Part shown: one piece after another, positions 1-13,440 of the stretch
How the letters are laid out: the number at the start of each line of letters is the position of its first letter
Numbering within the stretch: position 1 is the stretch's first letter
Origin: a virus
UHGV virus genome: UHGV-1946153
DNA: 13,440 nucleotides
Reading direction: 5' to 3' (one strand)
The notes under the pieces: generated by a model
Seen by the model: only the letters and a program-made list of their open reading frames with translations
What the model was told of the DNA's origin: nothing
The model's database searches: none
Position numbers and translations under genes: made by a program

Positions 1-1143
1 CTATGCTGTTTTGATATCTACGATAATCCAGTCTTTACCACGATCATCATTGTATCGGTCGGTCATTTTTCTGGATTTATGACCTAACAACTTTTGCGTA
101 TCCAGACCCTGTTCCCGATATAACCGTTCTGACAGAGATCGCTGCTCATGAAATGTGGGCGCAGTTCCTGGCTCCCATTTTATGCCACATTTTTCCCTGG
201 CCTTTTTAAAAGCCGTTGTAAGAGTATTTGCAGACACCTGGTCTCCTCTGTTTGCTTGAGAGGTAGTGTGACGGTAATGGACCAGATATTTACTAACAAC
301 AGCATCCCTGCACTGAGATATAACTTCACGAAGGGTAATATTCAGAGCATCGCATTTCAGGTTAAGCGGAATAGCAAGTTTTGAACCGGTTTTTTCCTGA
401 GTAATGTGCAACATGTCGTCCCAGATATCAGAGAATTTCAAATTGCAGATATCGCCTAAACGTTGTCCAGTGACAAGAGCAAGTAGCATCCCGCATTTTA
501 AATAGGGCTGCCGTCTGCTTACGCTGTCAAATATTGCCTGCCATTCGGGCAGTGATAATCTTTGGCGGTTTACTCGATTTCGCGGTTGTTTTGTTGCCTG
601 CGCTGGGTTAAATCCTGGCGGAACATGTCCTGCGTGTTGTGCTTCTTTGAAGACGTCGATCAACACCATTCTCACGACTTGCGCCATCCTGTTATGACCT
701 TCAGCCTTTACAGCATCAATTATTTCGGCAATATCAAGTGCGGTAATATCCTTGAGGTGTTGCATTCCACAATGCTCACGGAAAAGACGAATGGGTTTGC
801 CTTTTTGCCGATAGGAGTTGGGTCTTAGTTCATTATGTTGCAGCCTGTCCTCCTGGATAGAAATATATTTATCAAGCCATTCTGTCACCGTAATGTCTGA
901 GCGCCTGCCTTTCATTCTTTCTAGACGCTCATTGACGCTTAATATTTGTCGGGTACGTTGTTCAGCAATAATGGTATTTGCTTCAGTAGCAACTTGTTTT
1001 GCTTCATTCTCATCAGTTCCTAAGCTATGAAAACGACCGGATAGTGGATGTTTGTATTGCCAATATACCTTTCCGGTTCGCTTATCTAATTTGCAATATA
1101 AATTGGGTATAGAGATTTTGTGAGATCGGGGTCTAGCAGCCAT
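1..1143 (-). CDS. int: Tyrosine-type site-specific integrase (lambda Int family), 380 aa
   Basis: Full ORF on the minus strand, stop at 1-3. N-terminus MAARPRSHKISIPNLY...RTGKVYW resembles the lambda Int arm-binding start. C-terminus ...HEQRSLSERLYREQG...LLGHKSRKMTDRYNDDRG matches the lambda Int catalytic tail (HxLRS...LLGH...Y nucleophile). Start overlaps xis by 11 nt. Confidence 0.93.
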   Translation of the reverse strand: MAARPRSHKISIPNLYCKLDKRTGKVYWQYKHPLSGRFHSLGTDENEAKQVATEANTIIAEQRTRQILSVNERLERMKGRRSDITVTEWLDKYISIQEDRLQHNELRPNSYRQKGKPIRLFREHCGMQHLKDITALDIAEIIDAVKAEGHNRMAQVVRMVLIDVFKEAQHAGHVPPGFNPAQATKQPRNRVNRQRLSLPEWQAIFDSVSRRQPYLKCGMLLALVTGQRLGDICNLKFSDIWDDMLHITQEKTGSKLAIPLNLKCDALNITLREVISQCRDAVVSKYLVHYRHTTSQANRGDQVSANTLTTAFKKAREKCGIKWEPGTAPTFHEQRSLSERLYREQGLDTQKLLGHKSRKMTDRYNDDRGKDWIIVDIKTA

Positions 1144-1369
1144 CAGCGATTATCCGTTGGAGTTTTGGGTTTGCGTTTATTGGGAGTTGCGGTTCTGCAA
1201 GCGTTCCTACAAAACGGGAATTTCGGTCAATCATCCAGTAGCGACCAACTTTTATAGCGGGTGGGGCCATCATTTTCCCTTGCGCGTATTTTTTCAGAAC
1301 TCGCTCACTTGGTGCTAAGTCCCCAAATTCTTCTTTAGCCCAGTCCTGTAAAGTGATTAGTCGAGACAT
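1133..1369 (-). CDS. xis: Excisionase (Xis-like), 78 aa
   Basis: Small ORF immediately upstream of and overlapping int. RBS AGAGGAGG lies 4 nt before the ATG at 1367-1369. Motif LITLQDWA...PPAIKVGRYW resembles lambda Xis (LTLQEW...PPPVKDGR). Confidence 0.8.
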   Translation of the reverse strand: MSRLITLQDWAKEEFGDLAPSERVLKKYAQGKMMAPPAIKVGRYWMIDRNSRFVGTLAEPQLPINANPKLQRIIADGC

Positions 1370-1508
1370 TTGTCCTCCTCTTAGCTGCTGAGGGAGTTTG
1401 TGACCGATATATCTGACATGATATTAAGCTCATGGCAGGTACATCTCTTGACTGGTCATAGAGATAAATTTAATGCTGAGAAATGCAGTATTGAATTTAT
1501 CAATTTTT

Positions 1509-1748
1509 CTATTTCCTGCGTATGGCACGTAACTTCTTAATGTGTTCTGCTGTTTCGATCTCTTCAGCTATCCGATCTGCGTCAGCTTTATTCACAGGTT
1601 CAAAGTCATGATTAAAGCGGAACATGCTGGCGATACATGTTCTGCCTTTTCGGATGTAGTGAACTTTGTTGTGAGTGGAACGCAGGATTTTGCAGGGAGT
1701 GCCGTGGTGGTCGACGTACCAGGTGTTAGGGTAAATCACTCTGAACAT
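1509..1748 (-). CDS. Hypothetical small protein, 79 aa
   Basis: Intact ORF in the leftward operon with ATG at 1746-1748 and a weak AAGG RBS. No family recognised from the sequence. Confidence 0.55.
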   Translation of the reverse strand: MFRVIYPNTWYVDHHGTPCKILRSTHNKVHYIRKGRTCIASMFRFNHDFEPVNKADADRIAEEIETAEHIKKLRAIRRK

Positions 1749-1773
1749 TCTTGACCTTGTGTTGTGCGGATTG

Positions 1774-2058
1774 TTATTCAGTGCCGATATTTACCTTTAT
1801 CGCGTATACCTTTACCGGTTTATCACCGAAGTGCGGATGTGTGATTGTCTTCACTTCATATCCGTCATACGGAACATCAACTCTGCGGCTGGAATCGTCG
1901 CGCTTCGGATATCCCTTTGTGATAATCAGGCGGTCATGCTTACGGTTAACGAGGCGCTTTTTCCAGTAGTCATTACACAGGCGATACTCTTCCGTTTTCT
2001 CTCCGCGAATCATGGCATCGAAGTATTCACCTTTAACGGCAAGTTGCAGGTTAGCCAC
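1774..2058 (-). CDS. ASCH/PUA-like domain protein, about 94 aa
   Basis: GTG start at 2056-2058 preceded by AAGGAG with a 6-nt spacer; the longer track ORF (to 2142) lacks an RBS. N-terminal motif FDAMIRGEKTEEYR fits the ASCH-domain signature (I/M-x-G-x-K-T-x-E-x-R). Confidence 0.6.
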   Translation of the reverse strand: MANLQLAVKGEYFDAMIRGEKTEEYRLCNDYWKKRLVNRKHDRLIITKGYPKRDDSSRRVDVPYDGYEVKTITHPHFGDKPVKVYAIKVNIGTE

Positions 2059-2674
2059 GGTTAACTCCTTGCTGTGTGGCGTCGAGTAATAAATCCCACA
2101 ACCGCTGAGAGCAATTTCCGCATGTACAGCGTTGACCCACAACGTTTATCGCGTTGCTGATTTCCGGCGTTACCTGTTTAGGAACCATAACCCAACCATC
2201 CGGAGTTACCGGAGAGTTGCCAAACAGCTTGTTCAACTTGTAAGTCTGGCTTACAGGTTTGACACCGTGAAGCATGGTGGCGCGGCAAGCATCCTCTACG
2301 CCTTTAACTGCATCTGCGCAGTAGTTATAGCGATTGCATTCCACTAACTTCTGCTTGAGATTTTCAATTGCCTGCGCGACATCAGCCTGTATTACCGGCG
2401 CTGGCGGTGCCATGTAAAGCGGAGTGACGTGTACGACAGAACCAAGTGTCTCATGTATCCGAACCCATGTATCTTTCTCTGCACAGTCACGGTAAATAGT
2501 AGAGGCTGAGTCCTGACCGTCTTTTGTGATTGTGACCTGCCATGCCACCGGTTCAGCTTCCAGCGAGGCTAACGCTATTTCATAAGCCCGGCGCTCAATA
2601 TTGTCTCGCACATCCAGGCTGCCTATGCGCTCTTTGATTTCTTTAATCATTTCTTTGTCGGTAAAAGTGCTCAT
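2051..2674 (-). CDS. Hypothetical protein, 207 aa, with shared N-terminal IALASLEAEPVAW module and Cys-rich C-terminus
   Basis: ATG at 2672-2674 preceded by AAGGAG (rc of 2681-2686). The motif YEIALASLEAEPVAW is shared with the adjacent upstream gene. C-terminal CTCGNCSQRLW may bind metal. Confidence 0.65.
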   Translation of the reverse strand: MSTFTDKEMIKEIKERIGSLDVRDNIERRAYEIALASLEAEPVAWQVTITKDGQDSASTIYRDCAEKDTWVRIHETLGSVVHVTPLYMAPPAPVIQADVAQAIENLKQKLVECNRYNYCADAVKGVEDACRATMLHGVKPVSQTYKLNKLFGNSPVTPDGWVMVPKQVTPEISNAINVVGQRCTCGNCSQRLWDLLLDATQQGVNRG

Positions 2675-2675
2675 A

Positions 2676-3122
2676 TCAATCTCCTTTGGTACCAATGTTT
2701 ACAGCCTGGCAAGCCTCTTTGAGTACCCAATCAACAGCGTCTTTCCATGCTCCGGTTTCGACTGGCGGATTTTCACGTTTAACCTGTTCATAGAAACGCA
2801 CGGCTTTAACCAGTCCTTCTGATGTCACCGGGACTGGCGGGGCAGTGAATAAGGCCTGAATCTCATAGCTCGGCCTGTCGTTGCAATCCTCTTTTGTCGG
2901 TACATATTTCCAGTCACCAACCCACGGCTCCCCCTGAGAGTCCGTAACGCCTTTTTTCACGTAGCGATATCGCCACGCTACAGGCTCCGCTTCCAGCGAT
3001 GCCAGCGCAATCCGTGCCAGCTCTTCCGCTTCTTCTGCTGGCAGTACAACGTTGCTACCAGGTCCGTATGTTTCGCGCCACTCCTTGATTGTCAGCAGTC
3101 GCTCTTTGGTAATAGTGGTCAT
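2676..3122 (-). CDS. Hypothetical protein, 148 aa, with shared N-terminal IALASLEAEPVAW module
   Basis: ATG at 3120-3122 preceded by AAAGGAGAG. Its stop is 1 nt from the next start. Contains ARIALASLEAEPVAW, paralogous to the neighbouring gene. Confidence 0.65.
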   Translation of the reverse strand: MTTITKERLLTIKEWRETYGPGSNVVLPAEEAEELARIALASLEAEPVAWRYRYVKKGVTDSQGEPWVGDWKYVPTKEDCNDRPSYEIQALFTAPPVPVTSEGLVKAVRFYEQVKRENPPVETGAWKDAVDWVLKEACQAVNIGTKGD

Positions 3123-3123
3123 C

Positions 3124-3735
3124 TCACTCTCCTTTGATGCGAATACCAGCGGCGCGTGGCACATTAACTTCCACGATGCGCACTGTTGGTTTGTACATCT
3201 CAATCGCTGTCAGCCAGTCAGCTCCTGTCATGCGCTTTTCCGCATCGCCATTAGTCCACTGAACCGGTACACCAATAGCCTTCATCGCGATTTCTATTTC
3301 CCCGGCAATGGCGCTTTTTCCGCAACCAGTAAAACCAGATACAACGACCAGAACTTCACCTTTGGCTGGTTTTATTTCCCGTGCTTCCAGTTCTGCAATG
3401 CGCTTACTTCCATCCGAGATAACGCNNNNNNNNNNNNNNNNNTGCTCGTTGAGTTTTGATTTTGCCAACTCCAGTTGTTTTGTTAGTTCTGCAATACGAC
3501 AAACATCGTTGATACGCGTTTCCTCTAATGCGTTGCTCTCATCCAGTAGCGCCAGCACGGTTTCTGGTCCGGCCAGAAATTTGAAGGCGTTGAGGGCATC
3601 AATATCAACACCGCTATCTTTAAGTTCCTGTTCGCTTATCAGATCATCATCAACTGGCAACATTAACAGGCGTTCCATTGCTGGAGTTGCACGTTCTGCC
3701 GCCTCACGTAGTGCCTGGTAATTAATTTCGCTCAC
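3124..3735 (-). CDS. Hypothetical protein, about 203 aa, possibly Ead/Ea22-like; interrupted by an N-run
   Basis: GTG start at 3733-3735 with AAGGAGG 7 nt upstream, overlapping the upstream stop (GTGA). Acidic helical N-terminal half. C-terminal half contains a Walker-A-like GFTGCGKS. The family name is recalled from memory, not verified. Frame continuity across the 17-N gap is assumed. Confidence 0.6.
   Translation of the reverse strand: MSEINYQALREAAERATPAMERLLMLPVDDDLISEQELKDSGVDIDALNAFKFLAGPETVLALLDESNALEETRINDVCRIAELTKQLELAKSKLNEXXXXXXXVISDGSKRIAELEAREIKPAKGEVLVVVSGFTGCGKSAIAGEIEIAMKAIGVPVQWTNGDAEKRMTGADWLTAIEMYKPTVRIVEVNVPRAAGIRIKGE
3426..3442. other. Assembly gap / masked bases (17 N)
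   Basis: Run of N characters inside the CDS at 3124-3735. Confidence 0.99.
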
Positions 3736-4307
3736 TGGTTGCCTCCTTTGCGAAGCTGGGCAGCAAAGTCAACTAACCACTCAGTCATTTCAACCTTCCC
3801 TACCAGGTCTGAACCAGGGTGCATACAGCAATCACTCTGCGCCGCTTTGAAATCCTTATACTCATATTCTTGGACCACCAGATTTTTTGCAGCTTCTATA
3901 GCAGCATCCACCCCCTGCGCCCGCACTTCAGACAGGAAAGCATCAGTGGCTGGAATGGGCTTTTGTGGTGATATAGCAATGCGAATTGTCTCAAGGTCTG
4001 GATCTGTTTCCGCTGCTGGCACCTTGATATAACCCATCTGCACCCCATTCATGATGAACCTGCGACGGTCATCACATATCGCCTTTAGCCCCGCACTCTC
4101 CGCTGCCAGCGCCGCGCACTTGGCCTCAAGGTTATCAATCGTGATTCCAGCAGAACGACACTCCCGCAACGCCGTTTCCAGTTTTGATTCAAGCTCACCG
4201 AACTTACGCACCAGATATTCAGCGTTTGTTTCGTTAACCTTTAAATCTCGTGGGATGCATTTACCTTTCAGAAATCCATCCATCTCAATTAGTGACATTT
4301 GTTTCAT
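3732..4307 (-). CDS. Hypothetical protein, about 191 aa
   Basis: The track ORF begins at GTG 4325, but the ATG at 4305-4307 overlaps the stop of the upstream 54-aa ORF (ATGA coupling) and is taken as the start. Acidic protein with no recognised domain. Confidence 0.6.
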
Positions 4308-4468
4308 TTCTTCCCACTCCGCCACATCGCATTCAGATATTTGTTTTGATTTACTGAAGGAAAAGAATTTCTCTTAAGCAATTCCTCTCTCGATGGCATT
4401 GGCTTTACTCGTTGGCGAATAATCATTTCTGCCGGAAGAATGCCGGGATTGTATGCAAGTCCTCTCAT
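4304..4468 (-). CDS. Small hypothetical protein, 54 aa (not in the ORF track)
   Basis: Hand-translated: [63 protein letters not shown] 5 nt upstream. ATGA overlaps at both ends (4465-4468 and 4304-4307) fill the gap between flanking genes exactly. Confidence 0.4.
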
Positions 4469-4746
4469 GATTTACTCTCCACTAACTGGTCAATAGCCAT
4501 GCTAAGTGACATACCTAAAGTTTCGATATGCTGCTGAATATCCTGTAGCGTCTGCGCCTGAGATAACAGGATTTCACGGTTGCATAACTCTTTAACCAGA
4601 TGCTCAAACTTGCTGTAATAACCGATACGACTTAGTGTTTCTTTCCCTGCATTCTCGCCTTCTTTGATAATTCCTCTTTCACTAAGAATCAGGTCGTGTT
4701 TGGTTCCGGTAATAACGTATTTTCCGAGGTCGATGTTTAGCTTCAT
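4465..4746 (-). CDS. Hypothetical protein, 93 aa
   Basis: Intact ORF with ATG at 4744-4746 and GGAG 9 nt upstream. Confidence 0.6.
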
Positions 4747-4762
4747 TGTTAATTACTCCATG

Positions 4763-5077
4763 TTAATTTATTCGTATGCCTGCTCTTTCTTCATCGAGTT
4801 TTTTTAGCTTGTATCGCATAGCTCTTACTGAATAAATTGAGCGGCAGGTTGCAATTGCTATTTCTTCTGCGGAGAACTTACCGAAAAGTGATACTTCGGC
4901 TCTTGTCCAGCGTCTTCCACGAAGTCGGCTAACAATGTCAGCGCCAATCCTTGTTGCTTTTGCCATTACTGCTTTTTCAGTCCTTTCCAGTTTTTCAGCG
5001 ATAACTTGAACTGGCATTGTCGCCGCTACTTCGCGCAAGAAATCGACTTCCCATTTCTCCCATGGAGTCTTTTTCAT
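4763..5077 (-). CDS. Hypothetical protein, 104 aa, with internal tandem repeat (possible DNA-binding)
   Basis: ATG at 5075-5077. Two similar segments (WEKWEVDFLREVA...VIAEKLERTEKAV and WTRAEVSLFGKFSAEEIAIATCRSIYSVRAM) suggest a duplicated helix-turn-helix-like unit; this is inference. Confidence 0.6.
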   Translation of the reverse strand: MKKTPWEKWEVDFLREVAATMPVQVIAEKLERTEKAVMAKATRIGADIVSRLRGRRWTRAEVSLFGKFSAEEIAIATCRSIYSVRAMRYKLKKLDEERAGIRIN

Positions 5078-5088
5078 AGTCGATACCG

Positions 5089-5571
5089 TTATTTGATAAG
5101 AAGTGAAGGTTTCCCAACCTTGAGTTGAGCGCCGGGGATATTTATTCCTGCTTTTAGTTGGTGCTTGATTGCCAACTTGTCGGCTTTAATTGTCGTTTCG
5201 AACTCAACGTATTCAGGAGGAAGGGCGCTTGAGTCGATGATTTCTACAGTTTCTGACGGTTTGCGGATTGTTACCTGGTGAATACCTGCTCTAATCTTTT
5301 TCTTGCCAACCATTTCAAGCGATGACGCTATATATGATTTGATGCTGTCAATCTTATTTTGAATTACTGCGGCTCGCTCATTCAGCGACTTTGCCTCTTC
5401 CTTGAGGCGTTCAGCATAACCAGATTCATTTTTAATGACGGAAAGAAGTTGCTCTATTTTATCGGTAAATTCTCCTTCCATGCCTTCTATTGTGTCAGCA
5501 ATCATCTCTGGTTCTAAATCTGAATCCATCAATTTTGCGTATTCATTGGCAATTTCATACAGTTTGCTCAC
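5089..5571 (-). CDS. Siphovirus Gp157-like protein (recombination-module accessory), about 160 aa
   Basis: GTG start at 5569-5571 with GGAGG and a 6-nt spacer; the track ORF starts at TTG 5577. Acidic helical N-terminus then ...GKKKIRAGIHQVTIRKPSETVEIID...LPPEYV...GAQLK resembles the Gp157 family as recalled. Lies immediately downstream of recT. Confidence 0.65.
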   Translation of the reverse strand: MSKLYEIANEYAKLMDSDLEPEMIADTIEGMEGEFTDKIEQLLSVIKNESGYAERLKEEAKSLNERAAVIQNKIDSIKSYIASSLEMVGKKKIRAGIHQVTIRKPSETVEIIDSSALPPEYVEFETTIKADKLAIKHQLKAGINIPGAQLKVGKPSLLIK

Positions 5572-6457
5572 TGGCAACCTCCAGTTTCGCTTTGCATTCT
5601 GCGTAAATGGCTTGTACGTTCTGCTGCAATTTCATTCCAGATGTCAGGCGATATGCTTCTGCAAAATATCGCTTCAAATCATCCATGTTTTCTGCCTGAG
5701 CCATTTCATCGCAAAGAAGTTGTGCTTTATCCATTATTTCCTGCTGGCGTTTCCGTTCATCTTCGCGGATATCTTCCTCTGATTTGTGCGGCATAACTGG
5801 TTCCTGATGCATACCTTCATCTTCGTTAAGAAGGTGAATGGCATTATCCAGTCGCTGGGCTTTAGGCCAGTATTTGCTGGCGCGTTTAACTATTGTTTTA
5901 CGCGCCATCTCTTCCCAGAATGTTTTCCACGGTCCATTCTTTGCCTTGCTCGTTGCTTCCACAGCTTTAATTTCTGCCAGACTCATTTCTTCAGTCAGGT
6001 AGTCACCATCTGCTGTTTTAACCGTGCAATAACCTCCAACAATAGAGCCTCGCTCACCAAATGCGTTGTATTTGTGGGTTGGTGCTGAATCAAGGCCATT
6101 TGATTCATAGGTGTCGTTTGAGTACACCAGTTTGCATTGCCCCCACTTAATTGATCCTGTCGATTGCGCAAGATGAAGTAATCCCATGTAACTGATATCA
6201 AGGCACACCATGCCGTCGCGAGGAACCAGATAAGCCAGTTTGCTGGCCGGGTTTAAGGTGATGCCGATCGCCGCAACATTGATGATGGCGTTCTGTGCGC
6301 TGGTTGGATTTGCCAGTGCTGTTTTAGCCAGGTAATCGTTTTTCTGGAAATACTGAATTGCAAACTGGCTTTCCTTAGCCCATGTCACCGTCTGTTCAGT
6401 CAATGCTCCGCAGAATAACTGCTCCTGCTGTTTAACGAATTCAACGATATTGCTCAT
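5555..6457 (-). CDS. recT: RecT-family single-strand annealing recombinase, 300 aa
   Basis: Motif GPWKTFWEEMARKTIVKRASKYWP matches the RecT signature of the Rac prophage protein (GPW...HWEEMAKKT...R..KYLP). RBS GGAG 7 nt before the ATG at 6455-6457; ATGA overlap with the upstream gene. Confidence 0.9.
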   Translation of the reverse strand: MSNIVEFVKQQEQLFCGALTEQTVTWAKESQFAIQYFQKNDYLAKTALANPTSAQNAIINVAAIGITLNPASKLAYLVPRDGMVCLDISYMGLLHLAQSTGSIKWGQCKLVYSNDTYESNGLDSAPTHKYNAFGERGSIVGGYCTVKTADGDYLTEEMSLAEIKAVEATSKAKNGPWKTFWEEMARKTIVKRASKYWPKAQRLDNAIHLLNEDEGMHQEPVMPHKSEEDIREDERKRQQEIMDKAQLLCDEMAQAENMDDLKRYFAEAYRLTSGMKLQQNVQAIYAECKAKLEVASEQTV

Positions 6458-6765
6458 GCAGCTTCTCCAAAAATGTGTCTGCGTTTGAATATTGCGAAGG
6501 CATATTCAGCCTTAACTCTTTCGGTTATTGCATCCCAGAACCATTCAGCGGCTTTTTCCTGATAGTTACAGTCATCATCTTCCAGCCAGTCGATAGCGTC
6601 CTTAGTGTGTTCATCTGGTTTATATGAGCGAAGCATTTCGCTTATTGGGTCGCAACGTTTGCAGAGACGATCAACTTCACTGTTGATTCGTTCGTAATCT
6701 TCATCAGTAAAACTTGCGATTATTTGCGATATTTCACGCTTATCATTCAGAGTCAGAATCATCAT
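6454..6765 (-). CDS. Hypothetical protein, 103 aa
   Basis: ATGATG start at 6760-6765 with CAGGAG upstream. Acidic, Trp-rich. Sits where lambdoid phages place host-nuclease inhibitors, but no similarity was recognised. Confidence 0.6.
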   Translation of the reverse strand: MMILTLNDKREISQIIASFTDEDYERINSEVDRLCKRCDPISEMLRSYKPDEHTKDAIDWLEDDDCNYQEKAAEWFWDAITERVKAEYAFAIFKRRHIFGEAA

Positions 6766-6850
6766 CTTTCTCCTGTTCTTTGTGCTGATTGAGCATTTTG
6801 TTCATCTGACGAATGAATTCTTCGTCTGACCAGTTATCTGTAAAACTCAT
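6743..6850 (-). CDS. Possible small ORF, 35 aa (not in the ORF track)
   Basis: Hand-translated: MSFTDNWSDEEFIRQMNKMLNQHKEQEKDDDSDSE. Its start overlaps the stop of the upstream 50-aa ORF (ATGA at 6847-6850). Weak RBS and it overlaps the next gene by about 23 nt. Confidence 0.2.
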   Translation of the reverse strand: MSFTDNWSDEEFIRQMNKMLNQHKEQEKDDDSDSE

Positions 6851-6999
6851 TTCCTGCGATACCACGGAAGGTTGATAGCTGATTTCATCGCTTTATTTGC
6901 TTCAAACCACATTTTTGAATCACCAATAAATCTGGCTATTACTGCTTTGTTCTGTGCAGCACGAAGCATCTGGTGATTAATGGCTATTTCATTGCGCAT
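6847..6999 (-). CDS. Small protein, 50 aa, possibly Kil-like (not in the ORF track)
   Basis: Hand-translated: MRNEIAINHQMLRAAQNKAVIARFIGDSKMWFEANKAMKSAINLPWYRRK. RBS GAGG 7 nt upstream. It sits just upstream of the recombination genes, like lambda kil, and the FIGDxKM segment resembles lambda Kil as recalled from memory. Confidence 0.4.
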   Translation of the reverse strand: MRNEIAINHQMLRAAQNKAVIARFIGDSKMWFEANKAMKSAINLPWYRRK

Positions 7000-7038
7000 A
7001 ATAAGACCTCAACTCTTTTCCATCCGTCACGTAATTTA

Positions 7039-7048
7039 NNNNNNNNNN
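7039..7048. other. Assembly gap / masked bases (10 N)
   Basis: Run of N characters in the intergenic region. Confidence 0.99.
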
Positions 7049-7146
7049 GTGATTCGTTCAAGTAAAGATTCATTTAATTGGAAGGCACCCATGCGAGCGC
7101 CTCCCGCGATTGCGTAAATCATGGGTGGTTCCTTATGTTGGTTTTA

Positions 7147-8115
7147 TTAGTAGGTTATTTTTGTTGCGAATACTTCGCCTTTTACGATGGCTGTTATGAT
7201 ATTTTTAGCAACATCTTCTGGTGCGCCAACCTTGATAAGGTCAGCAAGTATTTTGTTATTTACTTCTTTCCGGTGAGCTTTATCCTTTGCTCTACGCTCT
7301 TCTTCGTCCTTGATTCTTTTTTCTTCTGCTATTCTGGCTTGCTCTTTTGCTTCAGCCTCGCGCCGGATTCGTTCAGCCTCCTCCTGTGCTTTTCGGCGTT
7401 CTGCTTCAATTGCCGCCTGCTTTTCTCTTTCAGCTCGTTCTGCTGCCTCTTTTGCTTCGCGCTGTGCTCGTTGCTCGGCTTCAATGCGTTCACGCTCTGC
7501 ACGTTCCGCTGCGGCCTTAGCTTCTGCTTCTCGCCTTGCTGCTGCTTCAATTTCGGCTTTTGCCTTTGCTTCGGCTTCAGCTCTGGCTTTCTCTTCAGCT
7601 TCTCTTTGTAAGCGTTCTTCATGCTCTCGCTTTTCCTGCTCCGCTTTGAGTCTTGCCTCTTCTCTTTGGCGGTCAAATTCGCGATCCATCAAAATCGCTA
7701 TTTCATGGTCAGACTCAATTTGCTTTGCGAGAGCTTCAGCTGCTGCCTTAGCTTCTTCTTCGGCTTTAATCCGCGCCTGTTCTTCCTCATAATCAGTAAG
7801 AGGCTGGCGCGCCTTGGCTTTCAGTTCATCAAGGCGATCGCGCACTGTCTTGCGGTTGGCATCAATTAGCTTTGGAATTTCCTTCAGTTCAGCAACAAGG
7901 TCTTTGCCAAGACCATCGAGATATGTTTTCGTCTGCGCAACTTTATACGCCAGAGAAGCGATCTCCTTTCTGCCCTTTGCCGTTGTGATATCAGGCACAA
8001 AGGACATAACTTCACGTTCAACCTTTTGAAGGATTTCTTCAATCTGGTCGGCAGACTGAAATACAGTCATTGCATTTGCTTTTTCAATAACAACTAAATC
8101 TGTTACTTCACTCAT
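7147..8115 (-). CDS. Hypothetical protein, 322 aa, with a long Glu/Ala/Lys/Arg-rich helical region
   Basis: ATG at 8113-8115 with GGAGG 4 nt upstream. A globular N-terminal domain is followed by about 170 residues of EAKR-rich sequence typical of a single alpha-helix or coiled coil, then a short C-terminal domain. Confidence 0.75.
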   Translation of the reverse strand: MSEVTDLVVIEKANAMTVFQSADQIEEILQKVEREVMSFVPDITTAKGRKEIASLAYKVAQTKTYLDGLGKDLVAELKEIPKLIDANRKTVRDRLDELKAKARQPLTDYEEEQARIKAEEEAKAAAEALAKQIESDHEIAILMDREFDRQREEARLKAEQEKREHEERLQREAEEKARAEAEAKAKAEIEAAARREAEAKAAAERAERERIEAEQRAQREAKEAAERAEREKQAAIEAERRKAQEEAERIRREAEAKEQARIAEEKRIKDEEERRAKDKAHRKEVNNKILADLIKVGAPEDVAKNIITAIVKGEVFATKITY

Positions 8116-8151
8116 ATATCCTCCATCAAAAAATCGCCCTCACATTGGAGG

Positions 8152-8225
8152 NNNNNNNNNNNNNNNNNNNNNNNNNNNNNNNNNNNNNNNNNNNNNNNNN
8201 NNNNNNNNNNNNNNNNNNNNNNNNN
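8152..8225. other. Assembly gap / masked bases (74 N)
   Basis: Run of N characters between the 322-aa gene and the AT-rich cassette. Confidence 0.99.
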
Positions 8226-8257
8226 TCGTTGGAATGAATACACAGTGCTTATTCGTA

Positions 8258-8728
8258 CTAATAAAACACCCAATTTTCTGTTTCTTGGTTGTGTCCAAAG
8301 TTATATTCAATATCTGGTGTTGATGTATCAATATTCTTCATCCCATCAACAAGAGTTGATACAACAGCTAAATCTTGTTTGATTCGCATCAAATGGTATT
8401 TCTTCCGGCGCAATAAACTTTCAATGGCAAGTTTCTTCGTTGGGAATGCAAAAGATCTTTCTGCATTTTTTGCTACTTTCTTAATTGCATATCTATTTCT
8501 CCTTTGTTTCCATTCCTGTAACCACTGATTTGGTGCTGGTTTAAAATTAACAATCCAATGCGCAGGAACCAACCATGCATAATGCTCTGTCTGATGAAAA
8601 GCTATATATTGAAGTGCGAATATTTTGATCCCATCTTCTTCAACTGTCGCTTGGAATCTCCAGAAAACAGGCATTCCATCATGTTCAGTTTCTGATTCAG
8701 GAAAAGGTACGCTCCATGATTTTGTCAT
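8258..8728 (-). CDS. Hypothetical protein, 156 aa (AT-rich accessory cassette)
   Basis: ATG at 8726-8728 with a GAGGTGA RBS. Local GC looks clearly lower than the flanking DNA (estimated by eye, not computed). Soluble, Trp/Lys-rich, no recognised domain. Confidence 0.65.
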   Translation of the reverse strand: MTKSWSVPFPESETEHDGMPVFWRFQATVEEDGIKIFALQYIAFHQTEHYAWLVPAHWIVNFKPAPNQWLQEWKQRRNRYAIKKVAKNAERSFAFPTKKLAIESLLRRKKYHLMRIKQDLAVVSTLVDGMKNIDTSTPDIEYNFGHNQETENWVFY

Positions 8729-8774
8729 ATCTCACCTCAAATAATTCAGTGCAGTGTTTATTCTGTTGTTTATA

Positions 8775-8800
8775 CCAAAAGAAGGCCGACTATGCGGCCT
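8775..8800 (-). terminator. Putative intrinsic terminator between the two cassette genes
   Basis: Minus-strand hairpin AGGCCG-catagt-CGGCCT followed by TTCTTTTGG. Confidence 0.35.
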
Positions 8801-8841
8801 GTGATGTTAGATTTACTTTCATTTTTGAACGGCAGCTACAA

Positions 8842-9105
8842 TTATGATGGAATGTACAAAACCACTTTCCAGTTCATAGAAGTGGATGATGGCATAAAAT
8901 AATCCCACGACTCATTAGCTACTAACTCTTTATTAACTGTGGTGGCAGCAATTTCGGCATCACCTTTATTATTAAAAATGTCGTTCGAATACTGACATTT
9001 TCCATCTGCATGCACATATAAAATATCATATGTATCTGTATCGTAATAACCGCTTATGTCTCTGATAACAATTCCTGGCTTCAATGATTTAATTTTCTTG
9101 TCCAT
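8842..9105 (-). CDS. Hypothetical protein, 87 aa (AT-rich accessory cassette)
   Basis: ATG at 9103-9105, 8 nt after the N stop codon, with the same GAGGTGATAT leader as the 156-aa gene. No recognised domain. Confidence 0.6.
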   Translation of the reverse strand: MDKKIKSLKPGIVIRDISGYYDTDTYDILYVHADGKCQYSNDIFNNKGDAEIAATTVNKELVANESWDYFMPSSTSMNWKVVLYIPS

Positions 9106-9113
9106 ATATCACC

Positions 9114-9413
9114 TCAAATAAGTGGTTTGCTGCCTAATTTCATTTTCTGGCGACCAACACAAGTCACACCCATTTCACTGCGTGGCTTGCGGTAGTAAAT
9201 ACGGTTCTGTTTACGCTCGACTTCTTCTGCCTTCTTGCAGCGAAGGCTTCCGAGCGATGCTGCTTTATCTGCTCTGACGCAACCAGAGAGCTTTAGCGCA
9301 ATTTTTCGCGCCAGTCGCTGCTCTTGCATTGCCTGTTCACGTTGAGCCTGTCTGCGTGCTCTGCGGCGATTTCTGGCGTTATCGTCAGCCAGATATGTAA
9401 TGACTACTGTCAT
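9114..9413 (-). CDS. N: Antitermination protein N, 99 aa
   Basis: C-terminus ...ERKQNRIYYRKPRSEMGVTCVGRQKMKLGSKPLI closely parallels lambda N (...ERKNQRTWYSKPGERGITCSGRQKIKGKSIPLI). N-terminal arginine-rich motif NARNRRRARRQAQREQ. RBS GGAGG 5 nt before the ATG at 9411-9413. Confidence 0.88.
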   Translation of the reverse strand: MTVVITYLADDNARNRRRARRQAQREQAMQEQRLARKIALKLSGCVRADKAASLGSLRCKKAEEVERKQNRIYYRKPRSEMGVTCVGRQKMKLGSKPLI

Positions 9414-9520
9414 GTTGACCTCCGATGATTGACTTTGGCGGTGACGCGCCGGGTGCTTATCTTCCGGTTGCCGTCGTGCAGCTGCACTTCACGTCACCCC
9501 AAAGCCAACTACTCTTTGGT

Positions 9521-9561
9521 TCCCGCATTTCGGCGGGACAATCCCATCAATGTTAAAGAGC
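9521..9561 (-). promoter_or_regulatory. nutL-like site (boxA + boxB)
   Basis: Read on the minus strand: GCTCTTTAACA (boxA-like; lambda CGCTCTTA) then the hairpin CCCGC-CGAAAT-GCGGGA (boxB-like). Lies between pL and N, and the boxB core is identical to nutR. Confidence 0.6.
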
Positions 9562-9600
9562 CTGCCAATCTGTTCCGTTTGGCTACCAGCGTCCTGCTGA

Positions 9601-9690
9601 TGGCTTAAATTTAAGATCTCTTTAATTAATGGTCAAGAGTATTTTTGAAGAAAACTTAAATTTTCTTTCGTAACTTAAGTTTGGCTTTGA
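9601..9690 (-). promoter_or_regulatory. oL/pL region: leftward early promoter with operator palindromes
   Basis: Candidate pL on the minus strand: -35 TTGACC (rc of 9631-9636), 17-bp spacer, -10 TTAAAT (rc of 9608-9613). Palindromes: CTTAAATTTAAG (9604-9615, overlapping -10), GAAAACTTAAATTTTC (9650-9665), AACTTAAGTT (9672-9681). Confidence 0.55.
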
Positions 9691-9704
9691 TTTTTAAAGG
9701 AAAT

Positions 9705-9727
9705 AAAAAAAAGGGGCGAATGCCCCC
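9705..9727 (-). terminator. Intrinsic terminator directly after the cI stop codon
   Basis: Minus-strand GGGGC-ATTC-GCCCC hairpin followed by eight T residues, immediately 3' of cI. Confidence 0.75.
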
Positions 9728-10378
9728 TTATGGAAGGTTTGCTAGTTTTGCATCGACAACTACGCCGATGATTTTGCAGTTCCCGTTGATCTCGATCATC
9801 GGATATTGTGGGTTAAGTGGTTTTAGAAACTTCCTGCCTGCATCAATAACTAACTTCTTGAAAGTTGCCTCGTTTTCTCCTTCGAGCTTTGCAACTACCA
9901 GTTTCCCGTTACGCGGCTCTACTTCAGGATCGACGAGTATTATCATTCCTTCAGGGATACTGAGACCGGCCGGAGCCGTCATTGAGTCTCCCTTCACGTC
10001 CAACCAAAACGAATCGTCTGAACAGTCTACGGTTGTATCGTACCAGTTATCTATTGCACGCTTATGATATGGTTCTACAGCTTCCATCCAGCATCCTGCG
10101 CTCACCCAGCTAATCAGAGGGTATGACCCTCTTGGATCATGCCTACTGTGATAGGCAATGTTTGAAAGACTTTCCTCTCCTTTCATCAGATAGTCAGGGG
10201 AACACTTCAACGCATTAGCCAGGGCGAGAAGATTCTCTCCATTTGGCTCTGTCTCAGAGCGTTCCCACTGAGATATGGCAACATTAGACACGCCGACCAT
10301 CTTTCCAAGTGCGGCCTGCCTGATCTTGAGTTCTTTTCTCCGAGCGCGAATGCGCTCTCCCATCAATTGAGTTTTCAT
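9728..10378 (-). CDS. cI: CI-type prophage repressor (XRE HTH N-terminus, LexA/S24 autocleavable C-terminus), 216 aa
   Basis: N-terminal HTH LGKMVGVSNVAISQWERSE. Ala-Gly cleavage-site context PLISWVSAGCW (lambda cI: FSHVQAGMF). Catalytic Ser in VKGDSM and Lys in LVVAKL. No upstream Shine-Dalgarno, so a leaderless lambda-cI-like start is plausible. Confidence 0.92.
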   Translation of the reverse strand: MKTQLMGERIRARRKELKIRQAALGKMVGVSNVAISQWERSETEPNGENLLALANALKCSPDYLMKGEESLSNIAYHSRHDPRGSYPLISWVSAGCWMEAVEPYHKRAIDNWYDTTVDCSDDSFWLDVKGDSMTAPAGLSIPEGMIILVDPEVEPRNGKLVVAKLEGENEATFKKLVIDAGRKFLKPLNPQYPMIEINGNCKIIGVVVDAKLANLP

Positions 10379-10458
10379 AGTTAAGACATCTTAAATAAAC
10401 TTGACTTAAGATTCCTTTAGTGGATAATTTAAGTGTTCTTTAATTTCGGAGCGAGTCT
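10379..10458. promoter_or_regulatory. oR / pR / pRM divergent control region
   Basis: Intergenic region between divergent cI and cro. TTAA-centred palindromes TTAAGACATCTTAA (10381-10394), CTTAAG (10405-10410) and TTTAAG (10428-10433) resemble the oL motifs. Confidence 0.6.
10401..10428 (+). promoter_or_regulatory. pR-like promoter for cro
   Basis: -35 TTGACT (10401-10406), 16-bp spacer, -10 GATAAT (10423-10428), about 30 nt upstream of the cro ATG. Confidence 0.55.
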
Positions 10459-10644
10459 ATGTACAAGAAAGATGTTATCGACCACTTCGGAACCCAGCGT
10501 GCTGTAGCTAAAGCGTTAGGCATTAGCGACGCAGCAGTCTCTCAGTGGAAGGAAGTCATCCCAGAGAAAGACGCCTATCGACTGGAAGTCGTTACAGCTG
10601 GCGCCCTGAAGTATCAAGAAAGCGCTTACCGCAAAGCGGCATAA
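10459..10644 (+). CDS. cro: Cro-like HTH repressor, 61 aa
   Basis: Divergent from cI. RBS GGAG 7 nt before the ATG. HTH QRAVAKALGISDAAVSQW. Size and position match Cro. Confidence 0.8.
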   Translation: MYKKDVIDHFGTQRAVAKALGISDAAVSQWKEVIPEKDAYRLEVVTAGALKYQESAYRKAA

Positions 10645-10651
10645 GCAAATT

Positions 10652-10696
10652 GCTCTTTAACAGTCATGGTCCTCATTCCCGCCGAAATGCGGGAAT
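10652..10696 (+). promoter_or_regulatory. nutR-like site (boxA + boxB)
   Basis: boxA-like GCTCTTTAACA (10652-10662), then a 12-nt spacer and the boxB hairpin ATTCCCGC-CGAAAT-GCGGGAAT (10675-10696) with an 8-bp stem. Core is identical to nutL. Confidence 0.65.
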
Positions 10697-10701
10697 ACAA
10701 C

Positions 10702-10736
10702 GCGCATAAGTTGATGCGCATAACTTCTTATTTGTT
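10702..10736 (+). terminator. Possible tR1-like terminator between nutR and cII
   Basis: Hairpin GCGCAT-aagttg-ATGCGC (10702-10719) followed by the T-rich ATAACTTCTTATTTGTT. Weak as an intrinsic terminator; lambda tR1 is rho-dependent. Confidence 0.3.
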
Positions 10737-10752
10737 AAGGAAATACTTACAT

Positions 10753-11031
10753 ATGGAACTTACAAGTACTCGCAAGAAAGCGAATGCAATTACAAGCAAC
10801 ATCCTGAATCGAATTGCTGTACGTGGTCAGCGAAAGGTTGCTGATGCGTTAGGGATTAATGAATCGCAAATTTCGCGATGGAAAGACAGCTTTATCCCAA
10901 AAATGGGAATGCTTCTGGCTGTTCTTGAATGGGGTGTTGAAGACGAGGAGTTGGCGGAACTGGCTAAGAAAGTAGCCAGAATGCTGACAAAAGAAAAAGC
11001 CCCGAAGAACGGCGAATTCTTCGAGGCCTGA
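10753..11031 (+). CDS. cII: CII transcriptional activator, 92 aa
   Basis: Start at ATG 10753 rather than track position 10666, which would run through nutR. Aligns with lambda CII from the first Met: ...NILNRIAVRG...ESQISRWKDSFIPKMGMLLAVLEWGV versus lambda ...LLNKIAMLG...KSQISRWKRDWIPKFSMLLAVLEWGV. Confidence 0.88.
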   Translation: MELTSTRKKANAITSNILNRIAVRGQRKVADALGINESQISRWKDSFIPKMGMLLAVLEWGVEDEELAELAKKVARMLTKEKAPKNGEFFEA

Positions 11032-11055
11032 TGTAGAAAGACTGGATCAATCCAC
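10990..11055 (-). ncRNA. Candidate OOP-like antisense RNA overlapping the cII 3' end
   Basis: Minus strand: -10-like CATAAT (rc of 11063-11068), then about 50 nt downstream a hairpin CGAAGAA-ttcgccg-TTCTTCG (11003-11023) followed by GGGGCTTTTTCTTTT. Position mirrors lambda pO/oop. No clear -35. Confidence 0.3.
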
Positions 11056-11065
11056 AGGAGTCATT

Positions 11066-11227
11066 ATGACAAAACGTCGTAAGAAATACCAGGAAAAAGA
11101 AGAGATTCGACACCCTGATTCACCTGAGGGATTAGTGGTAGCCGCAGCAAATAACAGGGCGTTCGCAGAGCGCCTTGTTGGTGTTTACAGACTAGCCAAA
11201 GCAGGAGTGAAACATGGGCGTCGTTAA
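11066..11227 (+). CDS. Small basic hypothetical protein, 53 aa, between cII and the replication gene (not in the ORF track)
   Basis: Hand-translated: MTKRRKKYQEKEEIRHPDSPEGLVVAAANNRAFAERLVGVYRLAKAGVKHGRR. RBS AGGAG 5 nt upstream. Conflicts with the alternative initiator start at 11214. Confidence 0.35.
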   Translation: MTKRRKKYQEKEEIRHPDSPEGLVVAAANNRAFAERLVGVYRLAKAGVKHGRR

Positions 11228-11275
11228 GTTAGCTGATTACAGGCATAACCCTGTACAACATCAGGAGGCATCCAG

Positions 11276-12104
11276 TATGGGGTATGTCTCTATACACCGC
11301 CAGTTTATGGACAGCAGGCTCTATAAGGACTCTCAGGCAGTACATCTTTGGCTTCACTTAATCCTCAAGGCTAATCACGAATCTACTGTCGTCAATACGG
11401 ATATCGGTCCGATAACTGTTGATCGCGGTCAGATGATAACTGGACGCCCGTCGCTGGTCAGAGAAACATTCATCCCCGACAACAAAGTTCGGAGCTTATT
11501 ACGGACTTTTGAGTCGAAAGGGATGCTTAATATTTGCTCGATGGGGAAGAAATTTAGCCTGTTTACAATCGTTAAATATGACGATTTTCAGGCAAAAAAT
11601 TGTCCAACGGTTGTCCAACGGTTGTCCAACGCAAACACCAGTAATGGCGCGGCTCTCAGCGGAGATTGTCCAACGGTTGTCCAACGGTTGTCCATAAACA
11701 ATAATATAAATAATATCTCTAATACTGACGTATTAGAGAGTGCCACAGCAGACAAAAAGTCTGACAAGAAAAAACCTTCCGTTAGCTGTCAGGATGTTGT
11801 CGATGCTTACCACGAAATCCTTCCTGAAGCGCCAAGAATCCGCGCACTGAATGACAAGCGTAAAAACCAGATCCGAACGTTCTGGCGCAAAGCCGGAGTG
11901 ATAACCCGCCAGCTTGACGGGCATGGGTTCACGATGCAGGACTGGAGAAATTATTTGAGCTACGTAGGCGAAAATTGCCGATGGATGTTCGAAGAACGCC
12001 CAAACCATCAACGCGGAACCGTCTGGCACAAAAAGGGATTTGATTTCCTGCTTAACGACAATACCTACCTGAAAGTTCGTGAGGGTGAACACGATGACCG
12101 ATAA
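11276..12104 (+). CDS. Replication initiator (lambda O / P22 gene 18 analogue) with the origin embedded in the gene
   Basis: ORF contains the iteron array and AT-rich region and is followed by an overlapping helicase gene. Start chosen at ATG 11276 (AGGAGG, 8-nt spacer); alternative ATG at 11214 (AGGAG, 6-nt spacer) gives the 296-aa track ORF. No direct sequence similarity to lambda O was recognised; the call rests on synteny and iterons. Confidence 0.8.
11600..11698. repeat. Origin iterons: six 11-bp direct repeats (TTGTCCAACGG) in two triplets
   Basis: Repeats at 11600-11610, 11611-11621, 11622-11632, a 33-bp spacer, then 11666-11676, 11677-11687 and a degenerate 11688-11698. Lies inside the initiator CDS, as in ori-lambda. 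Confidence 0.8.
11716..11739. repeat. Perfect 10-bp inverted repeat in the AT-rich region next to the iterons
   Basis: TCTCTAATAC-tgac-GTATTAGAGA inside AT-rich sequence (about 11694-11740). Candidate DNA-unwinding element or binding site. Confidence 0.5.
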
Positions 12105-13440
12105 TTTTTATGCGCCGCCCCATAGCATCGAGGCAGAGCAGGCGGTGATTGGTGGATTGCTTCTGGATGATGACAGCAGTGAGCGCGTCCAGAAAGTTCT
12201 GGCGATGCTGAAGCCTGATTCATTTTACAGCCGACCACACAAAATCCTTTTCGAAGAGATAACCAGAATGCACCGGGAGCAAAAGCCAGTAGATGGCCTG
12301 ACGCTTTTCGATGAACTGGAGCGTAAATCGTTAACGGCGTCTGTTGGCGGTTTTGCTTATATCGCTGAGATCGCAAAGAACACGCCAAGCGCAGCAAACA
12401 TCGTTGCCTATGCAATGCAGGTTCGTGAAACCGCAATGGAACGCTACGCCATCAACCGCATGACTGAAGCGACGGAATTGCTCTATTCCCGCAACGGAAT
12501 GACTGCAACGCAGAAGTACGAAGCTATTCAGGCGATTTTCACGCAACTGACAGACCATGCAAAAACCGGATCGCGTCGCGGCCTTCGCTCATTTGGTGAG
12601 GTCATGGAAGACTGGGTTAGCGACCTTGAGAAGCGATTTGATCCGTCAGGCGAACAACGAGGAATGAGCACAGGGATCCCATCGCTGGACAGGATGCTGT
12701 CACCGAAAGGACTGGTGAAAGGCTCTCTGTTTGTCATTGGCGCTCGCCCTAAGATGGGGAAAACGACGCTATACAGCCAGATGGCAATCAATTGCGCAGT
12801 GCATGAGAAAAAGCCCGCTCTGATGTTCAGCCTTGAAATGCCAGGTGATCAGATACTGGAAAAACTGGTAGGGCAGAAGTCTGGTGTTAACCCGAATATT
12901 TTTTACCTTCCGGCGACAAATGACGCTGATGACGGCTATCAGGGTGATTACGATGGTGACTTCAACAGGGCGATCGAAACAGCTAATCGCTTGAGTGAAA
13001 TCGACATGCTTTACATCGACGACACGCCGGGATTATCTCTGGCTCAAATCGTCAGCGAAAGCCGTCGAATCAAGCGAGAAAAAGGATGTGTTGGCATGAT
13101 TCTGGTCGATTACCTGACACTAATGACCGCTGAGAAGGCCGATCGCAACGACCTTGCTTACGGCATGATCACCAAAGGACTGAAGAACCTTGCCAAAGAG
13201 CTTGATTGCGTTGTTGTGCTTCTGACACAGCTTAACCGCGCACTGGAAAGTCGAACCAATAAACGCCCATTACCAAGTGACTCACGAGATACAGGGCAGA
13301 TTGAACAGGATTGCGATTATTGGGTGGGGATCCATCGTGAAGGTGCTTTTGATGACAGTGTTCCACCTGGTGAAACCGAACTAATCCTTCGTCTCAATCG
13401 TCATGGCAATACCGGCACGGTGTATTGCATTCAGGCAAAT
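12094..13440 (+). CDS. DnaB-family replicative helicase (P22 gene 12 type), 3'-truncated at window end
   Basis: ATG at 12094 with GAGGGTGA 5 nt upstream, overlapping the initiator stop. DnaB N-terminal motif PHSIEAEQAVIGGLLLD and Walker A GARPKMGKTT. Open to the end of the window, so absent from the ORF track. Confidence 0.92.
   Translation, partial: MTDNFYAPPHSIEAEQAVIGGLLLDDDSSERVQKVLAMLKPDSFYSRPHKILFEEITRMHREQKPVDGLTLFDELERKSLTASVGGFAYIAEIAKNTPSAANIVAYAMQVRETAMERYAINRMTEATELLYSRNGMTATQKYEAIQAIFTQLTDHAKTGSRRGLRSFGEVMEDWVSDLEKRFDPSGEQRGMSTGIPSLDRMLSPKGLVKGSLFVIGARPKMGKTTLYSQMAINCAVHEKKPALMFSLEMPGDQILEKLVGQKSGVNPNIFYLPATNDADDGYQGDYDGDFNRAIETANRLSEIDMLYIDDTPGLSLAQIVSESRRIKREKGCVGMILVDYLTLMTAEKADRNDLAYGMITKGLKNLAKELDCVVVLLTQLNRALESRTNKRPLPSDSRDTGQIEQDCDYWVGIHREGAFDDSVPPGETELILRLNRHGNTGTVYCIQAN

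Follow-up and report, generated by a model that had tools for sequence, protein, structure and literature searches.

Adjacent genes A and B of a lambdoid E. coli prophage as mosaic early-left accessory genes with modules strung on conserved joints

We propose that two neighbouring genes of a lambdoid prophage, which we call A and B, belong to a modular family of accessory genes from the early-left (exo-xis or "ea") region, and that the modules of this family are strung on short conserved joints. We give this account as a whole a probability of roughly 0.7. (The exo-xis/ea region of lambdoid and Shiga-toxin phages affects the decision between lysis and lysogeny, and it contains many uncharacterised mosaic genes.) A and B are ordinary members of this known mosaic class of accessory genes in lambdoid phages. 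We will refer to the joints as J0 to J3 and to the modules between and behind them as M1 to M4. The window is the whole stretch of DNA that was analysed (13,440 nucleotides from the virus genome UHGV-1946153).

The window corresponds to the left arm and the immunity region of a lambdoid E. coli prophage that is similar to P22, HK620, and CUS-3 (Table 1). All of the genes listed for the window are on the minus strand, except for cro, cII, and the replication genes. An identical gene order, adjoining tRNA-Thr/proA, is present in the closest E. coli genome. The stretch from 1700 to 4400 was not found intact in any record of either collection that was searched: the best match covers 81% of it, and the other matches cover less than half of it, in pieces. 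The region is therefore highly mosaic. When the window was scanned for Rfam families and tRNAs, nothing was found.

Both genes start right behind the stop codon of the gene upstream. The TGA stop of the Ea22-like gene (3124-3126) is one base ahead of A's ATG, and A's TGA stop (2676-2678) is one base ahead of B's ATG. Each Shine-Dalgarno sequence lies inside the preceding gene (Table 1), and A and B are probably translationally coupled behind the Ea22-like gene, in the early-left operon. Their position and the analogy with lambda (PMC8614690) suggest that both genes would be carried on the early transcript from pL. Other members of the family (defined below) have a similar arrangement. Across 53 distinct start regions, the upstream gene's stop is 0-3 nt from the ATG in most; conservation upstream of the ATG is limited to the bases of the Shine-Dalgarno sequence, and the first nine codons (ATGACCACTTTTACCGACAAAGAACTG) are conserved. 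In 80 viral loci, all of the recognisable neighbours share the strand of the family gene. Ea22-like genes (17 loci) and phrog_614 genes (25) are always upstream of it, and ASCH genes (11) and int (8) are mostly downstream.

Table 1. Genes and sequence features of the window, in order of position.
Feature	Position	Strand	Remarks
Integrase	1-1143	minus	
Excisionase-like gene	1133-1369	minus	
ASCH-like gene	1774-2064	minus	phrog_625; downstream of B, GTG start overlapping B's end
Gene B	2051-2674	minus	207 aa; best PHROG phrog_5117
CTCGNCSQRLW in terminal module M4 of B	2099-2131	minus	residues 182-192 of B
J3 of B, GNSPVTPDGW	2192-2221	minus	residues 152-161 of B
J2 of B, PLYMAPPAPV	2393-2422	minus	PPAPV = residues 90-94 of B
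J1 of B, YEIALASLEAEPVAW	2540-2584	minus	exact 13-mer 2540-2578 = residues 33-45 of B
J0 of B, MSTFTDKEM	2648-2674	minus	first nine codons
Gene A	2676-3122	minus	148 aa; best PHROG phrog_660
Shine-Dalgarno of B, AAGGAG	2681-2686	minus	read from sequence; inside A's last codons (..KGD, then stop)
J2 of A, ALFTAPPVPV	2826-2855	minus	PPVPV = residues 95-99 of A
J1 of A, ARIALASLEAEPVAW	2973-3017	minus	exact 13-mer 2973-3011 = residues 38-50 of A
J0 of A, MTTITKERL	3096-3122	minus	first nine codons; conserved family start
Ead/Ea22-like gene	3124-3735	minus	upstream of A, co-oriented; PF13935, E = 2.1e-18; C-terminal P-loop-like region
Shine-Dalgarno of A, AAGGAG	3129-3134	minus	read from sequence; inside last codons of Ea22-like gene (..KGE, then stop)
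phrog_614 gene	3732-4325	minus	
DUF5405 gene	4465-4746	minus	
Gp157 gene	5089-5577	minus	
RecT	5555-6457	minus	
CI-like repressor	9728-10378	minus	
cro	start 10459	plus	
cII	start 10666	plus	replication genes follow

The translations of A and B share an exact 13-mer, IALASLEAEPVAW, which is preceded by AR in A and by YE in B. About 50 residues past the 13-mer, both proteins have the pattern (L)(F/Y)xAPPxPV, as PPVPV in A and as PPAPV in B. A sequence-only reading of this DNA had pointed out both of these similarities, and both are correct. It also put the identity of the underlying DNA at about 70%, which is close to the value that we measured: 30 of 45 nucleotides (67%) are identical over 15 codons, or 30 of 39 over the 13 identical codons. 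The Cys-rich CTCGNCSQRLW, which it placed at the end of one of the proteins, is present in B, but near the C-terminus rather than at it (B ends with ...QQGVNRG). No third copy of the motif was found in the window in any frame. By our own estimate, the chance that two proteins of this size would have an exact 13-mer in common is around 1e-11. BLASTP aligns A and B with 29% identity across 154 columns (E = 3e-9), so their resemblance is above chance.

As for known families, A matches phrog_660 (E = 1e-59) and B matches phrog_5117 (E = 1.9e-37). Each protein also matches the other's PHROG, as well as phrog_60 and phrog_3323, and these are families of unknown function. Scanning both proteins with Pfam and NCBIfam gave nothing usable. 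(The sole match, to Cas3_I-F_Cas2 with E = 0.05, was below threshold and we treated it as noise.) PADLOC models did not match A, B, or the three neighbouring genes that were scanned with them, and a full-text search of the literature for the motif "LASLEAEP" found no papers.

We then ask which parts of A and B are alike. We divided both sequences at the motifs and compared the corresponding segments, with 2000 shuffles as the reference for each score. J1 (x-x-IALASLEAEPVAW) had z = 11, J2 (A/P-L-F/Y-x-A-P-P-x-P-V) had z = 4.4, and the N-terminal segment (the first ~9 to ~30 residues) had z = 3.5. The ~39 residues between J1 and J2 had z = 0.1, and the remainder past J2 is barely similar (z = 1.5). 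Because only J0, J1, and J2 are alike, A and B have a common frame, not a common domain. This disagrees with the earlier suggestion that the shared module is a conserved interaction domain: outside of the joints there is no clear similarity, and the cassette between J1 and J2 is not alike at all by this test.

The same results bear on whether the resemblance means anything. J1 has many Ala, Leu, and Glu residues, and neither protein is matched by Pfam or NCBIfam, as might be expected if the shared stretch were a low-information helix or if the open reading frames were not real. But all 13 residues are identical, including P, V, A, and W; the alignment and J1 itself score far above shuffled or chance expectation (E = 3e-9 and z = 11); there are thousands of homologues under purifying selection (see below); the PHROG matches are strong; and both genes have a Shine-Dalgarno sequence and a start that is coupled to the upstream stop. 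This possibility is already refuted, and we give it a negligible probability.

AlphaFold2 models of the two proteins are poor overall (mean pLDDT of 64 for A and 57 for B), and the small domain between J1 and J2 is the only part that is modelled with confidence (pLDDT of 75-89). Both models have two N-terminal helices, with J1 as the end of helix 2. EAEP is then a turn, VAW opens strand 1 of the small domain, and this domain closes with a strand (...LY or ...LF) directly ahead of a low-confidence PPxP linker. Thus the local picture at J1 is the same in both models, but the domain that follows is not. In A, the order of the modules is M1' (a helical hairpin), J1, M2' (a cassette that is predicted to be all-strand), J2, and M3' (two helices). 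In B, it is M1, J1, M2 (a cassette that is predicted to be strand-strand-helix-strand), J2, M3 (a helical hairpin), J3, and M4 (two helices with CxCxxC). As modelled, J1 is not a domain but a joint, in which a helix finishes, a proline follows, and a strand begins. The frame marks the borders of the modules, so it can guide the cutting of these proteins into domains for studies of their structures or interactions. Comparing both of these low-confidence models to PDB with Foldseek gave no match below E = 0.3 (the best were at 0.3-0.5), and the matches of B's model in BFVD are all uncharacterised phage proteins. Family profiles compared to the sequences in PDB gave nothing below E = 0.07.

Profile searches place A and B in one very large family of enterobacterial prophage proteins that does not have a Pfam model. 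Our family profile comprises the first ~95 positions (M1-J1-M2-J2), and we searched it against 1.84 billion cluster representatives. With a cutoff of E ≤ 1e-3, it matched 3127 of them (from clusters at 50% identity); with E ≤ 1e-10, it matched 766. The members are 69-423 amino acids long, and in some of them the unit occurs two or three times. Escherichia, Shigella, Salmonella, Enterobacter, Citrobacter, and Trabulsiella are the sources of the named members, and phages with members include 933W (L0065), VT2-Sakai (H0075), HK022, SfV, and Min27; the labels of the phage proteins vary ("EaA protein", "DUF551 domain-containing", or "hypothetical"). We also defined a J1-framed family by a start of MxTxT, a J1 of [I][A][L][A]S[L]E[A]E[P] at 29-60 residues from the start, and a J2 of (L/V)(Y/F)xAPPxP at 26-110 residues after J1. 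A and B have all three, and in 144 representatives these features show at least 90% conservation. The consensus sequences of the joints are MTTxTKExL (J0), IALASLEAEP-V/I-A/G-aromatic (J1), P-L-Y-x-A-P-P-x-P (J2), and, in B, GNSPVTPDGW (J3). (A scan of genome contigs with a very narrow pattern gave 14 loci, which is of little use for judging how the family is distributed.)

The homologues of A are "hypothetical proteins" of 148-170 amino acids. Those of B number in the thousands: many of them share just its first ~135 residues and continue with DUF551 (PF04448), a few run into a dATP/dGTP pyrophosphohydrolase domain (PF04447), and others have just the last 53 residues in common, at 100% identity. 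The sequence-only reading was therefore right that the C-termini diverge, but the variable parts flank the shared peptide on both sides. Among 144 representatives of the family, 43 contain DUF551, one contains PF04447, one contains Caudo_TAP, and about 99 have no Pfam domain; in scans of these representatives, no Pfam model was found that covers the N-terminal frame. As the J0-J1-J2-J3 frame is found in over 3000 protein clusters and has no Pfam model, building one would improve the annotation of prophages.

Within the family, the modules occur in many combinations. There are at least 29 types of J1-J2 cassettes that are mutually unrelated by BLAST, with lengths of 26-110 amino acids (median 45), and every type opens with V/I-A/G-aromatic and closes with P-L-Y. 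Ten types of M1 and 29 types of M2 were observed in 60 combinations, with 143 four-gamete quartets; these counts are from a biased sample, because the relatives were gathered by their similarity to A and B. For instance, one protein (P0020) combines A's exact M1 with a third kind of M2 and with B's M3 and M4. Each module of A and of B has near-identical copies elsewhere, in other combinations. J3 (GNSPVTPDGW) precedes B's M4, or DUF551 (...ISCSERMP...), or "LVPxEPTxEM" modules, and some proteins have tandem "EPVAW...LYAAPPAP" units. We also located where the similarity ends. There are 272 pairs that match at 95% identity or more on the upstream side of J1 and are unrelated on its downstream side; these lose their similarity at nucleotides +2 to +40 of J1. 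In 15 reverse pairs, it is lost at nucleotides -2 to +8. These comparisons indicate that the modules reassort freely across the family and that similarity switches at the joints.

The sequence-only reading had described the relationship between A and B as an old duplication or a domain shuffle. Shuffling of modules agrees with our results, and a recent duplication is not backed by them. If A and B were sister copies from a local tandem duplication, then the 13-mer would be identity left over after they diverged. The two genes are indeed adjacent and co-oriented, with a common start and common joints, and two family genes are close together in 14 of 94 loci. However, their J1-J2 cassettes are dissimilar (z of 0.1) and differ in their predicted secondary structures, near-identical copies of their modules are present in other proteins in other combinations, and 9 of the 13 identical codons of J1 differ synonymously. 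A local duplication is largely refuted, and we consider it very improbable. Instead, we infer that A and B are adjacent because differently assembled members of the family have built up in a mosaic region.

What is conserved in the joints is the peptide. A and B have 9 differences across the 13 identical codons, and all of them are synonymous. The exact 13-mer is present in 33 copies across loci; 20 distinct DNA sequences encode these copies, and 12 of the 13 codons vary synonymously. J1 has the highest pS of any segment (0.43-0.50), with a pN/pS of around 0.2, and pN/pS was 0.13-0.31 in every module tested. The low pN/pS of all of the modules implies that they are functional coding sequences under purifying selection, and the deepest synonymous divergence, at J1, implies that J1 predates its surrounding modules. 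Overall, these substitution patterns indicate that purifying selection acting on the peptide, rather than recent exchange of DNA, maintains the joints.

As DNA, J1 would be a marginal substrate for recombination. Red-beta needs 23-27 bp of exact pairing (the MEPS), although it tolerates divergence, and RecA needs 31-34 bp (PMC3945230). Exact runs within J1 have a median length of 14 nt, and among pairs from different loci they reach at least 23 nt in 19% and at least 31 nt in 3%. In the window, the longest exact run between the J1s of A and B is 11 nt. Given such short identity, many of the exchanges may be illegitimate recombination along with selection for intact joints, rather than recombination that the joints template. 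J1 is conserved in every member of the family, so breakpoints at its edges are expected under either mechanism of exchange. In a test of recoding avoidance, two copies of J1 in one phage had essentially the same mean identity (0.81) as copies between phages (0.78). None of 14 pairs from the same locus had an exact run of 23 nt, versus 19% of pairs from different loci, but as several of these loci are copies of each other, we base no claim on this.

We propose that J1 (a helix end that leads through a proline into the first strand) and J2 (the last strand and a polyproline linker) would act as structural connectors, which would let any cassette plug in, in-frame. Constraint at the protein level would preserve the joints. 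The conserved joints would also provide short patches of DNA identity, and "relaxed" recombination of the RecT/Red-beta type could sometimes use these patches to swap cassettes with co-infecting or resident prophages. Exchanges by whatever mechanism would survive only if the frame is intact. RecT is encoded by the same phage as A and B. The family could provide a clean natural data set for asking if in-frame conserved joints guide phage recombination.

Another way to account for the conservation is that J1, together with J0 and J2, is itself functional, as a docking or oligomerisation surface for a common partner, with the variable modules giving specificity. The partner might be a host protein, a second member of the family, or the coiled-coil Ea22-like protein that is co-transcribed with A and B. 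In the 144 representatives, residues M1, T3, T5, and L9 and the I-A-L-A-S-L-E-A-x-P of J1 are at least 90% conserved, despite the variable flanks, and the pN/pS of J1 is low at a high pS. In our reading of the sequence, the small-residue pattern A-L-A-S-L-E-A would suit the tight packing of helices against each other; in the models, T3, T5, and L9 would adjoin J1 in an antiparallel hairpin; and some phages have two members side by side. On the other hand, a purely structural connector predicts equal conservation, and the pLDDT of the hairpin is just 57-77. We consider a docking surface to be unlikely but worth keeping in mind. An extended version of this idea seems more doubtful still: the residues of J0, J1, and J2 might form one spatial hub that docks the members onto a common partner (an Ea22-like oligomer or a host protein), while the tip of the hairpin, the J1-J2 cassette, and the terminal modules might be a combinatorial library of small binding domains, diversified by in-frame exchange of the RecT type and targeting varying host or defence proteins.

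We prefer the account in which J1 and J2 are structural connectors. As to what A and B do, our guess, by analogy with other exo-xis proteins, is that they act by binding host or phage proteins, and we would describe them as [quoted passage not shown] with low confidence.

Short conserved boundary sequences between the mosaic modules of lambdoid phages have been described before (Susskind & Botstein 1978 and Clark et al. 2001, the latter on HK620, as cited in PMC3029335). Like those sequences, the joints of A and B are short conserved stretches where similarity switches and whose flanking modules reassort. Unlike them, the joints are inside coding sequence, and their conservation is at the level of the peptide, with synonymous changes free to occur, rather than of the DNA. 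We read the joints of A and B as the old idea of a conserved boundary sequence, moved inside genes. Polymorphic toxins have demarcation motifs, such as VENN in CdiA, which we mention only as an analogy. As in A and B, a short invariant peptide stands between a conserved part and downstream modules that can be exchanged for one another. Unlike polymorphic toxins, A and B have no sign of a toxin/immunity pair or of secretion and no match to a defence system, and their variable parts flank the motif on both sides.

Judged by genomic neighbourhood and common modules, Ea22 and other exo-xis proteins from lambda and Stx phages are among the nearest proteins that have been studied. Ea22 favours lysogeny and is mosaic, and its C-terminal domains are portable (PMC10834534); the mosaicism of ea22 and the exo-xis genes, with DUF551 as a portable domain, has been described (PMC10834534, PMC8614690). 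Like these proteins, A and B are encoded in the early-left operon, in the stretch from the recombination genes to xis/int, and they are mosaic and built from portable domains. By sequence, A and B do not resemble the solved C-terminal domain of lambda Ea22, or any PDB chain. Neither A nor B matches PF13935 (Ead/Ea22-like) or has a coiled-coil tetramerisation region.

Nevertheless, some modules are found in both groups. In two loci (L061 and L024), the C-terminal domain of the Ea22-like protein is A's M3 (…EGLIKAVRFYEQVKRENPPVETGAWKDAVDWVLKEACQAVN…), which follows a J2-like PSPVVP, and the Ea22-like protein in another locus (L023) has another type of M3 that is known from B's relatives. The presence of M3 types on both Ea22-like proteins and relatives of A and B implies one common pool of terminal modules. 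Thus, the sequence of A's M3 on Ea22-like proteins points to a shared pool of modules, not to membership of A in Ea22. Similarly, L0065 of phage 933W, which has been discussed as encoding the equivalent of the C-terminal domain of phi24B's Ea22 (PMC8614690), belongs to B's family. We also considered if A and B could be split-off pieces of Ea22. Among 97 loci, no Ea22-like open reading frame is fused to J1, and every J1 is 29-60 residues from a start codon, so we rejected this idea, which holds just for the modules past J2.

Finally, the NCBI name of the protein that is identical to B is "DUF551 domain-containing protein". YfdS from the prophage CPS-53, a DUF551 protein and likewise one of the nearest that have been studied, has been linked to tolerance of oxidative stress and, with YfdQ and YfdR, to the inhibition of replication initiation (PMC4776307). 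B is like the DUF551 proteins in that the 43 relatives with this domain have the same J0-J1-J2-J3 frame ahead of it. But in B, M4 is present where those relatives have DUF551, and hmmscan with Pfam-A at E ≤ 1 found no match to PF04448 in either A or B. M4 is nearly invariant wherever it is present, so its conservation is uninformative as to a metal site at CxCxxC, and the model has a pLDDT of about 54 there. Because B lacks DUF551 and shares the N-terminal part of the DUF551 proteins, its public name reflects the N-terminal part, and is misleading.

Some endings of proteins in this family also occur outside it. The C-terminal module of gene A, the 148-aa member of the J1 family of modular prophage proteins (…KAVRFYEQVKRENPPVETGAWKDAVDWVLKEACQAVN…), is also the end of the Ea22-like ORFs in two of the fetched loci, L061 and L024. 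In a third locus, L023, the Ea22-like protein ends in another module, one that occurs after J2 (the joint peptide LYxAPPxP) in relatives of gene B, the neighbour of gene A. A single pool of terminal modules serves both Ea22 and the J1 family. The Ead/Ea22-like gene that lies directly upstream of gene A is broken by a run of Ns, and APS-kinase/AAA matches in its C-terminal region are weak (E about 0.01). In other phages, the N-terminal coiled-coil part of this gene is joined to quite different C-terminal modules.

Consecutive genes of the operon are separated by just 1 nt from stop to start, or else they overlap. They end in KGE*, KGD*, or QGV…, and these end codons form the AAGGAG for the following gene. 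Tails of the type IKGE, TKGD, or KGGNQ also end many Ea22-like and J1-family proteins elsewhere.

Features of the window and their coordinates
Feature	Position	Strand	Remarks
Gene B (P0001)	2051-2674	-	
Operon gene junctions	2051-2075, 2676-2686, 3124-3134		
Ead/Ea22-like gene	3124-3735	-	C-terminal region with Walker-A-like GFTGCGKS; N run within
322-aa protein	7147-8115	-	Long, highly charged Glu/Ala/Lys/Arg-rich stretch
N runs (masked or unknown bases)	3426-3442, 7039-7048, 8152-8225		Last run breaks ORFs around 8112-8331
DnaB-like replicative helicase ORF	12073-13440	+	At least 456 aa; open at right end of window

The public name of the protein identical to that of gene B is "DUF551 domain-containing protein", yet it has no match to PF04448 (DUF551). 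In locus L002, a "DUF551" pseudogene is annotated on a 42-codon fragment that contains the N-terminal part only.

In some J1-family proteins the "EPVAW … LYAAPPAP" unit occurs twice in tandem, and other members, at most 423 aa long, have a "beads on a string" build in which the joints ACRAAMLQG and GNSPVIPDGW/Y recur (both kinds are from the set P0288, P0358, P0375, P0287, P0241, and P0290). Fourteen loci, including the window, L026, and L044, have two J1 genes. None of the 14 same-phage pairs shares an exact run of at least 23 nt, versus 19% of different-phage pairs, but this gap may mean nothing because several of the loci are near-copies of one another.

Five short contigs (L003, L004, L005, L006, and L011) carry J1-family genes that are 56-91% identical to those of E. 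coli; the records of these contigs give Segatella copri, Collinsella, a Bacillota MAG, and Haemophilus sputorum as the source. Most likely, the contigs are enterobacterial phage DNA that was mis-binned or came in as contamination, and the listed organisms are not true hosts.

Elsewhere in the window, the 322-aa protein is labelled "coiled-coil domain-containing" in the closest genome and lies directly downstream of the positions that kil and cIII occupy there. The numerous ORFs opposite it look like by-products of its repetitive composition.

Follow-up and report, generated by a model that had tools for sequence, protein, structure and literature searches.

Gene content of the recombination cluster

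The 13,440-nt stretch of virus genome UHGV-1946153 analyzed here (the window) contains the Rec module of an E. coli lambdoid prophage, located in its early-left operon. The recombination cluster lies on the minus strand throughout and has at its core three tightly overlapping genes for an acidic protein of 103 aa (6454-6765), a RecT-family protein of 300 aa (5555-6457) and a Gp157-family protein of 160 aa (5089-5571). The original prediction, in which RecT was flanked by an acidic 103-aa protein upstream and a Gp157-like protein downstream, is borne out by position and strand of the ORFs and by matches to PF03837 and PF05565. Transcription proceeds from an Arf-like ORF of 40 aa (6743-6865) through the genes for the 103-aa protein, RecT and Gp157 to that for an Abc1-like helix-turn-helix protein (4763-5077). 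The genes overlap or are spaced by at most 16 nt, all module ORFs are intact, and between positions 4700 and 7000 the minus strand has no predicted terminator.

With 115.8 bits against PF03837 (E=2.5e-33, gathering threshold 24), 76.8 bits against TIGR00616 (cutoff 52.65) and an E value of 9e-92 against phrog_148, the 300-aa protein is a member of the RecT family. Judged from its sequence it is a putative single-strand annealing protein of the type termed 'SAP-4' by Zheng et al. (Zheng, Casjens, Davidson, Amundsen & Smith, Genome Res 2025), like those of HK140 and phi80, and its residues 4-217 share 57% identity with phi80 Rec.

Within the ORF spanning positions 5089-5577, the GTG at 5571 is the probable true start of gp157, because homologs are likewise 160 aa long and a GGAGG stands 7 nt before the GTG. 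The gene shares 17 nt with the recT stop region. Its product is a member of the Gp157 family, matching PF05565 over profile positions 1-162 (E=2.5e-38, 132 bits, gathering threshold 28.6) as well as phrog_253, which is labelled 'Mu Gam-like end protection' (E=1e-54), and even the founding gp157 of Streptococcus thermophilus phage SFi18 is reached from it by tblastn (29% identity, E=3e-9). In the AF2 model (pLDDT 78) two helices, one of them long (residues 21-88), take up 88 of the 160 residues and are followed by a small beta domain of about 70 residues. A nuclease function of Gp157 itself was considered and ruled out on the basis of size and this predicted architecture.

At the head of the recombination cluster, in the position taken by Gam in lambda, is the gene for the acidic, helical 103-aa protein (pI 4.65, 24 D+E versus 15 K+R), which belongs to phrog_3486 ('unknown function') and has no match in Pfam or NCBIfam. 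Its family comprises 54 representative clusters among 1.84 billion proteins. Related loci were searched with a narrower alignment, the broad one being without a sufficiently conserved stretch, and in all of those in which the ORF was resolved (51 of 56) the gene is located immediately upstream of recombination genes. It heads modules of three types, namely RecT with Gp157, RecT with Exo, and a RecE-like exonuclease with a protein of unknown function, and is translationally coupled to whichever recombination gene comes next. In the window its stop codon overlaps the recT start (ATGA), and the Shine-Dalgarno sequence of recT is encoded by the conserved C-terminal G-E-A-A of the protein. The AF2 models are unreliable (one of five at a pLDDT of 77, the others at 46-50), and a Foldseek comparison with the PDB returned nothing at E<2.7.

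Three further ORFs, absent from the original prediction, were noted in the same region. The basic helix-turn-helix protein of 104 aa is of the P22 Abc1/Mu gp9 type: phrog_323 is matched by this protein (6.4e-20), by P22 Abc1 (1.3e-23) and by Mu gp9 (5.2e-29). Pairwise blastp and tblastn comparisons with P22 Abc1 were not significant, so that the link between the two is one of shared PHROG membership and not of pairwise similarity. The homolog in phage Gally is annotated as Abc1-like, and Mu gp9 adjoins Mu gam just as the phrog_323 gene adjoins gp157 in the window. The acidic 40-aa ORF (phrog_17766, phrog_2123) resembles Sf6 gp30 (blastp E=4.6e-11 in a small database of 11 sequences) and HK97 gp42.1. 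Its similarity to P22 Arf is weak (E=0.003 in the same database) and its PHROG matches differ from Arf's phrog_2445; it is found in most of 80 close loci. Finally, a coiled-coil protein of 322 aa (7147-8115, minus strand) is a homolog of phi80 Agt/Mog ('modifier of Gam'), with 51% identity over the full length (E=3e-65) and common membership in phrog_1376; an ORF of phage D3 shares 55% identity with its N-terminal domain. Between the gene and the core cluster lie cIII and kil, and the protein is a possible accessory of the module.

Absence of an exonuclease gene

The original prediction further held that RecT lacks a cognate exonuclease and proposed an HMM search for YqaJ and PD-(D/E)xK signatures. 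This search agrees with the prediction: no match to YqaJ, PD-(D/E)xK, RecE, DnaQ or HNH families was obtained with Pfam and PHROG profiles for the larger ORFs on the minus strand, from xis to N. Among the window ORFs scanned there is neither an adjacent gene for an exonuclease of the YqaJ/lambda Exo or RecE/DUF3799 type, as would be present in a two-component system of annealing protein and exonuclease, nor a member of the SSB family, and Abc2, lambda Gam and GamL were not found in the window either. A nuclease concealed by sequence gaps, which the original prediction had named as a possible refutation, did not materialize. The three runs of N are too small to hide a gene (10-74 nt) and the region is colinear with a close relative. 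The run of 17 nt (3426-3442) falls within an in-frame Ead/Ea22-like ORF, that of 10 nt (7039-7048) is located inside cIII according to an alignment with the E. coli E1 prophage (99.5% identity), and the stretch around that of 74 nt (8152-8225) aligns with the same prophage at 171 versus 171 nt.

HK140 and mEpX1 share the module, with about 93% identical DNA, and further copies are carried by Gally, Kapi1, 683R2, Louie and Dewey. Its gene order is kept in more than 120 loci, among which sequence divergence goes as far down as about 60% in Gp157 and 36% in the 103-aa protein. We inspected 136 related loci (1.38 Mb) and found an Exo or RecE homolog in none of the 123 that bear gp157, that is Gp157 and exonucleases of the Exo/RecE type are mutually exclusive in this set. 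The search was able to detect such enzymes, since sister loci gave Exo (PF09588, E=2.9e-30) and RecE-like proteins (PF12684, E=4.3e-26). No exonuclease is annotated in the HK140, mEpX1 and Gally genomes, all of which are complete.

The gp157 gene directly follows recT and thus occupies the slot that is taken by exo in phi80-like phages. This alternation is accompanied by a change in RecT. Gp157-linked and Exo-linked RecT proteins are 52% identical in their cores but only 15-23% identical in their last 80 or so residues; these C-terminal tails vary with the downstream partner, and those found with Gp157 bear no relation to the ones found with Exo. In a mosaic locus (L092) the RecT tail keeps company with Gp157. 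The Gam position is variable as well: in sister phages a lambda Gam-like protein or phi80 GamL stands in place of the 103-aa protein. A bona fide lambda Gam-like gene accompanies Gp157 in 9-10 of 80 loci, and it replaces the 103-aa gene in Dewey and in two of the 80 loci.

Possible functions of Gp157 and the 103-aa protein

From its sequence, Gp157 is predicted to be a distant, Mu Gam/Ku-like DNA-end-binding protein, and we regard this assignment as probable. Apart from the PHROG label, it is suggested by relatives of the protein, five of 22 of which match PF07352 (Phage_Mu_Gam), in all individually resolved cases below the gathering score of 28.3 bits. Four of them (P0137, P0140, P0146 and P0147) reach 14-19 bits (E=0.0011-0.045), and the match is colinear, residues 34-159 corresponding to profile positions 13-147. 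These sub-threshold matches fit the predicted architecture, in which a beta domain comes after a long helix. The window protein itself does not match PF07352 at E<=10, and Mu Gam proteins do not match PF05565. Comparisons with Mu Gam by hhalign, using either the single sequence or a shallow profile of 53 sequences, were not significant (probability 0.4-1.3%), and a search of PDB sequences with the Gp157 profile yielded nothing relevant. Fold searches retrieved only coiled coils from the PDB and only other Gp157 proteins from BFVD, none of them named Gam, and the two families are kept in separate PHROGs (253 and 491).

For the 103-aa family, similarity to phi80 GamL (PF28165/NF033500) was not detectable by hhalign (probability 0.5%). 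The same method aligned it with lambda Gam (phrog_259) over a mere 26 residues (probability 25%, E=7.7e-4), a local match that does not place it in the lambda Gam family. Weak local matches to lambda Gam and P22 Arf at E values around 1e-3, compared with 0.1-0.8 for reversed-sequence controls, serve as no more than leads, given that designed helical-repeat proteins of the ARM/HEAT-like type are matched by this profile too. Accordingly graded is the outcome for the proposal in the original prediction that the small neighbors of RecT act as nuclease inhibitors or recombination mediators. For Gp157 it is supported by the PHROG label and by classification of the HK140 copy as an anti-RecBCD protein of the MuGam type (Zheng et al., 2025); for the 103-aa protein what speaks for it is the Gam position.

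We consider it reasonably probable that the window carries a nuclease-less module of the HK140 type that works in the style of P22, with DNA ends being protected and host nucleases being relied upon. Gp157, possibly a dimeric coiled coil with a small beta domain, would bind the ends of phage dsDNA as a distant relative of Mu Gam/Ku and would thereby shield them from RecBCD and other end-acting nucleases. The 103-aa protein in the Gam position could be a second antagonist of a host nuclease or could assist the recombination proteins as a cofactor. Host functions or replication would provide single-stranded DNA, which RecT would then anneal. The 'P22' functional class of the lambdoid survey, to which HK140 belongs, is defined by the presence of an annealing protein and an anti-RecBCD protein and by the absence of nuclease and SSB (Zheng et al., 2025). 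In the window, the annealing protein is present and nuclease and SSB genes are absent; the anti-RecBCD component depends on the MuGam-type classification of Gp157 in that survey, our own homology scores being below threshold. Further observations count against the proposed mode of action. If Gp157 served solely against RecBCD, it would be redundant with the lambda Gam-like protein in the 9-10 loci that encode both. Moreover, same-strand Chi sites give a mixed picture (four in HK140 and six in mEpX1, above composition expectation, none in Gally and ENT47670), and the excess in HK140 and mEpX1 is not expected in phages that fully block RecBCD.

More tentatively, the 103-aa protein (gp42 in HK140) may stand for a class of Rec-module proteins that has gone unrecognised and operates in the Gam position, be it as one more type of inhibitor of a host nuclease (RecBCD) or as a general cofactor, and, linked to this, Gp157 may be a nuclease-free substitute for Exo that acts via the C-terminal tail of RecT. 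Reading Gp157 as chiefly a partner of RecT in the place of Exo rather than as a blocker of RecBCD is compatible with end binding, but as its main function we deem it rather unlikely. Gp157 would then bind the C-terminal domain of RecT and either load RecT at DNA ends or recruit a host exonuclease or helicase, in a way similar to that in which P22 Abc2 redirects RecBCD. The Exo-binding part of lambda Beta reportedly is its C-terminal domain. In favor of such a partnership, gp157 takes the exo slot of phi80 and of ENT47670-type modules that have the same 103-aa gene or another Gam-position gene, the two never occur together in the 136 loci, loci with a lambda Gam-like gene show a gam-recT-gp157 arrangement that parallels gam-bet-exo of lambda, recT and gp157 overlap, and RecT tails diverge along with the partner, as also seen in the mosaic locus. 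However, a RecT tail and the next gene may co-travel merely through adjacency, and the location of gp157 upstream of Erf or Sak4 genes in Firmicutes phages argues against an adaptor that is specific for RecT.

Returning to the nuclease-less module as the preferred explanation, it could fail if a cognate exonuclease had been missed, either as a novel fold in an ORF of unknown function, for instance in the 103-aa protein or in proteins of 197, 175 or 214 aa, or as a gene elsewhere in the prophage. Several window ORFs are indeed without assigned function, a new fold would be beyond the reach of HMM searches, and the window covers only about one third of a prophage. Against this stand the lack of any nuclease-family match for the scanned ORFs, the mostly helical structures predicted for Gp157 and the 103-aa protein, which are below the size of a PD-(D/E)xK core, the small, colinear gaps, and the complete genomes of HK140, mEpX1 and Gally, in which only HNH and RusA endonucleases are annotated, outside the module. 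In an independent survey, HK140 is likewise scored as nuclease-less (Zheng et al., 2025). We therefore hold a missed exonuclease to be very improbable. Just as little is to be expected from the notion of Gp157 as a protein of phage resistance or superinfection exclusion whose linkage to recT is due to chance alone. It goes back to the Pfam text, to relatives labelled 'Resistance protein' in BFVD and nr, and to the S. thermophilus phage gp157 that gave the family its name. The original resistance phenotype, however, is said to have been ascribed to a non-coding origin fragment and not to the gp157 protein, and the gene has a conserved position within recombination modules of phages from Gram-negative and Gram-positive hosts and is translationally coupled to recT. 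Least probable of all is a decaying, non-functional remnant left behind by exonuclease loss, given that the ORFs are intact, that gene order has withstood the divergence described above, and that HK140, mEpX1, Gally, Kapi1, Louie and Dewey are isolated phages deposited as complete genomes.

Comparison with known recombination systems

The layout was originally taken to be unusual, a view that cannot be upheld: of the 246 lambdoid Rec modules surveyed, 84 are without a nuclease, among them HK140, which is described as "SAP-4 + MuGam, no nuclease" (Zheng et al., 2025). A nuclease-less combination of RecT with a Mu Gam-like protein is common and already catalogued, and the finding as such is therefore real but ordinary and adds little. 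New here are the finding that Gp157 never occurs alongside Exo/RecE in 136 loci, the location of gp157 in the exo slot, the matching change in the RecT tail, the placement of the 103-aa protein and the resemblances of neighboring ORFs to Abc1, Arf and Mog. The alternation of Gp157 and Exo together with the change in the RecT tail offers a testable handle on the supply of single-stranded DNA in nuclease-less annealing systems, and the 103-aa proteins, a well-defined family, are candidates for a role as a new antagonist of RecBCD or as a cofactor of recombination. Proteins of this kind attract practical interest in recombineering and as antibiotic potentiators, as demonstrated with lambda Gam, and details such as these may be useful for the study or engineering of phage recombination systems.

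HK140 is the closest counterpart. Its gp42 (103-aa protein), gp41 (RecT), gp40 (Gp157) and gp39 (104-aa protein) correspond to the window gene for gene and in the same order; the cores do not differ in any essential way and the window additionally has the upstream kil, the Arf-like ORF and the Mog homolog. The genes for the 103-aa and 104-aa proteins are not named as members of the HK140 module in the accessible part of the survey (Zheng et al., 2025). The phi80 cluster mog-gamL-rec-exo follows the same logic of gene order and is related through the RecT core and Mog, but it has a lambda-type Exo in the slot of Gp157, GamL in that of the 103-aa protein, and a RecT tail of unrelated sequence. 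Lambda Red (gam-bet-exo) and Rac RecET also have an annealing protein of the RecT/Redbeta superfamily and a small protein upstream in an early-left operon, whereas their defining 5'-3' exonuclease partner is missing in the window. Mu Gam/Ku (PF07352) resembles Gp157 in size, in the predicted helix-then-beta architecture, in the PHROG label and in having a phrog_323 neighbor, and differs from it by the sub-threshold Pfam scores, the different PHROG and the lack of a reciprocal match or support from fold searches.

The P22 arf-erf-abc1-abc2 cluster is likewise nuclease-less, with the annealing protein standing between small accessory proteins, an Arf-like acidic peptide upstream and an Abc1-type helix-turn-helix protein downstream, and it occupies the same operon slot between kil and DUF2737. 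Its annealing protein is Erf instead of RecT, Abc2 has no counterpart found in the window, and P22 in turn has none of Gp157 or the 103-aa protein (the Gally annotation reads 'absent in P22'). In Firmicutes phages, RecT typically adjoins a gene for a YqaJ-like or DUF3799 exonuclease, while erf-ssb/sak4 modules have gp157, Mu gam-like, DUF1351 or DUF2483 genes at their flanks (Steczkiewicz et al., 2021). The gp157 and Mu gam-like genes alternate at one position beside these exonuclease-less Erf/Sak4 modules, and analogous functions have been inferred for the two (Steczkiewicz et al., 2021). There, gp157 precedes the annealing protein gene, whereas it follows recT in the window, but in both cases Gp157 goes together with annealing proteins that are not accompanied by a phage exonuclease.

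The recombination cluster and its surroundings

The 13.4-kb window corresponds to the immunity and early region of a lambdoid E. coli prophage. Pfam and PHROG scans place int, xis, a series of ea-type ORFs, the recombination genes, kil, cIII, an N-like gene and a cI-type repressor gene on the minus strand, and cro, cII and replication genes on the plus strand. The top chromosomal match is a prophage of E. coli strain E1 (99.5% identity across 83% of the window). In the O-like replication protein (11214-12104, plus strand) the peptide CPTVVQRLSN is present twice, which suggests origin iterons within the gene itself, as known from lambda. Two neighbouring minus-strand ORFs of 214 and 175 aa (2051-3203) have an N-terminal segment in common (…IALASLEAEPVAW…), each match phrog_660, phrog_60 and phrog_5117, and look like tandem paralogous ea-region genes without assigned function.

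RecT is encoded at 5555-6457 on the minus strand (PF03837, E=2.5e-33; TIGR00616 above cutoff; phrog_148, 9e-92). As originally noted, it is flanked upstream by a gene for an acidic 103-aa protein and downstream by one for a Gp157-like protein. Genes in the cluster overlap by 4-23 nt or are otherwise separated by gaps of at most 16 nt, and from 4700 to 7000 no terminator was predicted on the minus strand. The claim that a cognate exonuclease is missing from the neighbourhood likewise holds: no exonuclease or endonuclease family was returned when the larger ORFs of the minus strand, from xis to N, were scanned against Pfam and PHROG. Nor is a gene hidden in the masked sequence near the module, since the N runs measure just 17, 10 and 74 nt; the first falls within an in-frame Ead/Ea22-like ORF, the second within cIII according to the E1 prophage alignment, and across the third this prophage aligns 171 versus 171 nt with 97/97 identity at unmasked positions. 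The same block occurs with 93-95% DNA identity in phages 683R2, Louie, Kapi1, HK140, mEpX1 and Gally. The annotations of the complete HK140, mEpX1 and Gally genomes list no exonuclease; HNH and RusA endonucleases are the only listed nucleases, and NinB/Orf is also present, in the nin region.

Directly downstream of the Gp157 gene, a basic 104-aa Abc1-like protein is encoded (4763-5077, minus strand; phrog_323, 6.4e-20). P22 Abc1 (1.3e-23) and Mu gp9 (5.2e-29) also score against this family, pairwise BLAST between the 104-aa protein and P22 Abc1 is not significant, and the Gally homolog was annotated as Abc1-like by its authors. Mu gp9, a small helix-turn-helix protein, directly adjoins Mu gam (L007, the Mu locus, 5482-6325), mirroring the adjacency seen here; by analogy, a functional pairing of phrog_323-type helix-turn-helix proteins with Mu Gam/Gp157-type proteins is possible. 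Between kil and the 103-aa gene lies a minus-strand ORF for a 40-aa Arf-like protein (Sf6 gp30, E=4.6e-11; P22 Arf weakly). Further upstream, a 322-aa coiled-coil protein (7147-8115, minus strand) matches phi80 Agt/Mog, the 'modifier/antitoxin of GamL', over its full length (51% identity, E=3e-65); GamL itself is absent from the window. Some phage records label this protein 'TolA'. A Pseudomonas phage D3 ORF shares 55% identity with its N-terminal domain, and the near-identical Sf6 gp33 carries an annotation of similarity to D3 Orf53, whose gene was reported to license Gabija targeting (PMC12407980).

Gp157 and the 103-aa protein

The Gp157 ORF (5089-5577, minus strand) matches PF05565 (Sipho_Gp157) end to end with 132 bits at a cutoff of 28.6, and the founding gp157 of S. 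thermophilus phage was reached from it by tblastn. The GTG at 5571 is the likely start, because homologs comprise 160 aa and a GGAGG lies upstream of it. An AF2 model (pLDDT 78) shows two helices, one at the N terminus and one of 68 residues, together with a small beta domain. A distant homology to Mu Gam is probable, albeit not established. Phrog_253 (Gp157) and phrog_491 (Mu Gam) bear one common PHROG label, and 5 of 22 Gp157 relatives scanned matched PF07352; in the four resolved individually, residues 34-159 aligned with positions 13-147 (E=0.0011-0.045, below the gathering score). The relation is not reciprocal, hhalign of shallow Gp157 and Mu Gam profiles was colinear and not significant, and fold searches yielded nothing informative on this point. 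Zheng et al. (Genome Res 2025) likewise class the HK140 copy with Mu Gam, a protein summarized in the literature as binding DNA ends and blocking RecBCD loading. In Firmicutes phages, gp157 and Mu gam-like genes alternate beside Erf and Sak4 modules (Steczkiewicz et al. 2021).

The 103-aa protein (minus strand, pI 4.65) belongs to phrog_3486, a family without assigned function, and matches nothing in Pfam or NCBIfam. The family is small (54 representative clusters when 1.84 billion proteins are grouped at 50% identity), and its members are helical, acidic and about 100 aa long. The stretch GGAGAAGCTGCATGA (6454-6470, minus strand) codes for G-E-A-A-stop, provides a Shine-Dalgarno sequence and overlaps the recT start codon (ATGA). 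The conserved C-terminal E-A/V-A may therefore persist at least partly because the DNA carries these elements, as a translational-coupling signal. The family profile found nothing in GamL. It gave a 26-residue local match to lambda Gam with the motif DDDxx[FY]QE[KR]AAE (probability 25%, E=7.7e-4) and a match to P22 Arf (probability 21%, E=1.1e-3), with reversed-sequence controls at E=0.1-0.8; designed helical-repeat proteins were matched as well. As the AF2 model is also unreliable and without PDB match, the argument for a Gam-like role is one of position and not of homology.

Exchange of genes around RecT

Related loci were collected from IMG/VR, 80 via Gp157 and 56 via diverse relatives of the 103-aa protein. 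The order 103-aa protein, RecT, Gp157, Abc1-like protein is almost invariant in the former; in two of them and in phage Dewey a different small ORF and a lambda Gam-like gene (phrog_259) replace the Arf-like and 103-aa genes at unchanged position. In all resolved loci of the second set (51/56) the 103-aa gene lies directly upstream of recombination genes, which form three types of module. In the first, Gp157 comes after a RecT of ~301 aa; in the second, a 226-aa homolog of lambda Exo (PF09588, E=2.9e-30) comes after a RecT of 309 aa; the third has a 273-aa RecE-type nuclease (PF12684, E=4.3e-26; phrog_412, 'exonuclease VIII') and, behind it, a protein of 186-198 aa from phrog_11517 without assigned function (loci L121:7130-7690, L122:7127-7696, L124:7115-7696 and L140:6249-6845). 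The latter protein has no match in Pfam or NCBIfam and could be a single-strand annealing protein that has escaped recognition, since it occupies the slot expected for one. Among 80 loci found via the lambda Gam-like protein, 9-10 combine it with RecT and Gp157 and five with RecT and Exo. Two positions around this RecT thus vary independently: the upstream one holds lambda Gam-like protein, GamL or the 103-aa protein, the downstream one Exo or Gp157. Profile comparison of phi80 gamL (L224:1116-1397) with the Dewey gene (L005:3230-3655) shows homology of GamL residues 1-26 to residues 44-72 of the lambda Gam-like protein (probability 95.5%, E=1.6e-8), in agreement with the published statement that GamL and lambda Gam share a fold despite highly divergent sequences. 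In phage Louie (L002:3869-4336) and in locus L142 an HNH endonuclease gene sits between recT and gp157 in an otherwise identical module; it looks like a mobile insertion and not like a module component.

Possible mechanism and relation to known systems

We consider it reasonably probable that the genes form a P22-style Rec module working without its own nuclease. Gp157 would bind and shield phage DNA ends, the 103-aa protein, in the Gam position, would oppose a host nuclease or act as a cofactor, and RecT would anneal single-stranded DNA supplied by host functions or replication. The main alternative, which is compatible with this scheme and which we regard as rather unlikely, is that Gp157 serves primarily as a RecT partner replacing Exo and acts through the RecT tail. 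In its favour, Gp157 occupies the position of Exo, co-occurs with true Gam and excludes Exo and RecE: tblastn across 136 loci (1.38 Mb) detected no Exo or RecE homolog in the 123 Gp157-bearing loci, and Gp157 is missing from all 12 loci that carry such a nuclease. The RecT tail also co-varies. Cores of Gp157-linked and Exo-linked RecT are 52% identical (phi80 Rec and the core of the RecT studied here, 57%) and their final ~80 residues just 15-23%, and in the mosaic locus L092 a tail of the Gp157-linked type accompanies Gp157. The Chi sites of two relatives may speak against a role restricted to RecBCD inhibition, as they are unexpected if the module blocks RecBCD fully, but the picture across genomes is mixed: HK140 has four and mEpX1 six on the same strand, mostly in virion genes, where ~0.6 are expected from composition, whereas Gally, ENT47670 (a phage with an Exo-type module) and P22 have none.

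The premise that RecT is normally found beside an exonuclease is true for some lineages only. It is typical of Firmicutes phages (Steczkiewicz et al. 2021), but of the 246 Rec modules that Zheng, Casjens, Davidson, Amundsen and Smith (Genome Res 2025) report from their survey of 325 lambdoid phages, 84 have no nuclease, HK140, with SAP-4 and MuGam, providing an example, and 46 phages fall into a P22 functional class with anti-RecBCD function and annealing protein and with neither nuclease nor SSB. The nuclease-less RecT layout is thus common and already described; the original observation stands, and its interpretation is partly supported. What remains of interest is the uncharacterised 103-aa protein and the alternation of Gp157 with Exo. 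With its Abc1-like and Arf-like neighbours, the cluster parallels the P22 order kil-arf-erf-abc1-abc2, although Abc2 is absent, RecT takes the place of Erf, and Gp157 and the 103-aa protein are added; in phi80 the order is mog, gamL, rec, exo.

Follow-up and report, generated by a model that had tools for sequence, protein, structure and literature searches.

A lambda-type Kil peptide and a conserved Arf-like small gene upstream of recT in the virus genome UHGV-1946153

Introduction

Kil is the textbook lambdoid inhibitor of host division, and in phage P22 the Arf protein (accessory recombination function) aids Erf-mediated recombination. The mechanism of lambda Kil has been described together with the activity of a second homologue, the shorter HK629 protein, which retains ZipA-dependent activity (PMC3961180, PMC11762379). 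In lambda Kil a G19-D20 turn lies between the helices, activity requires the helix-turn-helix core, and an RSK/RSSK motif is found at the C terminus of nearly all homologues (PMC11762379). The kil genes of Rac and Mu are unrelated to lambda kil (PMC3961180). The molecular function of Arf is unknown (PMC12315714), and the label "Arf-like" therefore supplies no mechanism.

Here we analyze positions 6743 to 6999 of a 13,440-nucleotide stretch of UHGV-1946153 (the window), for which a preliminary description had proposed two small ORFs, one of them Kil-like. Our overall explanation, which we hold with high confidence, is that the region combines a Kil peptide, a genuine Arf-like 35-aa gene heading a recombination module and a mosaic joint between phage gene blocks. 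In this reading the two ORFs are translationally coupled small genes belonging to the early-left (pL) operon of a prophage of the lambdoid type.

Results

Layout of the locus

The features discussed below all lie on the minus strand.

7122..6984, minus strand: cIII, broken by a 10-N run; 43 aa in relatives, where it is annotated CIII
7010..7007, minus strand: GAGG Shine-Dalgarno sequence of kil, read from the sequence, with a 7-nt spacer to the ATG at 6999
6999..6847, minus strand: kil, 50-aa product, matching PF06301 and phrog_2055
6847..6850, minus strand: ATGA overlap of the kil stop (TGA, 6849..6847) and the start of the 35-aa ORF (ATG, 6850..6848), read from the sequence
6850..6743, minus strand: 35-aa ORF, an acidic peptide heading the RecT recombination module; phrog_17766 and phrog_2123
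6801..6850, minus strand: conserved 50-nt island covering 16 codons and 2 further nt at the start of the 35-aa ORF; mosaic joint
6765..6454, minus strand: 102/103-aa ORF of unknown function; phrog_3486
5555..6457, minus strand: recT, which encodes the module's single-strand annealing protein; PF03837 and phrog_148

The gene order is cIII-kil-orf35-orf102-recT, with a Gp157/Gam-like gene after RecT, and genes for integrase, excisionase, N, CI, Cro, CII and an O-like protein surround the locus. Both ORFs of the preliminary description exist as it gave them, including the GAGG ribosome-binding site and the ATGA overlap. The position of the kil gene is that of lambda kil, overlapping the cIII 3' end upstream of the recombination genes. 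The preliminary description had placed these two ORFs between a 322-aa gene and the recombination genes; both are there, but the interval to recT holds four genes (cIII, kil, the 35-aa ORF and the 102/103-aa ORF), and cIII had been missed. Because 20 ORFs of at least 25 aa overlap the same 1-kb stretch, a length of 35 to 50 aa is unremarkable alone; we judge kil and the 35-aa ORF to be real through homology and selection, not length.

The N run in cIII (7039..7048) stands where relatives have three bases, CCG, and apart from it the window matches E. coli E1. With the run replaced by the bases of relatives, the product matches PF02061 (Lambda_CIII) at 56 bits against a cut-off of 25.7. The last 16 nt of cIII overlap the start of kil. 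Downstream, the 102/103-aa ORF matches phrog_3486 (E 3.7e-59) and is labelled hypothetical in all relatives; the AGGAG Shine-Dalgarno sequence that serves it (6774..6770) is embedded in the 35-aa ORF, and at its end the stop shares an ATGA with the start of recT (6457..6454). It occurs together with the window's type of 35-aa ORF and with RecT in 34 of 34 full-length viral contigs. The recT assignment rests on PF03837 (E 2.5e-33) and phrog_148 (E 9e-92).

A promoter and terminator scan of positions 6300 to 8300 gave no more than chance would (2 promoter-like sites where 2.8 were expected), and we propose no internal promoter or terminator there. Rfam gave no match across the whole window, and NCBIfam none for Kil, the 35-aa ORF, cIII, the 103-aa ORF or Arf.

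The 50-aa product belongs by sequence to the lambda Kil family

The 50-aa product (MRNEIAINHQMLRAAQNKAVIARFIGDSKMWFEANKAMKSAINLPWYRRK) matches the Pfam profile PF06301 (Lambda_Kil) over all of its 31 positions (1-31) at 68.8 bits against a cut-off of 27.6, and matches phrog_2055 "Kil" over its full length (E 2.4e-35). The alignment to lambda Kil that the preliminary description had proposed gives 57% identity over 30 aa spanning the FIGDxKM core (BLASTP, E 6e-9). The resemblance to lambda Kil that it had noted in the FIGDxKM segment is also borne out: FIGDSKM here corresponds to FIGDEKM in lambda, and the family core L..AQ.K..IA.FIGD..M...A is kept across members.

An AlphaFold2 model places helices at residues 2-25 and 28-41 with G26-D27 between them, the counterpart of the lambda G19-D20 turn, and so predicts a two-helix hairpin (mean pLDDT 82.5; core 91-94). 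The best match of this model in BFVD by Foldseek is a Kil protein (E 0.025), a result to be read with the caution that helical hairpins are too generic to discriminate. The profile matches and the hairpin model uphold the Kil-like candidate, and we assign the 50-aa ORF by sequence to the lambda Kil family, as a member of the HK022/Sf6/H-19B sequence type. Its net charge is +6.6. The C terminus reads WYRRK, without a literal RSK/RSSK, and has a basic cluster at the equivalent place; relatives end in YRKS or HRK.

This Kil is already known. The 50 residues are identical to WP_001518153.1, annotated kil in E. coli E1, and RefSeq lists them as "host cell division inhibitory peptide Kil"; 504 contigs carry exactly this sequence under the name Kil, and the sequence type is kept intact in hundreds of prophages. 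The word "unannotated" in the preliminary description holds for its own ORF track but not for kil, which carries an annotation in RefSeq genomes of E. coli as well as in phage records, and the novelty that it implied falls away with the identical protein already named in public annotation. By homology, Kil would be produced after prophage induction or infection and would block cytokinesis through ZipA-dependent disruption of FtsZ-ring assembly, giving filaments; that this variant would target FtsZ and ZipA we infer by analogy with lambda.

The 35-aa ORF is a conserved, selected gene

The 35-aa product (MSFTDNWSDEEFIRQMNKMLNQHKEQEKDDDSDSE) matches phrog_17766 (E 5e-16) and phrog_2123 (E 3.5e-10), unnamed "MSFTDNWSDEEFIRQM" peptide families. 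A word-based homologue search, run with a 40-aa GTG-extended form, gave 80 matches, and the exhaustive HMMER search described below gave 29 representative clusters. At least 1000 contigs contain the exact 35-aa sequence, in every case under the label "hypothetical"; the ORF is entered as "hypothetical protein" in some phage and GenBank records, and it is absent from the annotation of one inspected RefSeq record and of HK140.

Several observations identify it as a gene. Its frame is the only one of six without internal stops in 7 of 7 members checked. Over codons 1 to 20, synonymous differences exceed nonsynonymous ones between family members L142 and L143 (pS 0.93, pN 0.08; Fisher p<0.0001), between the window and L142 (pS 0.95, pN 0.28; Fisher p<0.0001) and between the window and L141 (pS 0.63, pN 0.26; Fisher p 0.044); over 28 codons, the window and BIS08P22 give pS 0.39 and pN 0.06 (p 0.009). 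The N-terminal 20 codons are thus under purifying selection (pS 0.4-1.0, pN 0.08-0.28), and the family preserves the motif M-S-[FI]-[TA]-D-[NT]-W-[ST]-[DE]-x-x-F-[IV]-R-[QL]-M. Relatives in which five different sequences precede the ORF all retain an ATGA or GTGA start overlap. The ATG at 6850 is the supported start, since this overlap persists even where the preceding gene offers no in-frame GTG.

In all loci inspected, the coupled start holds and the family precedes an annealing-protein gene, whether RecT, Erf, Rad52-like or AAA_24/Sak4-like. The C-terminal type of the peptide is fully linked to the downstream module. The few polymorphisms among close copies in codons 17 to 22 are all nonsynonymous, and in Erf-linked relatives the tail is unconstrained in its own frame (18 nonsynonymous versus 2 synonymous changes), with 8 nonsynonymous and 12 synonymous changes in the overlapping frame. 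We conclude that the 35-aa ORF is a genuine, under-annotated conserved gene.

The peptide carries a net charge of -7.4, and its AlphaFold2 model has a helix at residues 9-29 (pLDDT 87 for residues 11-20), consistent with a predicted architecture of one N-terminal amphipathic helix and an acidic tail. Translation would run by coupling to whichever gene stands upstream. The ORF occupies a slot like that of P22 Arf, after kil and cIII and directly upstream of the recombination module, of which it is the first gene (35 aa, 102 aa, RecT, Gp157/Gam-like). We propose that the peptide may assist phage recombination as an accessory factor in the manner of P22 Arf, a role that we infer, and that its conserved N-terminal [W/F]SDEEFIR(Q/L)M helix would act on a partner common to all module types.

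The start of the 35-aa ORF is a mosaic joint

Identity to HK140 begins exactly at position 6850, and identity to mEp213 ends at 6801. The 50 nt between these points show 100% identity among phages that differ in both flanks. Among 120 viral contigs with the exact island, all four left/right combinations are seen (Fisher p 0.41). The first 50 nt of the 35-aa ORF are therefore a sharp mosaic joint between the cIII/kil and recombination blocks, which assort freely. About 30-50 bp of identity suffices for exchange driven by annealing proteins (PMC3945230), and the island would provide shared homology for exchanging the two blocks between phages. We also considered an RNA element; folding of positions 6790-6870 gave no structure signal (z -1.1), and this reading was dropped.

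The 35-aa family is Arf-like but probably lies outside the Arf family

The 35-aa peptide and P22 Arf have a local likeness. WSDEEFIRQM (variants WSDETFIRLM and WSDDAFIRLM) aligns with FSDEEFIALI of Arf, from its acidic-aromatic N-terminal motif F-S/D-D-E-E-F-I-A-L-I, and the SDEEFI codons differ synonymously between the 35-aa ORF and arf (TCA versus AGT, TTC versus TTT, ATT versus ATC). The match of the peptide to phrog_2445 "Arf" is marginal (E 0.06 across 38,880 families), and a type-B homologue bears the name "accessory recombination function protein" in one source.

The window peptide gave no match to Pfam PF17585 (Phage_Arf) at E<=1, nor did 15 family members and 3 distant members at E<=10, under a control in which P22 Arf itself scored 121 bits. 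Alignment of the two families by hhalign is weak (probability 8.7%, E 0.0038, 21 columns), an exhaustive HMMER search of 1.84 billion representatives recovered 29 relatives and no Arf, and an HMM of the N-terminal region scores Arf at 7.9 bits (E 2.4), about fifth among nonfamily matches in 19,815 ORF segments. The most conserved part of Arf, the central and C-terminal block VEQQINLAAERQN..W.EF.G, is invariant or nearly so across 19 Arf sequences; neither the 35-aa peptide nor its relatives contain it. With hhalign, exhaustive HMMER and the N-terminal HMM against decoys all below significance, we rejected membership in the Arf family and call the 35-aa ORF Arf-like.

The WSDEEFI motif might recall the C-terminal tail of SSB, DFDDDIPF. 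We do not claim mimicry of that tail; the motif is internal and has no free carboxylate.

Discussion

Four other explanations bear on these findings. The 35-aa ORF could yield no functional peptide, its first 50 nt being a homology "linker" or the whole a translated leader that feeds ribosomes to the 102-aa and recT genes. An island 100% identical between differing flanks, modules that assort freely, an unconstrained Erf-linked tail (18 versus 2), the exclusively nonsynonymous polymorphisms of close copies in codons 17 to 22 and the missing call in RefSeq annotation would all fit. We nevertheless consider it unlikely. Conservation at the DNA level only is contradicted because, in diverged members, synonymous sites of codons 1 to 20 are near saturation (pS up to 0.95-1.0) while the amino acids are kept (pN 0.08-0.28); a mere leader needs no preserved N-terminal amino-acid motif; and the stretch shows neither an RNA structure signal nor an Rfam match. 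The ATGA coupling and the opposite net charges of the two products (+6.6 and -7.4) would in turn suit a partner or antidote of the basic Kil rather than a recombination factor. We rejected this reading as very improbable: in 46 of 112 fully classified viral contigs (about 40%) the small ORF comes after a cIII-like gene of 56 aa and has no kil next to it, HK140 carries it without kil, and its C-terminal type goes with the recombinase downstream rather than with the gene upstream. A genuine small gene at the head of the recombination module accounts better for these data.

That gene might still belong to the P22 Arf family as a true though diverged member, stimulating annealing-protein-dependent recombination as arf does for erf. 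The gene slot is that of P22 (after kil/c3, before the annealing-protein gene), [W/F]SDEEFI.(L)(I/M) is common near the N terminus through different codons, both peptides are strongly acidic (-7 and -11), and the scores against phrog_2445 and by hhalign (E 0.06 and 0.0038) lean the same way. Against this, no family member matches PF17585, the invariant central and C-terminal Arf block is missing, the exhaustive profile search did not recover Arf and the motif score is not significant against decoys, which makes true membership rather doubtful; we retain the Arf-like reading. For kil, identity of only 57% to lambda Kil over 30 residues, differing termini, YRRK in place of RSK/RSSK and the existence of unrelated namesakes that act differently (P22, E 0.26; Rac and Mu, PMC3961180) would allow a family member by sequence with a target other than FtsZ/ZipA, or one inactive in this host. 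We find this quite improbable, since the helix-turn-helix core on which the activity of lambda Kil depends is conserved throughout and modelled with confidence, the shorter HK629 homologue keeps ZipA-dependent activity and the sequence type is intact in hundreds of prophages. The preferred reading of kil is that of a division inhibitor acting as in lambda.

The Kil finding itself adds nothing new, the exact protein being named in RefSeq. Three real genes of the pL operon, namely cIII, kil and the 35-aa ORF, are lost to the size cut-off of the earlier ORF track, and the last of these, skipped by RefSeq, is a coding gene under selection, present on at least 1000 contigs ahead of the modules of four annealing-protein families. 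It offers an inexpensive candidate for the class of function that P22 Arf represents and could matter to RecT-based recombineering, where accessory factors can matter. The 50-nt island is a clean, base-precise example of lambdoid module reassortment.

More tentatively, peptides of 35 to 60 aa may form a universal "front-end" adaptor of lambdoid recombination modules, with a helix for a common partner and a variable, module-specific tail, the helix-coding 50 nt being the preferred crossover site for exchanging whole recombination modules from phage to phage. If this speculative idea, which we think somewhat doubtful, were true, one short sequence would give a functional peptide and at the same time be the recombination joint by which the genes that it serves are shuffled. 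The Arf-related helix [W/F]-S-D-E-E-F-I-R-(Q/L)-M would then bind one partner whichever annealing protein follows; our guess for that partner is a host protein such as SSB or RecBCD.

Comparison with known systems

Lambda Kil (PF06301) is of the same family as the 50-aa product by profile and pairwise score, and the two have in common the FIGDxKM core and a Gly-Asp turn between two helices. Both kil genes overlap the cIII 3' end in the pL operon upstream of recombination genes, by 16 nt here and 32 nt in lambda. The window product is 50 aa long against 47 aa in lambda, with an N terminus 7 residues longer and a C-terminal end of PWYRRK in place of LKLRSSKSIH. In lambda, gam directly follows kil, whereas here the 35-aa ORF and the RecT module do. 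The Kil proteins of HK022, Sf6 (gene 31), H-19B, mEp213, Kapi1 and Louie, like WP_001518153.1, are identical to that of the window or differ by 1-2 residues, and the kil DNA of this type is 96-100% identical and annotated Kil. We see no material difference; in most of these phages kil adjoins an Erf module, whereas the module joined to it in the window is of the RecT type. Rac KilR and P22 Kil are likewise small host-killing or division-inhibiting prophage peptides of the pL operon; P22 Kil has no significant sequence similarity to the 50-aa Kil (E 0.26).

P22 Arf (47 aa, PF17585) sits in the order c3-kil-arf-erf, and the 35-aa ORF likewise lies between kil and an annealing-protein gene. Both peptides are small and strongly acidic (net charge -11 for Arf and -7 here), the window peptide being the shorter, and both carry [W/F]SDEEFI near the N terminus, with W here and F in Arf. 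The 35-aa family sits with RecT, Erf, Rad52-like and Sak4-like modules, not with P22-type Erf alone. The small ORFs mEp213 gp41, Sf6 gene 30 and HK022 p38 (phrog_2123, labelled "recombinase") have first 16 codons that are DNA-identical to those of the 35-aa ORF and show the same ATGA coupling to kil or cIII. From codon 17 their C-terminal half is unrelated. They are linked to Erf modules, and their tail overlaps a second ORF, gp40, whose frame is the one under constraint.

Gene layout upstream of recT

The window covers the early part of a lambdoid prophage. Integrase and excisionase genes lie at its left end, recT (PF03837) is accompanied by a Gp157/Gam-like gene, and further genes encode an N-like antiterminator, a CI-type repressor, Cro, CII, and an O-like replication protein. 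The nearest complete E. coli genome, that of strain E1, shows 99.5% identity across 83% of the window. All genes in the part considered here are on the minus strand:

7122..6984 (-), cIII, broken by 10 N at 7039..7048
7010..7007 (-), GAGG of kil, 7 nt upstream of the ATG
6999..6847 (-), kil (50-aa ORF), ATG at 6999, TGA stop at 6849..6847
6850..6743 (-), 35-aa ORF, ATG at 6850..6848, with the kil TGA starting inside it
6765..6454 (-), 102/103-aa ORF (phrog_3486), with AGGAG at 6774..6770 within the 35-aa ORF

The preliminary description had read the 50-aa and 35-aa ORFs, the GAGG ribosome binding site, and the stop/start overlap (ATGA) correctly from the sequence. Both ORFs do fall within the interval from the 322-aa gene to recT, but its list for this interval missed cIII and the 102/103-aa ORF. 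The cIII N run (7039-7048) reads CCG on the minus strand in E. coli E1; the 10 N thus stand for three bases, which shifts the apparent frame and hides the gene from ORF lists. With the gene repaired, its 43-aa product matches PF02061 at 56 bits. The final 16 nt of cIII also belong to kil (the overlap is 32 nt in lambda). The 102/103-aa ORF has no Pfam match, is always linked to the 35-aa ORF and recT, and overlaps the recT start with its stop (ATGA); its product may be a RecT partner.

Upstream of cIII, the 322-aa gene (7147-8115, minus strand; phrog_1376) encodes a long Glu/Lys/Ala/Arg-rich coiled-coil protein with no Pfam match, labeled "TolA," "coiled-coil domain-containing," or "hypothetical" in different records. 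The recT 3' end overlaps the longest Gp157/Gam-like reading by 23 nt (5555-5577). This reading has 162 aa and a TTG start, whereas RefSeq and the gene calls of relatives use a 160-aa start, making the start assignment uncertain. A promoter and terminator scan gave chance-level results only, Rfam and NCBIfam searches returned no matches, and RNA folding gave a z score of -1.1. With a 25-aa minimum, 20 ORFs overlap the same kilobase; ORF length by itself is no proof of a gene.

The 50-aa ORF is kil

By sequence and predicted fold, the 50-aa ORF is identified as Kil. It matches Pfam Lambda_Kil at 68.8 bits (cut-off, 27.6) and, end to end, phrog_2055 ("Kil protein for bacterial septation inhibition"; E = 2.4e-35). 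Alignment with lambda Kil from NC_001416 gives 57% identity over 30 residues (E = 6e-9), pairing FIGDSKM with lambda FIGDEKM, and the core L..AQ.K..IA.FIGD..M...A is kept when more distant Kil peptides are aligned as well. The AlphaFold2 model (14 homologues; mean pLDDT, 82.5) has helices at residues 2 to 25 and 28 to 41 separated by G26-D27, so that the helix-turn-helix core with a Gly-Asp turn needed for lambda Kil activity (Naha et al., PMC11762379) is predicted here as well. Its top BFVD structural match, Kil of Serratia phage Eta, reaches only E = 0.025. As in lambda, kil overlaps the end of cIII; in contrast to nearly all lambda Kil homologues, which end in RSK or RSSK (PMC11762379), the window peptide ends in PWYRRK. 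The earlier suggestion of a Kil-like peptide is thus borne out by the Lambda_Kil and phrog_2055 profiles, the lambda alignment, the model, and the cIII overlap, and the FIGDxKM segment does match that of lambda Kil.

The suggestion that both ORFs were unannotated holds mostly for the 35-aa ORF, but not for kil. In E. coli E1, the same 50 residues have the accession WP_001518153.1 and the name "host cell division inhibitory peptide Kil," the exact sequence occurs under the Kil name in 504 contigs of a large protein collection, and near-identical kil genes are annotated in HK022, Sf6, H-19B, mEp213, Kapi1, Louie, and others. This part is a rediscovery of a publicly named gene, and the protein is not new. 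P22 "Kil" (28001-28189 of the P22 locus, 62 aa) has a PHROG-style label identical to that of lambda Kil but shows no significant BLASTP similarity to window Kil (E = 0.26); the shared name denotes phenotype, not homology. A metagenomic lambdoid contig, L143, carries two Kil-family genes of 49 and 48 aa (1231-1380 and 2858-3004; both PF06301) in one early-left operon; after the second come the small ORF and genes for a Rad52-family annealing protein, SSB, and Abc2.

Upon induction, lambda Kil is expressed from pL and disrupts FtsZ rings, which stops cytokinesis in a ZipA-requiring manner, and the ftsZ alleles V208A and L169R confer resistance (PMC3961180). A second, shorter homologue, that of HK629, shows the same kind of ZipA-dependent activity (PMC11762379). 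Because the entire hairpin core is conserved, window Kil would probably act by homology as lambda Kil does, disrupting FtsZ rings via ZipA and blocking cytokinesis.

The 35-aa ORF is a conserved small gene

The 35-aa ORF matches two PHROG families without an assigned function, phrog_17766 (E = 5e-16) and phrog_2123 (E = 3.5e-10). The exact peptide occurs in at least 1,000 contigs, "hypothetical" every time; the ORF is annotated in Louie, 683R2, and Kapi1 and is not called in the RefSeq E. coli record inspected or in HK140. The family is narrow, with 29 clusters among 1.84 billion representative proteins searched with a profile. Its conserved part is M-S-[FI]-[TA]-D-[NT]-W-[ST]-[DE]-x-x-F-[IV]-R-[QL]-M; beyond about residue 20, the sequences split into module-specific tails.

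Among the six frames of seven members, only that of the 35-aa ORF lacks internal stops throughout. Over codons 1 to 20 of the diverged members (L141 to L143), synonymous change is near saturation and replacements are few (L142 versus L143, pS 0.93 and pN 0.08, Fisher P < 0.0001; window versus L142, 0.95 and 0.28, Fisher P < 0.0001; window versus L141, 0.63 and 0.26, P = 0.044), and 28 codons of the window compared with BIS08P22 give pS 0.39 and pN 0.06 (P = 0.009). The start overlaps the upstream stop (ATGA, once GTGA) after five different upstream sequences: two types of Kil, a cIII-like gene of 56 aa, and one further gene each in BIS08P22 (54 aa) and L142. In strict synteny, the small ORF always heads the recombination module.

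Annealing protein downstream of the small ORF
RecT: window, HK140, comparison loci L014-L020, L141
Erf: mEp213, HK542, 720R6, PhiR12_2, 118970_sal4
Rad52-family protein: L143
AAA_24/Sak4-like ATPase: BIS08P22, L142

The open frame, selection on codons 1 to 20, start overlap, and synteny together show that the ORF is coding. It is a real small gene, conserved and for the most part not annotated, that heads lambdoid recombination modules.

The first 50 nt form a module-exchange joint

The window and HK140 are identical precisely from the A of the ATG (6850) onward and unrelated upstream of it, and identity with mEp213 spans kil and ends after 6801. Several phages share just these 50 nt (6801-6850) with the window, and this island is 100% identical in phages that differ on both flanks. 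An exact-match IMG/VR scan found it in at least 120 contigs, whose flanks were classed by tblastn.

Flanks of the island (upstream gene, small-ORF tail, downstream annealing protein)
kil, type-B tail (the Erf-linked type), Erf: 48 contigs
cIII-like (56 aa), type-B tail, Erf: 30 contigs
kil, 35-aa type, RecT: 18 contigs
cIII-like (56 aa), 35-aa type, RecT: 16 contigs

All four combinations occur without association between upstream and downstream blocks (Fisher P = 0.41), indicating that the two sides assort independently; each tail type occurs with one downstream module only. Homologies of 30 to 50 bp are within the range that phage annealing proteins use (PMC3945230). The first 50 nt of the 35-aa ORF are a module-exchange joint, and an in-island crossover between an HK022/Sf6-like and an HK140-like phage would give the window arrangement.

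In mEp213 (2144-2393 of its locus), the 56-aa ORFs gp41 and gp40 overlap by 92 nt in different frames. Polymorphisms of this overlap in Erf-type loci (among L021-L140) are 18 nonsynonymous and 2 synonymous in the gp41 frame versus 8 and 12 in the gp40 frame, making gp40 the constrained frame. Constraint is demonstrable for the N-terminal part of the small-ORF family only. Both gp41 and gp40 carry a "recombinase" label, which looks like an annotation artifact.

Possible role of the 35-aa peptide

The window peptide is strongly acidic (net charge, -7.4; pI 4.3) and is modeled as one helix at residues 9 to 29 (pLDDT, 87 at residues 11 to 20) followed by a disordered DDDSDSE tail. We tentatively propose an accessory factor of the recombination module, whose translation may be coupled to that of the upstream gene and which might act in phage recombination through its N-terminal helix. 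One helix accompanies four unrelated annealing-protein families, which favors as its partner something common, such as a host protein or shared DNA intermediate, over the annealing protein.

A pure leader or linker is unlikely in view of the selection at the amino acid level; such a role confined to the tail is conceivable. A Kil antidote was also considered and rejected, as kil does not adjoin the small ORF in about 40% of contigs. The 35-aa ORF and its island offer a modest lead that can be tested, and no surprise.

Comparison with P22 Arf

In P22, the gene order is c3-kil-arf-erf, and Arf is an acidic 47-aa peptide annotated as a stimulator of Erf-mediated recombination. Arf helps homologous recombination without being essential to it, with molecular function unknown (2025 lambdoid Rec-module survey, PMC12315714). 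The Arf N terminus is MQHEFSDEEFIALI and that of the window peptide is MSFTDNWSDEEFIRQM; SDEEFI is common to both with different codons (Arf/window, AGT/TCA, TTT/TTC, and ATC/ATT), and small-ORF variants such as WSDETFIRLM are even closer to Arf.

Membership in the Arf family itself was rejected. No small-ORF family member matches PF17585, the exhaustive search of 1.84 billion representatives did not recover Arf, and the most conserved Arf block is missing from the 35-aa ORF. Profile scores are weak: E = 0.06 for phrog_2445 (Arf), hhalign probability 8.7% (E = 0.0038, 21 columns) between the two families, and only 7.9 bits for the N-terminal HMM on Arf (19,815 ORF segments as decoys). One public record names a type-B homologue "accessory recombination function protein." The 35-aa ORF resembles Arf in position, size, charge, and N-terminal motif and is called Arf-like on these grounds.

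What the first reader, a model, noticed from the sequence alone, without database searches (positions are those of the whole stretch)
8226..9113. AT-rich two-gene cassette directly downstream of N, a candidate exclusion or defence moron
The 87-aa and 156-aa genes sit in DNA that is visibly more AT-rich than the flanking prophage backbone, which suggests separate horizontal acquisition. They occupy the slot after N where lambdoid phages carry accessory superinfection-exclusion or anti-restriction genes. Neither protein resembles SieB, Ral or Rex by eye, and the 156-aa protein is not hydrophobic. A 74-N gap at 8152-8225 may hide a third gene. This is the strongest candidate here for an uncharacterised system.
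Basis: partly seen in the sequence, partly recalled or inferred. Interest (0 to 1): 0.62.

Follow-up and report, generated by a model that had tools for sequence, protein, structure and literature searches.

The report
Two separate early phage accessory genes
The AT-rich stretch after the phage N gene holds two unrelated, independently swapped single genes of unknown function, not a two-gene defence system; they are transcribed with N at the start of lytic growth, and the larger one belongs to a widespread phage-only protein family (also in Shiga-toxin phage 933W) whose fold matches no solved structure.

The parts
9608..9636 (-). pL-type early-left promoter (TTGACC, 17 nt, TAAATT)
   Evidence: Only minus-strand promoter-like site in the scan. 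It aligns with P22's annotated early-left promoter/OL region. Sequence read.
9521..9561 (-). nutL-like site: boxA GCTCTTTAACA (9561-9551) and a boxB-like hairpin CCCGC-CGAAAT-GCGGG (9537-9522)
   Evidence: Read from the sequence. boxA aligns with P22 nutL boxA. boxB differs from P22, consistent with a lambda-like N. Function is inferred.
9114..9413 (-). Antitermination protein N homologue (99 aa)
   Evidence: phrog_271 E=4.8e-37. Pfam N_peptide 20.2 bits, below the 27.9 cutoff. blastp to lambda N E=2e-9.
9103..9121 (-). Junction motif TTATTTGAGGTGATATATG (N stop, RBS, o87 start codon)
   Evidence: One of exactly two matches in the window, 0 expected by chance. It forms the right-hand copy of the ~23-bp direct repeat flanking the o87 indel.
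8842..9105 (-). o87: 87-aa, 9.9-kDa, acidic (pI 4.86), soluble protein; phrog_33140, unknown function
   Evidence: 41% identical homologues in virulent Klebsiella Mydovirus phages KB57/KpS8. Present in 8 of 5426 E. coli genomes.
8745..9097 (-). o87 module: a 353-bp clean indel (gene plus its 3' terminator flank) relative to N-o156 phages
   Evidence: blastn breakpoints against L002, L003, L005 and L007. The 3' flank travels with o87 in all loci and matches the DNA just downstream of lambda ral.
8783..8800 (-). Intrinsic-terminator-like hairpin after o87 (AGGCCG-CATAGT-CGGCCT + TCTTTTGG)
8726..8744 (-). Second copy of the junction motif, TTATTTGAGGTGAGATATG (RBS and o156 start codon)
8258..8728 (-). 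o156: 156-aa basic protein (pI 9.07; residues 56-130 net +12); phrog_1636; same family as 933W L0079 and Phi24B vb_24B_11c; novel alpha/beta fold
   Evidence: Found in 598 of 5426 E. coli genomes. Superfamily of 87 representatives. AF2 pLDDT 93.8. No PDB match. Coding signature in the sense frame.
8249..8746 (-). o156 module: a 498-bp clean indel relative to phages carrying o87 only, bounded by the short repeat AATAA..GCACTG
   Evidence: blastn breakpoints against L010 and L011. Alignment.
8129..8248 (-). Conserved non-coding structured spacer that contains the masked 74-N run (8152-8225) and ends in an intrinsic terminator (hairpin 8134-8155 plus a T run)
   Evidence: Unmasked sequence from L001. 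Present in every compared locus that extends that far. Near-identical to lambda DNA between ral and ea10 and to 933W. RNA fold -50.6 kcal/mol against -30.9 +/- 3.5 for shuffles, z=-5.6. Terminator scan. No Rfam match.

Best explanation
The region holds two unrelated, independently mobile single-gene accessory modules. They sit in the hypervariable 'ral slot' of the early-left (pL) operon of a mosaic lambdoid prophage with a P22-type immunity region and a lambda-like N. Transcription starts at pL, passes nutL and N, and runs straight into o87, which starts 8 nt after N's stop. It then meets a terminator, o156, and the conserved spacer/terminator. The genes should therefore be off in the repressed lysogen and made in the first minutes after infection or induction. 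o87 would be made without N. o156 would need N-mediated read-through in this prophage, but it lies before the first terminator in 933W-type phages. The most likely role is an early lytic-cycle accessory function directed at the host or at competing defences. o87 is a small acidic soluble protein that replaces ral position-for-position, so it is probably an inhibitor-type counter-defence protein. o156 is a basic, probably nucleic-acid-binding protein with a new alpha/beta fold, acting alone on a broadly conserved target. Shown: gene reality, composition, module borders, independent assortment, operon layout, family distribution, and the absence of any known fold or domain. Inferred: timing of expression, nucleic-acid binding, and the counter-defence or takeover role.
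For: Independent assortment: o156 is in 598 of 5426 genomes and o87 in 8. Of 17 informative o87 loci, 13 lack o156. Five o156 loci examined lack o87. Both genes are clean indels bounded by repeats. Operon layout: only pL was found on this strand. pL and boxA align with P22's annotated sites. There is a terminator after each gene. Slot logic: in phi367 the order is N, ral, o156. In lambda the DNA 3' of ral equals the DNA 3' of o87. Other co-directional occupants are Ral, Nmad5 (E=1e-70) and gp17 (E=1e-54; the P22 record says it 'allows growth on phage Fels2 lysogen'). sieB is antisense with its own promoter. Virulent-phage relatives: o87 in Mydovirus KB57/KpS8. The o156 fold appears in N4-like phiAxp-3 and RG-2014 and in phiEa2809, and is confirmed by profile in phiAxp-3 ADP65_00030 (E=2.9e-9). 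Orthologues and distant relatives always lie co-directionally in early-left operons of temperate phages, with no constant partner gene. Purifying selection acts on o156. Charge pattern.
Against: There is no experimental or homology-based functional evidence for either protein, and no literature. The promoter scan is a simple consensus scan and could miss a weak or non-sigma-70 promoter, so lysogenic expression is not excluded. Virulent phages also encode exclusion proteins, so virulent relatives do not rule out an exclusion role. Few residues are invariant across the o156 superfamily (G33, E/Q46, T47, K87, A101), so a binding role is only a guess. No structure was obtained for o87.
Confidence: 0.5

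Rival explanations
1. One reading: one or both genes are prophage-encoded superinfection-exclusion or anti-phage defence morons that protect the lysogen.
For: They are AT-rich foreign modules, each with its own terminator. They lie in a slot that also holds sieB in lambda and P22. They are uncharacterised, so they could belong to an undescribed defence family.
Against: No promoter of their own was detected and they are tightly coupled to N within the repressor-controlled pL operon. sieB's antisense, own-promoter layout is not shared. PADLOC gives only noise (Cas1_II E=0.018, 12 bits). Neither has a membrane segment. Relatives occur in obligately virulent phages. The two genes are not co-inherited.
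Confidence: 0.15
2. o156 is a non-conflict early regulator or DNA-transaction factor, for example a DNA- or RNA-binding modulator of early transcription, recombination or the lysis-lysogeny decision. o87 is an unrelated passenger.
For: o156 has a basic central region of net +12 and a 33-residue helix. It is constantly placed in early-left operons next to recombination, methylase and xis/int genes in distant phages. It often lies immediately after N.
Against: It is patchily distributed and dispensable: absent from lambda and P22, and a clean presence/absence indel among near-identical backbones. That pattern is typical of accessory conflict genes and not of core regulators. It has no recognisable DNA-binding domain.
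Confidence: 0.2
3. The ORFs are decaying or selfish passenger DNA with no function for phage or host.
For: Low GC and a rare gene (o87 in 8 of 5426 genomes).
Against: o156 shows a coding substitution pattern across 58-71% identical orthologues. It has a confident fold and a superfamily spanning many phage groups. o87 is conserved at 41% identity between E. coli prophages and Klebsiella virulent phages, with 33 invariant positions.
Confidence: 0.05

Closest known systems
Phage 933W L0079 / Phi24B vb_24B_11c (PHROG 1636), hypothetical protein directly downstream of N in Stx phages
   Same: Same family as o156 (about 98-99% DNA identity), with the same position and orientation after N, followed by the same conserved spacer.
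   Different: Nothing differs functionally, because neither has a known function. In 933W the gene follows N directly, whereas here o87 and a terminator are interposed.
Lambda / P22 Ral (restriction alleviation)
   Same: o87 occupies the same position. It is co-directional in the pL operon, and its 3' flank is homologous to the DNA 3' of lambda ral. In phi367 ral sits exactly where o87 sits relative to o156. Both are small proteins.
   Different: No sequence similarity. Ral is 64-66 aa and Cys-rich, whereas o87 is 87 aa, acidic and has one Cys. An anti-restriction activity for o87 is untested.
SieB (lambda, P22) superinfection exclusion
   Same: Same general genomic slot between N and cIII.
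   Different: SieB is on the opposite strand with its own promoter and RNA start (P22 record), and its N-terminal sequence reads as hydrophobic (printout; no hydropathy was computed for it). o87 and o156 are co-directional with pL, soluble and not homologous to it.
P22 gp17 (Pfam GP17)
   Same: A small co-directional pL accessory gene in the neighbouring sub-slot of related prophages (L007, E=9.5e-55), with a counter-exclusion role according to the P22 record.
   Different: Not homologous to o87 or o156.
Morons in the sense of Juhala/Hendrix (autonomous promoter-gene-terminator insertions expressed from the prophage)
   Same: Deviant base composition, clean insertion between conserved genes, and a terminator at the 3' end.
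   Different: No promoter of their own was detected. They share N's stop/RBS junction and are read from pL.

Membership tests
Two-gene system (co-inherited cassette) | The two genes co-occur and are exchanged as a unit | tested here: not met
   o156 is in 598 genomes and o87 in 8. 13 of 17 informative o87 loci lack o156. Each gene is a separate indel with its own borders.
SieB | Sequence homology to lambda/P22 SieB | tested here: not met
   blastp E >= 0.16 over 26 residues or fewer; profile scores below 2 bits.
SieB | Opposite strand to pL with its own promoter, giving expression in the lysogen | tested here: not met
   Both genes are co-directional with N, and no minus-strand promoter other than pL was found. 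P22 sieB layout is shown.
Ral | Sequence homology to Ral | tested here: not met
   No blastp hit; profile scores are negative.
Ral | Position in the pL operon between N and the conserved spacer upstream of ea10 | tested here: met
   Met for o87: its 3' flank matches the lambda ral 3' flank, and phi367 has ral in the same place.
Ral | Alleviates type I restriction | not testable with these tools
   Needs plating of unmodified phage on EcoKI/EcoBI hosts with and without o87.
RexAB | Homology to RexA/RexB and location next to cI in the pRM transcript | tested here: not met
   No homology. The genes lie on the far side of pL from cI.
Known anti-phage defence systems (PADLOC-DB v2) | Significant match to a defence-protein model | tested here: not met
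   o87 has no match. o156 has only Cas1_II at E=0.018, 12.4 bits over 45 residues.
Moron (autonomous transcription unit) | Own promoter upstream of the gene | tested here: inconclusive
   The consensus scan found none (2 sites in 1.8 kb against 3.9 expected, and only pL on this strand). The scan cannot exclude weak or atypical promoters.
Moron (autonomous transcription unit) | Own terminator and deviant base composition | tested here: met
   Terminator-like hairpins follow each gene. GC is 34-36% against 45%.
PHROG 1636 (o156) and PHROG 33140 (o87) | Full-length profile match | tested here: met
   E=2.7e-112 over 1-156 and E=8.9e-49 over 1-87. Both families are annotated 'unknown function'.
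Any solved protein fold (o156) | Structural match to a PDB chain | tested here: not met

The most novel reading that the evidence does not exclude
o156 (933W L0079) is the founding, still uncharacterised member of a phage-only protein superfamily with a new fold, present in temperate and virulent phages of several bacterial phyla. In this reading it acts as an immediate-early factor of a new mechanistic class, for example a nucleic-acid-binding counter-defence or host-shutoff protein. o87 would then be a new Ral-slot anti-restriction or anti-defence inhibitor. Because the family is carried by Stx phages in about 11% of complete E. coli genomes, it could affect the host range of Stx phages.
Probability: 0.3. 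Interest if true: 0.6.

Novelty: new member of a known kind. Interest (0 to 1): 0.35.

Why it matters
If o156 and o87 are counter-defence or host-takeover factors, they would add two unstudied families to the early arsenal of lambdoid phages. o156 has a fold with no solved relative and is carried by 933W-type Shiga-toxin phages, so it is relevant to how those phages spread between E. coli strains. The anatomy is also useful in itself. The slot is bounded by N's stop/RBS junction and by a conserved lambda-identical spacer/terminator, which gives a simple way to harvest alternative cargo genes (Ral, Nmad5, gp17, o87, o156 and others) for screening. As a candidate 'new defence system' the finding is weak.

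Tried and rejected
- Pfam, NCBIfam and PADLOC scans gave nothing credible for o87 or o156, and Pfam gave nothing for 64 superfamily members.
- Rfam on the region with the gap unmasked gave no match at E <= 1.
- The first AF2 run, with a shallow 22-sequence alignment, was poor (pLDDT 59.4). It was replaced by the 64-sequence run.
- Peptide-motif searches in the supplements of the Silas et al. accessory-gene screens found neither protein.
- tblastn with a central superfamily member found only one phage record, so it was too insensitive.
- PDB profile search with o87 gave noise only.
- Antisense ORFs inside o156 (79 aa and 45 aa on the + strand) were considered as sieB-like genes. They were rejected because they are not conserved in orthologues.
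- The idea that o156 substitutes for ral was rejected because the two co-occur in phi367.
- Correction: my working prose and a notebook checkpoint gave the o87 census as 20 complete slots with 4 also carrying o156 (16 lacking it). A recount gives 18 o87 loci, of which 17 are informative: 4 with o156 and 13 without.

Full report
WHAT IS THERE

The window is the early region of a mosaic lambdoid prophage. It runs int/xis, ea22-like genes, recT, kil, cIII, a 322-aa coiled-coil gene, the two genes in question, N, a P22-type cI/cro/cII region, and replication genes. It is 100% identical to part of the E. coli strain E1 chromosome (NZ_CP104503.1, poultry). I fetched that record as L001; window coordinate + 101 = L001 coordinate.

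The two ORFs are on the minus strand: o87 at 8842-9105 and o156 at 8258-8728. N is at 9114-9413. N matches phrog_271 at E=4.8e-37 and lambda N at E=2e-9, and is annotated as N in phage vB_EcoP-611R6.

COMPOSITION

Region 8226-9113 is 35.9% GC. The whole window is 45.5%, the left flank 44.8% and the right flank 46.1%. This is the lowest 888-bp stretch in the window (sliding-window mean 45.4%, sd 3.4%). GC3 is 0.28 for o156 and 0.33 for o87, against 0.35-0.54 for neighbouring genes. The AT-richness claim is therefore correct. Four o156 orthologues in other hosts are also 6-7 GC points below their flanks.

THE GAP

The 74-N run (8152-8225) is masking, not missing sequence. The E1 record has exactly 74 nt there. 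These bases are part of a ~120-bp non-coding spacer (8129-8248). The spacer is present in every compared locus that extends that far, whatever genes flank it. It is near-identical to 933W and to lambda's own DNA between ral and ea10. As RNA it folds far better than shuffled controls: -50.6 against -30.9 +/- 3.5 kcal/mol, z=-5.6. It ends in a GC hairpin plus a T run, which looks like an intrinsic terminator. It matches no Rfam family. No third gene is hidden there.

NOT A CASSETTE

- By megablast, o156 DNA occurs in 598 of 5426 complete E. coli genomes (834 places). o87 occurs in 8.
- Among 18 o87-bearing loci fetched, 17 are informative. Four also carry o156 and 13 do not. This corrects an earlier working count of 20 loci with 16 lacking o156.
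- o156 occurs without o87 in 933W (L0079), Phi24B (vb_24B_11c), vB_EcoP-611R6 and several prophages.
- The breakpoints are clean. o87 plus its terminator flank is a 353-bp indel (8745-9097). o156 is a 498-bp indel (8249-8746).
- Both genes begin with the same 19-nt junction, TTATTTGAGGTGA[G/T]ATATG, which covers N's stop, the RBS and the start codon. It occurs exactly twice in the window, with 0 expected by chance. This gives the direct repeat at which the o87 module is inserted. The o156 indel is bounded by a short AATAA..GCACTG repeat.

THE SLOT

- The DNA just 3' of o87 is homologous to the DNA just 3' of lambda ral.
- In phage phi367 the order is N, small ORFs, ral, o156. o87 is therefore positionally allelic with ral, and o156 lies in a second sub-slot that can accompany either.
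- Other co-directional cargo in related prophages includes an Nmad5 nucleotide-modification protein (E=1.2e-70) with a phrog_1273 protein, a P22 gp17 homologue (E=9.5e-55), and several unknowns.
- The P22 record describes ral as restriction alleviation and gene 17 as allowing growth on a Fels-2 lysogen. sieB is on the opposite strand with its own mapped promoter, and lambda is annotated likewise.

TRANSCRIPTION LOGIC (INFERRED FROM SEQUENCE)

- The immunity region is 83% identical to P22.
- A TTGACC-17-TAAATT promoter at 9636-9608 aligns with P22's pL/OL. boxA (GCTCTTTAACA, 9561-9551) and a boxB-like hairpin (9537-9522) follow it.
- No other minus-strand promoter-like site was found between cI and the coiled-coil gene.
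- o87 starts 8 nt after N's stop. A terminator-like hairpin follows o87 (8800-8783) and another follows o156 (8155-8134).
- Both genes should therefore be silent under repressor and transcribed at infection or induction. o87 would be transcribed together with N. o156 would be transcribed after N-dependent read-through here, or together with N in 933W-type phages.

THE PROTEINS: o87

o87 is 9.9 kDa, acidic (pI 4.86) and has no hydrophobic segment. It belongs to phrog_33140. Its family is tiny: 4 clusters among 5.8 billion proteins. It does include 41%-identical proteins of virulent Klebsiella Vequintavirinae phages KB57 and KpS8, where it sits among small hypothetical genes. It has no PDB sequence relative.

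THE PROTEINS: o156

- It is 18.6 kDa and basic (pI 9.07). Its termini are acidic and residues 56-130 carry net +12.
- The close family is confined to Enterobacterales. An exhaustive profile search finds a superfamily of 87 representatives at E<=1e-3, mostly 130-155 aa. These fall into phrog_1636, phrog_13631 and phrog_25384, all of unknown function and with no Pfam domain.
- Orthologues lie right after N in a Cronobacter prophage and a metagenomic phage, and next to xis/int in Pectobacterium. Distant members lie co-directionally in early-left operons of Marinobacterium and other temperate phages, among methylases and small genes, with no constant partner.
- With the 64-sequence alignment, AlphaFold2 gives a confident model (pLDDT 93.8, pTM 0.81). 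It has a long three-stranded sheet, two short helices, two short strands and a 33-residue helix.
- In the viral predicted-structure library, 13 proteins match at E<=1e-3. All are uncharacterised. They include N4-like phiAxp-3 and RG-2014, and Erwinia phage phiEa2809.
- I confirmed phiAxp-3 ADP65_00030 by profile search (E=2.9e-9, 31 bits). It sits among small genes in the left-arm block upstream of the nucleotide-metabolism and replication genes.
- The sense frame shows codon-position differences 3 > 1 > 2 against four orthologues, and antisense ORFs are not conserved.
- Neither protein resembles Ral, SieB, RexA/B, gp17, Ea10, Gam or Abc1/2. PADLOC gives only noise.

INTERPRETATION

The shown facts fit two independent early-operon accessory genes. 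They do not fit a two-gene, prophage-expressed defence system. Four things point to a lytic-cycle role such as counter-defence or host takeover:

- their orientation and coupling to N;
- the nature of the other co-directional cargo (Ral, Nmad5, gp17);
- the contrast with sieB;
- relatives in obligately virulent phages.

o87 would be a Ral-slot inhibitor-type protein. o156 would be a stand-alone, probably nucleic-acid-binding protein aimed at a conserved target. All of this is inference, and no function has been tested. I found no paper on L0079, vb_24B_11c or these PHROGs, and neither protein appears in the Silas et al. accessory-gene libraries.

A defence or exclusion role (about 0.15) and a non-conflict regulatory role for o156 (about 0.2) remain open.

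VERDICT

These are new members of a known kind: mosaic accessory cargo of the lambdoid N-ral slot. One has a confidently predicted fold with no solved relative and is carried by Stx phages. Interest is moderate to low (0.35). The most novel surviving reading, a new class of immediate-early counter-defence or takeover protein, has a probability of about 0.3.

Noticed in passing
window 8129-8248 (L001 8230-8349): A ~120-bp non-coding element, partly masked in the window, is near-identical in lambda (between ral and ea10), 933W and all compared prophages. It folds into three hairpins (z=-5.6), the last an intrinsic terminator. It has no Rfam family. It could be more than a terminator, for example a processing site or a 3'-derived small RNA. 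The copies are too similar to test covariation.
   Followed up: partly
window 7039-7048 and 3426-3442: There are two further short N-masked runs. The first falls inside the cIII gene (window ~6991-7122 according to the E1 annotation), which is why no cIII ORF is listed. The second falls inside an ead/Ea22-like gene.
   Followed up: partly
window 7147-8115 (-): A 322-aa, extremely charged coiled-coil protein (annotated 'TolA' or 'coiled-coil'; phrog_1376, unknown function) occupies the next sub-slot. In lambda, 933W and other prophages that sub-slot holds Ea10/DUF2528 instead.
   Followed up: no
window 11588-11705 (+), inside the 296-aa replication gene: There are two clusters of tandem 11-bp repeats (TTGTCCAACGG, three or four copies each, clusters 66 bp apart). 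They look like origin iterons embedded in the O-like gene, as in lambda.
   Followed up: partly
window ~9520-9575: There is a mosaic joint between a P22-type immunity region (83% identity, including pL and boxA) and a lambda-like N with a different boxB hairpin. The similarity to P22 ends at about 9573.
   Followed up: partly
L006 2334-3324; L008 910-1911; L037 2323-2626: Alternative cargo of the same slot in sister prophages: Nmad5 plus a phrog_1273 protein; phrog_1273 plus a 67-aa protein plus a 138-aa phrog_8967 protein; and a 74-aa phrog_5305 protein with ral. All are uncharacterised except Ral.
   Followed up: partly
window 2051-3203 (-): Two adjacent ORFs (214 aa and 175 aa) share an internal motif (I)ALASLEAEPVAW, which suggests paralogous or recombined modules in the ea22-like region.
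   Followed up: no
L033-L036 (o156 orthologues in Pectobacterium, Cronobacter, Rosenbergiella and a metagenome): o156 orthologues are consistently 6-7 GC points below their surrounding prophage DNA in four different hosts, so low GC is a family trait and not a sign of a recent arrival in E. coli.
   Followed up: partly

Follow-up and report, generated by a model that had tools for sequence, protein, structure and literature searches.

Genes and features downstream of N

The locus lies on the minus strand of the window (the whole 13,440-nt stretch of DNA analysed) and begins with an antiterminator gene, N (9114-9413), whose 99-aa product ends in ...GSKPLI*. The protein matches phrog_271, "anti-termination protein N-like" (E=4.8e-37), and scores 20.2 bits against Pfam N_peptide, under the curated cut-off of 27.9 bits. 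Upstream of N are a boxA-like sequence, GGCTCTTTAACA (9562-9551), a boxB-like hairpin (9538-9521) and pL (9636-9608), the sole minus-strand promoter match in a consensus scan. The first slot after N is occupied by cassette 1, here called DK87 (8842-9105, 87 aa), which matches phrog_33140 (E=8.9e-49), and cassette 2 (8258-8728) encodes a 156-aa homologue of L0079, as annotated in phage 933W, matching phrog_1636 (E=2.7e-112). Both PHROGs families are of unknown function, and neither protein has a sequence match in Pfam, PADLOC or PDB (best PDB E about 0.1, unusable); a single-sequence AlphaFold2 model of the L0079 homologue was likewise unusable (pLDDT 42.8, pTM 0.21). GC content is 49.7% in N, 34.1% in DK87 and 36% in the L0079 gene, against 45.5% for the window. 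The genes neighbouring this array are N, a coiled-coil protein gene, cIII, kil and RecT. An obligate two-gene system composed of DK87 and L0079 was considered and rejected, each gene being found without the other, and literature searches returned no paper naming L0079 together with 933W.

Between the two cassettes, a terminator scan detected an intrinsic-terminator-like hairpin (8775-8800), formed by AGGCCGcatagtCGGCCT followed by TCTTTTGG: an 18-nt stem-loop with a 6-bp GC stem (arms AGGCCG and CGGCCT, loop catagt) and a T tail. We assign it no lambda terminator name, since annotations of tL1 and tL2, sought in lambda GenBank records, are absent from them. Next comes a spacer, GGTATAAACAACAGAATAAACACTGCACTG with a 2-nt filler AA (8745-8776), which a lambda comparison and an alignment of 10 loci identify as homologous to the lambda ral-ea10 intergenic sequence. 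Part of it, GAATAAACACTGCACTG (8763-8747), is repeated as GAATAAGCACTG (8243-8254) on the right flank of the L0079 module. The variable slot is anchored on its right by a conserved structured element (8128-8242) of three hairpins, the last of which is a terminator (MFE -45.8 kcal/mol, z=-4.68; no Rfam family matched). Window positions 8152-8225, within this element, are masked as N; the unmasked 74 nt, taken from the genome of Escherichia coli strain E1 (NZ_CP104503.1, 100% identical to the window at this locus), are identical to lambda between ral and ea10.

The minus strand carries TTATTTGAGGTGA(T/G)ATATG twice, as TTATTTGAGGTGATATATG at 9121-9103 (copy 1) and as TTATTTGAGGTGAGATATG at 8744-8726 (copy 2). 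The first-pass annotation had described a near-identical translation-initiation leader in front of both cassette genes, and this description is borne out. The two 19-nt copies, whose starts are 377 nt apart, agree at 18 of 19 bases, the exact blocks common to them being only 13+5 nt, and both of their ATGs are start codons annotated by RefSeq in strain E1. The duplex of GAGGTGA(T) with the 3' end of 16S rRNA is predicted at -12.2 kcal/mol for copy 1 and -11.5 kcal/mol for copy 2, ranking first and fourth among the 20 gene starts in the window, and the Shine-Dalgarno (SD) sequence, counted from GAGG, stands 6 nt ahead of both annotated starts. The 20-nt ranges originally given, 9103-9122 and 8726-8745, hold for 19 nt and include one extra, nonmatching base each (C9122 and A8745). 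At up to three mismatches, the leader matches these two sites only in the window, with 0 matches in 200/200 dinucleotide-preserving shuffles. A repeat search of the window places it outside any inverted repeat.

Copy 1 (9103-9121) consists of the N codons (C)TT ATT, a TGA that overlaps the SD GAGGTGAT, and the ATG of DK87. The overlap with the end of N had been pointed out from the sequence, and the N reading frame indeed runs CCA CTT ATT TGA at 9125-9114, so that the first 8 nt of the copy belong to N, comprising its two final codons and its TGA. The stop (9116-9114), the SD (9115-9108) and the ATG (9105-9103) follow in quick succession, with 8 nt separating the N stop from the DK87 start. 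Translationally coupled gene pairs are known in which the upstream stop codon overlaps the SD of the next gene; copy 1 shares this layout, with the UGA of N overlapping GAGGUGA and an AUG 8 nt downstream, and may couple translation of DK87 to that of N. Copy 2 and the 933W arrangement differ in that no upstream reading frame ends there, and coupling is therefore not required for the leader to function. Lambda N also ends in ...PLI* but through other codons (CTT ATC TAG); hence, TTATTTGA is coding sequence of the present N type and not a generic part of a ribosome-binding site. The same TGA-GGTGA overlap is found in a different N allele (...AYYD*).

Copy 2 (8726-8744) joins these 8 nt of the N 3' end to the SD and ATG start of the gene for the L0079 homologue. 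Here, TTATTTGA is noncoding, the open frame at this point having only 2 codons, and we therefore read it as a probable fossil of the N 3' end. As had been suggested, the copy follows the putative terminator hairpin (8800-8775), which ends 30 nt upstream of it.

The leader in related phages and prophages

A first set of IMG/VR loci was chosen by exact motif match, and motif conservation in that set is therefore by construction. The ORFs that follow the 132 leader copies recovered by this motif-anchored scan fall into about 15 unrelated families. Pairwise identity was 0.95-1.0 over about -30 to 0 relative to the ATG, dropping to 0.4-0.6 within 10-20 nt downstream and reaching about 0.4-0.5 by 70-100 nt upstream. 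Two further samples were drawn independently of the motif, each covering a single allele: 80 IMG/VR loci with the same N allele (>=96% protein identity) and 79 with the same L0079 allele. The exact leader stands at the N stop in 64/80 loci of the same-N set and is followed by at least 9 unrelated first genes, among them L0079, orf28+ral and genes of 83, 149, 107, 52, 87 and 62 aa. In the same-L0079 set, 78/79 loci carry the exact leader behind at least 5 different left contexts, including a full N ORF (19 loci), a long N fossil (43), the spacer with an 8-nt fossil (8) and short fossils (8). The leader as a conserved boundary between divergent flanks thus holds in both motif-independent samples, in keeping with the earlier suggestion that it could mark a junction at which cassettes are swapped.

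When left contexts (full N ORF, 52-nt fossil, short fossils, and spacer with 8-nt fossil) are set against right cassettes (orf28+ral, L0079, the 149-aa gene, the 83-aa gene, DK87, the 107-aa gene and others), the resulting matrix is largely filled. All four combinations of {N end, spacer} with {L0079, 149-aa gene} exist: what comes after the joint CACTGAA|leader is L0079 in most loci and the 149-aa gene in three (L130, L139 and L150), and elsewhere the 149-aa gene stands behind N|leader. It follows that a crossover within the leader is required, unless the joint was re-created exactly. Locus counts are not counts of independent events, and these three loci share one architecture that may descend from a single event. 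The proposal that the leader acts as a junction for cassette swapping is thus strengthened by its at least 9 first genes, its at least 5 left contexts and these four combinations. The G/T polymorphism at position 14 of the leader is present with most left and right partners, a distribution that fits crossovers within the leader but may also stem from recurrent mutation, and it is not counted as evidence here.

At leader copies that do not adjoin N, the N fossils vary in length, measuring 8, about 10-14 and 52 nt before the same L0079 allele. In 933W, the last 52 nt of the present N type are kept, untranslated, behind a different N gene. The same N end is not always followed by this SD; some cassettes in the slot have another, such as TTATTTGAGAGGAATTAATG before the gene of an Nmad5 protein. 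The terminator hairpin is common to at least 6 different cassettes in related loci, standing downstream of each, and its 5' arm and loop encode the final (K/E)AA and the stop codon in several unrelated cassettes. Three cassettes are stacked, with a leader copy before each, in loci L130 and L262, and the slot bounded by leader and terminator is found in about 30% of complete E. coli genomes. Locus L133, an apparent tandem duplication with a truncated L0079, was left out as evidence, because its sequence contains an ambiguous base (N) and may be an assembly artefact.

DK87 is rare, occurring in 8/5426 complete E. coli genomes, with about 1,600 E. coli genomes matching the region. It stands behind full N in this window and in EC28, behind a 13-nt N fossil in PM06121 and SCU-124, and, in MS1657, behind another N allele, with which the present one has nothing but TGAGGTGATATATG in common. 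It is missing from 933W and vB_EcoP-611R6, in which a single leader copy leads directly into L0079. The MS1657 locus has no L0079; there, the lambda-like element comes directly after DK87, the terminator and the spacer.

The first-pass annotation had suggested that the repeat could mark a recombination junction. Copy 1 is the left edge of the first cassette, but copy 2 does not mark its right edge: that edge is the terminator hairpin with the lambda-like spacer (8800-8745), which are shared behind different cassettes. Copy 2 belongs to, and travels with, the L0079 module.

Origin of the duplicated leader

Collectively, we consider it probable that the 19-nt repeat is a portable translation-initiation linker derived from the junction at which N meets the pL operon's first accessory gene, in a slot where genes are swapped and stacked. 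Copy 1 would be the native junction, in which the Leu-Ile codons of N and its TGA overlap a strong SD, and ribosomes that terminate at the end of N would find themselves 8 nt short of the following ATG. Copy 2 would be the same junction, transported along with an L0079-type gene, which usually lies directly behind N or an N remnant (933W and most E. coli prophages). The duplication may go back to an ancestral out-of-register exchange between two lambdoid genomes, joining the end of an occupied slot (cassette, terminator and lambda-like spacer ...GCACTG) to the last 8 nt of N before L0079, thereby stacking two cassettes and duplicating the leader. The spacer/N-fossil joint lies at 8745|8744, and the same joint, CACTGAA|TTATTTGA, is present in 35 IMG/VR contigs; the 2-nt AA at this point is not accounted for by the proposed exchange. 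Two further arrangements agree with the proposed exchange: GAATAAGCACTG appears to be a second copy of the slot end, such as an out-of-register event should produce, and MS1657 has the makeup of the single-cassette parent that such a model predicts.

In the phage population at large, the left-hand linker of a hypervariable slot would be the leader together with the conserved 3' end of N, and its right-hand linker the terminator with the spacer. Recombination in these linkers would replace, stack or delete unrelated AT-rich accessory genes, every product retaining a working ribosome-binding site and N-dependent read-through transcription. The exchanges would presumably be homology-driven, via phage RecT/Red or RecA, and the leader may promote them rather than merely outlast them. 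Minimal efficient pairing lengths are 23-27 bp for Red-beta and 31-34 bp for RecA (PMC3945230), so that exchange through the leader alone, at 19 nt (13+5 exact), should be rare. Much of the mosaic pattern could accordingly reflect selection on rare events.

The short pairing length also favours the strongest rival, in which random illegitimate joints are filtered by selection for those at gene boundaries and the leader is an inert by-product of such joining (the view of Hendrix and of Juhala). At least one event was evidently illegitimate, the spacer/8-nt-fossil joint having no homology and carrying a 2-nt filler, and the several lengths of N fossil point to several nonhomologous events. Nevertheless, an identical 19-mer connects every major left context to the four commonest cassettes, and the spacer|leader joint precedes two genes also found behind N|leader, which calls for a crossover inside the leader or for the joint to have been re-created exactly. 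Furthermore, when N is held constant (>=96% protein identity), the downstream gene switches exactly after the ATG, and when L0079 is held constant, the upstream context switches exactly before the leader or the fossil. Passive scarring is therefore an unlikely account of the locus as a whole. The linker debate reportedly also runs through the genome papers on HK97/HK022 (Juhala et al. 2000) and HK620 (Clark et al. 2001).

Less probable still is a shared cis-regulatory operator, recognised by a single factor, whether translational repressor, RNase or sRNA, that would co-regulate the early accessory genes; the duplication would then be a product of selection for this co-regulation and not of recombination history. 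The leader is very highly conserved across loci, the noncoding TTATTT of copy 2 included, and is common to all cassettes in the slot, as an operator might be. Yet the spacer and leader together fold no better than shuffled sequence (z=0.11) and match nothing in Rfam at the gathering threshold, TTATTTGA is already accounted for by N coding, and some cassettes in the slot, such as that of the Nmad5 gene, have a different SD after the same N end. An operator role is compatible with a role as a junction. A preprint on Pas-sRNA was checked and proved unrelated.

Two remaining explanations have next to no probability. Independent evolution of a near-consensus SD at optimal spacing in two genes could draw on the complementarity of GAGGTGAT to the 16S rRNA 3' end and on the sporadic occurrence of the exact 19-mer before unrelated genes in Firmicutes and other groups (one genome per species, all bacteria), but it is effectively refuted: identity carries on for 6 nt on the 5' side of the SD and across the spacer, and longer N fossils lie upstream of the same leader elsewhere. 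Nor is the leader a generic strong ribosome-binding site found throughout the genome, which the first-pass annotation had named as grounds for refutation; 1.42 Mb of related lambdoid phage DNA contains GAGGTGAKATATG 173 times, with TTATTT prefixed to 166/173 occurrences, no other gene in the window has this SD, and the generic explanation was rejected.

A site-specific cassette system, with a dedicated recombinase targeting the leader or the hairpin as integrons target attC, would suit the array-like layout, in which up to three cassettes follow one another and hairpin, spacer and leader delimit each. It was rejected, as the window shows neither an IntI-type integrase with attI nor attC sites at the cassette ends. 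The only recombinases in the window are RecT and, about 8 kb away, a lambda-type prophage integrase (Arm-DNA-bind_1 + Phage_integrase; 1-1143), its sole tyrosine recombinase. The leader is part of no inverted repeat, and attC sites are imperfect inverted repeats of 57-141 bp, in contrast to the plain 18-nt stem-loop with a 6-bp GC stem and T tail found here; the joints, moreover, fall at various points of the N 3' end, whereas a site-specific crossover would be precise.

Relation to known modular elements and implications

The leader joins the classical lambdoid linkers, or boundary sequences, as a new instance, and it shows phage mosaic evolution clearly but in an ordinary form. Conserved linkers were invoked in the modular theory of Botstein and Campbell for the evolution of lambdoid phages, in the form in which PMC2839356 relates it. 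Like those linkers, the leader is a short gene-boundary sequence conserved between otherwise unrelated modules, it has different partners on both sides across phages, and exchange at it would put the incoming gene under the correct transcription and translation signals. It differs from them in its brevity, measuring 19 nt, or about 35-70 nt when N fossils are included, in being apparently a relic of coding sequence plus ribosome-binding site, and in its duplication within single genomes, where cassettes are stacked in tandem. Literature searches found no paper describing the present N-end leader.

The PeSLs (promoter-early stem-loops) of T4-type phages, which are mobile regulatory cassettes, offer a second parallel (Arbiol et al. 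2010, PMC2839356). These regulatory units of about 75-100 bp, with a terminator stem-loop, recur between small nonessential ORFan genes in a hyperplastic region, where insertions, deletions and replacements among close relatives map, and PeSL mini-circles have been demonstrated experimentally (PMC2839356). The terminator-spacer-leader unit described here resembles them in part: it measures 75 nt (8800-8726), is shared by at least 6 different cassettes, downstream of which it lies, and is present in two copies in L130. The differences are that only the 19-nt leader, not the 75-nt unit, is repeated in the window; that PeSLs contain a strong early promoter, whereas the present unit would supply a ribosome-binding site and rely on N-antiterminated pL transcription, a consensus scan having found no promoter-like site on the minus strand of 8726-8800; and that the present unit is not known to form any counterpart of the PeSL mini-circles.

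DK87 also recalls the morons of lambdoid phages (Hendrix et al. 2000), the accretion of which is, in the summary given in PMC2839356, independent of conserved flanks. The gene is additional and AT-rich, has a terminator to itself (8800-8775) and lies between N and L0079; in 933W, vB_EcoP-611R6 and many E. coli prophages, L0079 follows N or an N fossil with only the leader in between. DK87 departs from a moron in lacking a detected promoter of its own (no sigma-70-like site on the minus strand at 9121-8726 in a consensus scan, which is insensitive to weak or atypical promoters), in sharing the orientation of the operon, and in being flanked by conserved linkers, for which moron accretion, according to that summary, has no need.

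A bolder reading, which we put forward tentatively and regard as possible rather than probable, is that the slot after N in lambdoid phages of Escherichia is an organised, homology-driven gene-capture array, the lambdoid counterpart of the T4-type PeSL. Its left linker would be the N fossil with the ribosome-binding site and its right linker the terminator, the stem of which is able to provide the last 2-3 codons and the stop; recombination by phage RecT/Red would insert, stack and delete cassettes while expression is kept. The leader could then serve as a sequence tag for harvesting early, probably counterdefence, genes. Known occupants of the slot are Ral and an Nmad5 protein.

For annotation, the proposed linker would explain the recurring N-like fragments and the "duplicated" ribosome-binding sequences downstream of N. 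The leader and the terminator mark the ends of a slot that holds the known antirestriction gene ral and many unknown AT-rich genes, and that may be mined systematically for candidate counterdefence or exclusion functions. More broadly, the locus presents a base-resolved case of lambdoid phages swapping and stacking early accessory genes with expression retained: an incoming gene would bring a ribosome-binding site still bearing the stop codon of its former upstream neighbour and leave a terminator behind. This bears on the old question of whether mosaic joints arise by homology at linkers or by random joining and selection. Judging from the joints compared here, both processes seem to be visible, with illegitimate founding joints followed by reassortment across a 19-nt linker.

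The repeated leader and its setting

The window represents the early-left part of a lambdoid prophage whose immunity region is P22-like. Read leftward from a repressor gene (9728-10378), which we take to resemble P22 C2, it carries a pL-like promoter (9636-9608, minus strand), a nutL site with boxA/boxB-like sequences (9562-9521), a 99-aa N (9413-9114; phrog_271, E=4.8e-37) and, after the first copy of the leader, the 87-aa gene DK87 (phrog_33140). A terminator-like hairpin with a T tail (8800-8775), a spacer of 30 nt (8776-8747) plus AA, and the second leader copy then precede a 156-aa homologue of L0079 of phage 933W (phrog_1636). A conserved structured element (8128-8242, minus strand; partly masked) follows, and beyond it lie genes for a 322-aa coiled-coil protein (7147-8115, minus strand; phrog_1376), cIII, kil and RecT (5555-6457). 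The window holds two more short masked runs (7039-7048 and 3426-3442).

A first-pass annotation had claimed that a near-identical translation-initiation leader stands ahead of both cassette genes, and the repeat is real. Copy 1 (TTATTTGAGGTGATATATG, 9121-9103, minus strand) and copy 2 (TTATTTGAGGTGAGATATG, 8744-8726, minus strand) are 19 nt each, differ at a single base (18/19 identical) and have starts separated by 377 nt; the 20-nt ranges originally assigned to them each include one extra, mismatched base. With up to 3 mismatches tolerated, these are the only two matches in the window, and 200 shuffles gave 0. The N ORF runs into copy 1 and terminates there (...CCA CTT ATT TGA); this copy is coding, and copy 2, which follows the hairpin as had been described, is noncoding, the frame that closes at its TGA being just 2 codons long. 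The terminal ATG of both copies is the RefSeq start codon in Escherichia coli strain E1 (NZ_CP104503.1, 100% identical to the window here), and pairing of GAGGTGA(T) with the 16S rRNA 3' end (-12.2 and -11.5 kcal/mol) ranks 1 and 4 among 20 gene starts in the window.

The idea that the leader is a generic ribosome-binding site can be dismissed: TTATTT is present in 166 of the 173 occurrences of GAGGTGAKATATG in 1.42 Mb of related loci, GAGGTGA occurs only twice in the window, and, with one genome per bacterial species, the exact 19-mer has an N context in Escherichia only, the remaining 19 matches being scattered and read as chance.

Both cassette genes (8258-9105) are AT-rich (GC 34.1% for DK87 and 36.3% for L0079, against 49.7% for N and 45.5% for the window), which fits recent acquisition as accessory genes. 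A scan revealed no promoter-like site on the minus strand between the two leaders; L0079 is therefore presumably transcribed from pL, by N-modified polymerase reading through the hairpin.

Sequence change and exchange at the leader

A BLAST search of 9420-8230 against phage records yielded 260 matches, 0 of which cover 80% of the query. L0079 comes immediately after the N 3' end and a single leader in 933W, vB_EcoP-611R6 and many Stx phages, DK87 being absent, and in vB_EcoP_phi367 the leader precedes orf28 and ral, a hairpin, the same spacer as in the window, a second leader and L0079. Part of the region is matched in 1620 of 5426 complete E. coli genomes; DK87 is found in only 8 of them, and the complete N-DK87-L0079 order in only 2, with 2 more carrying it behind a different N.

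Scanning IMG/VR for the exact leader motif retrieved at least 120 contigs, with about 15 unrelated ORF families behind at least 132 leader copies. Among the matches listed, orf28 with ral follows at least 55 copies and L0079 at least 42, the other genes encoding proteins of 83, 149, 107, 62, 87, 118, 60, 56, 53 and 52 aa. Because this set was selected on the motif, we drew two further samples for which the motif was not a criterion. When 80 loci were chosen for encoding this N allele (≥96% identity), the exact leader stood at the N stop in 64, and no fewer than nine different genes came first after it. In 9 of the 80 (also seen in the related loci L100 and L118), the same N end is joined to a different Shine-Dalgarno sequence, TTATTTGAGAGGAATTAATG, before a 207-aa gene; this occupant of the same first slot is an Nmad5 protein (nucleotide-modification-associated domain 5, PF18757, E=5.9e-71). 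Of 79 loci chosen for an L0079 of 100% identity, all but one (78) carry the exact leader, and to its left lie a full-length N ORF (19 loci), a long untranslated N fragment (43), short N fragments (8) or the window-type spacer with an 8-nt N fragment (8). Thus, with N held constant the sequence changes abruptly directly after the ATG, and with L0079 held constant it changes at the leader or just upstream.

Partners are also reassorted across the leader. The joint of CACTGAA to the leader is followed by L0079 in most loci and by a 149-aa gene in three (L130, L139 and L150), and the same 149-aa gene elsewhere follows the N-leader joint, so that {N end, spacer} and {L0079, 149-aa gene} occur in each of their four possible pairings. 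Since the sequences to the left and to the right of the 19-mer both differ, either crossover took place within it or the joint was exactly re-created. When left-hand contexts are tabulated more widely against cassettes, most cells are filled. Some loci stack as many as three cassettes, e.g., N, a 62-aa gene, hairpin-spacer-leader, the 149-aa gene, hairpin-spacer-leader and L0079 in L130, or N, a 45-aa gene, fossil-leader, DK87, hairpin-spacer-leader and L0079 in E. coli SCU-124. In a further locus (L133, about 11,420-11,700), hairpin-spacer-leader and a truncated L0079 (54 aa) appear tandemly duplicated before the full L0079; given an ambiguous base in the sequence, this may be an assembly artefact rather than a leader-mediated event.

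Slot boundaries and the origin of the second copy

Judged from its sequence, copy 2 appears to be a fossil of an N end, and longer N 3' remnants, of several lengths, precede the leader elsewhere. These read GGCAGCAAGCCAC directly after the ...TTTTT of the ral terminator (L016 and L092), CGCAGCAAACCAC after ...TTTATTTT (L013-type loci, and before DK87 in E. coli PM06121 and SCU-124), GCAAGCAAACCAC after another terminator (L038) and GGCAAACCAC (L207). In 933W (L001, 1495-1565), the N gene is a different one (C-terminus ...KQLTAR); its TGA stop marks the exact point of fusion, beyond which lie the last 52 nt of window-type N (…TGACTTGTGTTGGTCGCCAGAAAATGAAATTAGGCAGCAAACCACTTATTTGA), untranslated, then the leader and L0079; a long fossil rather than a full N ORF characterizes most L0079 loci (43/79). 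Lambda N also ends ...PLI, but with codons CTT ATC TAG and different downstream DNA, so that TTATTTGA is coding sequence of window-type N and not part of the ribosome-binding site. In another N allele (...AYYD), the TGA again overlaps GGTGA, and in E. coli MS1657 this allele is linked to DK87 via TGAGGTGATATATG alone. The lambda orf28 leader CTATTTAAGGTGATATATG (L125, 1545-1620; lambda about 34,345-34,420) is a diverged copy of the leader, and the preceding TTTACTACCGCAATCCA resembles an internal segment of window-type N (ATTTACTACCGCAAGCCAC, 9199-9181), a similarity that points to an ancient piece of N downstream of sieB in lambda.

On the right-hand side, alignment of ten loci that carry at least six different cassettes shows similarity upstream of copy 2 beginning exactly at the hairpin. 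Several unrelated cassette proteins (Ral and those of 83, 107, 207, 56 and 53 aa; L003, L008, L028, L118, L119 and others) have (K/E)AA as their last residues, and their genes stop within the loop of the common hairpin (AAG GCC GCA TAG TCGGCC; homologous to 8800-8783). Hence, 3' joints fall inside the terminator, which provides the last codons of any gene fused to it; the DK87 stop lies 41 nt ahead of the hairpin. These alignments place the edges of first-slot cassettes at the leader on the left and at the hairpin plus spacer on the right. The proposal that the leader is a junction for cassette swapping is accordingly supported by the sequence changes in related loci, with one main correction, namely that copy 2 is part of the next module and not the right boundary of the first cassette.

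The structured element (8128-8242) is the conserved right-hand anchor of the variable slot. The E. coli E1 genome supplies its 74 masked nt (8152-8225), which match the lambda sequence between ral and ea10 without a difference. The element forms three hairpins, the last one a terminator (MFE -45.8 kcal/mol, z=-4.68), has no Rfam family and could represent an early-left RNA that lacks annotation, or an element for processing or termination. The gene beyond it varies, the place of ea10/ssb in lambda and 933W being occupied in the window by the gene for the 322-aa protein, a strongly charged coiled coil with internal imperfect DNA repeats of 27-37 nt and no match in Pfam or PADLOC.

In lambda, a hairpin comes after ral, and GGCATAAATAACAGAATAAACACTGCACTG after that hairpin abuts TGTATTCATTCC..., the start of the structured element ahead of ea10. 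In the window, the same spacer, at 8776-8747, leads instead into AA, the leader, L0079, TAGTAC, GAATAAGCACTG (8254-8243) and finally TGTATTCATTCC (from 8242), which places the end-of-slot sequence GAATAA..CACTG on both sides of the L0079 module. E. coli MS1657, in which DK87, the hairpin and the spacer lead straight into TGTATTCATTCC, is the predicted single-cassette parent, and 933W-type phages are the other. In the simplest history, one out-of-register, non-homologous exchange would have joined ...GCACTG(AA) to TTATTTGA..., stacking two slot contents and thereby doubling the leader. The joint of CACTGAA to TTATTTGAGGTGA occurs in 35 IMG/VR contigs and is identical each time, from which we infer a single founding event with later spread.

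Mechanism and relation to known linkers

The leader probably drives efficient initiation, with copy 1 coupling DK87 translation to N termination, and transcription of both cassettes would rely on pL and N-dependent read-through of the hairpin. Illegitimate founding events would have come first, followed by replacement, stacking and deletion through homologous recombination in the linkers, plausibly by the phage's own RecT or by RecA. For efficient pairing, the quoted minima are 23-27 bp (Red-beta) and 31-34 bp (RecA) (PMC3945230). With its 19 nt, of which 13+5 nt are exact between the window copies, the leader by itself falls short of both, which calls for caution on this route; longer stretches are provided by the leader together with an N fossil (about 30-70 nt) and by hairpin-spacer-leader (75 nt). 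Loss of DK87 between the two window copies would yield exactly the common N-leader-L0079 order and should be rare.

An integron-like system was rejected for this locus. DK87 resembles a moron, being an additional, AT-rich gene that has its own terminator, although the promoter scan revealed no promoter belonging to it. In the PeSL cassettes of T4-type phages, a conserved terminator-containing unit of ~100 bp lies beside ORFans, with indels mapping there (PMC2839356); the unit described here is similar but lacks the PeSL promoter and is therefore not a member. In function the leader resembles the conserved "linkers" of Botstein-Campbell modular theory (see the summary in PMC2839356), with which it shares two testable properties, conservation at module boundaries and reassortment on both sides. 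We found no description of this particular leader in the literature. The locus is a new, well-resolved case of the known lambdoid linker, with no new mechanism, in which illegitimate founding joints and later linker-mediated reassortment are both unusually clear. Together, the leader and hairpin mark out a hypervariable slot open to mining, a known occupant of which, Ral, is an anti-restriction protein (PMC12373910).

What the first reader, a model, noticed from the sequence alone, without database searches (positions are those of the whole stretch)
9521..10696. nutL and nutR carry an identical 17-nt boxB core and the same boxA-like element
CCCGCCGAAATGCGGGA occurs on the minus strand upstream of N (rc of 9521-9538) and on the plus strand downstream of cro (10678-10694), each preceded by GCTCTTTAACA. 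This is the expected architecture for N-dependent antitermination. The boxB loop (CGAAAT, 6 nt) differs from the lambda GAAAA pentaloop, which implies a distinct N/boxB specificity matching this N's arginine-rich motif.
Basis: seen in the sequence. Interest (0 to 1): 0.45.

Follow-up and report, generated by a model that had tools for sequence, protein, structure and literature searches.

The report
Matched nutL/nutR antitermination sites (HK620 type)
These are the two N-utilisation (nut) RNA sites of a CUS-3/HK620-like lambdoid prophage, real and paired with a matching N protein, but the identical sites were already annotated as putative nut sites in phage HK620 in 2001, so the finding is correct and largely ordinary.

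Summary
An identical hairpin core lies on the minus strand between pL and N and on the plus strand between cro and cII. It is 19 nt long rather than 17 (TCCCGCCGAAATGCGGGAA, 9520-9538 and 10677-10695). Each copy follows GCTCTTTAACA, which is the boxA annotated in phage 21.

The window is about 99% identical to phages CUS-3, N7 and IME10. Its N protein equals phage 21 N from residue 34 onward. Residues 1-33 (the arginine-rich motif, ARM) and both boxB hairpins differ from phage 21, while the sequence around them is 93-100% identical.

In a sample chosen without reference to either feature, all 55 loci with the phage-21 ARM had the phage-21 boxB, and all 24 readable loci with this ARM had the CGAAAU boxB. 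The ARM/boxB pair also persists across at least four N C-terminal tails, different immunity regions, and phages of E. coli, Pantoea and Erwinia.

Natural loop variants (CGCAAU, AGGAAU) keep G-N-R-A in the middle. This suggests a true GNRA tetraloop on a C.U platform, parallel to phage 21's C[UAAC]C.

HK620's GenBank record already marks these sequences as putative nutL and nutR, and the module occurs in about 10% of complete E. coli genomes. No biochemical test of this pair was found.

The parts
9608..9636 (-). pL-like promoter (TTGACC, 17-nt spacer, TAAATT) driving the leftward early transcript that carries nutL and N
   Evidence: Promoter scan. It aligns with the phage 21 pL/OL region at 80-97% identity. 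P22/21-type operator inverted repeats overlap it.
9551..9561 (-). boxA-L: GCTCTTTAACA, with the 8-nt boxA core GCTCTTTA at 9554-9561
   Evidence: Exact match. It is identical to, and aligned with, the annotated boxA-L of phage 21.
9539..9550 (-). boxA-boxB spacer of nutL (TTGATGGGATTG). Its 5' part is conserved across E. coli, Pantoea and Erwinia relatives and in phage 21.
   Evidence: Alignments.
9520..9538 (-). boxB-L hairpin: stem 9538-9533 pairs with 9526-9521; loop CGAAAU at 9532-9527
   Evidence: This is the island of lowest identity to phage 21, about 50%. Identical sequence is annotated as putative nutL in HK620.
9499..9519 (-). Second hairpin directly abutting boxB-L (CCAAAG...CUUUGG), conserved in phage 21, Pantoea PA-1, Erwinia Eho49 and a Pantoea prophage. 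Role unknown.
   Evidence: Consensus fold of 5 leaders: 7 pairs, with one compensatory change and one wobble change.
9315..9413 (-). N codons 1-33: the leader plus the arginine-rich motif (MTVVITYLADDNARNRRRARRQAQREQAMQEQR), the proposed boxB-recognition module
   Evidence: Identity to phage 21 drops to 55-63% here, against 97-100% in the rest of N. The ARM core DNA(R/K)NRRRx(R/K)R is conserved in 79 N ORFs downstream of this boxB type.
9114..9314 (-). N codons 34-99 plus stop: central and C-terminal parts, phage 21/lambda type. By homology these carry the NusA- and RNA-polymerase-binding regions.
   Evidence: 97-100% identical to phage 21 N DNA. Residues 62-99 align to lambda N residues 74-110 of PDB entry 6GOV, E = 2.5e-4. 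PHROG 271 'anti-termination protein N-like', E = 4.8e-37.
8783..8800 (-). Terminator-like hairpin plus T-run on the pL transcript downstream of N: a candidate target of antitermination
   Evidence: Terminator scan. This is a consensus match only.
10401..10428 (+). pR-like promoter (TTGACT, 16-nt spacer, GATAAT) driving cro-nutR-cII
   Evidence: Promoter scan, 10 of 12 matches. 97-100% identical to phage 21.
10652..10662 (+). boxA-R: GCTCTTTAACA, with the 8-nt core at 10652-10659, 8 nt after the cro stop codon
   Evidence: Exact match. Aligned with the annotated boxA-R of phage 21.
10675..10696 (+). boxB-R hairpin: stem 10675-10682 pairs with 10689-10696; loop CGAAAU at 10683-10688. The core identical to boxB-L is 10677-10695.
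   Evidence: Identity to phage 21 falls from about 95% to about 60% starting here. Identical sequence is annotated as putative nutR in HK620.
10702..10719 (+). Hairpin GCGCAU-AAGUUG-AUGCGC just after boxB-R, with no U-run. It lies in the tR1 region as annotated in HK620. Possibly part of a Rho-dependent tR1, by analogy only.
   Evidence: Fold. Not flagged as an intrinsic terminator. HK620 annotates tR1 immediately after nutR.

Best explanation
These are the nutL and nutR sites of a P22-like (Lederbergvirus, CUS-3/HK620 group) temperate phage. They work with the phage's own N protein in lambda-style processive antitermination.

The proposed mechanism is as follows. RNA polymerase starting at pL or pR transcribes boxA (GCUCUUUA) and then boxB. 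By analogy with lambda, boxA is bound by host NusB/NusE. BoxB folds into a 6-8 bp hairpin capped by C-GAAA-U. The N-terminal arginine-rich helix of N (residues about 10-30, ...DDNARNRRRARRQAQREQ...) binds this hairpin. The central and C-terminal parts of N are of phage 21/lambda type. They engage NusA and RNA polymerase, so the elongation complex reads through downstream terminators into the delayed-early genes.

What is shown here: the anatomy, the homology, and the strict co-inheritance of this ARM with this boxB.

What is inferred: RNA binding, Nus dependence and read-through.

The hexaloop is best read as a genuine GNRA tetraloop (GAAA) flanked by a non-canonical C.U pair. This has the same layout as phage 21's C[UAAC]C hexaloop, but with a true GNRA in place of the UMAC mimic. 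This ARM/boxB pair is therefore a specificity variant within the N/nut family, referred to here as the HK620 type.
For: Position and sequence. The sites align with the annotated boxA-L, nutL, boxA-R and nutR of phage 21. Promoters lie upstream, and N or cII lies downstream.

The N protein. It is 71% identical to phage 21 N overall and nearly identical from residue 34. It matches PHROG 271 at E = 5e-37. Its C-terminus matches lambda N in the solved antitermination complex 6GOV.

Co-variation. Against phage 21, divergence is concentrated in two islands on the left, the ARM codons 9315-9430 and boxB-L 9505-9549. On the right it starts exactly at boxB-R.

A natural two-by-two mosaic. Phage 21 has the 21-type ARM and the lambda-type tail. 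HK629 has the 21-type ARM and the P22/H-19B-type tail. The window has the HK620-type ARM and the lambda-type tail. HK620 has the HK620-type ARM and the P22/H-19B-type tail. In all four, boxB follows the ARM and not the tail.

Population samples.
- In a sample drawn with HK629 N, 55/55 loci with the 21-type ARM had the CUAACC boxB, and 24/24 readable loci with the HK620-type ARM had the CGAAAU boxB.
- In a sample selected by the loop, 172 stem-forming sites split into 79 followed by an N carrying this ARM, 79 followed by a cII-like gene, and 14 unresolved.

Conservation.
- The same loop with varied stems occurs in Pantoea PA-1 and Erwinia Eho49.
- On 17 distinct variants, 86.8% of cells pair, against 35-60% when partners are slid by 1-3 columns. 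Four pairs show compensatory changes.
- Loop variants CGCAAU (L023, L132) and AGGAAU (L132) accompany the same ARM and keep G-N-R-A.

Structural parallel. The phage 21 hexaloop is described as a GNRA-like UAAC flanked by a C-C pair in PDB entry 1NYB (PMC12550061).

Background. The domain logic of N is that the ARM binds boxB, the centre binds NusA and the C-terminus binds RNA polymerase (PMC3526286). An 8-nt boxA is bound by NusB/NusE (PMC3177189 abstract). There is a published precedent that gp24 proteins of phages P22 and L, with the same N-terminus and boxB but unrelated C-termini, are interchangeable (PMC8022706).
Against: There are no functional data for this ARM/boxB pair. I found no binding, reporter or genetic study. 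A full-text search for the sequence strings returned nothing, and the HK620, CUS-3 and phage 21 structure papers were not readable.

Pfam's N_peptide model scores below its gathering cut-off, 20.2 against 27.9 bits. NCBIfam has no hit and Rfam has no family.

The co-segregation counts come from closely related prophages and are not phylogenetically independent.

The stem-pair statistics were computed on variants that I had pre-filtered for stem formation.

The nutR sites of the Erwinia/Pantoea group carry a recurrent mismatch at the third stem pair.

No intrinsic terminator was detected just downstream of nutR, so the proximal target there would have to be Rho-dependent. That was not tested.
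Confidence: 0.9

Rival explanations
1. The sites are nut sites, but the specificity is not distinct. The ARM recognises a generic GNRA-type fold, so this N and boxB cross-react with lambda or P22 partners. On this view the co-inheritance reflects physical linkage and shared descent rather than selection for a private pair.
For: The ARM keeps the same arginine pattern as lambda N: A-x-x-R-R-R-x-R-R in ARNRRRARR against AQTRRRERR. The loop core is a plain GNRA, and lambda and P22 boxB loops are also GNRA-like folds (PMC12550061). A cited study title states that P22 boxB requirements 'overlap with those of lambda' (Cocozaki 2008, cited). The ARM codons and boxB-L lie only about 100-220 bp apart, so linkage alone explains part of the association.
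Against: boxB-R lies 1.1 kb from the ARM codons, across an immunity region that differs between HK620 and the window, yet it always matches. Against phage 21, divergence forms discrete islands exactly at the three interacting pieces, inside near-identical flanks. No mixed ARM/boxB combination was seen in 79 classified loci. The stem sequence and the C.U platform differ from lambda's U-A-closed pentaloop.
Confidence: 0.2
2. The 19-nt inverted repeats act at the DNA level, for example as recombination or inversion sites or as a protein-binding palindrome flanking the immunity region. On this view they are not RNA elements.
For: They are perfect inverted repeats 1,138 bp apart that bracket cI and cro. 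One relative, L145, shows sequence exchange between the two nut sites.
Against: Each copy is in the sense orientation of its own transcript and follows a boxA at similar spacing. Hairpin potential is kept through compensatory changes while the two copies diverge from each other in Erwinia and Pantoea phages. L145 shows conversion of the spacer, not inversion: gene order is unchanged. The sites are homologous in position to experimentally founded nut sites of phage 21, lambda and P22.
Confidence: 0.03
3. The hairpins are N-independent RNA elements such as intrinsic terminators, attenuators, RNA-stability hairpins or processing sites.
For: They are stable GC-rich hairpins near the 5' ends of early transcripts. 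The pL leader contains other structured elements.
Against: Neither hairpin is followed by a U-run, and neither is flagged by the terminator scan. This hypothesis does not explain the invariant loop, the preceding boxA or the tight coupling to one ARM type.
Confidence: 0.03

Closest known systems
Phage HK620 nutL/nutR and N (GenBank AF335538; also HK140, HK630, mEpX2, mEp213, CUS-3, N7, IME10)
   Same: The ARM-coding and nutL stretch is 99.6-100% identical, and the nutR boxA-boxB sequence is the same. HK620's record annotates exactly these sequences as putative nutL and nutR. The N-terminal 57 residues of N are identical apart from one residue.
   Different: HK620 N carries a P22/H-19B-type C-terminus (...LPNVAIYAAGYRKSKQLTAR), whereas the window has a phage 21/lambda-type tail. 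HK620 has a different immunity region, with a 434/L-like cI and an extra ORF. CUS-3 has about 200 bp extra between nutL and N.
Phage 21 N / nut system (OL657228; N peptide-boxB NMR structure 1NYB)
   Same: The architecture and flanks match. The boxA is identical. N residues 34-99 are nearly identical, and the cI/cro/operators are about 85-100% identical. Both have a 6-nt boxB loop that can be read as a 4-nt GNRA-like turn flanked by a pyrimidine-pyrimidine pair. The ARM aligns without gaps, with shared A13, R16, A19, R20 and R21.
   Different: 27 of the first 33 N residues differ. The boxB stems and loops differ: CUAACC in phage 21 against CGAAAU here. The central four loop bases are a true GNRA here and a UMAC mimic in phage 21.
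Lambda N / boxB (GAAAA or GAAGA pentaloop, GNRA-like fold with one extruded base)
   Same: The gene order is pL-nutL-N and pR-cro-nutR-cII. A boxA lies upstream of boxB. The N C-terminus is homologous. The ARM arginine pattern RRRxRR is shared.
   Different: Lambda's boxA is CGCTCTTA. Its spacer is 8-9 nt, against about 15-17 nt here. Its stem is closed by a U-A pair and its loop is a pentaloop. At the position aligned with lambda Trp18 this ARM has Ala, by my own ungapped hand alignment of the sequences; the role of Trp18 in stacking on the loop is from my own knowledge and was not tested here.
P22 gp24 / boxB (GACAA pentaloop) and phage L gp24
   Same: The boxA core GCTCTTTA is shared, and the genome type is P22-like. 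N shows modularity: the same N-terminus and boxB occur with different C-termini, as published for P22 and L.
   Different: The ARM (GNAKTRRHERRRKLAIER) and the boxB sequences differ.
H-19B / 933W N-nut system
   Same: It is an N/nut system of Stx phages. Its P22-like C-terminal tail is shared with some members of this ARM family.
   Different: The H-19B ARM is RSRRRER (PMC3526286). The nut RNA is reported to contain two hairpins. Its boxB sequence was not compared here.

Membership tests
Lambdoid N/nut processive antitermination system | An N-family protein encoded as the first gene of the pL operon | tested here: met
   The ORF at 9413-9114 (-) lies just downstream of pL and nutL. PHROG 271 'anti-termination protein N-like', E = 4.8e-37. 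71% identical to phage 21 N. The C-terminus matches lambda N in 6GOV. Pfam N_peptide scores only 20.2 bits against a cut-off of 27.9.
Lambdoid N/nut processive antitermination system | An N-terminal arginine-rich motif with the core A-x-x-R-(R)-x-x-R-R | tested here: met
   Residues 13-21 are ARNRRRARR. They align without gaps to phage 21 AKSRYKARR, lambda AQTRRRERR and P22 AKTRRHERR.
Lambdoid N/nut processive antitermination system | A boxA (consensus (C/U)GCUCUU(U)A) upstream of boxB in both early transcripts | tested here: met
   GCTCTTTA at 9561-9554 (-) and 10652-10659 (+). Identical to the annotated boxA-L and boxA-R of phage 21.
Lambdoid N/nut processive antitermination system | A boxB hairpin a short spacer downstream of boxA, present once in each early operon (nutL before N; nutR between cro and cII) | tested here: met
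   The hairpin is conserved with compensatory changes in relatives.
Lambdoid N/nut processive antitermination system | Terminators downstream of the nut sites that N-modified polymerase must pass | tested here: inconclusive
   A terminator-like site lies on the pL transcript at 8800-8783. No intrinsic terminator was found between nutR and cII. HK620 annotates a tR1 right after nutR. Rho-dependent sites cannot be predicted with these tools.
Lambdoid N/nut processive antitermination system | N- and Nus-factor-dependent read-through; N binding to boxB RNA | not testable with these tools
   This needs reporter, binding or genetic assays. No published test of this ARM/boxB pair was found.
HK620-type nut sites (annotated 'putative N-utilization' in AF335538) | The same boxA-spacer-boxB sequences at nutL and nutR, and the same N ARM | tested here: met
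   nutL is identical. nutR is identical from boxA through the hairpin and beyond. N residues 1-56 are identical.
Lambda-type boxB (GNRA-like pentaloop GAAAA/GAAGA) | A 5-nt loop G-A-A-(A/G)-A closed by a U-A pair on a GCCCU/AGGGC stem | tested here: not met
   The loop here is 6 nt, CGAAAU, on a UCCCGC/GCGGGA stem.
Phage 21-type boxB (CUAACC hexaloop) | A hexaloop C-UAAC-C and the phage 21 ARM (GTAKSRYKARRAELIAERR) | tested here: not met
   The loop length and layout are shared, but the loop sequence, stem and ARM differ. The two types never mix across the 79 classified loci.
GNRA tetraloop (as the core of the hexaloop) | Central four loop bases conform to G-N-R-A across natural variants; three-dimensional GNRA fold | tested here: inconclusive
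   The sequence criterion is met: GAAA, GCAA and GGAA are all seen with the same ARM. The fold itself cannot be tested with these tools. The flanking A...U in L132 nutL could be a Watson-Crick closing pair.
Rho-independent terminator | A GC-rich hairpin followed directly by a U-run | tested here: not met
   The tails are ACCAAAGAG (nutL) and UACAACGCG (nutR). Neither site is flagged by the scan.

The most novel reading that the evidence does not exclude
The HK620-type ARM (..DNARNRRRARR..) and its C-[GNRA]-U boxB may form a fourth N-boxB recognition class, structurally distinct from and functionally orthogonal to those of lambda, P22 and phage 21. In it, an unmodified GNRA tetraloop sitting on a C.U (or A-U) platform would be read with no extruded base. 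The identity of the two boxB copies would be maintained by gene conversion between nutL and nutR. If orthogonal, it would be a ready-made extra peptide-RNA tethering pair and a natural case of stepwise re-specification from a phage 21-like ancestor.
Probability: 0.4. Interest if true: 0.4.

Novelty: already known. Interest (0 to 1): 0.25.

Why it matters
The finding as stated matters little. It correctly re-identifies nut sites that are already annotated, as putative, in HK620. They occur in about 10% of complete E. coli genomes (526 of 5,426).

The residual value lies in two points.

First, the locus is an unusually clean natural experiment for N modularity. Against phage 21, only the ARM codons and the two boxB hairpins are replaced inside near-identical flanks. 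All four combinations of two ARM types and two C-terminal tails exist in nature, and boxB always follows the ARM.

Second, as far as I could find, the ARM/boxB pair itself has never been characterised biochemically. Its loop looks like a true GNRA tetraloop on a pyrimidine-pyrimidine platform. It would be a simple addition to the small set of N-peptide/boxB model complexes and tethering tools.

Tried and rejected
- Rfam, with permissive thresholds over the whole window: no family matched.
- tblastn with the 37-residue ARM alone found nothing, apparently because BLAST's low-complexity filter (stated in the tool description to be on) masked the arginine-rich query. I replaced it with DNA and pattern searches.
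- My first Pfam call failed on a wrong cII start coordinate and was repeated.
- My first CUS-3 nutL alignment used coordinates that ignored a roughly 200-bp insertion between nutL and N, so that row of alignment A1 is meaningless. The CUS-3 nutL was then located directly and is identical.
- A regex that stopped at the first loop-like hexamer undercounted nutL sites. It was corrected.
- Twenty of the 192 pattern hits in viral contigs have no stem and are chance matches. L026, which has a quite different 5-bp stem, lies in ordinary coding sequence and was excluded.
- I considered inversion of the immunity region through the inverted boxB copies for locus L145. Gene order is unchanged and only the nutR spacer carries nutL sequence, so I rejected inversion in favour of gene conversion, or an assembly artefact.
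- The genome-representative scan returned only four loci.
- Papers not held: the CUS-3 paper, the phage 21 N-boxB structure paper and a lambda review. The HK620 genome paper (Clark et al. 2001, J Mol Biol) did not appear in either full-text search for HK620, and I did not try to fetch it by identifier. I therefore could not read what the HK620 authors wrote about these nut sites.
- A full-text search for the boxB and ARM sequence strings returned nothing.
HK629 N was used instead.
Full report
OBSERVATION. No match appeared in any of 200 shuffles. The perfectly identical core is 19 nt, TCCCGCCGAAATGCGGGAA, at 9520-9538 and 10677-10695. GCTCTTTAACA also occurs exactly twice, at 9551-9561 (-) and 10652-10662 (+), upstream of each hairpin on its own strand. 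The similarity around it extends to 16 of 18 bases. Both cores fold into a 6-8 bp GC-rich stem with a CGAAAU loop, at -10.5 and -12.5 kcal/mol with z-scores of -2.6 and -4.5.

CONTEXT. The left site lies between a pL-like promoter (9636-9608, -) and a 99-aa ORF (9413-9114, -). The right site lies 8 nt after the stop codon of a P22-type cro (10459-10644) and before cII (10753-11031). A LexA-like cI repressor (10378-9728, -) and a pR-like promoter (10401-10428) lie in between. The region is about 99% identical to phages CUS-3, N7, IME10, Gally and JEP4, and about 85% identical to the immunity region of phage 21. The phage 21 record carries explicit boxA-L, nutL, boxA-R and nutR features. In alignments the window's GCTCTTTA and hairpins fall exactly on them. 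The 99-aa ORF is an N protein. It matches PHROG 271 'anti-termination protein N-like' at E = 5e-37. It is 71% identical to phage 21 N. Its last 38 residues align to the C-terminus of lambda N as seen in the solved antitermination complex 6GOV. Pfam's N_peptide model hits below its cut-off. Rfam and NCBIfam have nothing.

THE KEY RESULT: A MODULE SWAP. N equals phage 21 N from residue 34 to the end, but residues 1-33 differ at 27 positions: MTVVITYLADDNARNRRRARRQAQREQAMQEQR here, against MVTIVWKESKGTAKSRYKARRAELIAERRSNEA in phage 21. A sliding identity profile against phage 21 shows the following.
- 97-100% identity through the 3' two-thirds of N (9100-9310).
- A sharp fall to 55-63% over the ARM codons (9315-9430).
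- Partial recovery to 80-90% in the leader.
- A second fall to about 50% exactly over boxB-L (9505-9549).
- A return to 97-100% at boxA-L and the start of the pL transcript.
- On the right, 93-100% through cro and boxA-R, dropping to about 60% from boxB-R onward.
The parts that differ from phage 21 are therefore the RNA-binding peptide and its two proposed RNA targets. This is the pattern expected if they form a cognate recognition set.

DOES THE ARM TRAVEL WITH THE boxB? Four annotated phages form a natural two-by-two table. Phage 21 has the 21-type ARM and the lambda-type tail. HK629 has the 21-type ARM and the P22/H-19B-type tail. The window and CUS-3 have the HK620-type ARM and the lambda-type tail. 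HK620 has the HK620-type ARM and the P22/H-19B-type tail. In all four, boxB follows the ARM and not the tail.

I then sampled the viral collection in three ways.
- Selecting by boxA plus the loop gave 192 hits, of which 172 form stems. Of these, 79 are followed by an N ORF with the ARM core (A/T)(R/K)NRRRx(R/K)R, 79 by a cII-like gene, and 14 could not be resolved. The N ORFs carry at least four kinds of C-terminal tail.
- Selecting by the ARM found 292 loci. Where the upstream sequence was readable, the same boxB was present.
- Selecting by HK629 N, which shares only the central and C-terminal parts, and then classifying both features blind, gave 55/55 loci with the 21-type ARM and the CUAACC boxB, and 24/24 readable loci with the HK620-type ARM and the CGAAAU boxB. 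There were no mixed cases.
These loci are closely related prophages, so the counts are not independent events. The association nevertheless persists across different tails, across different immunity regions (HK620 has a 434/L-like cI), and across hosts (Pantoea PA-1, Erwinia Eho49, and Pantoea and Erwinia prophages).

THE HAIRPIN IN RELATIVES. On 17 distinct natural variants, 86.8% of cells form standard pairs, against 35-60% when the 3' partner is slid by 1-3 columns. Four of the eight pairs show compensatory changes, for example G-C to A-U next to the closing pair. The caveat is that I had pre-selected variants that form stems. The nutR sites of the Erwinia/Pantoea group carry a recurrent C.C or C.A mismatch at the third pair.

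The loop is CGAAAU in nearly all sites. Two loci selected independently of the loop show CGCAAU at nutR (L023, L132), and L132 shows AGGAAU at nutL, with the same ARM, DNARNRRRA(R/K)R. All variants keep G-N-R-A in the central four positions.

A recent survey of GNRA-like motifs describes the phage 21 boxB hexaloop CUAACC, in NMR entry 1NYB, as a GNRA-like UAAC turn flanked by a non-canonical C-C pair (PMC12550061). By analogy, C-GAAA-U is most simply a genuine GNRA tetraloop on a C.U platform. This is an inference from sequence, not a structural result.

MECHANISM. From established knowledge of the family, N's arginine-rich motif binds boxB, its centre binds NusA and its C-terminus binds RNA polymerase (PMC3526286). 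The 8-nt boxA is bound by NusB-NusE (PMC3177189). Together with NusG these form a termination-resistant complex (PMC2724277 abstract). Every sequence-level requirement is met here. A terminator-like site lies on the pL transcript at 8800-8783. No intrinsic terminator follows nutR, so the proximal rightward target would be Rho-dependent as in lambda, which I could not test. Binding, Nus dependence and read-through are all inferred.

COMPARISON AND NOVELTY. The ARM-coding and nutL stretch is 99.6-100% identical in HK620, HK140, HK630, mEpX2, ECP1, HF4s, phi296 and some Stx1a phages. It occurs in 526 of 5,426 complete E. coli genomes. HK620's GenBank record (AF335538) annotates precisely these sequences as 'nutL; putative N-utilization leftward' and 'nutR; putative N-utilization rightward'. 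The finding is therefore a correct rediscovery. The modular behaviour of N has published precedent in phages P22 and L, whose gp24 proteins share an N-terminus and boxB but have unrelated C-termini (PMC8022706). The epsilon34 genome paper makes the same kind of argument, that a novel N-terminus implies novel boxB specificity (PMC2629481).

RIVALS.
- A DNA-level role for the inverted repeats is unlikely. Each copy is sense to its own transcript and follows a boxA. The RNA pairing is maintained by compensation while the two copies differ from each other in distant relatives.
- An N-independent terminator role is excluded by the absence of U-runs.
- The live alternative concerns only the word 'distinct'. 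The ARM shares lambda's RRRxRR pattern and the loop is a plain GNRA, so some cross-reaction with other N proteins cannot be excluded without assays.

VERDICT. The feature is a known, already annotated type of nut site, and the interest is low to moderate. What remains open is the untested biochemistry of this common ARM/boxB pair. The locus is also an unusually clean natural example of co-replacement of the ARM and both boxB hairpins.

Noticed in passing
L145 (IMGVR_UViG_2718218171_000002), minus-strand site near 2737, compared with window 10652-10700: In this close relative, nutR keeps its cro-side and cII-side flanks, but the boxA-boxB spacer is the nutL version (TTGATGGGATTG). Gene order is unchanged. 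This looks like gene conversion between the two nut sites, primed by the shared boxA and boxB. It could explain why the two boxB copies stay identical. An assembly artefact is not excluded.
   Followed up: partly
window 9499-9519 (-): A second hairpin (CCAAAG...CUUUGG) directly abuts boxB-L. It is conserved in phage 21, Pantoea PA-1, Erwinia Eho49 and a Pantoea prophage, with one compensatory change and one wobble change. It is not part of the classical boxA/boxB description, and its role is unknown.
   Followed up: partly
window 9436-9500 (-): The N leader can form a helix of about 17 bp (GGCUUUGGGGUGACGUG / CGCGUCACCGCCAAAGUC) just upstream of the N ribosome-binding site (z = -3.1). This stretch is 80-90% conserved against phage 21 and lies between two divergent islands. 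It resembles the RNase III-processed N-leader hairpin of lambda. That resemblance is from my own knowledge and was not tested.
   Followed up: no
window 10654-10663 with 10733-10742; and 9558-9553 with 9514-9509 (-): In both nut RNAs, boxA can pair with sequence downstream of boxB. At nutR the partner overlaps the cII ribosome-binding site (z = -2.95). At nutL, CUCUUU pairs with AAAGAG. The nutL partner is not kept in phage 21 or PA-1, so the pairing may be fortuitous.
   Followed up: partly
window 9114-9413 (-) compared with L002, L003 and L004: N shows a complete natural two-by-two mosaic. Two ARM types (phage 21 and HK620) and two C-terminal tails (lambda/21-like ...GRQKxKLGSKPLI and P22/H-19B-like ...LPNVAIYAAGYRKSKQLTAR) occur in all four combinations, joined through a shared central segment, LARKIALKLSGCVRADKAASLGS. 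Further tails occur in the viral collection.
   Followed up: yes
L001 (CUS-3), L134, L137, L158, L165, L192, L204, L205, L208, L132: The distance from boxA-L to the ARM codons varies from about 150 nt in the window to 475-814 nt in some relatives. The increase is due to insertions between nutL and N, including small ORFs in L132. Close spacing of nutL and N is evidently not required.
   Followed up: partly
L005 3954-4003 (+), L006 4294-4343 (+), L131 (-) and about 10 viral loci: The nutR hairpins of the Erwinia/Pantoea group carry a recurrent non-Watson-Crick pair (C.C or C.A) at the third position from the loop, whereas their nutL hairpins are fully paired.
   Followed up: no
L129 (JAJXBQ010000254.1, titled MAG: Segatella copri): A 4.2-kb contig binned as Segatella copri encodes this E. 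coli-phage N at 97% identity, with the identical nutL. This is most likely a binning error or contamination in the metagenome-assembled genome.
   Followed up: no
window about 8150-8226: A run of undetermined or masked bases appears as 25 X residues in two overlapping minus-strand ORF translations.
   Followed up: no
window 7147-8115 (-): A 322-aa ORF in the pL operon has a very long, highly charged E/A/K/R-rich central region. It was not examined.
   Followed up: no
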